NCBI GenBank assembly: GCA_030390025.1
Contig: JASTWF010000034.1
Span: 4,836,001-4,900,000, forward strand
Reading direction: 5' to 3'
Origin: Squalus acanthias
Taxonomy: Eukaryota
DNA: 64,000 bases
Shown here: piece by piece, positions 1 to 64,000 of the stretch
Position numbering within the stretch: position 1 is the stretch's first letter
Layout of the letters: the number at the start of each line of letters is the position of its first letter
Translations under genes and position numbers: made by a program
The notes under the pieces: model-generated
The model's input: the letters and a program-made list of their open reading frames with translations, nothing else
Told to the model about the DNA's origin: nothing
The model's database searches: none

Positions 1-932
1 ATTTAACAATTAACTGTGTCAGTTTTACCGTGTATTGGTTATCATACCCAATTTAACAATTAACTGTGACAGTTTTACCCTGTGTATTGGTTATCATATC
101 CAATTTAACAATTAACTGTGACAGTTTTACCCGTTGTATTGGTTATCATACCCAATTTAACAATTAACTGTCAGTTTTACCCTGTGTATTGGTTATCATA
201 TCCAATTTAACAATTAACTGTGTCAGTTTTACCGTGTATTGGTTATCATACCCAATTTAACAATTAACTGTGACAGTTTTACCCTGTGTATTGGTTATCA
301 TCCCCAATTTAACAATTAACTGTGACAGTTTTACCCTGTGTATTGGTTATCATCCCCAATTTAACAATTAACTGTGACAGTTTTACCCTGTGTATTGGTT
401 ATCATACACAATTTTACAATTAAATGTGACAGTTTTACCCTGTGTATTGGTTATCATACCCAATTTAACAATTAACTGTCAGTTTTACTGTGTATTGGTT
501 ATCGTACCCAATTTAACAATTAACTGTGACAGTTTTACCCTGTGTATTGGTTATCATACCCAATTTAACAATTAACTGTCAGTTTTACACTGTGTATTGG
601 TTATCATACCCAATTTAACAATTAACTGTGACAGTTTTACCCTGTGTATTGGTTATCATACCCAATTTAACAATTAACTGTCAGTTTTACACTGTGTATT
701 GGTTATCATACCCAATTTAACAATTAACTGTGACAGTTTTACCCTGTGTATTGGTTATCATACCCAATTTAACAATTAACTGACAGTTTTACCCTGTGTA
801 TTGGTTATCATGCCCAATTTAACAATTAACTGTGACAGTTTTACTCTGTGTATTGGTTATCTTACCCAATTTAACAATTAACTGACAGTTTTGCCCTGTG
901 TATTGGTTATCATACCCAATTTAACAATTAAC
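1..932. repeat. AT-rich satellite, ~50-52 bp unit (ATTTAACAATTAACTGTGACAGTTTTACCCTGTGTATTGGTTATCATACCCA), running off the left edge
   Basis: About 18 head-to-tail copies read directly; degenerate units recur at ~1110-1160 and ~2230-2340, on both sides of the L2 insertion. Confidence 0.97.
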
Positions 933-1176
933 TAACTTTATGCACTTGTGTATTATTTTTCAAGTCAAATTTAAATAACTGTAGCTGTTGTTTCCCCTCT
1001 ATGCTTACTATGTCAATTTTTACAAATAATTGCAACGTTCTGAATAAAATAATAAGTAAGATTTGGAGTAGGTCCTGCGCTACAATCTTTTTATTAGTTT
1101 TCATGTCCAATTTATCAATCAACAGTGCCTTTGTTCCTCGGTGTATTGGTTACCACTTCCATTTTAAAACCACCTC

Positions 1177-2198
1177 AACAACAACAACAACTTGTATTTA
1201 TACAGCGCCTTTAACGTAGTAAAACGTCGCAAGGCGCTGCTCAGGTGTTGAAGACACAAAAATGGCTCCGTTCCACATCAGGATAAATTCGGACAGGTGA
1301 ATAAAAGCTTGGTCAAAGAGGTAGGTTTTAATGAGCGTCTTCAAGGAGGAAAGAGAGGTAGCGAGGCGGAGAGGTTTAGGCTGGGAATTCCAGAGCTTAG
1401 GGCCGAGGCAACAGAAGGCACGGCCACCAAATGTTGAGCGATTATAATCAGGGATGCTCAAGAGGGCAGAATTAGAGGAGCGCAGATATCTCGGGGGGTT
1501 GTGGGGCTGAAGGAGATTAGAGATAGGCAGGGGCGAGGCCATGGAGGGATTTGAAAACAAGGATGAGAATTTTGAAATCGAGGTGCTGCTTAACCGGGAG
1601 CCAGTGTAGGTCAGCGAGCACAGGGGAGATGGGTGAACGGGACTTGGTGCGAGTTAGGACACGGGCAGCCGAGTTTTGGATGGCCTCAAGTTTTCATTGG
1701 GTGGAATGTGGGAGGCCAGCCAGGAGTGCGTTGGAATAGTCAAGTCTAGAAGTAACAAAGGCATGGATGAGGATTTCAGCAGCGGATGAGAGGAGGCAAG
1801 GGCGGAGACGGGCGATGTTACGGAGGTGGAAGTAGGCGGCCTTTGTTATGCTGCGGATATGTGGTCGGAGGCTCACTTCAGGGTCAAATATGACACCAAT
1901 GTTGTGAACTGTGTGGTTCAGCCTCAGACAGATGTTAGGGAGAGGGATGGAGTCAGTGGCTAGAGAAAGGTGTTGGTGGCGGGGACCCAAAACAATGGCT
2001 TCGGTCTTCCCAATATATAATTGGAGAAACTTTTGGCTCATTCAGAACTGTATCTCGGAGAAGCAGTCTGACAATTGAGACACTGTGAAGGGGTCGAGAG
2101 AAGAGGTAGTGAGGTTGAGCTGGGTGTCGTCAGCGTACATGTGGAAACTGACACTGTGTTTTGTGATGATGTCACCAAGGGGCAACGAGTAGATGAGA
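1177..2198 (-). mobile_element. 5'-truncated L2-clade LINE (RT C-terminus and 3' tail)
   Basis: Peptides HMYADDTQLY, ...AYFHLRNIARLRPCL...HAFVTSRLDYSNALLAGLP and GGRAF...PKLWNS. The 3' end has an AGCGCCTT...AAGGCGCT stem-loop and a (TTG)n tail. Confidence 0.92.
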
Positions 2199-2344
2199 AA
2201 TCTCTCGCTCTATTCCCCTCTGTGCTGGTTGTCATGTTCAAGTTAACAATTAATGATAAATTTATTGCCCTGTGTCTTGCTGATCAAGCCCAATTTACCA
2301 ATTCACTGGATCTTTATTCCACTGTGTATTTGTTATCAGGGAGA

Positions 2345-4080
2345 GCCAGCCCACATTTGTTGAAGGCAAATCGTGTTTGACTAAACTGATTGAGAGTTTT
2401 GATGAGGTAACAGGGTTGATGAGGGCTGTGCAGTTGATGTTCTGTATTCGGACATTCAAAAGGCGTTTGATAAAGTTACACATATTAGGCTTGTTAGCAA
2501 ATTAAAGCCCGTGGGATAAAAGGGGCAGAGGCAGCATGGATACAAATTGGATCAGGGACAGAAAACACAGAATTGTGTTGAATGGCTGTCTTCGGGCTGG
2601 AGGGAGGTAAATAGTGCAGTTCCCCAGGGTTCAGTACTGGGGCTAGAGGGAGGTAAATAGTGGAGTTCCCCAGGGTTCAGTACTGGGGACTGGAGGGAGG
2701 TATACAGTGGAGTTCCCCAGGGTTCAGTACTGGGGTCTGGAGGGAGGTATACAGTGGAGTTCCCCAGGGTTCAGTACTGGGGTCTGGAGGGAGGTATACA
2801 GTGGAGTTCCCCAGGGTTCAGTACTGGGGTCTGGAGGGAGGTATACAGTGGAGTTCCCCAGGGTTCAGTACTGGGGTCTGGAGGGAGGTACACAGTGGAG
2901 TTCCCCAGGGTTCAGTACTGGGGTCTGGAGGGAGGTTTACAGTGGAGTTCCCCAGGGTTCAGTACTGGGGTCTGGAGGGAGGGATACAGTGGAGTTCCCC
3001 AGGGTTCAGTATTGGGGTCTGGAGGGAGGGATACAGTGGAGTTCCCCAGGGTTCAGTACTGGGGGCTGGAGGGAGGTATACAGTGGAGTTCCCCAGGGTT
3101 CAGTATTGGGGTCTGGAGGGAGGGATACAGTGGAGTTCCCCAGGGTTCAGTACTGGGGGGAGGGGGGAGACATAAATGACATAGTTATAGTCATACTTTT
3201 CCATTACTGATTGATATTATTTATTATGTATTTCTAATCGCTCTTTAATGGGCATATAATTGGCAAATGCAATTTATACAGATAAATCTGAGGTATTACA
3301 TTTTGGTAAGAAAAGTAGAGCGGTCACATATTACATTGAAAATAAAAATCTAAATTGGGTAGAGGAGCAAAGGAATCTCAGAGTACAAATACACACATCA
3401 CTGAAAGTAGCGACACAGGTTAATAAGGCCATAAAAAGCAAACCAATCACTCGGGTTTATTTCTGGAGGGGTAGAATTGAAAAGTAGTGAATTTACTCTA
3501 AACTTGTATCGAACCTTGTTTAGATCACACTTGGAATGCTGCGTACAATTCTGGTCGCTATATTCTAAAAAGGATATAGAGACACTGGAGAGGTTGCAGA
3601 GAAGATTTACACGGATAATACCAGAAAAGCAAGGTATACGTATTAGGAACGGATGAACAGGCTGGGTCTCCTTTCTCTTGAAGGCTGAGGGTTGACCTGA
3701 TAGAGGTCTTTAAAATGAGGAAAGGTTTTGATGGAGTAGATAGAGACAGAGTGTTTCCACTTGTGGGGAAGAGCAAAATTAGGGGCCATCAATATGAGAT
3801 AATCACCAAGAAATCAATAAGGGAATTCAGAAGAAACCTCTTTACCCAGAGAGTGGTGAGAATGTGGAACTCGCTACCACAGGGAGTGGTTGAAGCGAAT
3901 AGTATTGATGCATTTAAGGGGCAGTTAGATAAGCATATGTGGGAGAAGGGAATAGAGGGTTACGCTGATAGAATTAGATGAGGTAAGACGGGAGGAGGCT
4001 CGAGTGGAGCACAAACGCTGGCATGGACTGGTTGGGTCGAATGGCCTTGTTCTGTGCTGTCTACCCCATGTAATCCTCTG
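2345..4080 (+). mobile_element. Degraded CR1 LINE ORF2 3' part, containing an internal 47-bp tandem amplification
   Basis: KGKSCLT..., DIQKAFDKV, GVPQGSVLG and FTQRVVRMWNSLPQ..V.A.S...FK..LD motifs, followed by a CR1-type 3' UTR. Confidence 0.9.
2597..3158 (+). repeat. 47-bp minisatellite (~12 copies) derived from CR1 RT sequence encoding WREVYSGVPQGSVLG
   Basis: Unit TGGAGTTCCCCAGGGTTCAGTACTGGGGTCTGGAGGGAGGTATACAG; it is collinear with the flanking CR1 ORF2. Confidence 0.95.
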
Positions 4081-4084
4081 TTAG

Positions 4085-4930
4085 AGAGTAAAGCTCTCAT
4101 CAAAAACCTCCAGGTCAGGAACAGTGGGTTAGATACAAAGTAAAGCTCCCTCTACACTTCCCCACCAAACAGTCCCAGGGCAGGTACAGCATAGGTTAGA
4201 TACAAAGTAAAGCTCCATCAACACTGTCCCACCAAACACTCCCAGGGCAGGTACAGCACGGGTTAGATACAGAGTAAAGCTCCCTCTACACTGTCCCACC
4301 AAACACTCCTAGGGCAGGTACACCACGGGTTAGATACAGAGTAAAGCTCCCTCTGCACTGTCCCACCAAACACTCCCAGGGCAGGTACAGCACTGGTTAG
4401 ATACAGAGTAAAGCTCCCTCTGCACTGCCCCATCAAACACTCCCAGGGCAGGTACAGCACGGGTTAGATACAGAGTAAAGCTCTCTCTGCACTGTCCCAC
4501 CAAACACTTCCAGGGCAGGTACAGCACTAGTTAGATACAGAGTAAAGCTCCCTCTACACTGCCCCATCAAACACTCCCAGGGCAGGTACAGCACGGGTTA
4601 GATACAGAGTAAAGCTCCCTCTACCCTGTCCCATCAATCACTCCCAGGTCGGTACAGCACGGGTTAGATACAAAGTAAAGCTCCCTCTACACTGCCCCAC
4701 CAAACATTCCCAGGGCAGGGACAGCACGGGTGAGGTACAGAGTAACGTTCCCTCCAATTTGGTTCATCAACACAACCAACTCTGATACATCATGTGTTCA
4801 ATGCAGCCTACAGCTCACTTGACACTACCCAATGAAGCACAACCAGCTCGGGTACAGCATGGGGTCAATACAGAATAAAGATCCCTCTACATGTAAGTGT
4901 CAAACACTCCCGGGTGAGGTACGGGCAAGG
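4085..4930 (-). repeat. 67-bp satellite array (reverse orientation), degenerating toward 4930
   Basis: Period 67 (GGTTAGATAC at 4261 and 4328); it is the reverse complement of the unit at 8835-11262. Confidence 0.95.
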
Positions 4931-5026
4931 TTTATCTCCGAGTTAAGCTCCGCTCAACTTACCACATCAAAGGCCGAGCCTGACGGCAGATGTTGACCAG
5001 CTCCCAGTATCTGGTTAGACTCTCAC

Positions 5027-5243
5027 CTCGGCAGAACCTTGGACTGGTGGAATTCTCAGTAAAGTTCCTCACCTTTCCAATTATTGTTGAAGCTTCCCGT
5101 TTTATCCCGTCTCCGACACTGGGGTTCTCGATCCCACCAGATCTGCTCTGTGAAACCAGCGACATTTCTCCAGTCCCAGTCAGTGAGGCGATGATTCGAC
5201 TTCTCTCTCTCCACCTTCCTGAGATATTGCTCACTCCCAGAGA
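5027..5243 (-). CDS. Putative exon 2 (217 nt) of an unidentified gene, copy 1; ATG at 5165 gives MSLVSQSRSGGIENPSVGDGIKREASTIIGKVRNFTENSTSPRFCR followed by a phase-1 donor
   Basis: Acceptor TTTTTCTATTGACAG and donor GAG|GTGAGA; non-TE sequence; same length and splice sites in three copies. Product not identifiable. Confidence 0.55.
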
Positions 5244-5428
5244 CTGTCAATAGAAAAATGATTCATATTAATCCCAGATCCAGTACCTGGAATACAGTGG
5301 GACTGTTTTTGTGACTGGGATTGTATCTAATTTCATTATATTTGCAATTAATGTGTATTTGAATTACTTACATTAATATTAAATTGTTCCTTTCAGCCCT
5401 TTGCCCTGTTTATTGGGACTAAACTCAC

Positions 5429-5550
5429 TGCCAGTGTCAGCTGTCACTCCAGCTCCTCCCACACTGACATCCCACTGATGGGCCGTAACCAGGGGCGGGG
5501 CCCTGTTTCCAAGTGACATCACACAGGAGCAGGGAGCCAATCAATCAAAG
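5429..5550 (-). promoter_or_regulatory. Putative promoter and short non-coding exon 1, copy 1
   Basis: Donor GCA|GTGAGT at 5429/5428, GC box GGGGCGGGG (5492-5500), CRE-like TGACATCA (5514-5521) and CCAAT element (~5538). Confidence 0.5.
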
Positions 5551-5609
5551 AGCAGCCTGGAAAACTGTTAAAGCGGCCAAGCCCCTCCCAATCCCCCCGG
5601 GGCAGGTAC

Positions 5610-8600
5610 ATAACGAACATACGATTAGGAGCAGGAGTCGGCCATTCGGCCCCTCAAGCCTGTTCCGCCATTCAATAAGATCATGGCTGATCTGATCACT
5701 CCACATTCCCATCCAACCCCCGATAACCTTTCACCCCCTTGCTTACCAAGAATCTATCTACGTCCGCCTTAAAATATTCAAATACTCTGCTTCCACCGCC
5801 CTCTGAGGAAGAGAGTTCCAAAGACTCACGACCCTCTGAGAAAAAACATTCTCCTCATCTCTGTCTAAAATGGGCGCTCCATTATTTTTAAACAGTGACC
5901 CCTAGTTCTAGATTCTCCCACAAGAGGAAACATCCTCTCCGCATCCACCCTGTCAAGACCCCTCGGGATCTTATAGGTTTCAATCAAGTCACCTCTTACT
6001 CTTCTAAACTCCATTGGATACAAGCCTAGCCTGCCCAACCTTTCCTCATAAGACAACCCGCCCATTCCAGGTATTAGTCTAGTAAACCTTCTCTGAACTG
6101 CTTCCAACGCATTTACATCCTTCCTTAAATAAGGAGACTAATACTGTACTCAGTACTCCAGATGTGGTCTCACCAATGCCCTCTATAACTGAAGCATAAA
6201 CTCCCTACTTTTGTAAACGTTAACATTCTATTAGCTGTCCTAATTACTCGCGGTACCTGCATACTAACCTTTTGCGATTCATGCACTAGGACACCCAGAA
6301 CCCTCTGCATCTCAAAGCTCTGCAATCTCTCACCATTTAGATAATATGCTTATTTTTTATTTTTCCTGCCAAAATGCACAATTGCACATTTTCACACATT
6401 ATACTCTATTTGCCAGATATTTGCCCACTCACTTAACCTATTTAAAAACCTTTGTAGCCTCCATATGTCGTCTTCATAATTTACTTTCCTACCTATCTTT
6501 TTATCATCAGCAAATTTAGCAACCATACCTTCGGTCCCTTCATCCAAGGCATTTATATAAATTGTAAAAAGTTGAGGCCCCAGCATTATCCCTGTGGCAC
6601 ACTACACGTCACATCTTGCCAACCAGAAAATGACCCATTTATGCCTACACTCCGTTTCCTGTTAGCTAGCCAATCTTCTATCCATGCCAATATGTTACCC
6701 CCTACACCATGAGCTTCTATTTTCCGAAATAACCTTTGATGTGGCACCTTATCAAATGCCTTCTGGAAATCTAAGTACAGTACATCCACCGCTTCCCCTT
6801 TATCCACAGCACATGTTGCTTCCTCAAAGAACTCCAAATAAATTGGTTAAACATGATTTCCCTTTCACAAAACCATGCTGACTCTGCCTGATTACCTTGA
6901 ACTTTTACAAGTGCCCTGCTATAACGTCTTTAATAATAGTTTCTAGCATCTTCCCTAAGACAGGTGTTAAGGTAACTGGCCTGTAGTTTCCTGCTTTCTG
7001 TCTCCCTCCCTTTTTGAATAAAGGAGTTACAATCGCTATTTTCTAATCTAATGGAACCTTCCCCGAATCTAGGGAATTTTGGAAAATTAAAACCAACGCA
7101 TCAACTATCTCACTAGCTACTTCTTTTAAGACCCTAGGATTAAGTCCATCAGGACCCGGGGACTTGTCAGCCCGCATCTCCAACAATTTCCTCAGTACTA
7201 CTTCCCTGGTGATTGTAATTTTCTTGACTTCCTCCCTCCTTCCATTTCCTGATTTACAGCTGTTTCTGGGATGTTACTTGTATCCTCTATAGTGAAGACC
7301 GATGCAAAGTACCTGTTCAATTCAACTGCCATCGCCTTATTTTCCATTATTAATTCCCCAGGACCAACGCTCCCTTTGTTAACTCTTCTCTTTTTAGAAT
7401 ATCTATAGAAACTCTTACTATCTGTTTTTATATTTCTAGCTAGCTTTCTCTCGTACTCTCATTTTTCTCTCCTTATTAATCTTTTAGTAATTCTTTGCTG
7501 TTTGTTTATATTCTGTCCAATCTTCTGACCTGCCACCCATCTTTTCACCATTATATGCTTTTTCTTTAAGTTTAATACTATCTTTAACTTTTTTAGTTAA
7601 CCACGGATGGTGGGTCCTCCCCTTGGAATTTTTCTTTCTCGTTGGAATGGATCTATTCTGTGTATTCTGAAATATCCCATTAAATGTCTGCCACTGCAGC
7701 TCTATTGACCTATCGCTTACTCTAGTTTGCCAGTTCACTTTAGCTAGCTCTGCTATCATGCCATCATAATTGCCCTTATTTAAGTTAGAAAAAAATAGTC
7801 TTGGACCAAATCTTCTCTCCCTCAAACTGAATGTAAAATTCAATCATATTATGATCGCTGCGACCTAGGGGCACCTTCACTATGTGGTCATTAATTAATC
7901 TTATCTTGTTTCACAATACCAGGTCTACTATAGCCTGCTCTCTGGTTGGCTCCAGAACGTGCTGTTCGAAGAAACTGTCCCAAAAACATTCAATGAACTC
8001 CTCATCTAGGCTACCTTTGCCCATCTGATTTTTCCATCTATATGTAGATTATAATCCCCCATGATTATTGCCGTACCTTTCTGACAAGCTCCCATTATTT
8101 CTTCCTTGATACTCCATCCTAACGTGTGGTTACTGTTAGGTGGCCTGTACACCACTTCCACAAGTGACTTCTTGCCTTCATCATTTCTCATCTCTACCCA
8201 AACCGCTTCTACATCCTGGTTTCCTGAACTTAAGTCATCCCTCTATTGCGCTAATACCATTATTAATTTACAGAGCCACCCCTCCACTTTTTCCTAAATA
8301 TCATGTACCCTTCAATATTCAGGTCCCAATGTTTGTCATCCTGCAGCCATGTCTCTGTAATGGCTATCAGATTGTACTTATTTAATTCTATTTGCACCAT
8401 CAGTTCTTCTGTTTTGTTTCGAATGCTTCGTGCATTCAGATACAGAGCCTTTAGTTTTGTCCTTTTCTTATTTTTGTAACCTTTAGCCTTATCTGTTGAT
8501 TTACTCTTAGATTTGTACTCTCTATCCCTTCCCGTCACGGCCTGTAAATCATTTCCCATATTAATACCTTTCTCTCCTGTCTTGTTTTTACTCTTTGATT

Positions 8601-8826
8601 TACCACATCTTCCCAGATTTGATCCCTGGCCCCCAATATTTAGTTGAAAGCCCTCTCTACCGCCCTAGTTATATGTCTCGCCAGAACACTAGTCCCAGCA
8701 AGGTTCAGGTGAAGACCAACCCAACGGTACAGATCCCACTTTCCCCAGTACTTGTGCTAGTGCCCCAGGAAGCAAAACCAATTTCTCCCATACCAGTCTT
8801 TGAGCTACGCATTCATCTCTCTAATT
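5610..8826 (-). mobile_element. CR1 LINE (end of ORF1 and whole decayed ORF2: APE endonuclease + RT)
   Basis: LKALYLNARSIRNK, IAITETWL, VVYRPPNS, IMGD.NL, YLDFQKAFDKVPH, KFADD and VQRRFTRLIPG motifs; 3' tail at 5610. Confidence 0.95.
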
Positions 8827-8834
8827 TGAAGTAA

Positions 8835-11262
8835 CAGGGTAGAGGGAGCTTTACTCCGTATCTAAACCGTGCAGTATCTGCCCTGGGAGTGTTCGATTGG
8901 TCTTTGTAGAGGGAGCTTTACTCTGTATCTAAACCATGCTGTACCTGCCCTGGGAGTGTTTGATGGGTATTTGTAGAGGGAGCTTTACTCTGTATCTAAC
9001 CCGTGCTGTACCTGCCCTGGGAGTGTTTGATGGGTCTTTGTAGAGGGAGCTTTACTCTGTATCTAACCCGTGCTGTATCTGCCCTGGGAGTGTTTGATGG
9101 GTATTTGTAGAGGGAGCTTTACTTTGCATCAATCCCTGTGCTGTACCTGCCCTGGGAGTGTTCGATAGGTCTTTGTCAAGGGAGCTTTACTCTGTACCTA
9201 ACCCGTGGACTACCTGCCCTGCGAGTATTTAATGCGACAGTGATGAGGGAGCTTTACTCTGTATCCAACCTGGGCTGTACCTGCCCTGGAAATGTTTGAT
9301 GTCAGTGTCCAGCAAGCTTTACTCTGTATCTAAACTGTTCTGTAACTGCCCTGGCACTTTTTGATAGGACAGTGTAAAGGGAGCTTTACTCTGTACCTTA
9401 CCCATGCACTACTTGCCTTGCGAGTGTTAGATGGGACAGTGTAGAGTGAGCTTTACTCTGCATCTTACCTGTGCTGTAACTGCCCTGGGAGTGTTTGATG
9501 GGACAGTGTAGAGGGAGCTTGACTCTGTAACTAACCCATGCACTAACTGCCCAGCGAGTGTTTGATGGGACAGTGTAGAGGGTGCTTTATTCTATATCTA
9601 ACCATTGCAGTACCTGCCCTGGGAGTGTATGATGGGAATCTGTAGAGGGATCTTTACTCTGCATCTGACCTGTGCTGTAACTGTCCTGGGAGTGTTTGAT
9701 GGGACAGTGTCAAGGTAGCTTTACTCTTCATCTTACCTGTGCTGTACCTAAACTGGGAGTGTTTGATGGGACAGTGTAGAGGGAGCTTTACTCTGTAACT
9801 AACCCATGCACTAACTGCCCAGCGAGTGTTTGATGCGACAGTGTAGAGGGAGCTTCACTCTGTATCTAACCTGTGCTGTACCTGCCCTGGGAGTGTTGGA
9901 TGCAACAGTGCAGAGGGAGCTCTACTCTATATCTAACCATTGTTGTATCTGCACTAGGTGTTTTTGATGGCACAATGTATTGTGAGCTATACTCGGTATC
10001 TAACCCGTGCAGTACCTGGCCTGGGAGAGTTTGTTGGAACAGGATAGAGGGGTCTTTACTCTGTATCTAACCCGTGCTGTACCTGCCCAGGGAGTGTTTG
10101 ATGGGACAGTGTAGAGTTAGCTTTACTCTGCATCTTACCCGTGCAGTGCCAGGCCTTGGAGTGTTTGATGTGATAGTATACAAGGAGCTTTACTCTGTAC
10201 CTAATCAATGCACTAACTGCCCTGCGAGTGTTTGATGGGACAGTGCTGTGGGAGCTTTACTCGATATCTAACCCGTGCTGTAACTGGCCTGAGAGTGTTT
10301 GATGCAACAGTGTAGAGGCAACATTACTCTGTATCTTACCTGTGCTGTACCTGACCTGGGAGTGTTTGAAGGGATAGTATAGAGGGAGCTTTATTCGGTA
10401 TCTTACGGTGTGCTGTAGCTGCCCTGGGAGTGTGTGATGGGTCCGTTTAGAATGAGATTTAATCTGCAGCTAAACTGTGATATACCTGCCCTGTCAGGTA
10501 TTGAAACGACAGTGTAGAGGGAGCTTTACTCGGTATCTAAGCCGTGCTGTATCTGCCCTGGGAGTCACTGATGGGACAGTGTAGAGGGAGCTTTACTCTG
10601 TATCAAACCCGTGCTGTTGCTGCCCTGGGAGTGTTTATGGGACAGTGTAGAGGGATCTTTAATCTGTATCTAAACCGTACCTGTTCCTGCCCTGGGAGTG
10701 TTTGTTGGGACAGTATAGAGGGAGCTTTACTCTGGATGTAACCCGTGCTGCACATGACCTGGGATTGTTTGATGTCATAATGTGGAGAGAGCATTACTCA
10801 GTATCTAACCCGTACTCAACCTGCCCTGAGAGTGTGTGTTGGGACAGTGTAGAGGAAGCTTTACTCTGTATCTAAACATTGCTGTACCTGCCCCGGGAGC
10901 ATGTGTTGGGACAGTGTAGAGGAAGCTTTACTCCGTATCTAAAACTTGCTGTACCTGCCCTGGGAGTATGTGTTGGGACAGTTTAGAGGAAGCTTTACTC
11001 TGTATCTAAACCTTACTGTACCTGCCCTGGGAGTGTTTGATGGGATTGTGTAGAGGGCTCTTTACTCTGTATCTGAATATTGCTGTACCTGCCCTGGGAG
11101 TGCAAAAACGGGCAGTGTATTGTGCGCTTTACTGTATATCTAACCCATGCTGCACCTAACCTGCGAGAGTTTGATGGGACAGTGCAGAGGGATCTTTACT
11201 AAGTATCTAACAACTGCTATACCTGCACTGGGACTGTTTGATGGGACAGTGTAGTGGGAGCC
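8835..11262 (+). repeat. 67-bp satellite array (~36 diverged copies)
   Basis: Unit GAGGGAGCTTTACTCTGTATCTAACCCGTGCTGTACCTGCCCTGGGAGTGTTTGATGGGACAGTGTA. Confidence 0.97.
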
Positions 11263-11590
11263 TTATAACTCTTTATAACGTTAGAATCCTTAATAATCAT
11301 TTACAAAAGGTGTATAACGGGTTAATAAGGATTATATTGATTTATAAAGGGTCATGTCCCTTTATCTTATTTTGCATCACTTTGTACCCCATTCAATACC
11401 CTTTATAATACTTTGTCAATCATTATAACACTTTATAAGCCTTTGTCGATCATTACAACCCTTTATATTCCTTAACAATTCATCATAACACTTTATATTC
11501 TATTATCAACCTTTATATATCATTATAATACTTTATATTCATTTATAATAATTTATAACCCAGCATAATCCTTTATAAACTTTTATAAAG
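11263..11590. repeat. AT-rich low-complexity degenerate repeat (CTTTATAA/CATTATAA motifs)
   Basis: Recurrent CTTTATA words read directly. Confidence 0.6.
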
Positions 11591-11599
11591 CGTCAGGAT

Positions 11600-12657
11600 A
11601 CAGCGTAGGGATAATGGGTAGGTACTCAAATTGGCAGGATGTGACTCCTGGTGTCCGGCAGGGCTGTGTTTTGGGGCCTCAGCTATTCACAATATTTATT
11701 AATGACTTCGCTGATGTCATAGAAAGTCATATACCCAAATTTGCCGATGACACAAAGATAGGCAGCATTGTAGGCAGTGTAGGTGAAACCATAAAATTAC
11801 AAAGGGATATTGACAGATTAAGGGAATAGGCAAAACTATGGCAAATGGATTTCAATGTAAGCAAATGTGAGGTCAATCACTTTGGACCCTAAAAGGATAG
11901 AACAGGTTACTTTCTAAATGGTGAAAAGCTAAAAACAGTGGATGTCCAAAGAGACTTGTGGGGTCCAGGTACATAGATCATTAAAATGTCATGAACAGGT
12001 ACAGAAAATAATGAAAAAGGCTAATGGAAAGCTGGTCTTTATATCTAAAGGACTAGATTACAAGGGTGTAGAAGTTATTCTGCAGCTATACAAAACCCTG
12101 GTTAGATCACACCTGGAGTACTGTGAGCAGTTCTGGGTACCACACCTTAGGAAGGATATATTGGCCATGGAGGGAGTGCAGCGCAGGTTTATCAGAATGA
12201 TACCCAGACTTCAAGGGTTAAGTTACGAGGAGAGATTACACAAATTAGGGTTCTATTCCCTAGAATTTAGAATGTTAAGGGGTGATCTGAGCGACGTTTT
12301 CAGGATATTAAGGGGAACAGATAGAGTAGATAGCGAGAAACTATTTCCATTGGTGGGGATACTAGGACTGGAGGCACAGTCTAAGAATTAGAGGCAGTCC
12401 TTTCAGGAGTGAAATTAGGAAACACTTCGACACACAAAGTGGGAGAAATTTGGAACTCTCTTCCACAAACGGAAGTGGATGCTAGATAAATTGTTAATTT
12501 TAAATCGGAGATTTATTGCTTTTTGTTAACCAAAGGTATGAAGGGATATGGGCCAAAGGCGGGTATATGGAGTTAGATCGCAGATCAGTCAATGATCGCA
12601 TTGAATGGGGCAACAGGCTCGAGGGGCTGAATGGCCGACTCCTCTTCCTATGTTCTT
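11600..12657 (+). mobile_element. 5'-truncated CR1 LINE (RT C-terminal half and 3' UTR)
   Basis: GV.QG.VLGPQLFTIFIND, KFADDTK, HLEYC.QFW.P and VQRRF motifs; tail CCTATGTTCTT. Confidence 0.93.
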
Positions 12658-12744
12658 CAGTGTAGGATCCGTTGATTGTTAGCCCTCCCCAAATGCATTA
12701 CCTCACACTTCTCCGGATTGAATTCCATTTGCCGCAATCTTCCT

Positions 12745-13290
12745 GCATGTAGCATGAGTAATACACAGAGTAAAGCTCCCTTTACACTGCCCAATCAAAT
12801 AGTCCAAGGGCATGTATAGCACGGGTGAGATAGCGAGATGCAGAGTAAAGCACCCTTTACACTGCCCAATCAAACAGTCCAAGGGCAGGTATAGCACCGG
12901 TTAGATCGAGAGATACAGAGTAAAGCTCCCTTTACACTGTCCAATCAAACAGTCTAAGGGCAGGTATAGCACCGGTTAGATAGAAAGATACAGAGTAAAG
13001 CTCCCTTTACACTGCCCAATCAAACAGTCCAAGGGCAGGTACAGCACGGGCGAGATAGAGAGTTACAGAGTGAAGCTCCCTTTACACTGCCCAATCAAAC
13101 AGTCCAAGGGCAGGTACAGCACGGGTTAGATAGAGATACACAGAATAAAGCTCCCTTTACACTGCCCAATCAAACAGTCCAAGGGCACGAACAGCACGGG
13201 TTAGATAGAGAGAGACAGAGTAAACCTTCCTCTACACTGTCCACTCAAACACTCGCAGAGCAGGTACAGCGCGGGTGACATGCAAAGCTC
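12745..13290 (-). repeat. 75-bp variant of the 67-bp satellite (8-bp AG-rich insertion per unit)
   Basis: Period 75 (TTAGAT at 12901 and 12976); otherwise aligns to the 67-bp unit. Confidence 0.9.
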
Positions 13291-13531
13291 CCTCTAATAA
13301 AACATGTGCAGCGTACAGCTCCCTTGACACTACCCAATGAAGCACAACCAGCTCGGGTACAGCATGGGATGAATACAGAATAAAGATCTCACTACATGCA
13401 AGTGTCAAACTCTCCCGGGTGAGGTACGGGCAAGGTTTATCTCCGAGTTAAGCTCCGCTCAACTTGCCACATCAAAGGCCGAGCCAGATGGCAGATGTTG
13501 GACAGCTCCCAGTATCTGGTTGGACTCTCAC

Positions 13532-13748
13532 CTCAGCAAAATCCTGGACTGATGGGATTCTCAGTAAAGTTCCACACCTTTCCAATCATTGTTCAAGCTT
13601 CCCGTTCTATCCCGTCTCCGACGCTGGGGCTCTCGATCCCACCAGATCTGCTCTGTGAACCCAGCGACATTTCTCCAGTCCCAGTCAGTGAGGCGATGAT
13701 TCGACTTCTCTTTCTCCACCTTCCTGAGATATTGCTCACTCCCAGAGA
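13532..13748 (-). pseudogene. Exon 2, copy 2 (217 nt), with two in-frame TGA stops in the frame that is open in copies 1 and 3
   Basis: Aligns to 5027-5243 with the same splice sites; TCA>TGA (~13593) and CGA>TGA (~13533). Confidence 0.55.
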
Positions 13749-13922
13749 CTGTCAATACAAAAATGATTAATATTAATTCCAGAGTACAGGGGGAGCATTT
13801 TTGTGACCATAATTATATTCAATTTGATTATTTTTGCAATTAATCAGTGTGTTTAAATTACTAACTTTAATATTGAATAGTTCTTTTCTGTCCATTGGCC
13901 TGTTTATTGGGACGAAACTCAC

Positions 13923-14020
13923 CCCCAGTGTCAGCTGTCATTCCAGCTCCTCCCACACTGACATCGCACTGATGTGCCGTAACCAGGGGCGGGGCCCTGT
14001 CTCCAGGTGACATCACACAG
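13923..14020 (-). promoter_or_regulatory. Putative promoter/exon 1, copy 2
   Basis: Donor GGG|GTGAGT, GC box at 13986-13994 and TGACATCA; homologous to 5429-5525. Confidence 0.5.
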
Positions 14021-14409
14021 CAGCCAGGAACGATGTCACAAAGCGGCCGGAGCCCCTCCCACTCGAGGTGTCACAGGGTCACATTGACCAGGCTCTGCTC
14101 CTGGTGTGCAGTCTCACTGGGCATGAACACAGGGTGTACAATCAGCCCCGTCTCCGGGAATGAACCGGGATCCTGCCCTACATCTCTCCCGAGTTTTATT
14201 TCCATCGGTGTAAAATGGGTGGCTGATTCACAATCACCCGGTTTGTACTTTAGCACCTACTATCATTCGAACTCTACCCCAGTGTTTCTTGCCCTCTCTA
14301 CGTATCTGCTCCCTCACTGTCCCTGCCTCTCTCTCTCTCTGCAGTGTGGGATCCGTCTGGGGCTGGGATCATACTGTGCGGAAAGGATCAGAATGTCAGT
14401 CAGTCTCAC

Positions 14410-15030
14410 TTCCTGCTCCCACATCGTTACCTCTGTTGCACCGCTAGGATCTCTCGTTGCCCCCCCTCCTATTTCCCTTCTACATGTTGCCCCTTGGTGA
14501 CATCATCCAGAAACACAGTCAGTTTCCACATGTACGCTGACGACACCCAGCTCTACCTCACTACCTCTTCTCTCGACCCCGCCACGGTGTCTAAATTGTC
14601 AGACTGCTTGACCGACATGAGCAAAAGTTTCTCCAAGTAAATATTGGGAAGACCGAAGCCATTGTTTTCGGTCCCTGCCACCAACACCGTTCCCGAGCCA
14701 CAGACTCAATCCCTCTCCCTAACATATGTCTGAGGCTGAACCACACAGTTCGCAACATTGGTGTCATATTTGACCCTGAAATGAGCCTCCGACCACATAT
14801 CCGCAGCACAACAAAGGCGGCCTACTTCCACCTCCGTAACATCGCCCTTCTCCGCCCTTGCCTCAGCTCATCCGCTGCTGAAACCCTCATCCATGCCTTT
14901 GTTACTTCTAGACTTGACTATTCCAACGCACTCCTGGCTGGCCTCCCACATTCCACCCTATGTAAACTTGAGGCCATCCAAAGCTTGGCTGCCCGTGTCC
15001 TAACTCGTACCAAGTGCCGTTCGCCCATCC
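14410..15030 (+). mobile_element. L2 LINE RT fragment, interrupted by a CR1
   Basis: FHMYADDTQLY and AYFHLRNIA.LRPCLS...HAFVTSRLDYSNALLAGLP; same family as 1177-2198. Confidence 0.9.
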
Positions 15031-17975
15031 AGGAGCCAGTGGTGAGTGTAGGGAGGTACTGAGGAGGGTATCAAGGTCGCAGGAATGTACCGGCAGACAG
15101 GAAGGTGGCTTGAAGTGTGTCTACTTCAATGCAAGGAGCATCCGGAATAAGGTAGGAGAACTTGGAGCGTGGATTGGTACTTGGGACTACGATGTGGTGG
15201 CCATTACGGAGACATGGTTAGAACAGGGACAGGAATGGCTGTTGGAAGTTCCGGGGTATAGATGTTTCAGTAAGAGTAGGGAAGTTGGTAAGAAAGGTGG
15301 AGGAGTAGCATTGTTAATCAAGGATAGTTTAACAGCGGCAGAAAGGCAGTTCGAGGGGGATCTGCCGTCTGAGGTAATATGGGCTGAAGTTAGAAACAGG
15401 AAAGGAGCGGTCACGTTGTTAGGAGTTTTCTACAGGCCCCCAAATAGTAATAAAGATGTGGAGGAAGAAATTGCAAAGCAGATTATGAATAGGTGTGGAG
15501 GTCACAGAGTAGTTGTCATGGGTGACTTCAACTTTCCAAATATTGATTGGAACCTTTATAGGTCAAACAGTTCGGATGGGATAGTTTTTGCACAGTGTGT
15601 GCAGGAGGGTTTCCTGACACAATATGTGGATAGGCCGACAAGAGGTGGGGCCACGTTGGATTTGGTACTGGGTAATGAACCGGGCCAAGTGTTTGATTTG
15701 TATGTGGGAGAGCACTTTGGAGATAGTGACCACAATTCGGTAACTTTCACTATTGCAATGGAGAGGGATAGTGCCATACGGCAGGGCAGGGTTTATAATT
15801 GGGGGAGGGGTAATTATGATGCGATTAGGCAAGAATTAGGGAGTATAAGATGGGAACAGAGACTATCAGGGAAAGGCACAAACGAAAAGTGGAGCTTTTT
15901 CATGGAGCAATTACTGCGTGTCCTTGATAGGTATGTCCCTGTCAGGCAGGGAGGAAATGGCCGAGTGAGAGAACCATGGTTCACAAAAGAGGTTGAATGT
16001 CTAGTCAAGAGGAAAAAGGAAGCGTATGTAAGGATGAGAAAATAAGGTTCAGTTGGGTCGATTGAGGGGTACAGGGTAGCAAGGAATGAGCTAAAAAAAA
16101 GAGCTTAGGAGAGCTAGGAGGGGGCATGAGAAGTCCTTGGCGGGTCTGATCAAGAAAAACCCCAAGGCTTTTTACTCTTATGTGAGAAATAAAAGAATGA
16201 CCAGGGTGAGGGTAGGGCCTGTCAAGGACAGTAGTGGGAACTTGTGCATGGAGTCAGAAGAGATAGGAGAGGTGATGAATGAATACTTTTCGTCAGTGTT
16301 CACCGAGGAGAGGGGCCATGTTCTTGAGGATGAGAGTGTGATAAAGGTGGATAGGCTGGAGGTGGTAGATGTTCTGAGGGAAGATGTTTTAGCAATTTTG
16401 AAGAACCTGAGGGTCGATAAGTCCCCTGGGCCAGATGGGATATATCCTAGGATTCTTTGGGAGGCAAGGGAGGAGATTGCAGAGCCTCTGGCTTTGATCT
16501 TTGGGTCCTCACTGTCCACGGGGATGGTGCCAGAGGACTGGAGAGTGGCGAATGTTGTTCCTCTCTTCAAGAAAGGAAATAGGAATGACCCTGGTAATTA
16601 TAGGCCGGTTAGTCTTACTTCGGTGGTTGGTAAGATAATGGAAAAGGTCCTGAGGGATAGGATTTATGACCATTTGGAAAGGGGCAACTTAATCAGGGAT
16701 AGTCAACACGGATTCGTGAAGGGTAAGTCTTGCCTAACAAATTTGATTGAATTCTTTGAGGAGGTAACTAAGTGTGTAGATGAAGGTAGAGCAGTTGATG
16801 CCGTATACATGGATTTTAGTAAGGCGTTTGATAAGGTTCCCCATGGTCGTCTCATGAAGAAAGTAAGGAGTTGTGGGATAGAGGGAAATTTGGCCGATTG
16901 GATAAGTAACTGGCTATCTCATAGAAGGCAGAGGGTGGTGGTGGATGGAACATTTTCGGACTGGAGACCAGTTACCAGCGGTGTGCCACAGGGGTCGGTG
17001 CTGGGTCCTTTGCTGTTTGTGATTTTTATCAATGACTTGGAGGAGGGGACTGAAGGGTGGATCAGTAAATTTGCTGATGACACCAAGATTGGTGGAGCAG
17101 TGGATGAGGTGGAGGGCAGTTGTAGGCTGCAAAGAGACATTGATAGGATGCAGAGCTGGGCCGAAAAATGGCAGATGGAATTTAACCCTGATAAGTGCGA
17201 GGTGATTCATTTTGGTAGGGCAAATTTGAAGAAGGATTACAGGGTCAATGGCAGGGTTCTGAGGAACGTGGAGGAGCAGAGGGATCTGGGGGTTCATATC
17301 CACAGATCTCTGAAGGTTGCCACTCAAGTGGATAGAGCAGTAAAGAAGGCCTATAGTGTGTTGGCGTTTATTAACAGAGGATTTGAGTTTAAGAACCGTG
17401 AGGTTATGCTGCAACTGTACAGGACCTTGGTGAGACCACATTTGGAATATTGTGTGCAGTTCTGGTCACCTCACTATAGGAAGGACGTGGAAGCATTGGA
17501 AAGAGTGCAAAGGAGATTTACCAGGATGCTGCCTGGTTTGGGGGGGAGGTCTTATGAGGAAAGATTGAGGGAGTTGGGGCTTTTCTCTTTAGAGCGGAGG
17601 AGGATGAGAGGCGACTTAATAGAGGTTTATAAGATGATGAGGGAGATAGATAGAGTGGATGTTCAGAGACTATTTCCTCGGGTAGAGGCAGCTGTTACAA
17701 GGGGGCATAACTATAAGGTGCATGGGGGGAGATATAGAAGGGATGTCCGAGGTAGATTCTTTACTCAGAGAGTGGTTGGTGTGTGGAATGGACTGACTGC
17801 TGTGATAGTGGAGTCGGACACTTTAGGAACTTTCAAGCGGTTATTGGATAAGCACATGGAGCACACCAGAGTGATAGGGAGTGTGATAGCTTGATCTTGG
17901 TCTCGGACAATGCTCGGCACAACATCGAGGGCCGAAGGGCCTGTACTGTGCTGTACTGTTCTATGTTCTATGTTC
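15030..17975 (+). mobile_element. Young CR1 LINE with nearly intact ORF2 (APE endonuclease 15014-16045, RT 16137-17894); one stop and an A-run frameshift near 16043-16100
   Basis: 343-aa and 585-aa ORFs carrying the EN motifs (NARSIRNK, ETW, YRPP, GDFN, SDH) and RT motifs (DFSKAFDKVPH, GVPQGSVLGP, FADD); tail (GTTCTAT)n. Confidence 0.98.
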
Positions 17976-18043
17976 ACCTGAGAACTAATTTTTAGTGTGG
18001 AAGCAAGTCATCCTCGTTTCCGAAGGACTGCCTAAGAAGAAGA
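17976..18043 (+). mobile_element. Short 3' end of another non-LTR element (probably RTE-like), with (AAG)n tail
   Basis: GCAAGTCATCCTCG...GGACTGCC followed by TAAGAAGAAGA; family assignment from recall only. Confidence 0.4.
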
Positions 18044-18342
18044 CTCTGTGACTCCATCTGTGGAGTCCCAAAGTATAGACACACTCTGTGACTCCCTCTG
18101 TGTGAGTCCCTAAGTACAGACCCACTCTGTGACTCCATGTGTGGTGTCCCTAAGTACAGACCCACTCTGTGACTCCATGTGTGGTGTCCCTAAGTACAGA
18201 CCCACTCTATGACTCCATCTGTGGTGTCCCTAAGTACAGACCCACTCTGTGACTCCATCTGTGGTGTCCCTAAGTACAGACCCACTCTGTGACTCCATCT
18301 GTGGTGTCCCTAAGTACAGACCCACTCTGTGACACCCTCTGT
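18044..18342. repeat. 40-bp minisatellite (~7 copies)
   Basis: Unit GACTCCATCTGTGGTGTCCCTAAGTACAGACCCACTCTGT. Confidence 0.93.
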
Positions 18343-18743
18343 GAGAGTGTGCGATTTATTCTGTATCTGAAAATCTCTGATACTGTGGGATCCCTTGCCT
18401 TGTCAGCCCTTCCGAAACGCATAACCTCACAATTCTCCAGATTGAATTCCATTTGCCCCTTTTCTGCACAACTGACTAGTCCAGTGAATTCTTCCTGCAT
18501 ATATCATGCGTTATATACAGACTAAAGCTCCCATTAGACTGTCCAATCAGACAGTCAAAGGGCAGGTAAAGCATGGGTAAGATAGAGAGATGCAAAGTAA
18601 AGCTTCCTCTACAGTGGAAACCCAAAACACTCTCTGGGCAGGCACGGAATGGGTGGCGTACAGAGAAAAGCTCCCACTAATTTGGTTCAGCCGAGCCTGA
18701 TGCGAGATGTTGACCAGCTCCCAGTATCTGGTTAGACTCTCAC

Positions 18744-18960
18744 CTCGGAAGAATCCTGGACTGATGGAATTCTCAGTAAAGTTCCTCACCTTTCCAATCA
18801 TTGTTGAAGCTTCCCTTTTTATCCCGTCTCCGACACGGTGGGTCTCGATCCCACCAGATCTGCTCTGTGAAACCAGCGACATTTCTCCAGTCCCAGTCAG
18901 TGAGGCGATGATTCGACTTCCCTCTCTCCACCTTCCTGAGATACTGCTCACTCCTAGAGA
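18744..18960 (-). CDS. Putative exon 2, copy 3 (217 nt; MSLVSQSRSGGIETHRVGDGIKREASTMIGKVRNFTENSISPGFFR, phase-1 donor)
   Basis: Aligns to 5027-5243; open frame and identical splice sites. Confidence 0.5.
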
Positions 18961-19145
18961 CTGTCAATAGAAAAATGATTCATATTAATCCCAGATCCAG
19001 TACCTGGAATACAGTGGGACTGTTTTTGTGACGATGATTGTATCTAAATTCATTATATTTGCAATTAAAGTGTGTGTGAATTCCTTACATTAATATTAAA
19101 TTGTTCCTTTCAGCCATTTGCCCTGTTTATTGGGACGAAACTCAC

Positions 19146-19265
19146 TGCCAGTGTCAGCTGTCACTCCAGCTCCTCCCACACTGACATCCCACTGATGGGC
19201 CGTAACCAGGGGCGGGGCCCTGTCTCCAGGTGACATCACACAGGAGCAGGGAGCCAATCAATCAA
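19146..19265 (-). promoter_or_regulatory. Putative promoter/exon 1, copy 3
   Basis: Donor GCA|GTGAGT, GC box at 19209-19217, TGACATCA and CCAAT; near-identical to copy 1. Confidence 0.5.
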
Positions 19266-19326
19266 AGAGCAGCCTGGAAAAATGTTAAAGTGGCCAAGCC
19301 CCTCCCAATCCCCCCGGGGCAGGTAC

Positions 19327-21742
19327 ATAACGAACATACGAATTAGGAGCAGGAGTCGGCCATTCGGTCCCTCAAGCCTGTTCCGCCATTCAATAAGATC
19401 ATGGCTGATCTGATTACTCCACATTCCCATCCAACCCCCGATAACCTTTCACCCCCTTGCTTATCAAAAATCTATCTACGTCCGCCTTAAAAATATTCAA
19501 AGACTCTGCTTCCACCGCCCTCTGAGGAAGAGAGTTCCAAAGACTCACGACCCTCTGAGAAAAAAACATTCTCCTCATCTCTGTCTAAAATGGGCGCTCC
19601 ATTATTTTTAAACAGTGACCCCTAGTTCTAGATTCTCCCACAAGAGGAAACATCCTCTCCGCATCCACCCTGGCAAGACCCCGAAGGATCTTATAGGTTT
19701 CAATCAAGTCACCTCTTACTCTTCTAAGCTCCAGTGGATACAAGCCTAGCCTGCCCAACCTTTCCTCATAAGACAACCCACCCATTCCAGGTATTAGTCT
19801 AGTAAACCTTCTCTGAACTGTTTCCAACGCATTTACATCCTTCTTTAAATAAGGATACTTATACTGTACTCAGTACTCCAGATGTGGTCTCACCAATGCC
19901 CTCTATAACTGAAGCATAAACTCCCTACTTTTGTATTCAATTCCCCTCGCAATAAACGTTAACATTCTATTACCTTTCCTAATTACTCGCAGTACCTGCA
20001 TACTAACAATTTGTGATTCTTGCACTAGGACACCCAGAACCCTCTGCATCTCAAAGCTCTGCAATCTCTCACCATTTAGATAATAGGCTTATTTTTTATT
20101 TTTCCTGCCAAAATGTACAATTGCACATTTTCCCACATTATACTCTGTTTGCCAGATCTTTGCCCACTCACTTAACCTATTTATATCGCTTTGTAGCCTC
20201 CATATGTCCTCTTCACAATTTACTTTCTTACCTATCTTTGTGTCATCAGCAAATTTAGCAACCATACCTTCGGTCCCTTCATCCAAGTCATTTATATAAA
20301 TTGTAAAAAGTTGAGGACCCAGCATTATCCCTGTGGCACACTACACGTTACATCTTGCCAACAAGAAAATAATCCATTTATGCCTACACTCTGTTTCCGG
20401 TTAGCTAGCCAATCTTCTATCCATGCCAATATGTTACCCCCTACACCATGAGCTTTTATTTTCTGAAGTCCATCAGGACCCAGGGACTTGTCAGCCCGCA
20501 GCTCCAACAATTTCCTCAGTACTACTTCCCTGATGATTGTAATTTTCTTGACTTCCTCCCTCCCTTCCATTTCCTGATTTACAGCTGTTTCTGGGATGTT
20601 ACTTGTATCCTCTATAGTGAAGACCGATGCAAAATACCTGTTCAATTCAACTGCAATCTCCTTATTTTCCATTATTAATTCCCTAGACTCACTTTTTATA
20701 GGACCAACGCTCACTTTGTTAACTCTTTTCTTTTTAGAATATCTATAGAAACTCTTACTATCTGTTTTTATATTTCTAGCGAGCTTTCTCTCGTACTCTA
20801 ATTTTTCTCTCCTTATTAATCTTTTAGTAATTCTTTGCTGTTTGTTTATATTCTGTCCAATCTTCTGACCTGCCACCCATCTTTTCACAATTATATGCTT
20901 TTTCTTTAAGTTTGATACTATCTTTAACTTTTTTAGTTAACCACAGATGGTGGGTTCTCCCATTGGAATTTTTCTTTCTCTTTGGAATGGATCTATTCTG
21001 TGTATTCTGAAATATCCCATTAAATGTCTGCCACTGCAGCTCTATTGACCTATCGCTTACTCTAGTTTGCCAGTTCACTTTAGCTAGCTCTGCTATCATG
21101 CCCTCATAATTGCCCTTATTTAAGTTAAAAAAAACTAGTCTTGGACCAAATCTTCTCTCCCTCAAACTGAATGTAAAATTCAATCATATTTTGATCGCTG
21201 CGACCTAGGGGCTCCTTCACTATGTGGTCATTAATTAATCTTATCTTGTTTCACAATACCAGGTCTACTATAGCCTGCTCTCTGGTTGGCTCCAGAACGT
21301 GCTGTTCTAAGAAACTGTCCCAAAAACATTCGATGAACTCCTCATCTAGGCTACCTTTGCCCATCTCATTTTTCCAGTCTATACGTAGCTTAAATTCCCC
21401 ATGATTATTGCCGTACCTTTCTGACAAGCTCCCATTATTTCTTCCTTGATACTCCATCCTAACGTGTGGTTACTGTTAGGGGGCCTGTACACCACTTCCA
21501 CAAGTGACTTCTTGCCTTCATCATTTCTCATCTCTACCCAAACCGCTTCTACATCCTGGTTTCCTGAACTTAAGTCATCCCTCTATTGCGCTAATACCAT
21601 TATTAATTTACAGAGCCACCCCTCCACTTTTTCCTAAATATCATGTACCCTTCAATATTCAGGTCCCAATGTTTGTCATCCTGCAGCCATGTCTCTGTAA
21701 TGGCTATCAGATTGTATTATTTAATTCTATTTGCGCCATCAG
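19327..21742 (-). mobile_element. CR1 LINE, segmental duplicate of 5610-8400 with an internal ~420-bp deletion
   Basis: Same insertion junction (GGGCAGGTACATAACGAACATACG) and shared disabling mutations. Confidence 0.95.
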
Positions 21743-21921
21743 TCCATCCGTCTCTCTCGCATCGGTCTGTCTCCCCGCTGGCTCTGTCGTTCTCTCTTTC
21801 TAACTCCCACCATATGTCTCTCTCTGTCCTCTCCCCGTCTGTTTCCATCAGTCTCTCAGACCCTGTAATTCTAATCCTGGTCTGTTTCCGGTTCCTACTC
21901 CCCAGTATGTCTCTCTTACAC

Positions 21922-22210
21922 TGGCCCGGATATTCCTATTCCTACGGGGGTGTACGCGCTGTGTACATGCGCTGAAAACCGGCATTTCCGATCTGTCAAG
22001 AATGCTCCCAATGGCCCACGTGATCCCAGGGAGGCTTGCGAACCGCATGCGCCCCTGGGATACGTAGGCCCTGTCGACTTGGAGTTCGAGAGTCCCAGCA
22101 TCGCAACGCAACTATACGCACCTCGGCAGCCCTCAGGTAAGTGCGCAGATTTTTTTCCAGATCGGAGGCTTCCGCATGCGGGGAGCCTCCGATCGGAAAA
22201 TACAGCCCAC
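21922..22210. mobile_element. GC/CpG-rich MITE-like element with imperfect terminal inverted repeats
   Basis: Left end TGGCCCGGATATTCC versus reverse complement of right end TGGGCTGTATTTTCC; inserted in a CT-rich tract; internal palindrome at 22161-22193. Confidence 0.6.
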
Positions 22211-22975
22211 TATCTCCCGCGCCTGTCTTCCCCGTCTGTCTCCCACCGTCTGACTCTCTCTTTCACTCACCCCAGCGTCTCCTCAGCTGGTCTGTCTCTC
22301 CTTCTGGCCCCCACCATCTCTCTCACCCCCGTCTGTCTCTGCCTATCTGTTTATCTCTCTCTATCTTAAACCTGCCTGATTTTTCTGTCTCCCCGTCTGC
22401 CCCCTACCGTCCATCTGCCTATCTCTGTGTCACCCACCATCTGTATCCCCCCAGGCTGTCTCCATCTGTTTCCCTCCCCGTCGGTCTGTCTCCAACATTG
22501 TATGTCGCTCTCTCCCTACATCACACCGTATGTCTTTCTCTGGCCCTTTGCTGGTCTCTCTCTCTCTATCTCCCACAGTATGTCTCTCTCTCCATCCCCC
22601 TGTCCGTCTCTCTCTCTCTCTCTCTCTATCTCTCACCGTATGTCTCTGTCTCCAACCCCCTGTCCGTCTCTCTCTCTTTCTCTCTCTATCTCCCACCGTA
22701 TGTCTCTCTCTCCATCCCCCTGTCCGTCTCTCTCTCTCTCTCTCTATCTATCTCCCACCGTATGTCTCTCGCTCTGTTCCCCTGTTGGTCTTTCTCTCTC
22801 TCTATCTATCTCCCACCGTATGTCTCTCTCTCCATCCCCCTGTTTGTCTCTCTCTCTCTCTATCTCTCACCGTATGTCTCTGCCTCCAACCCCCTGTCGG
22901 TCTCTATCTTTCTTTCTCTATCTTTCTTTCTCTATCTCCCACCGTATGTCTCTCTCTCTGTCCCCTGTTGGTCTC
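22211..22975. repeat. CT-rich low-complexity/minisatellite tract
   Basis: Repeated TCTCTATCTCCCACCGTATGTCTCTCTCTCCATCCCCCTGTCCG(TC)n units. Confidence 0.9.
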
Positions 22976-25622
22976 ACTGTAACACTCTGATGTACCCCAC
23001 ATCCCTCACTGTAATACTCTGATATAAATCCACACCACTCACTGTAACACCCCAAACACGCTCCTGTAATTCTGATATACATGGCGCTACTCACTGTATC
23101 ACTGATATAACCCACACCCCTCATTGTAACACACTGATATAAACCACACCACTCACTGTAAGACTCTGATATACCCAACATCCCTTACTGTAACACTCTG
23201 AGATACCCCACACCCCTCACTGTAACAGCTTGATATACCCCACACCACTCACTGTAACATTCTGATATAAACCAAACCCCTCAATGTAACACTCTGATAT
23301 ACCACACACTCCTGACTGTAACCCTCTCTTACATACATCAAATCTCTTAATGTAACACACCTTTATACCCCATGCCCCTCATTGTAACACTCTCTGATAT
23401 ACTGCATACCCCTCGCTGTAGCACTCCAATATACCAAACACCCCTGACTGTAAACCTGATATACCCGACACCCCTCACTGTAACACTCGCTGATATAGAA
23501 ACATAGAAACATAGAATCTAGGAGCAGGAGTAGGCCATTCGGCCCATCGAGCCTGCTCCACCATTCAATACGATCATGGCTGATCATCCAAATCCAGTAC
23601 CCTGTCCCTGCTTTAATCCCCACAGTACACATATCCCACCCTACCCCCGTAACCCCACGTATTTAATTCCCCCTAACATATCCCATCCTATCCCCATAAC
23701 CCCACATATTTAATCCCCCCCTAACACTAAGGGTCAATTTATCATAGCCAAATCAACCTAACCCGCACATTTTTGGACTGTGGGAGGAAACCGGAGCACC
23801 CGGAGGAAACCCACGCAGACACGGGGAGAATGTGCAAACTCCACACAGACAGTCACCCGAGGCCAGATTCGAACCCGGGTCTCTGGCGCTGTGAGGCACC
23901 AGTGCTAACCACTATGCCACCGTGTTGCCATACCCCTCGCTGTAACACTCTGATATACTCGACACCATTCAGTGTAACACACTGATATAATCCCAACCCC
24001 TGACTGTAACACTCTGTTATACAACGCAACTCTCCCTGTAACACTCTGAGGTAACCCACACCACTCATTGTATTACTCGGATATAAACCACACCCCTCAC
24101 TGTAACACTCTGATGTAATCGCACGCCCCTGACTATGATATTCTGATATACCCCACACACCTCTTTCTGCAACACACCGATATACCCGACAGCCATCACG
24201 GTAACAACATGATATACCCAACACCCCACACGGTAACACTATGATATATCCCATACCCCTCGCTGTACCACTGTGATATACCCTACATCACTCACTTTGA
24301 CACTCTGATATACCCCTCATTTTAATCCTCTCGTACATATCCCAAACCTCTCACTGTAACAGACCAATATACCCCACGCGACTCACTGTAACTCTCTGAT
24401 ATACCCCATAGCCCTCACTGTAACTCTCTAATATACCCCACACCCCTCGCTGTAAAACACTGATAAATCCCACACGACTCACTCTAAGACTCTAATATAC
24501 CCCACACCCCTCGCTGTAACACACTGATATATCCCACACGACTCACTGTAACTCTCTGATATACCCACACCCCTCAATATAACACTCTGATATACCCCAC
24601 ACAACTCACTGTAAAACTCTGATATACCCCACACCCCTCACTGTAACACTATGATATACCCCACACAACTCACTGTAACACTCTGATATACCTCACACCC
24701 CTCACTGTAACACTCTGATATGCCCCACATCCCTCACTGTAACTCTCTGATGTATTCCACACGCCGCGCTTTAACACGCTGATATACGCCACATGACTTA
24801 CTGTAAAACTCTGATATACCCCGCACCCCTCACTGTAACACACTGATATACTCGACACCCCTTAATGTAACAATCTGATATAAACCCACACCGCTCATTT
24901 TATTACTCTGATGTACACCACACCCCTCACTGTAGCATTCTGATATATACCCACTCCCCTGACTATAACCCTTTGATATATCCCACACACCCCTCACTTT
25001 AACACACCGATATATCCCACACCCCTCATGGTAACACTCTGATATACCTATCACACCACACGGTTACACTCTGATATAGCCCACACCCCTCGCTGTAACA
25101 ATCTGATATACCCCACTCACCTCCCTTTAACACTCTGATATATCCACATCATTCACTTGAGCACTCTGATATAACCCTCACTTTAATCCTCTTACATAAC
25201 CCAAACCTCTACTGTAATGGACCGATATACGCCCCTCACCTCCCTTTAACACTCTGATATACCTCACACCCCTCAATGTAAAACTGTGATTTACCACACA
25301 CCACTCACTGCAAGACTATGATACACCCCACATCCCTCACTGTAACTTTGATTAGCCCACGTCCCTCGCTTTAACACTGCGATTTACCCCACACTCCTCA
25401 CTCTAACACTCTGATATACCGGACACCTCTCTCTCTAACTCTCTGATATGGCCCACAGCCTTCACTGTAACACACTGATACACCCCTCATTGTAATCCTC
25501 TCTTACATACTGATAAACCCCACACCACTCACTGTCACACTATGATACATGCCACACTCTGGGCTGTTATTCCCCACAGCACTCACTGTAATACTAATAT
25601 TGTTCCACACCACTCACTGTTA
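22975..25622. repeat. ~33-bp minisatellite array (CACACCCCTCACTGTAACACTCTGATATACCC), interrupted by a SINE
   Basis: Dozens of diverged tandem units read directly. Confidence 0.93.
23494..23929 (-). mobile_element. HE1-like V-SINE: tRNA-derived head, V-domain and CR1-derived 3' tail
   Basis: Head GGCAACACGGTGGCATAGTGGTTAGCAC (A box)...GGTTCGAATC (B box); V-domain TGTGTGGAGTTTGCACATTCTCCCCGTGTCTGCGTGGGTTTCCTCCGGGTGCTCCGGTTTCCTCCCAC; tail shared with local CR1s, ending (TTTCTATG)n. Confidence 0.88.
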
Positions 25623-25939
25623 TCACTGCCACTTTAATCCCATGGGCTTCAATTTTGGTAATATGTGATACTTTATCAAGCACCTTTTGTAAGGATAGGG
25701 GGATTGGTAAAGTGTGAGTAGTATCAATCATACAACGATAGAATTGGAGATCCAAGTGTTGTTGACAATTTGTTTAGCATACTTGACGCCCCGCTCTGAT
25801 CACAGGCCTCATCTGTTTTCAATCAATGAATTATAAAATCATTGATTTTAATCCTATTTTATTATTTCTATGTATTTCTTCTCAGGCTAGGGGTGACGCT
25901 GTCAAGGCCGGTATTACTTTCCCATCCCTAGTTCCCCAT

Positions 25940-26415
25940 GAGAAGAGGGCATTTACTGGAATGGTACCAGAGATGAGACGTTTCAGTTATATGGAGAGAC
26001 TGGAGAAGCTGAGATTTCCCCCCTTCGACCAGAGAAGGTTAAGGGGAGATTTAATGGAGTTGTTCAAGGATTTGGATAGAGTAAATAATGAGGAACTGTT
26101 TCCAGTGGCGGAAGGGTCGTAACCAAAAGACAAAGATTTAGGATAATTGGCAAAAAACCAGAGGGAAGCTGAGGAGAATGTGTTTTACGCGGCGAGTTGT
26201 TATGATCTGGAATGCACTGCCTGGAAAGGTGATAGAAGGAGATTCAATAATAACTTTAAAAATTGAAAGGGATCAATACTGGAAGTGAGGGATTTGCAGG
26301 GCTATGGCAAAAGGACAGGGGATTCGGACTAATTGAATAGCTCTTTCAAAGGGCCGGCACAGGCTACATGGACCGAATGGCCTGCTTCTGTGCTGTATGA
26401 TTCTATGATTCTGTG
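25940..26415 (+). mobile_element. Old CR1 3' fragment
   Basis: RAFTGMVPEMR.FSY.ERLEKL...RRLRGDL; tail ATGATTCTATGATTCT. Confidence 0.85.
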
Positions 26416-26479
26416 AAAAAATAAGGCATTGAGTCCTTATCTCATGTGTAAAATCGAAGTTCTGCAGTTTTTGAGACAG

Positions 26480-28140
26480 ATTTTCAACCATCTTCAGTTA
26501 GAAGTGCCGAGTGGATGATCCATATCGGCCTACTCCTGAGGTTCCCACCATCACAGAAGCCAGTCTTCAGCCAATTCGATTCACTCCACGTGATATCAAG
26601 AAACGGCTGAGCGCACTGGATACAACAAAGGCTGTGGGCCCCGACAACATCCCGGCTGTCGTGCTGAAGACTTGTGCTCCAGAACTAGCCGCGCCTCTAG
26701 CCAAGCTATTCCAGTACAGATACAACACTGGCATTTATCCGACAATGTGGAAAACTGCCCAGGTAAGCCCTGTCCACAAAAATGAGGACAAATCCAATGC
26801 GGCCAGTTACTGCCACATTAGTCTACTCTCAATCATCAGCAACGTGACGGAAGGTGTCATCGACAGTGCTAGCGGCACTTACTTACCAATAACCTGCTCA
26901 CTGATGCCCAGTTTGGGATCTGCCAAGACCACTCTGCTCCCGATTTCATTACAGCCTTGGTCCAAACATGGACAAAGGAGCTGAATTCCAGAGCGAGGTG
27001 AGAGTGACTGCCCTTGACATCAAGGCAGCATTTGACCGAATGTGGCATCAAGGAGCCCTAGTCAAACTGAAGTCAATGGGAATCGGGGGAAAACTCTCCA
27101 CTGGCTGGAGTCATACCTAGCAGAAAGGAAGATGACTGTGGTGGCTGAATGTCAATCATCACAGCCCCAGGACATCGCTGCAGGAGTTCGTCAGGGCAGT
27201 GACCTAGGCCCAACCATTTCCGCTGCTTCATCAATGGCTTCCCCTTCAACATAAAGTCAGAAATAGTAGTGTTCCCTGATGACTGCACAGTGTTCAGTGC
27301 CAATCTCAGCTGTACAGATAATGAAGCAGTCCATGCCCGCATGCAAAAAGAGCTGGACGACATTCAGGCTTGGGCTTACAAGTGGCAGGTAACATTCGCG
27401 CCACAGACGTGCACGGTAATGACAATCTCCAACAAGCGAGAGTCTAACCACCGCCCCTTGACATTAAACGACATTACCATCGCCGAATCCTCCATCATCA
27501 ACATCCTTTTGGTCACCATTGACCAGAAACTTAACTGGACCAGCCACATAAATACTATGGCAACAAGAGCAGGTCAGAGGCTAGGTATTCTGCGGCGAGT
27601 GTCTCAACTCCTCACTCCCCAAAGCCTTTCCACCATCTACATCTCACAAGTAAGGAGTGTGATGGAATACTCTCCACTTGCATGGTTGAGTGCAGTTCCA
27701 AGAACAATCAAGAAGCTCGACACCATCCAGGACAAAGCAGCCCGCTTGATTGGCACCCCATCTACCATCTTAAACATTCACTCCCTCCACCACCGGCGTT
27801 CCGTGGCTGCAGTGTGTAACATTTACATGATGCACTCAAGCAATTCACCAAGCCTTCTTCGGCAGCACCTCCCAAACCCGCGAACTCTTCCACCTAGAAA
27901 GACAAGGGCAGCAGGCGCATGGGAACACCACCACCACCAAGTTCCCCTCTAAGTCACACACCATCCTGACTTAGAAGCATATCGCCGATCCTTCATGGTC
28001 GCTGGGTCAAAATCCTGGAACTCCGTAGCTAAGAGCACTGTGGGAGTACCTTCAACACATGGACTGCAGCGGTTCAAGAAAGCGGCTCTCCACCACCTTC
28101 TCAAGGGCAAATATGGATGAGCAATAAATGCTGGCCTTGT
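26480..28140 (+). mobile_element. 5'-truncated non-LTR retrotransposon (CR1/L2-group, different family), RT and C-terminus
   Basis: KAVGPDNIP, TALDIKAAFDRMWH, GVRQGS.LGP, FPDD and VRSVMEYSPLAW motifs; 3' UTR with AATAAA. Confidence 0.9.
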
Positions 28141-31100
28141 CCCCTGGCGAAGTGGAGTGAGGGGTGGAGTGAGGAGGTGGGCAGGCCTTCTCATTAACCA
28201 CCCCGTCATAGCCTTAAAGCTGAAATATCTGTGGTGCTATGTGGGTTTGCTCTCATGGCCATCAGACAGTTGGATAACATGTTAAACCACTGTCTGGGGT
28301 GGTCCGTACAAAACGTTTCCAGCATGGTTTTAAGGGTTCGATTTCCCCACTCCACTACCTCTGATGATTGTGGGTGGTGCACTACATGCAATTTGTGGGA
28401 GAATTTCATGAGTCTCTGAAGTTCTGAGAACATTTTGCTGGTAAAATGAGTCTCTTGGTTACTATCCACCTGGATTGTTATTCCGCACCTGCAGACCACC
28501 TCACACAAAAGCAGTTTTGCTGCTGTCAGGGCTGTGTTCATTCTACAGCGGAAAGCCTCAATCCATTTCATCAATATGTCTATTAGGACCAGACAGTATT
28601 TGTAGCCCGAGGGCGCCGTGACGAGGGTGCCTATAAAGTCTATCTGGATGTGTGTCCAGGCTCCGTAGTAAATCGAATAATTCTCCTCCCATAGCTGGGG
28701 GGCGCAGGTGACGCAGACATCCGGGGTACTGACGTACATGAGGATGTATAGCAGGGTGCCGGGCGCATCATGGTGAAGGGAGGTGAGCGGGGTTAACGGG
28801 GTTGGCCCAGTAAGGTTGGCCCTGCAGGTGCCATGCGATTACGACCGAGTATGGGTCGTACATGGCTTGCAAGGAGGCTGGATCGTTGGCCGGGCTTACA
28901 GCTGATATGGGTAACGGGTCAGTTTCCTGGGGTTTTGCCCCCACAAACAGGCCACTATTCCGGCCTGCTTTGCTGCCTTGTCTGCAGAGGAGTTGCCCCT
29001 AGCTAGTGGTTCCATGGAGCGGGAATGTGCCCTAACCGTGCCCATATAGACAGGTGCCGTACGTCCCCGCAACACCGCGTCCAGAACCCGAAAAGGGACC
29101 GCGTGTAACAAGAGTTTACCGTCGGTCATGCAAACGTTATTCCGGGCACACAGGGGTAAGGAGAGCAGGGTGTTGATAGCATAGGCACTGTCGGACCAAA
29201 TATTCATACTTTGAGAATTGGTAATCTGAATGGCAGTGACGGGGGCAGCCACCTCAGCGTACTGTGCCGAATGAGGGCTACATTTTTAATGAATGACCAC
29301 ATTCGGCAAGATAATGGCGAACCCGGTGCACGGTTTACCGTCCTTGTGAAATGACGATCCCTCGATAAAGGCATCCGGAGCGTCCTGAATCAGCTCTGCC
29401 TGGACCGAAGGGATGCGGAAGTCCAGCGGAGGAAAAGAACATTCGTGTGGTGTTTCGTCGTACAGGAGACGCTGAGGCAGTGAGGTAATTGGTTTGGGAG
29501 TGATCTCCAGGTCGCGCTGAGTCAGTTCCAATGTCCAATGGCTCAGCCGGGCTGATGACACCAGCGTGTCTCCGGGCCGGAGCAACAGGTTCAGAGGTGT
29601 GTGTGGAATCTGCAGTATCACCCGCTTGAACGCCGTATTGTGGTGAAGTGTTTGACGGCCCATATCGTGGATAACAAGTGTCTTTCGCAAGTGGAGTAAG
29701 TCAGTTCGACGCCCCTTAAGATTCTGGAGGCCGATGCGATAGTTACTAGTCCGCCCTGGTTATCTTGGCATACGGCGGCGAAGGGCTTTTCTCGCTGGGT
29801 CCGAACACCATGTGGAGGGGTTTCTGGGATTGGGTGAAACCAGACATGTCGCCTGTAGGCGGATTGCTTCAACGGCGCCACTGCGACCATGCAGCCCTTA
29901 GTCCAGCCGGGTTTGATATAATGGTCATCTTCTTTAAGTAGTTCATGAAGTGGTGCAGCAGTCTCTGTGAACCGTGGAATGAAGGTCCGCTGATATCCCA
30001 CCAGCCCAAGGAAGGAACGCAGTGCAGTCTTTGAGGTGGGCAGGGATAGAAGCTGGATGGTTTCGACCTGGGGCCGTTCAGGGCTGATGCCGGATGCTCC
30101 GATTCGGACGCCTTTAAAGGTAACAGTCCTGTGCCAATTGTGCCTTACGTGGTTGAACCTTTAGTCCGGCACCCTTCAGGTTCGCAATAGTTCTTGTAGG
30201 GGGTTTCGGTGCTGGGCGCCGTCTGTGGCAGCAAGCAGGATATCATCAACATATTGAAGCAAATCGGAAGGTAGTGGAAAGCTCTTCAGAACCCTGGCCA
30301 TACGTTTGTGGAAAAATAATGGGGGCATTATCGGACCCCTGCGGCAAACACGTCCAGGTGTAACCCTGATCCTCGAAGGTAAATGCGAATTTAAACGGAT
30401 CTTCCTGTCTTATAGGGATTCTCCAAAAGCCATTAGAAATATCCAGGGTTGAGAAGACTGTCCTTCCGCTGGGAAGCTGAGAGAGTAGGGTGGGTGTGTC
30501 CCTAACTCTCTGTCTGGAGTTCCAGATGGCCCTGACTTTTGGTTAGGCAGCGGGTCCTCAACGGCCGCTACTGCAGCCTTGGCAGGTGTCCTAGGGATAT
30601 TGGCACGGGTCTGATCCCAAGCAGTCCTGGCATGGGTGCGTAGTTGTTCCCACGGGGTGTCTTTGGAGACGTAAACGCCCAGCACGTTATGGACCAATGG
30701 TTGGAGGCCGTTCAAAAAGAGGTTTTTGAAGCTCGGGTGTTTGAAGTAATTCCCTCCGCCGCCCCTGGTGCGCTGGGAAATGTCATGGAGTTTATGCACA
30801 AAAAGCATTCGGGCTTTCGGTAGGGCCCTGTTTGGTGTTAGCTCGGACCTGGTGAAAATCAATGCCCTCCTGCCCGAGTGTTTGGCCTAGTTCTAATTAA
30901 ATCTCATATATTGTGACCCCCTCAGTATGTCCAGGTCCATTTCTTGTTTTAATCCAGAGGAACATGCATCCAGGAAGACCTGTTTGAGGTTGTCCCCTTC
31001 TAGTTCCGGGCGGGTGATCATGAAAATCCTCCAGCGCTGCCTGAGGTTGAGGAGGCTGGGGTCCCTATTCCCCGCCGCCAGGATAGCCTTTAGTGACCCC

Positions 31101-31310
31101 ACTTCAACCGCGGTAAGGGAGCAATGCGTGGTTGTGGTAGCGGTTTCTGCCTCGTTACAAGTGGTGGTCGAGGAGGCCGCCTCGCCATTCGGGTCTTGGC
31201 CAGCCTGGTGCTTGGACTCGCATGCTGCTGCAGCTCAGTGACCACAAAAACTGGTATCGTCTCCCCCGCCTCACCTTCCTTGTTTGGGTGGGGCGGAGCA
31301 GAGGGAGCAG
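28141..31310 (-). mobile_element. Decayed retrovirus-like LTR element internal region: gag-like (~30410-31310), RT (~29900-30410), tether/degenerate RNase H, second RNase H (~28900-29400), integrase (28141-28740)
   Basis: Own translation FKFAFTF..QGYTWTCLPQG...LLQYVDDILLA...LRSFLGLVGYQR.FIP; TCERHLL..IWAVKHF; F(I)EGSS...NIWSDSAY...VRAHS...GNSSADKAAK; WTHIQIDFIG...HPQSSEVVE.GNRTLK. Protease and RT N-terminus are deleted; no LTR seen. Confidence 0.9.
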
Positions 31311-31349
31311 AAAGTGTAGTTTTCTCAATGATGTTGTCCCAGCAAAGGT

Positions 31350-31638
31350 TGAGTGGAGCTGTAATTGAGGTGTATAATTTATGAGGGACCTAGATAGAGT
31401 GTATAGGAAGGTGATAATTCCCCGAGCAAGGAGGTCAATAACCAGTGGGCATAGATTTTAAGTAATTGGTAGAAGGATTAGAGGGGAGTTGAGGAGGACT
31501 GTTTTCACCCAGAGAGTGGTGCGGGCCTAGAACACACTGCCTAAAAGGTTGGTAGAGACAGAAACCATCACTGCATTTAAAAAGTACCTACAGCTGGCAG
31601 GATCACGATGGACAGAATTGACTCCTTCTGTGCCGTAA
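31350..31638 (+). mobile_element. CR1 3' fragment
   Basis: LIEVY...FTQRVV-like sequence and TTCTATGAATCTATGA tail. Confidence 0.75.
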
Positions 31639-32329
31639 ATTTCTATGAATCTATGAAGTTGTCAGACAGTTATGCGCCTCTGCACGTGTTTTTTTTTAAA
31701 CAATTACCGATAGAAAAATAATCAAACTCCATTTTACTTTTTTCACAGTCTTTCTACCTTGAAATCCTCCTGAGGAATTAACGCATCGGTTAATTAATAC
31801 AATCCAATTAAAAGATGTCTCCATATTTCTACCACAGAGTTAGAAGTTTCCACTTCAAATCCTTAAACAATTGAGAAAACTTAAACTGCCAATTGTTAGA
31901 TGTGATGATCTCATGTCCGGAATTAGCGATCGCCACATAGTTTACAATCAGCAGAGTTTAATTGTGGCCACAATGAAACTCGGGTTCACACCATTTAATA
32001 TGTTAGTGAACATCAATAATTGCAACTTCTTTCAGAGCAATATTTTAGGAACTATAAATTACTGAATATAACTGAAGAAAAAATTAGTCTTAACAAATTA
32101 AATCTTCGTAACATTTTTACACATTGAGAAAGAGCTCAAAGCCACGGCACTGGCACCAAAACATTCACACAGGCTTTTTAATTAATCAGTCCGTCCGCTG
32201 AAAACAAAGGAACTGCTGCAGCTTGTGAGACTAAAAAGGAACAGAATCTGTCCCCTTCTCCTTCTTCATTCCATCATATTTACTGCCTTTTCTCCCAAAC
32301 CAATTTATAATTTCTGATGAGTGTTACTT

Positions 32330-33070
32330 AGCCCAATTTGGAATAATAGTCAATTATATCCAAGCTGTTCTGTCTACCATTCTGAGTCATTTGAAATGGG
32401 CAAAACCAATCAATTTGCAAATTTCTTCACGGACCATGGCTCCAGGGACATGGCTAGAGGGCGTTTTAATTCCAGGATCATACTGGGCACAGGTGAGCCA
32501 GTCATTAATAATATAATTCATGGGCTGAACAATACTGGGTCACCGCACCTGCTGCACTTGCCTTTGGACCGGGCTTTCACCCTCCTGGTGCCCAGCAGGG
32601 GTGCGGCCCAACAGACAACTCGTTAGAAGTGACTGTGGGATCACCCATTTACCCGGATCAAATCACACGTCATCCTGTACTATAAAGTGTCCTTTCTTTG
32701 AAGGCATCTTTGGGCCACGAGCTTTGATGGCCGCCTGAACTGCTTTAATTAAGGAGTCATCACCCTGCAACCCTGAATGTGAGAAAGGGGATGTTTCACT
32801 TCAAACTTTATTGATCTGGCCTGCAAGGCTCCGTGTGGTTCCCACAATTCCAATGCAAACTATGCTCATACGTTTTGGCTAGCTGCTGTGCCTTGTCATT
32901 CTCACAGCCCCTGAGGACCATGTTGGAATGGGTTCAGATTTTTACCACCCCTAAAGGCTGTTGCCTCCTCTCAGCCTCTGTCAGAATCCACTGGATCTTC
33001 CCTTTCGAAGGCAACGACTTGCCGTCCACAGAAATAAATCCTCTTTTATTCCAAATTACTTCCTGCTTGT
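32330..33070 (-). mobile_element. Highly decayed retrovirus-like pol fragment (RNase H C-half, integrase zinc finger and start of core)
   Basis: Own translation: VIWNKRGFISVDGKSLPSKGKIQWILTEAERRQQPLGVVKI*THS...END KAQQLAK; then ...AGHQ...LTCAQYDP...GP*RNLQIDW...IIDYYSK. Not in the ORF track because of stops and frameshifts. Confidence 0.75.
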
Positions 33071-33769
33071 CAGAAGCTTAGTGGGTGTGGGAGAATGCAA
33101 TCTCAAAGGCAGGTCTAGGACTTGGAGTAACCGAATAATAAAATAGTGCTTTTTAAATGTTTCAATTCATTTCAAACAAGAACAGGCGTTTTTAATTTAA
33201 TCTGCATTGAGCAATAACAGTTTTTTAGCTGTAATCCCATTAGTACAAAGTGCTTTGAAGAAGTTCAAATTGATACACGATCAGACACCATCCTGCGATT
33301 GTAACTTGTAATCTTCAAAGCCGTATCTTACCTTTCTTATTGTAAATCAAACTTTTTGGTGCTTTTCACAGTTACACAAGTAAACTTCAGCCAAAATAAA
33401 TCCACACCAGCATCTTTAACTTAAAATGTGAATCACCAAATTTTAAAATATTGATCACCATAAAGGGTTATGAGCCCATACAGTGCCTAAACTTTACTTG
33501 ATACTACCAGGTCGGGAGCCCAAGAATTATTCCCACAGTTTAAATCAGTTCAAAACCAAACAGCCCTCAAAATATCTCAAACATAATCCATATGTCTACA
33601 CATACAAAGAGAAAACAATTAACACACTTAAAGCAGCACATGCTTCGAGAAAGAGAAACGGGAATCAAACATCACACAGACACAATTTAATAGAGATTTA
33701 CAAACAACAGAAATTAAGTAGAAACATTCTCAGCATTCTTAATGTGAAGCCCTCGGCTCTTTTACACTT

Positions 33770-34440
33770 TCACACACACTTCCCTACACATTGAAACCAC
33801 AAGCAACAGCCTTTGCCTGCTGCGACAAGACTGATGTTAACCTGTTTCCAAACGTTAATCTTCCTTCTCAGCACTATTTCTGGCCCTTCTTCTAACAGAC
33901 ACACCCAATCATCATCACCTGCTTCAAAGGGGTTTGACTGAATGTCCGCTACCTGGAACCAGTCCTCTCTCCATGGTAACTTCACCGCTATGTATTCTAG
34001 GATTGCTACTTCCATATTCCACCCGTGATACCCTCCACGCCTCTGTCCAGAAATCCCACTTCTTCCTGGGACGTGAACACCATATTGACTGGAATCTACT
34101 CACTCGTGACAACCATTCTTTGTTTGGCTATGTCAGGTCCCTGTTCGGGCGCCATTTATTCTGTCGGCATACAGATGTTCCATTGATTCGTGAACCTGGA
34201 CAGTAGCCATCCAGAGCAAGTCACTCTACTCGGTATATTAATTAATCAAAGTGAACGTTAGTGATTTAAACATTGCACGCAGCAATACAACAGTTTACAC
34301 AAGAATCAAGACTGCAGCAAGCAATGCATACGACCTTCAAACGAAAGATCTCAGCATCAAGGCAGAAGAGTGATCTGCTCTCTCTCTCAGCCCTTCAAGT
34401 TTCTTCTTTTTGTTCCTAGACGTTGTAAGAATAAAAATAT
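33770..34440 (-). mobile_element. LTR element 5' part: partial LTR (~34162-34440), tRNA-Lys3 PBS, leader/gag-like start
   Basis: Minus strand reads ...GCCGACA-GAATAAA-TGGCGCCCGAACAGGGAC followed by short ORFs; the LTR is cut by a CR1 tail at ~34441. Confidence 0.7.
34137..34154 (-). promoter_or_regulatory. Primer-binding site complementary to tRNA-Lys(UUU)/Lys3
   Basis: TGGCGCCCGAACAGGGAC, an 18/18 match to the canonical Lys3 PBS. Confidence 0.9.
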
Positions 34441-37400
34441 ATAGAAACATAGAAACATAGAAGATAGGAGCAGGAGTTGGTCATTCGGCCCCTCGAGCCT
34501 GCTCTGCCATTTAATGAGATCATGGCTGATCATCAAAATTCAGAACCCTGTCCCTGCTTTCTCCCCACATCCCTTGATCCCTTTAGCCTTAAGAAATATA
34601 TCTAACTCCTTCTTGAATATATTATAATGAGTTGGCCTCAACTGCCTTCTGTGGTAGAGAATTCCACAGGTTCACCAATCTATGGTTGAAGAAATTCCTC
34701 CTCATCTCAGTCCTAAATGGCTTCCCCCTTATCCTTAGACTGTGACCCTTGGTTCTGGACTCCCCTGCCATTGGGAACATCCTTCCTACATCTAGTCTGT
34801 CTAGTCCTGTTTGAATTTTATATGTTCAATGAGATCCCCTCTCATTCTTCTAAACTCTAGCGAATACAAGCTCAATCGTCCCAATCTCTCTTCATACGTC
34901 ATTCCTGCCATCCCAGTTATCAGTCTGGTGAATCTTCGCTGCACTCCCTTCATGGCAAGAACATCCTTCCTCATTAAGGCGACCAAAACTGCACACAATA
35001 CTCAAGGTGTGGTCTCACCAAGGCCCTGTACAACTGCAGCAAGACATCCTTGCTCCTGTACTTGAATCCTCTCGCTATGAAGGCCAACATACCATTTGCC
35101 TTCTTAACCACCTGCTGCACCTGCATGCTTACCTTCAGCGACTGGTGCACAAGGACACCCATGTCTCGTTTCACTTCCCCTATTCCCAATCTATTGCCGT
35201 TCAGATAATAATTTGCCTTCCTGTTTTTGACAACAAAGTTATTACCTCGCATTTATTTACATTATACTGCATCTGCCATGCATCTGACCAATCACCCAAC
35301 CTGTCCAAATCATACTGGAGTTTCTCTGCATCCTCCTCATAACACACACACCCACCCAGCTTTGTGTCATCTGCAAACTTGGAGATGTTACATCTAGTTC
35401 CCTCGTCTTGATCATTAATATATATTGTGAATAACTGGGAACCTAGCACCGATCCCTGCGGTACCCCACCAGTCACTGCCAGCCACTCGGAAATTGACCC
35501 ATTTATTCCAACTCTTTGCTTCTTGTCTGCCAACCAGTTCTCCATCCAAGTCATTACCTTACCCCCAATCCCATGTGATTTAACTTTGCACGCCAATCTC
35601 TTATGCGGGACCTTAGAGAAGGCCTTCTGAAAGTCCAAATACACCACATCCACTGGTTCTCCCTGATCTATTCTACCAGTTACATCCTCAAAAAATTCCA
35701 GTGGTTTAGGCAAGCATGATTTACCTTTTGTAAATCTAAGTTGACTTTGTCCGATCCTTTCACTGTTTACCAAGTGCTCTGCTATTACATCTTTTATAAT
35801 GGACTCTAACATTTTCCCCATTACCGATGTCAGGCTTATAATTCCCCGTTTTCTCCCTACCACCTTTTAAAATCGTGGGGTTACATTTGCTACTCTCCAA
35901 TCCATGGGAAATGTTTCAGAGTCGACAGAATTTTGAAAGATGATCAGCAATGCATCTACTATTTCTAGGGCCACTTCCTTAAGTACCCTAGGATACAAAT
36001 TATCAGGCCCTGCGGATATATCAGCCTTCAATCCCGTCAATTTCCCTAACACCATTTCCCTACAAATACTGATTTCATTCAGTTCTTCCCTCTCATTAGA
36101 CCCTATGTACCCCGACATCTCTGGGAGGTTATTTGTGTTCTCCTTTGTGAAGAGAGAACTAAAGTATGTATTAATAGAAACATAGAAAAATAGAAGATAG
36201 GCGCAGGAGTAGGCCATTCGGACCCTCGAGCCTGCTCTGCCATTTAATGAGATCATGCCTGATCATCCAAATTCAGTACCCTGTTCCTGCTTTCTCCCCA
36301 TATCCCTTGATCCCTTTAGCCTTAAGAAATATATCTAACTCCGTCTTGAATATATTTAATGAATTGGCCTCAACTGCCTTCTGTGGTAGAGAATTCCACA
36401 GGTTCACCACTCTCTGGGTGAAGAAATTCCTCCTCATCTCAATACTAAATGGCTTCCCCCTTATCCTTAGATTGTCACCCCTGCTTATGGACTCCCCTGC
36501 CATCGGGAACATCCTTCCTGCGTCTAGTCTGTCTAGTCCTGTTAGAATGTTAGTAGTTTCAATGAGATCCCCTCTCATTCTTCTAAACTCTAGCGAATAC
36601 AAGCTCAATCGTCCGAATCTCTCTTCATACGTCATTCCTGCCATCCCAGGTATCAGTCTGGTGAATCTTCGCTGCACTCCCTCAAAGGCAAGAACATCCT
36701 TCCTCAGATAAGGCGACTAAAACTGCACATTGGTCAGCCATTTATTTCTTCCCCATTATAAATTCCCCTGATTCTGACTGCAAGAGACCTACGCTTAACT
36801 TCACCAATCTTTTTCTCTTCACATATCTATAGAAGCTTTTACAGTCAGTTTTTATGTTCCCAGCAAGCTTACTCTCATACTCTATTTTCCCCCTCTCAAT
36901 TAATCCCTTTGTTCTCCTTTGCTGAAATCTATACTGCTCCTAATCCTCATGTTTGCTGGTTTTTCAGACCAATTTATATGTCCTCTACTTGGATCTTATG
37001 CTATCCCTAATTTCCCTTGTTAGCCATGGTTGAGTCACCTTTTTTGTTTTATTTTTATGCCAAACAGTGATGAACAAATTCTGTAGTTCATCCATGCGAT
37101 CTTTAAATGTTTGCCATTGCCTATCCACTGTCAACCCTTTAAGTAACGTTCCCCAATGCATCCTAGCCAATTCGCGCTTCATACCATCGTAGTTTCCTTT
37201 ATTTAAATTCAGAACCCTAGTCTCTGATTCAACTACTTCACTCTCCATGTTAATGAAGAATTCTATCATATTATGATCGCTCCTCCCCAAGGGGCCTCGC
37301 ACAACAAGATTGCTAATTAATCCTTTCTCATTACATAATACCCAGTCTAAGTTGGCCTGATCTCGAGTTGGTTCTTCGACATATTGGTCCAGGATACCAT

Positions 37401-37552
37401 CCAGTATACACTCAAGGAATTCCTCCTCCACAGTATTGTCACTAATTTGGATTGCCCAATCTATATGTAGATTAAAGTCACCCATGATAAATGCTGTGCC
37501 CTTATTGCACGCATCACTAATTTCCCGTTTAATGCCATCCCCAAACTCAGCA
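34441..37552 (-). mobile_element. Decayed CR1 ORF2 with a nested CR1 3' fragment (36175-36730)
   Basis: EN and RT motifs (MGDFNL, SDH, YLDFQKAF.KVPH, GVPQGSVLG, FADD); two (TTTCTATG)n-type tails at 34441 and 36175. Confidence 0.93.
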
Positions 37553-37554
37553 TA

Positions 37555-39448
37555 TGTTTTGTATGTGAGATGGACTCAAGACTATTAATATAAGATGTAT
37601 GTGATAAAGATGAACTTGATGTGTACGGATCTCCCTGCTCAAGGCAACGGCGCAAAACTTAAGAATTGAAACCTGCATAACAGGAAAACCCCCACAGAGA
37701 CAGCATCGAAAACCCATCGAAACTCACCATCGAAACTCACCATCGAAACTCAAGAGCCATTAAAAGGTGTTAACAAACAATTCACTTAATCAAGAAATGG
37801 CACCAGCCACTGCAGACAGACACATGTTCAAAGGAAAGCCAATCAAGAACAGCCATAAAACTGAGACCCAATCCTTAGGTCTTAGCAATTTAGACTGGAG
37901 ACAGTGGACTTAAAAAGACATAAAATAAGGAACCCAACGGCTCTCACTCTCTCTCTGGAGGACCGGTCGGAGAAACAGGAAGCCCTCCCTCTGCAGACCA
38001 GACCAAGAAGCGAGGAAAAAGGCCGCATGCATTGCTTGACTCAGGGAAGTACAAGTCTGTTTAAATCGAACCCATTGCCTTACCTGTTGTAATCGAGTAG
38101 ACTCCATAGGATACCAGTAGTCTATTGTTTTGATGTGCATGAGTGTGTTTCTTTAATAAACTTATTCCAAGTTGTTTCAAATGAATTGGTCTTGCTGTCA
38201 ATGTAATGCCATGCGAAATAAAAAGCTTATAAAACTTTTGGCTCGTCCAGGATCTGGCGAGACAGCTTTAGATCATTCTTTTAAACAATTGGAAATTACG
38301 GGAGTTGTGATTCTAACCTGTGGAGCGAAGTTTAAAAATAAATTCAAAAGACGCAGGATGAAGGGTCGGGGGGCATACAAAAAGACAACAAAATACGTAG
38401 CTGTAGCCTTCCATGAGAACATATACGAAAAGGTATCCATAAGAGACTTACAAGAGTTACGGGCACGATGCAACTGTAAGGGCCAACATGCGTCCTTTGG
38501 GAAGCTCGTGTCATTTATCCAGGAGAGGGTAGGTGAGGGAAAACTAAGGCCCAAACAGGCAAACGGTCTCTTGGCATTCGGGGCACATTACTGTGCTCGG
38601 AGAGATGAGGAATTAATGAGGCAGGATGCAAACGAGATTCGAGATTTAAAGGGGTGGGTTACCAGATTTAAAAGAATTAAAATTCAAAGTGAATCAACTA
38701 AAAGAAAAGGAGATTCAAAATATTAAAGAACAGAAAGAAGAAGGCATCCAGCTTGTTAGACAGTTAAAGGAGGGTGAAATGCAGCATTTGAGACAATAAA
38801 TCGATCGATTAGGCCACAGTATCAGGCAACTAGAAAGAGGAGCCGAGCAGGCAGCTTCGTTGCTACAGCAACAAAGCCTCTCACAACTAAATGCAAGAGC
38901 AGCTGTCGCGGCAGCAAGTGAAATCAAATTAAAATCAAGAAATATAAATTGGAAAACCTGGGGCTCCGGCAGGAAGTAGAAGACGTTAGGGGGGCATTAA
39001 GGGAAGCAATTAAGAAGCTACATAGGGAGGCAGACCACTGCAGGTGCCGCCTAGAAATAGTGCGGCTGAAGAGTAAATTAGGGCAGCAACAGGCTCTAGT
39101 ATCCGCAGTAACACGGGGAGCCATAACAGAGACAACAGAAAGGGATGAGGGGGACACAGATTTGGAAGAGGAAGGCAGTCAGTATAATCCCCAGCAGGGC
39201 GGCGAAGGATAGGATACCTTGGAGACACAAGGGCCAACCGTAGCAGTAGTGAACACTTCTTTACAGCGTAATGTGCATGATCACATGACGAGTAACCATA
39301 CCGAATCAGGGCCCATATCTGGTGCTGACACCACGGCGTGTAGCCACGAGTTAGGGCCCTATTAATTTTGGGGACGACCCACTGGTCGTTAAGAGGAGGT
39401 GGATTATTTCAGGAGGAATCGCCCCGAGTTAGAAGAGGCAGACTTAAC
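37555..39448 (+). mobile_element. LTR element 5' part: LTR (~37555-38234), tRNA-Pro-like PBS (~38239-38253), decayed coiled-coil gag-like ORF (~38358-39448)
   Basis: Starts TGTTTTGTA at a CR1 break; AATAAA at 38155 and 38217; TGGCTCGTCCAGGAT resembles the Pro PBS TGGGGGCTCGTCCGGGAT; ORF pieces 38172-38726 and 38949-39212 include DHCRCRLEIVRL. Confidence 0.75.
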
Positions 39449-41018
39449 AGGACAGTAGTGGGAACTTGTGCATGGAGTCAGAAGAGATGGGAGAGGTGAT
39501 GAATGAATACTTTTCTTCAGTGTTCACCGAGGAGAGGGGCCATGTTCTTGAGGATGAGAGTGTGATAAAGGTGGATAGGCTGGAGGTGGTAGATGTTCTG
39601 AGGGAAGATGTTTTCGCAATTTTGAAGAACCTGAGGGTCGATAAGTCCCCTGGGCCAGATGGGATACATCCTAGGATTCTTTGGGAGGCAAGGGAGGAGA
39701 TTGCAGAGCCTCTGGCTTTGATCTTTGGGTCCTCACTGTCCACGGGGATGGTGCCAGAGGACTGGAGAGTGGCGAATGTTGTTCCTCTCTTCAAGAAAGG
39801 AAATAGGAATGACCCTGGTAATTATAGGCCAGTTAGTCTTACTTCGGTGGTTGGTAAGATAATGGAAAAGGTCCTGAGGGATAGGATTTATGACCATTTG
39901 GAAAGGGGCAACTTAATCAGGGATAGTCAACACGGATTCGTGAAGGGTAAGTCTTGCCTAACAAATTTGATTGAATTCTTTGAGGAGGTAACTAAGTGTG
40001 TAGATGAAGGTAGAGCAGTTGATGTCGTATACATGGATTTTAGTAAGACGTTTGATAAGGTTCCCCATGGTCGGCTCATGAAGAAAGTAAGGAGTTGTGG
40101 GATAGAGGGAAATTTGGCCGATTGGATAAGTAACTGGCTATCTCATAGAAGGAAGAGGGTGGTGGTGGATGGAACATTTTCGGACCGGAGACCAGTTACC
40201 AGCGGTGTGCCACAGGGGTCGGTGCTGGGTCCTCTGCTGTTTGTGATTTTTATCAATGACTTGGAGGAGGGGACTGAAGGGTGGATCAGTAAATTTGCTG
40301 ATGACACCAAGATTGGTGGAGTAGTGGATGAGGTGGAGGGCAGTTGTAGGCTGCAAAGAGACATTGATAGGATGCAGAGCTGGGCCGAAAAATGGCAGAT
40401 GGAATTTAACCCTGATAAGTGCGAGGTGATTCATTTTGGTAGGGCAAATTTGAATAAGGATTACAGGGTCAACGGGAGGGTTCTGAGGAACGTGGAGGAG
40501 CAGAGGAACCTGGGGGTTCATATCCACAGATCTCTGAAGGTTGCCACTCAAGTGGATAGAGCAGTAAAGAAGGCCTATGGTGTGTTGGCGTTTATTAACA
40601 GAGTGTTTGAGTTTAAGAACCGTGAGGTTATGCTGCAACTGTACAGGACCTTGGTGAGACCACATTTGGAATATTGTGTGCAGTTCTGGTCACCTCACTA
40701 TAGGAAGGACGTGGAAGCATTGGAAAGAGTGCAAAGGAGATTTACCAGGATGCTGCCTGGTTTGGGGGGGAGGTCTTATGAGGAAAGATTGAGGGAGTTG
40801 GGGCTTTTCTCTTTAGAGCGGAGGAGGATGAGAGGCGACTTAATAGAGGTTTATAAGATGATGAGGGGGATAGATAGAGTGGATGTTCAGAGACTATTTC
40901 CTCGGGTAGAGGCAGCTGTTACAAGGGGGCATAACTATAAGGTGCATGGGGGGAGATATAGAAGGGATGTCCGAGCTAGATTCTTTACTCAGAGAGTGGT
41001 TGGGGTGTGGAATGGACT
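39449..41018 (+). mobile_element. Young CR1 ORF2 RT segment, truncated at both ends, near-identical to 16225-17794
   Basis: 533-aa ORF differing from 16137-17894 at only a handful of residues; 3' UTR and tail are missing. Confidence 0.97.
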
Positions 41019-43247
41019 AATGAGAACAGGAGCAATTTTGCCATTTCGGCATCGTCACAATCGTTAATGGCTGCTGATTGTTCCACCTCCATGAAGTGGA
41101 CTGAGGGGTCTTCCTTTTGGGTAAGTTTACTCAGGTGGCTTACCATAGCCCTAAGCTGTTGTGTACCTTGGGGAGCCAAGAATTGACTTTCAAGGGGTCC
41201 CTGACCTCCACCACCGGCGGGCGGGCCGAACTTTTGCTGTCGTGCTGGGCACATTGGCCCTGGCTCCGACTTCTCCTGCATCGGTTCGCCCCCCTCTCCC
41301 TGCTGCCAGACCGAGTCAAAACTCGGCGCCACAGGCGCTGGTGTGCACTCCCTGTCAGCCTCACAGATTGTCCGCACCTCCTGCTGCCTAACCAAGCTTC
41401 TCCTTGGCGCCACATGTGGTGATCCAACATTCTCCCCCTGCTCTTCCAGGTCTGCCCTGGCCGCACCCGGGCTTATCAGGCACAGCATGCCTTTTGCCTT
41501 GGACAGAGCAAGGTTCAGACTCTCAATCTGCTTCTGACAGGGGCCGTGGTCCCCTACCTCAAACTCCCTTGTACTGGCTACTCTATAGGCTGCCTGAACA
41601 TCGTTTAACTTCTCTGTGAGTTCCCTTAATTGCTTGGCAAGGCGGGTGTTCTCTTCCCGCAATGCCAGTTCACTACTTTTGGCCTCGGTGGCCTGACACT
41701 GGAGGTATCCCTTACTGGCACGGTGTTCCTCCAGCATCTGTGACTGTTCCTGATCTTTTGTGCAGAGCTCTGCTAACAACATATCCCCTGCTATAGCTCT
41801 GACACGGGACAGTTGGCTTTCTTCCTTTAGCTCTTCTGTGACAGCCTGAATGCGCTTCCCCATAAGCTGCTTTTGTTTCTGGGAGCAGACCAATCATATG
41901 GCTTTCTCCACAGAATCTTTTGCATTCCTTGCTCTCAGTCCATGCAGCTGCAGCGAACATAGGACGTTCAGCATGCAATAGCCTGAGGACCCATTACTTG
42001 TTGATATTTACTTTTTTATATACATAGGATGACATCCTCTCTTCCATTTTTGTTCTCTCCTCAAAACCAGCATTTACTGCTTCACAACCCTTTCGCCAAA
42101 GTCCTGCCGCGGTCGCCATTACGTAAGGAGTATCTTAAGTGGGGTCAGCCTTCGCTTTCTGACACAGTGAGCGGTTCGAATCACTCCAACACACCTCCGG
42201 TCCCTAGACTTTGGGCTTATTTAGGGGTTGTGAACAAAATTGCAGTAAACAGGTTCTGATGAAATAAATTTACTTTATTAAAAGAAAAAAAAGTAACAAA
42301 CTTGAAACACACTTATTACTTAAACACAGATTCGGGGAACACACGGTACAAGCGAGGGAAATGATAATATATCAAACAAAACCTTATCCCTCCCAAAGAT
42401 CCCACTATCTGGCTCGGTTTTTGGTTTCAGGAGGTCAGGGATAATGCTCACCAACGAATCCTTGACAGGATAGTCGCACTGGTTTCTTCTTGCGTGCTGG
42501 TATTCTGGCCTCCTTTCTCGTGGCTTGTGGTAAGTTTTGCTGGAGCAGGGAGAGAGCTGTGTTCGCGTCGTCAGTCAGTCCAAAAAGAGAGAGATTATGG
42601 CACAGGCTTTCACATTATACTGTTTTTTTTTCGCGCCTAAAAACCCCTTACTAAAACGAATTCCTTTTTGAATGTAAATGACCCTTGCTTCGTCCAATTG
42701 TCTAGTTTTTGACGGGCTGGCCAGTTCCGATGGTTTTTGCTTAGTGTTAATCGTTTGCCGATTTAAAAACACGGCCTTATCTACGCGCCAAATCTTCACC
42801 CTATTGTCCTTCTGTTGGCGGGCTTTTAAATCTGATCTCTGGATACCTGGTTGATTGTTTTTTTGATGGGATAATGGCTATGAAACTGTGTGATCGAAGT
42901 TATATTGTCATTGAATCGTTTGTAGATTTCCAGCATCTTGTTTGCCCCTGGGGATCCATATTTGAGTGCGTTTGTGAGTTTTGCTATTGTCTCAAACAAT
43001 TCCCAGACAGCTTGATCTTTTCACTGACCGGCCACGCCCCTCGCAGCTTGTGGCTGTGAAAAAAATGTCTCTCCCAGCAATAAGATTCGAAAAGTCATTT
43101 TCCTCAGGGTTTTCTTTTTGTGATCTTTAGGTTTTTACATCAAATCACTTCACTGAATTCCCATCATCCCAAGTTTGAATGAAAAGTCCAAAAATCACTC
43201 CCTTTAGGACTCTGTTCGAGTTTCTGGGGGATTTTGCGAAGCCTACA
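41019..43247 (-). mobile_element. LTR element 5' part: ~1.1-kb LTR (~42122-43247), tRNA-Ser-like PBS (42101-42118), coiled-coil gag-like ORF (41019-42073)
   Basis: Minus strand begins TGTAGGC at a CR1-tail break, has AATAAA, and ends CCTTACG-TAA-TGGCGACCGCGGCAGGAC. The 302-aa ORF has a long coiled coil, DHGPCQKQIESL and a capsid-like DPSVHF.EVEQ.A.IN.CD..E.AKLL. Confidence 0.75.
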
Positions 43248-44045
43248 GGCCATTTGGACCTTCGAGCCGGTTCCACCATTCAATATTATAATGACTGTTC
43301 TTCTACCTCATCTCCACTTTCCTGCACTACCCCATATCCCTTGATTCCCTCAATATTCAAAAATCTATCGGTCTGTGTCTTGAATATACTCAACGACTGA
43401 GTCTCCACAGCACTCTGGGCTACAGAATTCTAAAGATTCCCCTTCCTCTGAATGAAGAGATTTCTCCTCATCTCAGTCCTAAATGGCCGTCCCCTTCTTC
43501 TGAGACTGTGACCCCTGGTTCTAAACTCCCAGGCCAGGGGAAGCATCCTCCCTGCATCTAACCAGTCAAGCATAGTAAGCATTTTGTATGTTTTAATTAG
43601 ATCACACCTCATTCTTCTAAACTCGAGAGAATATAGGCTTCGTCTACTCAATCTCTCCTCATAGGCAATCCCCCCATCCCAGGATCCAGTCTGGTGAACC
43701 TTCCTTGCACTCCCTCCTTCACAAGTATATCCTTCCTTAGGTAAGGAGACCAACACTGTACACAGTACTCCAGGTGTGTACTTCACCCGGGCCCTATATA
43801 ATTGCAATAAGACGTCTTTACTTTTATACTCAAATCCTCTTGTAATGACGTCCAACATACCATTTGTTTTCCTAATTGCTTGCTGTACCTGCAGGTTAAA
43901 GTTCACTGATTCGTGTACAACGACACCCAGGTCCCTCTGAATACCAACATTTCTCAATCTCTCACCATTTAAAAAATACTCTAGTAGGAAAAATAGAAAA
44001 GCAAAGTGGATAACTTCACATTTTTCAGCATTATATTCCATCCAC
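43248..44045 (-). mobile_element. 5'-truncated CR1
   Basis: W.MEYN.EKCEVIHF...RRMR.DLI...FRTEMRRN.F motifs. Confidence 0.9.
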
Positions 44046-44269
44046 ATATAACTTGCGTGTAAGTTATTAAAATATTAATCACAATGCAACCAGACAATTA
44101 ACAAATATAAGATATTGTATTTATTTAATTCGCAGTATTAAAAAGCACTGAACAAAATGGGTATCCGTATTTTCAACTTCAATAACTTCCATGAATAAAC
44201 GGGTTCCTCTTGAACCAGCACACCACTCATGTAACGAGTCAGAAAAACAGATACATAATTTGTGTCCCT

Positions 44270-44620
44270 GAATTATAAACAAAAAGCAGGAAAAACTGTA
44301 ATTTAACAGAAATAAACATCTGTCTTTCTTTCTGGTCAGGAAAACCAGTAAGACTGACTGGGAAATGTTTACTCATATGTTGATGTAAAGATTTATAATT
44401 TACCAATTTCGCTCCCAGTGTTTTTCTCTCAAACATTCTCCACAATATTATGCCCTGCTCTTATCAAGAAAAATGTTGAATTATTTTAGGTACTTCACAA
44501 TTACAAGCGGGGAACAAACTTCATTGTACTCACAATTTGTAAGCTCCTATTTCAAACATTCAATCGAATTGTACGTTATCAGATTAATCAAAGTATTTTC
44601 TGTGTCTTTCTCAATAAACA
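44270..44620 (-). repeat. Diverged inverted copy of the AT-rich block at 57020-57380 and 62015-62380
   Basis: Reverse complement aligns by eye, e.g. TTGAGAAAGACACAGAAAATAC, GAAGTACCTAAAATAATTCAAC, GGAGAATGTTTGAGAGAAAAACA. Confidence 0.85.
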
Positions 44621-45584
44621 AATAAAATAGTTTCTTGCATCATTACACATCTCTTGTTTCTGTTAACACTTCCCTAAATGTTTAAAAGGAAATCTGTATT
44701 TACATTATTCCTGTGACTTGTTTGGACTATAGAACGACAGGCAAAATAATAGGTTTTGTATTTTTCCCTTTTTTCGTTCTCTTCCTATATGTCTTAATGA
44801 TATATTTTTAAAAAATTCATTTAAAAGTAATATGTAACTCCTACAAATCCTCCCCTGCCCTCCGCCTCCTCAACACCATGGTTGCATGTTTGAGTAAAGC
44901 TACTCACTTCACTTGATCGCTCACAATCAAAAATCGAGAAATTTCAATTTTAAAACATTTTAAGCATTTCAGAACCTCTTTAAAAATGTTTGGACTTCAA
45001 GACCTGGTTGAAACTTGTTTAGATGTGCAGGAAATAGATTTTTGGTTCTGTTTCTTACAAAATCATATTTAAAACTTAGGGGGGAAAAATGTTTTAAACA
45101 CTCATTTATTGTGAATAGTTCATTAAAAATCTTTAAATTCTTTGAAGTCTCAATGCAGCTTTGACAGAAGAAGTTGTCCAAGTTTCTATTTCCCCCTTCA
45201 ATGCTGTCCTTAAACATACAACCAAAATAATAACATAAAGTCTAATCCCAAACGGAGCTCAAATCAGAAAGAGAATAACATGGTTAAACTTGCTAAGAAG
45301 GCCGCGAGGTTATCTCTCCCCAGCCCTGGCGATGAGTTGGGATCAGTGCTGTACTTGCCCTGGGAGCATTTGATTGGGACAGTGCAGAGAGCTTTAATCT
45401 TTATATAACCCGTGCTGTTATTGCCCGGGGAATGTTTGATGGGACAGTGCAGACGGAGCTTTACTTTGCATCCCCGGGTGTTTGGGTATTGGGTCCCTCC
45501 GCACGCTCCAGCTCACTGTGCGGCCTGTGAATTTAAGTGCGCAGGGTCTTACAGATCGCCGCGCGCCCAAGAACCTTCCAGGGA

Positions 45585-45755
45585 ACATTGCTCAGCAGGT
45601 CAGGCAGCATCTGTGGAGAGAGAAACAGAGTCAAAGTTTCAGCTCGATGAACTTTCATCAGAACTGGAAAATGTTACAGATGTAACAGATTTTAAGCATG
45701 TATAGAGGCAGGGAAAGGGGGACTGGGAGGAAAGAACAAAAGGGGAGGTCTGTGC
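45585..45755 (-). mobile_element. Penelope-like element terminal fragment with a degenerate hammerhead motif (45628-45665)
   Basis: Minus strand reads AGTT-CTGATGA-A-AGTTC-ATC-GAGCT-GAAA-CTTT-GACT; it is embedded in 67-bp satellite. Confidence 0.6.
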
Positions 45756-46425
45756 TGTACATGCCCTGGCTGTATTTGGTGGGATTGGGTAGCGGGAGCT
45801 TTACACCTACTGTACTTGCCTTGGGAGAATTTGATGGCACAGCGCAGAGGGAGTTTTGCACTGTACCTAACAGGTGCTGCACCTGCCGTGGAAATGTTTG
45901 ATGAGGCAGTGTAGAAGTAGATTTAACCTGTATCAAACCCATGCTGTACCTGCTCTTGGAGTATTTGATGGGACAGTGTAGAGGGAGCTTTACTCTGTAT
46001 CTGACCCGTGCTGTACCTGCCCTGCAAGTGTTTGATGGGACAGTGTAGAGGGAGCTTTACTCTGTATCTAATCCGTGCTGTGCCTGCCCTGGGAGTGTTA
46101 GATGGGACAGTGTAGAGGGAGCTTTACTCTGTATCTAACCCGTGCTGTACCTGCCCCGGGAGTATTTGATGGGACAGTGTTAATGGAGCTTTACTCTGTA
46201 TCTAACCCGTGCTGTACCTGCCCTGGAAGTGTTTGATGGGACAGTGTAGAGGGAGCTTTACTCTGTATCTAACCCGTGCTGTACCTGCCCTGGGAGTGTT
46301 TGATGGGACAGTGTAGAGGGAGCTTTACTCTGTATCTAACCCGTGCTGTACCTGCCCAGGGAGTGTTATATAGGACAATGTAGAGGGAGCTTTACTCTGT
46401 ATCTAACCCGGATTGTACCTGCCTG
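45750..46425 (+). repeat. 67-bp satellite array (additional units at ~45340-45470)
   Basis: Near-consensus units at 45960-46400. Confidence 0.95.
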
Positions 46426-46619
46426 TGAGTGTTACCAACACCACCAGCGGCTTTTAATCCCCCCGGCTGTCACCCGCTCTGCCGTTTATCCCCCCATCTG
46501 TATCTCTAAGTCCCCGATCCCCTTGAACTGCCCGTTTTTATTCCCCCTGTTAGTACATCTCCTCCACTGTCCAAACTGCCCCCGTTTATCTCCATCACCC
46601 CTGTCAAAAATCCCCGTAT

Positions 46620-48335
46620 ACAACGCCCTGTATACTATACCAGTGTGACACCACCTCTATATACGATACCCGTGACACCCCCTGTATACTATACCCGTGA
46701 AAACCCCTGTACACTACACCCCTGTGACACGCCCCGTATACGATAACCCTGTGTCGCCCCCTGTATACTCTACCCGTGACACCCCCCTGTACACTATACC
46801 TGTGACACCCCCTGTATATTTTACCCGTGACACCCCCTGTACACTATACCCGTGACACCCCCCTGTATAGTATACCCCTGTGACACCCCCTCGGTACACT
46901 AGAGCCCTGAGACACCCCCTGTACATTATACCCCGTGACATCCCCCCCCCCCAATATGCTATACCCGTTAAAACCCCTGTACAGTACACCCGGGACATCC
47001 CCGTATACTATACCCGTGACACCCCCTGTACACTATACCCGTGACAACCCCGTATACTATACCCCTGTGACAACCCCTGTATACTATGCCCCTTTGAGAC
47101 TACCCTGTATACTATACCCGTGACACCCCCTGTATACAATACCTCTGTGACACTCCCCTGTATACTATACCCATGACAACCCCTGTATACTAAACCCCTG
47201 ACAGTCCCCTGTATACAATACCCCTGTGACACTCCCCTGTATACTATACCCGTGACACTCCCCTGTGTACCATACCCCTGTGAAACAACCCGTGTACTAC
47301 CCGTGTCACCCCCCTGTATACTATACCCCTGTGACACACCCCAGTATACTATAGCGCTGTGTCACCACCCTCATATACTATACCCGTGATACTCCCCAGT
47401 ATTCTATAGCCCTGTGACACCACCCTGTATACTACACCACTGCGACACCCACTTGTACACTGCACCCGTGACATCCCCTGTACACTATAACCCTGTGACA
47501 CTCCCCCTTTTTACTATACCCCTGTGAAACCCCCCGTTCACTATACCCCTGTAACACCCCCCCATGACACCACCGCTGTATACTATACCTGCGACACTCC
47601 CCTGTATACTATACCCCTGTGACACCCCCTGTATTCAATACCCGTGACACACAGCTGCATACTATATCCCTGTGACAACCCTGTATACAATACCCGTGAC
47701 ACACCCCTTTATACGATACCCGTGACATCCCCTGCATACTATACCCCTGACACTCCCCTGTATACTATACCCATGACATCCCCTGTATACAATACCCGTG
47801 ACACACCCCCGTATACTATAGCCCTATGACACTCCCCTGTATAATATACCCATAACACCCCCTGTAAACTATATCCCCGTGACGCCCCCTGTATACTACA
47901 CCCCTGTGACACCCCCTGTACAATATAACCCTGTGACACTTCCGCTTAATACTATAACCGTGACACCACCACTGTATACTATACCCGTGACACTCCCCCT
48001 GTATAAAATACCCGTGACACCCCTGTATACTATACACGTGACACTCCCCTGTATACTATACCACTGCGACACCCCTCTGTATACTATACCCCAGTGATAC
48101 TCCCCCTGAATACTTTATCCCTGTGACACCACCCCTGTATACTAGAGCCCTGTGACACCCCCTGTATACTAGACCCGTGCCAACCACTCTATAGTATACC
48201 CACGTGACACTCCCTGTATACTACACCCCAGTGACACCCCCTGTATACTTTACCCCTGTGACACCACCCTTGTATACTGGACCCCTGTCACAATCCCCTG
48301 TATAGTATACCCTCGTGATACCCCCTGTATACTGA
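46620..48335. repeat. ~25-bp minisatellite (TATACTATACCC(CT)GTGACACCCCCTG)
   Basis: Long diverged tandem array read directly. Confidence 0.93.
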
Positions 48336-48339
48336 ACGT

Positions 48340-51300
48340 AGCGGGTACAGAGCGAGAGCACGAAAACCCGGGAGAGTTCACAAGCAGCGGGAGCAGAGCA
48401 AGAGCGCTAATACCCGGGAGAGTTCAAAAGCAGCGGGAACAGAGCAAGAGCGCTGAAACCCGGGAGAGTTCAAAAGCAGCGGGAGCAGAGCGAGAGCGCT
48501 AAAACCCGGGAGAGTTCAAAAGCAGCGTGAGCAGAGCGAGAGCGCTAAAACCCAGGAGAGTTCAAAAGCAGCGGGAACGGAGCGAGAGAGTCAAAACCCG
48601 GGAGAGCTTTTTTTCCCCAAACGTGAGCGTCTAAATTTAAGTGCCTTGGTGTAGATTAAAAGATATAAGCGTTCCAGAGCGAAAGCGCCAAAACCGGGGA
48701 GAGTTCAAAAGCAGCGAGAACAGAGCGAGAGCGGCAAAACCCGGGAGAGTTCAAAAGCAGCGAGAACAGAGCGAGAGAGGCAAAACCCGGGAGAGTTCAA
48801 AACCCGGGAGACACTGAGGTACAACGGACCGGTGAGTGGAAACAAGTAAAAAGTAAAAGAAGTGTGACGTCACCAGAAAGCAGGTAAGTGATTGGTTGGC
48901 GAGTATTTCTCTATTTCTCGCTTTTTTCCCCCAAACGTGAGCGTCTAAATTTAAGTGCCTTGGTGTAGATTAAAAGATATAAGCGTTCCAAATTTTAATA
49001 CTAATTAATTAATTGAGATGGGGGTCCAGACATTGTGTTGTTGTTGTTGCAAGTGGGAGCTCGTGGACACCATTGAGGTCCAGGGCGACCACATCTGCAG
49101 CAAATGTTGGCTGCTCGATGAACTTCGGCTCAGAGTTGATGACCTGGAGTCCGAGCTTCAGACACTGCGACACATTAGGGAGGGGGAGCGTTACCTGGAC
49201 ACTATGTTCCAGGAGGCAGTCACACCCACTAGAATAATGACTTTCAATTCGGCCCATGGTCAGGGACAGGAGGGTGTGACTACAGGCGAGGTAGGTATTG
49301 GGTTCCAGGAGGAAGTTGTGGAGGAGCCTCAGCCCTCGGCCTTTTCCAACAGGTGCGAGATTCCTGCTCCCTGTGTGGATGAGGCCAGGGATGGCAGGGA
49401 GGATGAGCAAACAGACCACAGCACCGTGGTACAGGGAGCCATTCAATTGGGGGAGCAAAAATAAATATTTTAGTAATGGGGACAGTATAGTGAGGGGCAT
49501 AGAAACTGTTCTCTGCCTCCGTGAGCCTGAGTCCCGAAGGCTGTGTTGCCTGTCCGGTGCCAGGGTTAAGGACATCTCCTCTGGGCTGCAGAGAAACTTG
49601 GAGCGGGAGGGGGAAGATCCAGTTATCATGGTCCACGTAGGTACCAATGACATAGGTAGGACAAAGAAAGAGGTTATGCTGAGAGAGTATGAGCAGCTAG
49701 GGGCTAAATTATAAAGCAGAACCACAAAGGTAATAATCTCTGGTTTACTACCTGAACCTCGAGCGAATTTGCATAGGGTAAATAAGATCAGAGAAATGAA
49801 TGAGTGGCTCAAAGACTGGTGTGGGAGAACTGGGTTTCGATTTGTGGGGCACTGGCATCAGCACTGGGATAAGAGGGAGCTCTTCCGTTTGGACGGGCTT
49901 CACTTGAACCATGCTGGGGCTAGAGTCCTGGCAAATCGAATAACTAGGGCTGTAGAGAGGGCTTTAAACTAAATAGTCGGTGGGAGGATCCAGGTGGGCG
50001 GGAAAATGAAAATTCAATGAGAAATGAGAATGCAATAGAGCAGGCTAGAGATGGGGGAAATAATAGCCAGAGTATGACAGGAAGGGACAGAATGTTTAAA
50101 AATAAAAGTGAACATAAAAAATGTCAAAACAAGGAAAAATGGTGAAAAGACAAAGTTAAAAGCTCTATATCTGAATGCACGCATCATTCGTAAAAAGTTA
50201 AATGAGTTGACGGCACAAATAGATACAAATGGGTATGATCTGATGGCCATTGCAGAGACTTGGTTGCAAGGCGACCAGGGCTGGGAACTGAATATTCCAG
50301 GGTATATGATAATTCGGAAGGATAGAAAGAAAGGAAAGGGAGGTGGGGTGGCTTTGTTGGTAAACGATGGGATTAGTGCAGTGGTGAGAAGTGATATTGG
50401 CTCATAAGATCAAGATGGAGAATCGGTTTGGGTGAAGATAAAAAAATTAAGGGGAAAATGTCTCTGGTGCGCGTAGTCTACAGGTCCCCGAACAGTAGCA
50501 ATGCTGTTGGCAGAGTATAAATCTACAAATAATGGAAGCCTGTAAAAATGGTCCGGTAATAATCATGGGTGATTTTAATCTCCATATTGATTGGACAAAT
50601 CAAATTGGCCATGGAAGCCTGGAGGAGGAGTTCATAGAGTGTATCCGGGATGTTTTCCGAGAACAGTATGTAATGGAACCAAACAGGGAGCAGGCTATCT
50701 TGGATCAGGTACTAGGTAATGAAACAGAATTAATAAATGATCTCATAGTAAAGGATCCTCTAGGAAAGAGTGATCATAGCATGGTTGAATTTCAAATTCC
50801 GTTGGAGGGTGAGAAAGTTGTATAGCAATCCAGTGTCCTGATCTTAAACAAAGGCAATTATAATGGCATGAGGGCAGAACTGGCTAAAGTGGACTGGAAA
50901 AACAAATTAAAGGGTAAGAAGGTTGAAATGCAGTGGCGGACATTTAAGGAGATATTTCATAACACTCAACAAAAATATATTCCACTGATAAAGAAAGATT
51001 TTAAGAGAAGGGAGCACCATTCGTGGCAAACTAAGGAAGTAAAGGATGGCATCAAATTGAAAACGAAGGCATAAAATGTTGCCAAGATTGGTGGGAGACC
51101 AGAGGATTGGGAAAATTTTAAAAACCAACAAAGGATGACTAAGAAAGTAATAAATAGAGAGAAGATGAATTATGAGAGTAAGCTGGCAAGAAACATTAAA
51201 ACAGATAGTAAGAGCTTCTACAGGTATATAAAAAGGAAGAGGGTAACTAAAGTAAACGTTGTTCCCTTAGAGGATGAGACTTGCGAATTAATAATGGGGA

Positions 51301-52995
51301 ACGGGGAAATGGCAGAGACACTGAACAAATATTTTGCATCGCTCTTCACTTTAGAAGACACTCACAACATCCCAATAATGGATAATCTAGGGCCAAAGGG
51401 AGTGGAGAACTAAGGACAATCACTATCACTAAGGAAACAGTACTCGGTAAAATAATGGGACTAAAAGACGACAAGTCCCCTGGAATAGATGGCATGCATC
51501 CCAGGGTCATAAAAGAAGTGGCTGCAGAGATACTGGATGCATTGGTTGCAATATCCCAAAATTCCCTGGACTCTGGAGAGGTCCCAGCGGATTGGAAAAC
51601 CGCTAATGTAACACCGCTATTTAAGAAAGTAGGGAGAAAGAAAGCAGGAATCTATAGACCAGTTACCCTAACATCTGTCGTTGGGAAAATGCTGGAGTTC
51701 TTCATTAAGGAAGCAGTAGCAGGGCATTTAGAAAAATATACTGCAGTCAAATTTGCTAGAGTTCTTTGAGGATGTAACAAGCAGGGTGGACAAGGGTGAA
51801 CCAGTATTTGGATTTCAAGAAGGCATTCGTTAAGGTGCCACATAAAAGGTTACTGCAAAAGATAAGAGCTCACGGAGTTGGGGTAATATATTAGTATGGA
51901 TAGAGAATTGGCTAACTAACAAAAAGCAGAGATTCGGTATAAATGGGTAATTTTCTGGTTGGCAAACGGTAACTAGTGGGGTGCCACAAGGATCGGTGCT
52001 GGGGCCCCAACTATTTACAATCTACATTAATGTCTTGGATGAAGGGATCGAGTGTAATGTAGCCAAGTTTGCAGATGATACAAAGATGAGTGGAAAAACA
52101 AGTTGTGCAGAGGACTCAATGAATCTGCAAAGGGATATAGACAGGCTAGGTGAGTGGGCAAACATTTGGCAGATGGAGTATAATGTGGGAAAGTGCGAGG
52201 TTATCCACTTCGGCAGGAAAATTAAAAAAACAAACTATTATTTAAATGAAGAGAGTTTACAAAATGCTACAGTTCAGAGGGACCTGGAGGTGCTTGTGCA
52301 TGAAACACAAAAAGTTAGCATGCAGCTGGAGCAAGTAATCAAAAAGGCAAATGGAATGTTGGCGTTTATTTCAAGGGGTTTGGAGTATAAAAGCAGGGAA
52401 GTCCTGCTGCAACTGTACAGGGTATTGGTGAGACCACACCTTGAGTACTGCGTACAGTTTTAGTCTCCTTATGCAAGGAAGGATATATTTGCATTGGAGG
52501 CAGTTCAGAGACGATTAACTAGGTCAATTCCAGAGATGAGGGGGTTGACTTATGAGGAAAGGTTGAGCAGGCTGGCCCTATACTGATTGGAATTTAAAAG
52601 AATGCGATGTGATCTTATCGAAACATATATTATACTGAGGGGCTCGACAGGTTAGATGCAGAGAGGATGTTTCCCCTCTTGGGGAAACCTGGAACTCGGG
52701 GGCACAGTCTCAGAATAAAAGGTCGCCCATTTAGAACTGAGATGAGGAGGAATTTCTTCTCTCAGAGGCTCGTAAATCTGTGCAATTCTCTGCCCAAGAG
52801 AACTGTGGAGGCTGGGTCACTAAATACATTTAAAGTGAAGACAGACAAATTATTGCAAGATAAGGGAGTGAAGGGTTATGGGGAGCGGGCTGGGAAGTGG
52901 CTTTGTGCCCAGGATCAGCCATGATCTTATTGAATAGCGGAGCAGGCTCGAGGGGCCAAGTGGCCTATTCCTGCTCCTATTTCTTATGTTTTTCT
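48340..52995 (+). mobile_element. Full-length decayed CR1 LINE: tandem-repeat 5' UTR, ORF1 (zinc finger/leucine zipper + SGNH esterase, 49018-49972), ORF2 (EN+RT, ~50110-52900), 3' tail
   Basis: ORF1 C..C...HICSKC, LRLRVDDLESEL, GDSIVRG, GARVKD, HVGTND, DGLHLN; ORF2 YLNAR, ETWL, GDFN, SDH, PQGSVLGP, FADD; many stops. Confidence 0.95.
48345..48812 (+). repeat. ~46-bp CpG-rich tandem repeat at the CR1 5' end
   Basis: Unit CAGAGCGAGAGCGCTAAAACCCGGGAGAGTTCAAAAGCAGCGGGAG, ~9 copies; interrupted by a ~70-bp segment (48607-48676) repeated at 48921-48989. Confidence 0.9.
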
Positions 52996-53074
52996 TAGGG
53001 TGATCAGAGCTCAGATCAATCAAGGCTTCAAACTTTTCGAACAAATTAGATTTATTAACGTTAAAATACAACAA

Positions 53075-53155
53075 GTTTTGCAACAGTGTTCGAACGTTCC
53101 CAGGCAAAGCTCTGAAATTTCGACTCCAACGCTTTTACCATTCGGATATCGCAGC
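53075..53155 (-). pseudogene. tRNA-Ser(CGA)-derived pseudogene
   Basis: GCTGCGATATCCGAATGGTAAAAGCGTTGGAGTCGAAATTTCAGAGCTTTGCCTGGGAACGTTCGAACACTGTTGCAAAAC aligns to vertebrate tRNA-Ser (GCTGTGATGGCCGAGTGGTTAAGGCGTTGGACTCGAAATCC...GTTCGAA); the stems are broken. Confidence 0.75.
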
Positions 53156-54279
53156 TGCGTATGTGCAGCGGTCAGATGAAATGCACAAATCGCGGATCCT
53201 GCACTGAGTGTTTAATCTCGGCAATGACCATTTCGCTGGTTTTGTGATATTCAATTTGCTGCAAATTCAGTAAATTGAAAGGAGTCGTAGAGATCATTAC
53301 AATAAACTAAACCCTCCGATATTGAAGAGGAGTATAACATGTTGAGAACAGTATCCAATATTCTGCAGGCTAATGAAAATAAACAGCAGGATTATTGTGT
53401 TCTGCTCCCACATGACACAGATCAGCCTCAGGCTCTGCTTCCTGCCCGCCGGCTGCTGAAACCTTGTCTCCAGATTATAAACTGATTCTAAGTTAGAGCT
53501 AATGATTCAGGATAGAGCCTAAACACAGCGGGTGGCATCAAATATATAAAGCAGTTATTTTAGACCAGATACAGCGTTAAATCACATATATTTCTCAAAT
53601 GCATCAATGTATGAATGTGACACTAAATGTGTTTAAGTACAGTGGGGGGATTTAACACAGATTCGGGGCCAGTTGTTTCCAAGGTGATCTTAGCTGTGGC
53701 TCTTTTGCCTCTTTCTCCCCTTCCTCCCACACGCTGCCGGTTTTCAACATTGTATTAAATCTCCTGCTCTGGGCCATTCAGCACATTTTGATTTATCCCT
53801 CTTGAACAACCATAGTCTTCACCCCATTGCTCAATCCAGTTGTTTCCTAAATCATTCCGGGGCTTTCACCACCATCGCTGGGCCTGGAGTCCATTGGAAG
53901 TGTTGATCATTCTCCTGATATCAGTCCAAAATAGTTCACTTTTAAATTTGAACTTCTTCCAACTTGTTCCTTCGCCCACAATATAATTTGAATTAGTATT
54001 CCACACAAGTTACTAACTTGTTGATCTGTGTAATCCCATGTCACAGATGCCTCCATTCTAAGCTGAAATGTCCAAGGTGTCGATTTTAACTCCAGCAAGT
54101 AAAACCCTCCCGGCGTGTCTGTTTGTTCTGCAGGATCGGAGTGTGTCTGGTGCTGCTGCTCCCTCCTCTGGCCGCTGTGCAGTATTGCACCACCTGCTCC
54201 CTCTACTGGCTGCTGCGCAGTACTGCTGTGTATGGGTGAACCTGGTCCAATTTCAAACTCCTCTGCTTCTAGCTCTGTC

Positions 54280-55420
54280 ATAAGAACGTTGGAACATAAG
54301 AAATAGGAGCATGAGTAGGCCATTTGCCCCTTAGAGCTTGCTCCGCCATTCAATAAGTTCATGGCTGATCTTCTACCTCATCTCCACTTCCCTGCACTAT
54401 CCCTATATCCCTTGATACCTTATTATTCAAAAATCTATCGATCTCTGTCTTGAATAAACTCAACGACTGAGCCTCCACAGCCCTCTGTGGTAGCAAATTC
54501 CAAAGATTCACCATCGTCTGAGTGAAGAAATTTCTCCTCTTCTCAGTCCTAATTGTCCGACCACTTATTCTGAGTCTCTGACCCCTGGTTCTAGACTCCC
54601 CAGCCAGAGGAAACATCCTCCCTGCATCTACCCTGTCAAGCCCTGTAAGAATTTTCTTTTTTTCAATGAGATCACCTCTCATTCTTCTAAACTCTATAAA
54701 ATATAGGCCTAGTCTACTCAATCTCTCCACAAAGGACAATCCCCCCATCCCAGTAACAAGTCTGCTGAACCTTCGTTGCACTCCCTGTATGGCAAGTATA
54801 TCCTTCTTTAGGTAAGGAGACCAAAACTGTACACAATATTCCAGGTGTGGTCTCACCAAGGCCCTATATGATTGCAGTAAGACGTCTTTACTCTTATACT
54901 CAAATACTCTTGTATTAACGGCCAACATACCATTTGTTTTCCTAAATGCTTGTTGTACCTGCAGGTTAACTTTCAGTGATCCGTGTACAAGAACACCCAA
55001 ATCCCTCTGAACAACAACATTTTCCAATCTCTTACCAGTTAAAAAATACACTGTTTTTCTATTTTCCGACGACAGTGGATAACTTCATAATTCTCCACGT
55101 TATAATCAATTTGCCCTGTTCTTGCCCACTCACATCACCTGTCTATATCCCCTTGAAGCCTCCTTGCAACCTCTCCCATCTTACATTCCCACCCAACATT
55201 TATCATCAGCAAACTTGGATACATTACATTTGGTTCCCTCATCCAAATCATTGATATAAATTCTGAATAGCTGAGGCCCAAGCACTGATCCTTGCGGTAC
55301 CCCATTAGTTACAGCCTGCAAACCCGAATATGACTCTTTTATTATGACTCTCTGTTTTCTGTCCGATAGCCAATCCTCAATCCATGCTAATATATTACCC
55401 CCAGTCCCATGAGCCCTAAA
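54280..55420 (-). mobile_element. 5'-truncated CR1
   Basis: GVPQGSVLGPQLF, KFADD, RPHLEYCVQFWSP, 230-aa ORF and CR1 tail. Confidence 0.94.
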
Positions 55421-55689
55421 CCTCTCCAAGCTTCCGAACTCCTCGACCCTTCCTATATTCCTTGTAGCCCTTTCAATAAATCTCTCGACCATTATCCACA
55501 TCTGACCGACACTCAACTGCATAAAACCTGTGCCCTTCGTAGTGCAGTCTGTGTTTGCAATTGCTGATAATTCCAATATTGGGATCTAAACATTTCAGGT
55601 GTCTGTCATCTCCTCTTTAAGGTTTTTGTTCTTTTACAATGCATCATTACACTATTTGTAGAGCTTTATGATTCATTTTGACAAAAACA

Positions 55690-57520
55690 TGCATGGGACA
55701 GTGCAGAGGGAGCTTTACTCTCTATCTAATCCTTGCTGTACCTGCCCTGAGAGTGTTTGATGTAACAGTGTAGAGGAATCTTTACACTGTATCTAACCCG
55801 TGCTGTACCTGCCCTGAGAGTGTTTGATGGGACAGTGTAGAGGGAGCTTTACTCTCTATCTAACCCTTGCTGTACTTGCCCTGGGAGTGTTTGTGTGTCT
55901 CACTCCCTCACTCCCTCTCTCTCTCCATGTCGCTCCCTCTCTCTCACTCCCTCTCTCTCCCTCTGTCTTTCTCTCTCTCAATGTCTATTTCTCTCTCTCT
56001 CTCTTTCGCTCCTTCCCCTCTCTGCTGCTTTCCATCTCCCCCTCTCTCGCTCTCTCTTCGTCTATTCTGCCAACACGGGACCTCTATCCCTAATTTTCTC
56101 CTTCTCCCTGTGTACCTCTCTTTTTTACTCTTTCCCTCTCTCTCTGTTCCCGTTCTGATTCTTTTCTTGATTGAAAAGTACCCTTAAATATTTCAGCATG
56201 ACTGTTTAAAATTACAACAATAAATCACATTTCTGTGACATTTTTATATCTTAAGCATAGGGCTCGGAATCTGTTGGCGATATCTAGTTTCACGATCTGA
56301 AATATTTGAGTGTTTAAAATTGACTGGGATATTGATACAGAGAATGTTTCAGACATTCCTGCATTGTGGAACGGTGTGAGCTCTTTGCATTAGCAGGAAA
56401 TAGGATTGTTGAAAGGAGATGCAGATTTTGTTTGTTTGAATAGGGTGAGAATCAGATCGTGTCTGACTAACTTCAAACTCTTCAAACACATGAAGGAACT
56501 AGAGATGGGGGCAATACACAAACCTGAGACCCCAGACAAGGGCCGAAGGAAGGTTTGTTCACAGATTAACCATTCTCCAGACTGATAGTTTCGGGGTGAT
56601 GTGATTCTGGAGGCCTGGGCAAACATACAGAAAGCAGGAGTTCAAATCCCTCCCTGGGCTGTTGTCAATTTGAATTCTGTTCCTTTGAAATAAAATAAAT
56701 CTGGAATAAAAATACTTCCAAAACAGGATGACTCACTCCCGCCTGGTACTGTGCAGCCGAGTGTGCCGGACAGAACAAGGCGGGAGTGAATTGTTGCCTT
56801 TTACCCGCTGTGTGTACTGTATAAAGATACAGATTAAAGTCTGTATATTTTGGTGCTTGTGTGTGTGTGTGTATGTTGGAGATGGATTTTGGATATATTT
56901 TAAGATGGTGATCTGAAGATAAAAATAAGGAGCGTTTAAAATCGGGGATGTTAATAGAAACAAGATTTATGTAATGAAGAATAAGAATTGCAGGAACCTA
57001 CTTTAGAAGAAAGCACTCCTTGTTAATTGAGAAAGACACAGAAAATACGTTGATTAAACTGATAACGTACAATTCAATTTATGTTGAATGTTTGGAATAG
57101 GAGATTAAAAATTGAGAGTAAAATGAAGTTTGTTTCCCGCTTTTCGTGGGGAAGTACCTAAAATAATTCAACACTTTTCATGATAAGAGCAGGGATTAAT
57201 ATTTTGGAGAATGTTTGAGAGAAAAACATTAGAAGCGAAATAGGTAAATTATAAATCTTTAATTCAACATATGAATAAACATCTCCAAGTCAGTCTGACT
57301 GGTTCTGCTGGCCAGGAAGAAAGACAGATGATTATTTCTGTTCAGTCATAGCTTTTCCTGCTTTGTGTTTATAATTAACTGACGCAAATTCTTTGTATAT
57401 TCGTCAATTGAAAATTAACAACAATAAATCACATTTCTGTGACAATTTTTATTTCTTAAACGATTGAATTTGTGGCTCGGAATCTGGCTGGTAAATCTAG
57501 TTTAACTACCTGAAAGATTT
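55690..57520 (+). repeat. Segmental duplication copy A (67-bp satellite, CT tract, AT-rich block, SINE remnant, hairpin)
   Basis: Collinear and highly similar to 60700-62520; paired ORF-track entries 56390/61386 and 56728/61724. Confidence 0.93.
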
Positions 57521-58469
57521 GAGTGTTTAAAGTTGATCTAGGATATGGGATGAAAAGCTTTTTCTGACATTCCTGCATTGTGGAACAGTATGATATATTT
57601 GCAGAGGCAGGAAATGACATTGTTGATTGGAGGTGCAGTTTTTGCCCAGGGCAGCACCATGGCCAGGGACATGCTTTTCCTGATCTGCTGCATCCTGTGT
57701 AGATCAGAAACAGATTCAGGTGTTCATATTAATCACCCGAAGACAACTAAATGGGTAAACAATGTCTGACCAACGCCAGAGACTTCAAGCGCAGGAGATG
57801 GTGGAATATATAAAACCCAAGGTTCCCAGAGCAGATGAGGCAGCATTTGTTAGCACACGTTCTAGTTCTGAATCTCTTGTGTCTTTGGAGCAGGTTCAGT
57901 TTAACTTTAAAATGACTCTCTCAAATAATAGGCCTGAGAGAGATCCTGACAGAAATTAAGAACAGACATTCTGAGAGTTTCAAAGAGAGAGGGGTAGCGA
58001 TTTCAAGAAATACAAAATTATCAAGTAATAAAGGAAAGGTACAGCGAGATACAGAAATATAAAGCGAGATCGATATAGAGAGAGGCACATAGAGAGAGAT
58101 GTACCGAGATATAAAGGAAACTGTAGAAATACAGAGCTATGATGAAAAGCATCAGAGATACAGGACACCAGTCTTTATACAACCTGCGTGTGTGCCCCAC
58201 TGGTCTCAGAATGTAACCCAGGGACCCTCACCGCCTGTCTCTCCAAATCTAAGTAAAACATCTTTCATTCTCTGATTTCATCACTCCCAAATTCCCAGAG
58301 AACAACTGAGAGAAACTGAGGACCAGAAAGCAGATTGTGAGAGATACAAAGACAGGGATCAAGTAAAGAACTACAAAGATATTTTGAGAGATTAAAGTGC
58401 AGAAATAAATTAAAGGAGAGATGGATAGAGAGAGGTAAAGAGAAAGATGGAGAAATACAGATAAAAATA

Positions 58470-58700
58470 CAGAGCGATTAAAGTCGGGGATGCGCAAGCG
58501 CCCAGTATTGGAGGAACGCAGATATCTCAAAGGGCTGTGGGGACGGAGGAGGCTACAGCGATAGGGAGGGGCAAGGCGAATATTAAAATTGAAGCGTTGC
58601 CAGGCCGGGAGTCAATGTAGGTCAGCGAGCACAGGGGTGATGGGTGAACGGGACTTGGTGCGAGTTAGGAGAAACAAAGGCATGGATGAGGGTTTCAGCA
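58470..58700 (-). mobile_element. L2 fragment
   Basis: Matches 1436-1660 and ~1755-1780 (RYLRSSN..L.IPDFNRS). Confidence 0.8.
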
Positions 58701-58729
58701 GGTCACTCTGAAATTTCACATCAATCACT

Positions 58730-59165
58730 CCTGGCAGGTACAGCACAGGTTAGATACAGATTAAAGCTGTCTCTACACTGTCACATCAAACACTCATTGG
58801 GTCGGTACAGCACAGGTTAGATATAGATTAAAACTGTTTCTACACTGTCACATCAAACACTCATTGGGTCGGTACAGCACAGGTTAGATATAGATTAAAA
58901 CTGTTTCTACACTGTCCCATGAAATACTCATTGGGTCGGTACAGCATTGCGAGATACAAGTAAAAGTGTTTCTGCTGCTGTGGAGTAGGACTCTGTAACA
59001 AGTGATCCTGTGTACAGTGTGTCTCTCCCAGTGTGGAGTCGGACTCTGTAACAAGTGTCCCTGTGAGCAGTCTGTGTCTCTCCCAGTGTGGAGTCGGACT
59101 CTGTAACAAGTGTGCCTGCGTTCAGTGTGTGTCTCTCCCAGTGTGAAGTCGGACTCTGTAACAAG
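58730..59165. repeat. 67-bp satellite variant (58730-58960) followed by a ~55-bp minisatellite (58975-59165, resuming 60090-60160)
   Basis: Tandem units read directly, e.g. CTCTCCCAGTGTGGAGTCGGACTCTGTAACAAGTG. Confidence 0.85.
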
Positions 59166-60088
59166 TAGAAACATAGAAAAATAGGAGCAGGAGTAGGCCA
59201 TTCGAGCCTGCTCAACCATTCAATATGAGCATGGCTGCTGCTCTATCTCAATACCATATTCCCGCTCTCTCCCCATACCCTTTGATGCCTTTCGTGTCTA
59301 GAAATCCATCTAGCTCCTTCTTAAATATATTCAGTGATTGGGCCTCCACAGCCTTCTGTGGTAGAGAATTCCACACGTTCACCACCCTCTGAGTGAAGAA
59401 ATTTCTCCTCATTTCCGTCCTAAATGTCCTACCCCGGCTCCTGAGTCTGTGACCCCTCGTTCCAGACCACCCCAGCCAGGGGAAACATCCTCCCTGCATC
59501 CAGTCTGTCTAGCCCTGTCAGACATTTATACGTTTTAATGAGATCCCCTCTCATTCTTCTAAACTCTAATGAATACAGGCCTAATCGAACCAATTTGCAT
59601 CGTACGACACCTCTGCCATCCCAGGAATCAGTCTGGTGAACCTTCGCTGCACTCCCTCTATGGCAAGTATATCCTTTCCTAGGTAAGGAGAACAAAACTG
59701 CACACAGTACTCCAGGTGTGGCCTCACCAAGGCCCTGTATAATTGTAGTAAGACATCCTTGCTCCTGTTCTCAAATCGTCTTGCAATGAAGACCAACATA
59801 CCATTTGCCTTCCTAACTGCTTGCTACACCTGCATATCTGCTTTCAGTGACTGGTGTACAAGGACACCCAGCTCCATTTGTACATCAACATTTCCCAATC
59901 TATCACCATTTCAATAATACCCTGCCTTTCTCTTTTTCCTACCGAAGCGGATAACTTCACATTTATCCACGTTATACTGCAACTGCCATGCATTTGCCCA
60001 CACACCCAACTTGTCTAAATCGCTTTGAAGCCTCTTTGCATCCTCCTCACAACTCACAATCCCACCTAGTTTGGTGTCGTCAGCAAGC
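59166..60088 (-). mobile_element. 5'-truncated CR1 inserted in a minisatellite
   Basis: ADDTKLGG through RPHLEYCVQF to RNFFTQRVVNVWNSLPQ and tail; the host repeat resumes on the far side. Confidence 0.93.
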
Positions 60089-60209
60089 TTGTGTCCCTGT
60101 GAACAGCGTGTGCCTCTGCTGGTGTGGAGTCGAACTCTGTAACCAGTGTCCCTGTGTGAGGGAACTTTAAAACAATTCGTGCTTTAACTGCCCTGGGAAT
60201 GTTTGAGGG

Positions 60210-60632
60210 CCATGATGCGGAGATGCCGGTGTTGGACTGGGGTGGACAAAATTGAGAGGTCGCACAACACCAGGTTATAGTCCAACAGTTTTATTTGAAA
60301 TCACAAGCTTTCGGAGCTATCACTCCTTCCTCAGGTGAAGTAAATTGGATACAGAATCGCCAGAGCATATATAGATGGAAAAAAAAGCATGTGTACTTTA
60401 CAATTGCAGACCAATAAATTAAATCATCCTGACTATCTGCCGGCAGATAGTCAGGATGATTTAATTTATTGGTCTGCAATTGTAAAGTACACATGCTTTT
60501 TTTTCCATCTATATATGCTCTGGCGATTCTGTATCCAATTTACTTCACCTGAGGAAGGAGTGATAGCTCCGAAAGCTTGTGATTTCAAATAAAACTGTTG
60601 GACTATAACCTGGTGTTGTGCGACCTCTCAAT
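60210..60632. mobile_element. Penelope-like element insertion made of two inverted pseudo-LTR ends; perfect 382-bp palindrome at 60251-60632; 12-bp TSD
   Basis: Arms are exact reverse complements around CTGCC|GGCAG (60441/60442); AATGTTTGAGGG occurs at 60198-60209 and 60630-60641; each arm has a hammerhead core followed by AATAAA. Confidence 0.85.
60544..60583 (+). ncRNA. Minimal type-I hammerhead ribozyme motif (mirror copy at 60300-60339, minus strand)
   Basis: TCAC-CTGAGGA-A-GGAGT-GATA-GCTCC-GAAA-GCTT-GTGA: stem I TCAC/GTGA, CUGANGA core, stem II, GAAA, and palindromic AAGCTT in place of stem III. Confidence 0.72.
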
Positions 60633-60699
60633 GTTTGAGGGGACAGTGTCACTGGAGCTTTACGCTGTATCTAAACGGTGCTGTACCTGCCCTGAGAGT

Positions 60700-62520
60700 G
60701 TTTGATGGAACAGTGTAGAGTGAGCTTTTTTCTGTATCTAACCCGTGATGTACCTGCCCTGGGACTGTTTGATACGAAAGTGTAGAGGGAGCTTTATAGG
60801 GTATCTAAATTGTGCCGTACCTGTCCTGGGAGTGTTTGATGGGACAGTGAAGAGGGAGCTTCAATCTGTATCTAACCCGTGCTGTACCTGCCCTGGGAGT
60901 GTTTGAGTGTCTCACTCCCTCACTCCCTCTCTCTCTCCATGTCGCTCCCTCTCTCTCTCTCTCCATTTCGCTCCCTCTGTCTTTCTCTCTCTCAATGTCT
61001 ATTCCTCTCTCTCTCTCTTTCGCTCCTTCCCCTCTCTGCTGCCGTCCATCTCCCCCTCTCTCGCTCTCTTCGTCTATTCTGCCAACACGCTACCTCTATC
61101 CCTAATTTTCTCCTTCTCCCTGTGCACCTGTCTTTCTTTCTCTCTCCCTCTCTCTCTGTTCCCGCTCTGATTTGTGTCTTGATTGAAAAGTACCCTGAAA
61201 TATTTCAGCCTGACTGTTTAAATAACAACACATTTCTGTGACATTTTTTATATCTTAAGCATAGGGCTCGGAATCTGTTGGCTATATCAGGTTTCACGAT
61301 ATTTGAGTGTTTAAAATTGACTGGGATATTGATACAGAGAATGTTTCAGACATTCCTGCTTGTGGAACGATGTGAAATCTTTGCATTAGCAGCAAATGGG
61401 TTTGTTGAAAGGAGATGCGGATTTTGTTTGTTTGTATAAGGTGAGAATCAGATCGTGTCTGACTAACTTCAAACTCTTCAAACACATGAAGGAACTAGAG
61501 ATGGGGGCAATACACAAACCTGAGACCCCAGACAAGGGCCGAAGGAAGGTTGGTTCACAGATTAACCATTCTCCAGGCTGATAGTTTCGGGGTGATAGCA
61601 TTCTGGAGGCCTGGGCAAACATACAGAAAGCACGAGTTCAAATCCCTCCCTGGGCTGTTGACAATTTGAATTCTGTTCTTTTGAAATAAAATAAATCTGA
61701 AATAAAAAAACTTCCAAATCAGAATGACTCCCTCCCGCCTGGTCCTGTGCAGCCGAGTGTGCCGGACAGTACAAGGCGGGAGTGAATTGTTGCCTTTTAC
61801 CCGCTGTGTGTACTGTATAAAGATACAGATTAAAGTCTGTATATTTTGGTGTTTGTGTGTGTGTGTATGTTGGAGATGGATTTTGGATATATTTTCAGAT
61901 GGAGATCTAAAGATAAAAATAAGGAGCGTTTAAAATCGGGGTTGTTAATAGAAACAAGATTTATGTAATGAAGTATAAGAATTGCAGGAACCTACTTTAG
62001 AAGAACGCACTCCTTGTTAATTGAGAAAGACACAGAAAATACGTTGATTAAACTGATAACGTACAATTTAATTTGTTTTGAATGTTTGAAATAGGAGATT
62101 AAAAATTGAGTGAACAATGAAGTTTGTTTGTTTGTCTCCCACTTTTCGTGGGGAAGAACCTAAAATAATTCAACTCTTTTCATGATAAGAGCAGGGATTA
62201 ATATTTTGTAGAATGTCTGAGAGAAAAACATTTGAAGCGAAATAGGTAAATTATAAATCTTTAATTCAACATATGAATAAACATCTCCAAGTCAGTCTGA
62301 CTGGTTCTGCTGTCCAGGAAGAAAGACAGATGATTATTTCTGTTCAGTCGTAGCTTTTCCTGCTTTGTGTTTATAATTAAGTGACGCAAATATTTTGTAT
62401 ATTTGTCAATAATAAATTAACAGCAAATAATGACATTTCTGTGACAATTTTTATGTCTTAAAAGATTGCATTTGTGGCTCGGAATCTGGCTGGTAAATCT
62501 AGTTTAATTACCTGAAAGAC
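60700..62520 (+). repeat. Segmental duplication copy B, truncated by an ERV-like fragment at ~62520
   Basis: Aligns to 55690-57520 up to CTACCTGAAAGA/TTACCTGAAAGA. Confidence 0.93.
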
Positions 62521-64000
62521 ACTAGAATTCTTACACTGTGACCTGAACATTACGCCTCAACGAACCACGCTGTGACCACTTATGCTCGCCTATGAGGGAA
62601 GCCCACACCAGTGTCCATTACCAGTGCTAGATATGGAACCAAATCCAGTAAAGGCTAACGCCATACCCGGAGCTCCAAATGTGTACCTTGACAGGTCATC
62701 ATACTGTGTAGATGGCCATCCTAGAACTGGATGCGCCCTTATTGATATCGACGCTCCCGATTGGTCAGCGGGATTTCACGTTCCCGTCCACTCCTCACAA
62801 CAGGCAGAACTGATTGCAGTAATTCTAGCCGTACATTACACGGCTTTGGATGAAACAAATATCTGGTCCGACAGCAGTTACGTTTATAATACAGTTATGG
62901 CTCTTCCCCTCTCGAATACCAATGAGTTTTGCTCATCAGAACATAAATCTTTATTACATTCTGGTCTCCTCCGTAAGCTATGGAAAGTGCTCCAGGAACG
63001 AGTCGCCCCTTGTCACGTGTGTAAGGTAGCAGCCCATCAGAAAGATTCATCCCCCCATTCTCGAGGTAACCAAATGGCCGATCGCTTTGCTAAGCAGGCG
63101 GCCGAGAACGGAAAGTTACTATCTTGGTGGGTATGAATAATACTCAGACACCCGTAGTGGGGGCGGTGACTAAGATTAAAACCATTGATCTTTTGGCCCT
63201 ACAGGATTCATATGCTCCTTATGCACAGCTAATAGCCTGGCATCAACAGGGATGCCCGGTACCAGCACCCACCCTATGGGCAGACTCCACTGTAATGCGA
63301 CAAGATGTAGATAAAAACCCTCCCCTAATAATGATCAGGAATAAAGAGGGTGACCTAGTAGTTTGTATTCCTCCTCAGTTAAAGGAAGACATTCTAGCTC
63401 TCTTTCATTCATTTCCCGGGGGCAGTTTTCACAACTCTGCAAGAAATGTTACAGATAAAACATAAATTGCACCTTGCGCCCCATCCACAATCATCAGGGA
63501 TTGTGGAGAGGGGAAATCGAACTTGAAAGACAATGTTGCAGAAGTTGTGTACAGATCACTCCACTCAGTGGACTGACATATTGCCTTTATGTCTAATGGC
63601 AATACGATCTACCCCACACGGGACTACGAGGGTAAGTCCATATGAGGCTATGACTGGGAGGCAAATGAGGATACCAGGACAAGCAATATATGAAAATAAC
63701 ACACCATTAAAACTACAACCATGTAGCCAAAAATGGTTACAAACCTTGGTAGATCATATGGATGAGGTGAGCAAGCTGGTGGCCATTAACATAGGCAAAT
63801 CGCGTGAACAAATCAAGCGATATTATAAGAGAGTAAAACCATTTGAGTATGATGTTGGAGACCGAGTAATGTCACACAATTTATCTCCAAAAAATCACTC
63901 ATTCGAGATAAAATCGATGGGCCCTCATACCACAGTAGATACATTAAATCCAGCTGTGTATCTACTGAATGTCCCAAATGGTCCGAAGGGAGACCTAAAC
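62520..64000 (+). mobile_element. Decayed retrovirus-like pol: end of tether, RNase H, integrase (central part deleted, GPY/F-like C-terminus); related to 28141-30410
   Basis: VYLDRSS...SSQQAELIAV...NIWSDSSY...KVAAH...GNQMADRFAKQAA; HPQSSGIVERGNRT*KTMLQKLC...LMAIRSTPH.TT.VSPYEAMTGRQMR; YDVGDRVM...MGPH. Confidence 0.9.

What the first reader, a model, noticed from the sequence alone, without database searches (positions are those of the whole stretch)
28141..31310. Retrovirus-type pol with two RNase H domains in a shark-like genome: candidate lokiretrovirus-like ERV
Seen: order gag-like, RT (WTCLPQG, LLQYVDDILL), Gypsy-like RNase H remnant (ASRILRGVELTYSTCERHLL..IWAVKHF), second RNase H (EGSS/SDSAY/AH/GN..AD) and integrase. 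Established: a tether plus a second RNase H is characteristic of retroviruses and their sister groups (lokiretroviruses, Odin elements), not of ordinary vertebrate Gypsy elements. Inference: because the first RNase H still looks Gypsy-like, this is more likely a basal loki-like lineage than a gamma/epsilon ERV, and such lineages are poorly described in cartilaginous fish.
Basis: partly seen in the sequence, partly recalled or inferred. Interest (0 to 1): 0.72.

Follow-up and report, generated by a model that had tools for sequence, protein, structure and literature searches.

The report
Dead snakehead-type retrovirus fragment, not Loki
This is a broken, duplicated piece of an ancient retrovirus, likely in a shark-type genome, whose reverse transcriptase groups with ordinary retroviruses rather than lokiretroviruses, while fuller copies elsewhere carry an envelope predicted to fold like measles/RSV-type fusion proteins.

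Summary
On the minus strand lie a gag remnant, RT, a catalytically dead Gypsy-like RNase H (tether), a second RNase H and integrase. The window copy has lost its LTRs, protease, RT start, integrase zinc finger and env. Its 98-99% twins are segmental duplicates.

The Loki reading fails. RT falls inside canonical retroviruses (96/99 and 100/96 support), and forcing it with Loki is rejected (p-AU 0.033). It is outside Gypsy, class I and foamy, next to 'NYNRIN-like' frog and coelacanth elements. By eye it matches the elephant-shark CmiERV lineage I (Han 2015; clade Huo, class III).

Fuller family copies have ~800-bp LTRs, a tRNA-Leu primer site, 4-bp target duplications and an env. That env is distantly homologous to snakehead-retrovirus Env and predicted F-type from low-confidence models. 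Tether, RNase H and integrase do resemble Loki's, most likely as shared ancestral traits.

The scan has already reported this kind of element several times on other DNA of this genome. Verdict: a new member of a known kind.

The parts
30514..31348 (-). gag remnant (capsid-like part). The 5' LTR, leader and 5' gag are missing, and the gag 3' end with the zinc knuckle is deleted.
   Evidence: 89% DNA identity over 836 bp to gag of fuller copy L118; tblastn 51% to the gag ORF of L047, which carries zf-CCHC
30506..30514 (.). junction of a ~980-bp internal deletion (gag end, protease, RT N-terminus)
   Evidence: the gap between the two blastn segments in L118 and L125; protease-like matches are present in L118, L121 and L125 but not in the window
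29906..30506 (-). reverse transcriptase core and thumb, frameshifted several times (LPQG, YVDD motifs)
   Evidence: Pfam RVT_1; 64-88% identity to the unbroken RT frame of family copy L047 in its core pieces; RT trees
29493..29905 (-). tether: degenerate Ty3/Gypsy-type RNase H
   Evidence: Pfam RT_RNaseH_2 / RT_RNaseH; in family copy L047 the three catalytic carboxylate positions of Gypsy RNase H read G, H and P (alignment)
28941..29375 (-). second (retroviral) RNase H; the first catalytic position reads E in this copy
   Evidence: Pfam RNase_H E=1.9e-10; RNase H tree places it on the Loki/foamy/SnRV side of a 97/91 split from class I RNase H
28141..28935 (-). integrase: linker, ~180-bp deletion of the zinc finger at 28666/28665, catalytic core; C-terminus, env and 3' LTR cut off at 28141
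   Evidence: Pfam rve; 73% identity to integrase of L045; deletion mapped against L116 and L122
26481..28138 (+). flanking LINE-like RT fragment that abuts the 3' break; duplicated together with the element, not part of it
   Evidence: ORFs read by eye as non-LTR RT (not scanned); shared with the 92-99% duplicates
62519..63982 (+). second, more distant element of the same lineage (tether end, RNase H, integrase); env-like sequence follows just beyond the window end
   Evidence: tblastn 36-54% to P0001; env match at 25-38% in L126

Best explanation
The stretch is a dead, multiply deleted fragment of an endogenous retrovirus whose RT lies inside canonical retroviruses, likely in the snakehead-retrovirus-related class III group (clade Huo, CmiERV lineage I), and its near-identical twins arose by duplication of the surrounding host DNA. 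The ancestral virus would have replicated as an ordinary simple retrovirus. RT was primed by host tRNA-Leu (primer site shown). The tether has lost its catalytic residues (shown in a family copy) and likely serves as a structural connector, while the second RNase H would degrade the RNA. Integrase left 4-bp target duplications around ~800-bp TG..CA LTRs (shown in two proviruses). Cell entry would have used a furin-cleaved Env with a long transmembrane subunit, predicted to be of the paramyxovirus-F/foamy type and distantly homologous to snakehead-retrovirus Env. The Loki-like tether, RNase H, integrase and Env are inferred to be traits kept from the common ancestor of Loki and canonical retroviruses.
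For: RT trees: canonical-retrovirus branch 96/99 and 100/96. Loki is separate at 100/99-100/100, class I at 99/98 and foamy at 100/100. The AU test rejects family+Loki (p=0.033). Best database hits are 'NYNRIN-like' / 'Gypsy integrase-like' Pol of Xenopus tropicalis (59%), frogs and coelacanth (49-52%), then an SnRV-type Pol (38%). CmiERV scaffold 2 (lineage I, SnRV-clustering in Han 2015) shows the same RT and integrase words by eye. LTR-gag-pol-env-LTR layout, PBS and TSDs. PBS matches a tRNA-Leu(CAG) gene of G000 (250 pattern matches against 0 control; ARAGORN confirmed 1 of 4 loci). Env: Atlas top clusters Fusion_gly/Baculo_F at 0.94; Foldseek top 12 rows and VIA top 11 rows are all F proteins or foamy Env; 22% over 246 aa to L127 Env, E=2e-6 pairwise. 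Duplication: 98-99% identity runs through flanking LINE and host DNA in the 3 of 4 twins checked with long flanks.
Against: The base of canonical retroviruses is unresolved: SnRV-type P0009, foamy and ERV-L/S-like rows form an open fork with this clade, so 'clade Huo' rests on the by-eye match to CmiERV I and not on my tree. The tree held only 2-3 Loki rows, no Odin and no class II RT. The AU p of 0.033 is modest. The integrase tree leaves this lineage and Loki in an unresolved basal grade. Both Env models are low confidence (pLDDT 43), the best Z is 8.1 (rmsd 4.9, 171 aligned), Pfam Fusion_gly is only E=0.036, and the PDB profile search was not significant. The folded Env comes from a sister family (44-51% identical to this family's env pieces), and the window itself has no env. 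Host class was not tested.
Confidence: 0.85

Rival explanations
1. It is a true lokiretrovirus (or Loki/Odin-side lineage), the first in a cartilaginous fish.
For: Dual RNase H. The tether scores best against Loki outside its own clade, and RNase H sits on the Loki+foamy side. Integrase scores higher against Loki (192-207 bits) than against class I, foamy or SnRV (94-155) when P0001 is the query. Env is predicted F-type. Loki was found in 0 of 3 chondrichthyan genomes (supplement row).
Against: RT trees and AU test. RT reads LPQG where the published Loki consensus sequences seen read PFGY.NS, and they have a long protease-RT spacer. A Loki Pol query found only 32-36% RT-RNase H matches in G000 (41 of 26,188 candidates scored, stricter first look); the 7 of these put in a tree all fell on the canonical side.
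Confidence: 0.04
2. It is a recombinant: a canonical class III RT joined to tether, RNase H, integrase and env taken from a lokiretrovirus.
For: The domains disagree: RT is canonical, while tether, RNase H and integrase are closer to Loki. Wang and Han report repeated RNase H and integrase replacement in retroviruses.
Against: Neither RNase H nor integrase nests inside or is sister to Loki: Loki RNase H is sister to foamy (97/80) and Loki integrase is its own 100-support clade. The Env has detectable similarity to the SnRV-type Env. The same domain set runs through frog and coelacanth relatives, which fits shared ancestry better than a swap.
Confidence: 0.08
3. It is a Ty3/Gypsy element that gained an extra RNase H independently, like plant Tat elements, or it is a foamy-like or epsilon ERV.
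For: The first RNase H hits Gypsy-type Pfam models. The best PDB hit of RT+tether is foamy Pol (E=5e-55). Some databases label relatives 'Gypsy retrotransposon integrase-like'.
Against: Gypsy (100/99), foamy (100/100) and class I (99/98) are each closed clades that exclude it. Gag has a CCHC knuckle, which foamy viruses lack. An env gene lies between integrase and the 3' LTR.
Confidence: 0.03

Closest known systems
CmiERV lineage I of the elephant shark (Han 2015, PMC4422223; first half of the text and the scaffold 2 sequence in the supplement read); clade Huo / class III (Xu 2018, PMC6001957, passages)
   Same: By eye, RT, tether, RNase H and integrase share long identical words with this family. 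LTR-gag-pol-env layout, LTR of about 800 bp, coiled-coil-like Gag N-terminus and one CCHC knuckle.
   Different: CmiERV scaffold 2 has a gamma-type env (immunosuppressive motif plus CX6CC, read by eye) and a different primer site (tRNA-Ser by recall). This family has a tRNA-Leu site and a predicted F-type env. The comparison was not computed.
Snakehead retrovirus (L127/P0009, taken as SnRV from its 10,688-nt length and layout, which is recalled)
   Same: RT 38% identical. Same side of the RNase H split. Env collinear and distantly homologous around the cleavage site, heptad region and Cys-rich part.
   Different: Not sisters in my RT tree (open fork). SnRV-type Pol has an insert before integrase, a much longer SU and extra 3' ORFs, and its primer site differs.
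Lokiretroviruses (Wang and Han, PMC7947760: first half of the text, passages, supplement passages and part 59; PMC9040795: first quarter)
   Same: Dual RNase H with a well-preserved tether, group-I-side RNase H, similar integrase, F-like Env with a basic cleavage site.
   Different: RT is outside the Loki clade, with different RT motifs and no long protease-RT spacer.
Unnamed 'NYNRIN-like' ERV Pol proteins of Xenopus tropicalis, Pyxicephalus, Rhinophrynus, Aquarana, Latimeria and Amia (P0001, P0003-5, P0007, P0131); CGIN1/NYNRIN lineage (Marco and Marin 2009, recalled, not read)
   Same: Nearest sequences (49-59% in RT+tether); one clade in the RT tree (96/91; 87/90 with more G000 rows).
   Different: Their env genes were not examined, and human NYNRIN itself was not in my trees.
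XtERV-S / ERV-L (Yedavalli 2021, PMC8278194, parts 1-2 of 8 read)
   Same: Class III. tRNA-Leu priming is the ERV-L hallmark (recalled).
   Different: These have YIDD, a dUTPase and no Cys-His box; XtERV-S has a gamma-type TM and ERV-L has no env. This family has YVDD and a CCHC knuckle, and no dUTPase was detected in the integrase ORFs scanned.

Membership tests
Lokiretrovirus | RT falls in the Loki clade, sister to canonical retroviruses | tested here: not met
   Loki 100/99-100/100 separate, this RT inside canonical 96/99-100/96; AU p=0.033. Only 2-3 Loki rows, identified by motif match to the published consensus.
Lokiretrovirus | Dual RNase H (tether plus acquired RNase H) | tested here: met
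   Shared with all retroviruses, so not diagnostic.
Lokiretrovirus | Env related to Mononegavirales F | tested here: inconclusive
   No env in the window. Family env pieces are 44-51% identical to a sister-family Env that is predicted F-type by Atlas, Foldseek and VIA, but from pLDDT-43 models.
Lokiretrovirus | Integrase in the Loki/CGIN1 group | tested here: inconclusive
   Quick tree: unresolved basal grade that includes Loki, outside class I+foamy+SnRV (SH-aLRT 92).
Odin retrotransposons | Loki-sister RT, no env, cnidarian hosts | tested here: not met
   Family copies have env and RT is not on the Loki side. No Odin sequence was available for the tree.
Canonical Retroviridae | RT inside the canonical retrovirus clade | tested here: met
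   (class II references absent).
Canonical Retroviridae | LTR-PBS-gag-pro-pol-env-PPT-LTR with target-site duplication | tested here: met
   In fuller family copies L037/L038 and L047/L048; not in the truncated window copy.
Clade Huo / CmiERV lineage I (SnRV-related class III) | Pol groups with SnRV, ERV-L and CmiERV I | tested here: inconclusive
   Open fork with SnRV-type and ERV-L/S-like rows. The CmiERV I likeness is strong but was judged by eye only.
Class I (gamma/epsilon) ERV | RT and RNase H in the class I clade | tested here: not met
   Class I RT 99/98 excludes it; RNase H split 97/91.
Foamy-like ERV (clade Tu) | RT in the foamy clade; Gag without a Cys-His box | tested here: not met
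   Mammalian foamy RT 100/100 excludes it; zf-CCHC present. Fish foamy-like ERVs were not in the tree.
Ty3/Gypsy | Single active Gypsy-type RNase H and Gypsy RT | tested here: not met
Catalogued Repbase/Dfam family | Match to a named consensus | not testable with these tools

The most novel reading that the evidence does not exclude
This lineage (sharks, coelacanth, frogs, bowfin) is the canonical-retrovirus branch that best keeps the ancestral toolkit shared with lokiretroviruses: a barely decayed tether, group-I RNase H, CGIN1-like integrase and an F-type Env. With snakehead retrovirus and foamy viruses, it would show that a paramyxovirus-F-like fusogen was the original retroviral envelope. 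The gamma-type env on the same pol in the elephant shark would then be a later swap.
Probability: 0.35. Interest if true: 0.65.

Novelty: new member of a known kind. Interest (0 to 1): 0.3.

Why it matters
The window copy itself is an inert fragment. The family matters modestly, for two reasons. It shows that a Gypsy-looking tether and an F-type envelope do not identify a lokiretrovirus. It also pairs an early-branching canonical pol with an envelope class that one recent paper attributes to Loki in contrast to canonical retroviruses (PMC13524379, passage). Because the elephant-shark relative carries a gamma-type env on what looks like the same pol, the lineage is a useful test case for which envelope type retroviruses started with.

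Tried and rejected
Homologue search with the family's env N-half: none at E<=0.01 among 2,323 candidates. Atlas on the same piece was weak (recognition 1419, haemagglutinin first). The PDB sequence-profile search with the env alignment gave nothing significant (best E 0.25). The first Env model gave no PDB match at E<=0.001 and mixed viral hits. Pfam found no family for the SnRV-type Env, and Gag against SnRV-type Gag was not significant. Sequencing runs: no RNA holder listed, which is no evidence on expression. The viral-contig scan with the Xenopus Pol found no relative. Searching G000 with a catshark epsilon-like Pol gave 45-46% matches, uninformative on host class. XtERV-S was rejected as the identity of P0001. 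Reading the top hits as Loki because they come from Loki host species (Xenopus, bullfrog, coelacanth) was rejected after reading the published Loki Pol. P0239's RT segment was extracted badly (long branch) and was dropped, along with 4 Gypsy and 4 class I rows. The first 84-row careful tree did not finish and only its quick version was seen. The look-up of earlier findings by sequence returned nothing. Literature: ten searches showed no paper describing an F-type env on this pol lineage. However, PMC10699275 ('nine Spuma ERVs' from Agnatha and Chondrichthyes) was seen only as a listing, subscription journals and Repbase/Dfam are not covered, the Loki supplement was cut when stored, and bioRxiv supplements are closed.

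Full report
Observation. Pfam confirms RT (E=2.8e-11, 1.8e-4), a Gypsy-type RNase H-like domain (1e-7), a second RNase H (1.9e-10) and an integrase core (4.2e-7) in that order; 5 of 9 pieces scanned carried these hits. The gag pieces have no relevant Pfam hit but match gag of fuller copies. Mapped against its nearest relatives, the element spans 31348-28141. It lacks the 5' LTR and 5' gag, about 980 bp covering the gag end, protease and RT start, about 180 bp of the integrase zinc finger, and everything after the integrase core, where it abuts a LINE-like fragment. The remaining pol is broken by several frameshifts. No LTR or env of this family matches the window.

Copies in the genome. The window lies on contig C2671 of a 3.7-Gb genome. 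A DNA search scored 40 of 318 candidates and gave 57 matches: four twins at 98-99%, a subfamily at 84-89% and dispersed copies at 75-79%. In the 3 of 4 twins checked with long flanks, the 94-99% identity continues for kilobases into LINE and host DNA, so these are segmental duplicates, not new insertions. Of five copies of the 85-88% subfamily fetched, three keep protease-like sequence, four keep an LTR remnant, two keep the primer site and two keep the first ~30 codons of env after integrase. Two dispersed proviruses keep both LTRs: about 800 bp, TG..CA (one 3' LTR ends TA), with 4-bp target duplications and a purine-rich tract before the 3' LTR. Their LTR pairs differ by K2P 0.036-0.041. At the shark rate assumed by Han 2015 (2.2e-10) that is roughly 80-95 My, a very uncertain figure that dates those copies, not the window's. 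The primer site is complementary to a tRNA-Leu(CAG) gene of G000 (250 pattern matches against 0 control; ARAGORN called a tRNA in 1 of 4 loci), and was found in 7 of 16 loci scanned. Gag has a CCHC knuckle.

What the pol is. The unbroken RT+tether frame of family copy L047 finds as best hits 'NYNRIN-like' or 'Gypsy integrase-like' Pol proteins of Xenopus tropicalis (59%), other frogs, coelacanth and bowfin (about 44-56%), then an SnRV-type Pol (38%). The published Loki Pol sequences that I read in the supplement of PMC7947760 have a different RT signature and a long protease-RT spacer. Three database proteins with that signature served as Loki references. In a careful 51-row RT tree the window RT, read with X at its breaks, groups with its family (100/98) and with the Xenopus element (100/97). 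These lie in a frog/coelacanth clade (96/91) inside canonical retroviruses (96/99). Loki (100/99), Gypsy (100/99), foamy (100/100) and class I (99/98) are separate. Forcing the clade with Loki costs 19.3 log-likelihood units, p-AU 0.033. Dropping one badly extracted Loki row and adding seven more G000 RTs gave 100/96 for the canonical branch. The base of canonical retroviruses is an open fork, and no Odin, class II or fish foamy-like RT was available. A Loki query found no close match in G000 (32-36% over RT-RNase H; 41 of 26,188 candidates scored), which does not show absence.

Why it looked like Loki. The tether has lost the three catalytic carboxylates but is otherwise well kept. Outside its own clade it scores best against Loki tethers (75-79 bits, against 13-70 for Gypsy, 10-48 for class I and 5-18 for foamy). 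The second RNase H falls on the Loki/foamy/SnRV side of a 97/91 split from class I, with Loki sister to foamy, in line with Wang and Han's group I. Integrase forms an unresolved basal grade with Loki (quick tree). None of these domains nests in Loki, so retained ancestry is the simpler reading (inference).

Known relative in a cartilaginous fish. Han 2015 described CmiERV lineage I, clustering with snakehead retrovirus; Xu 2018 call this group clade Huo. Read by eye, the supplement sequence of CmiERV scaffold 2 shares long identical words with this family in RT and integrase; this was not computed. Its env, however, shows the gamma-type immunosuppressive motif and CX6CC, and its primer site differs. 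Loki itself was reported in 0 of 3 chondrichthyan genomes.

Envelope. In fuller copies an ORF with a hydrophobic start, a basic cleavage site, a glycine-rich fusion-peptide-like segment, heptads, a Cys-rich region and a C-terminal membrane segment follows integrase. Related env sequence is abundant (150 of 5,931 candidates scored, all matching). A sister family's env frame of 784 codons (44-51% identical to this family's pieces; RNase H sister at 100/99) was used for prediction. Atlas features put it with Fusion_gly/Baculo_F clusters (0.94). Models were poor (pLDDT 43), yet the top 12 Foldseek rows (best E 7.5e-4) and the top 11 VIA rows (best Z 8.1, rmsd 4.9, 171 aligned) are all paramyxo/pneumovirus F or foamy Env. 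Pfam Fusion_gly reaches only E=0.036. The family env is distantly homologous to the Env of L127, taken as snakehead retrovirus: 22% over 246 aa, pairwise E=2e-6, and hhalign 44% probability over 265 columns (the sister-family Env alone gave E=0.003). So the F-type call is likely but not proven, and it appears shared with a known exogenous retrovirus.

Host. Not tested directly.

Earlier scan notes. After reaching this reading I looked up the genome's notes. At least five earlier follow-ups on other DNA of this genome reached the same conclusion (not Loki; SnRV/CmiERV I-related; F-type env). They are unchecked AI notes and add no independent support.

Papers seen. PMC7947760 (parts 1-2 of 4, passages, supplement passages and part 59); PMC9040795 (part 1 of 4); PMC4422223 (part 1 of 2; supplement part 1 of 3); PMC8278194 (parts 1-2 of 8, passages). 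Passages only: PMC6001957, PMC8922424, PMC11089739, PMC13524379, PMC10435555, PMC10536682, PMC12440569, PMC9447858, PMC3424704, bioRxiv 2024.07.05.601823 and 2024.03.17.585361. Listing only: PMC10699275. Recalled: Marco and Marin 2009.

Verdict. A real retroviral dual-RNase H pol, dead and duplicated, of a known early-branching canonical lineage and not a lokiretrovirus. New member of a known kind; interest 0.3.

Noticed in passing
window 62519-63982 (+), continuing into L126: A second, more distant element of the same lineage (tether end, RNase H, integrase), followed beyond the window by env-like sequence 25-38% identical to the family env.
   Followed up: partly
L129, L137, L138 and many other G000 places: An abundant, apparently young ERV family of the same broad clade with pol frames of about 1,500 codons open in many copies; a distinct branch from the window's family.
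   Followed up: partly
G000, many places: An abundant epsilon-like ERV family with pol frames of about 1,190 codons open in many copies.
   Followed up: no
P0161 and P0224: A full-length Pol of this broad group whose RT lacks the YxDD motif (P0161, unnamed, 3 cluster members), next to a loggerhead-turtle relative; it may be a domesticated pol gene.
   Followed up: no
L037:3076-4332: Gag of the family begins with a long coiled-coil-like stretch, as does the SnRV-type Gag by eye; this may parallel the 'smc' region reported for some Loki elements (inference, untested).
   Followed up: no
L046:1453-2919 (-): A 489-codon TPR-repeat ORF (IFIT-like by recall) about 2.3 kb downstream of a family provirus's 3' LTR on C14.
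   Followed up: no
window 1-1000, 2545-3263, 4060-4769, 8729-11300, 12682-13356, 23000-25500, 46670-48100: Many minisatellite arrays (units of about 52, 47, 67, 75, 32 and 26 bp); the window lies in repeat-rich, segmentally duplicated DNA.
   Followed up: no
G000:C13:49374722-49403667 and C575: Tandem arrays, about 1.16-kb period, of the tRNA-Leu 3'-end pattern; probably tRNA gene clusters.
   Followed up: no
L089:2984-4876: A 631-codon gag-like ORF of another ERV family, with coiled coil and zinc knuckle, beside a family provirus.
   Followed up: no
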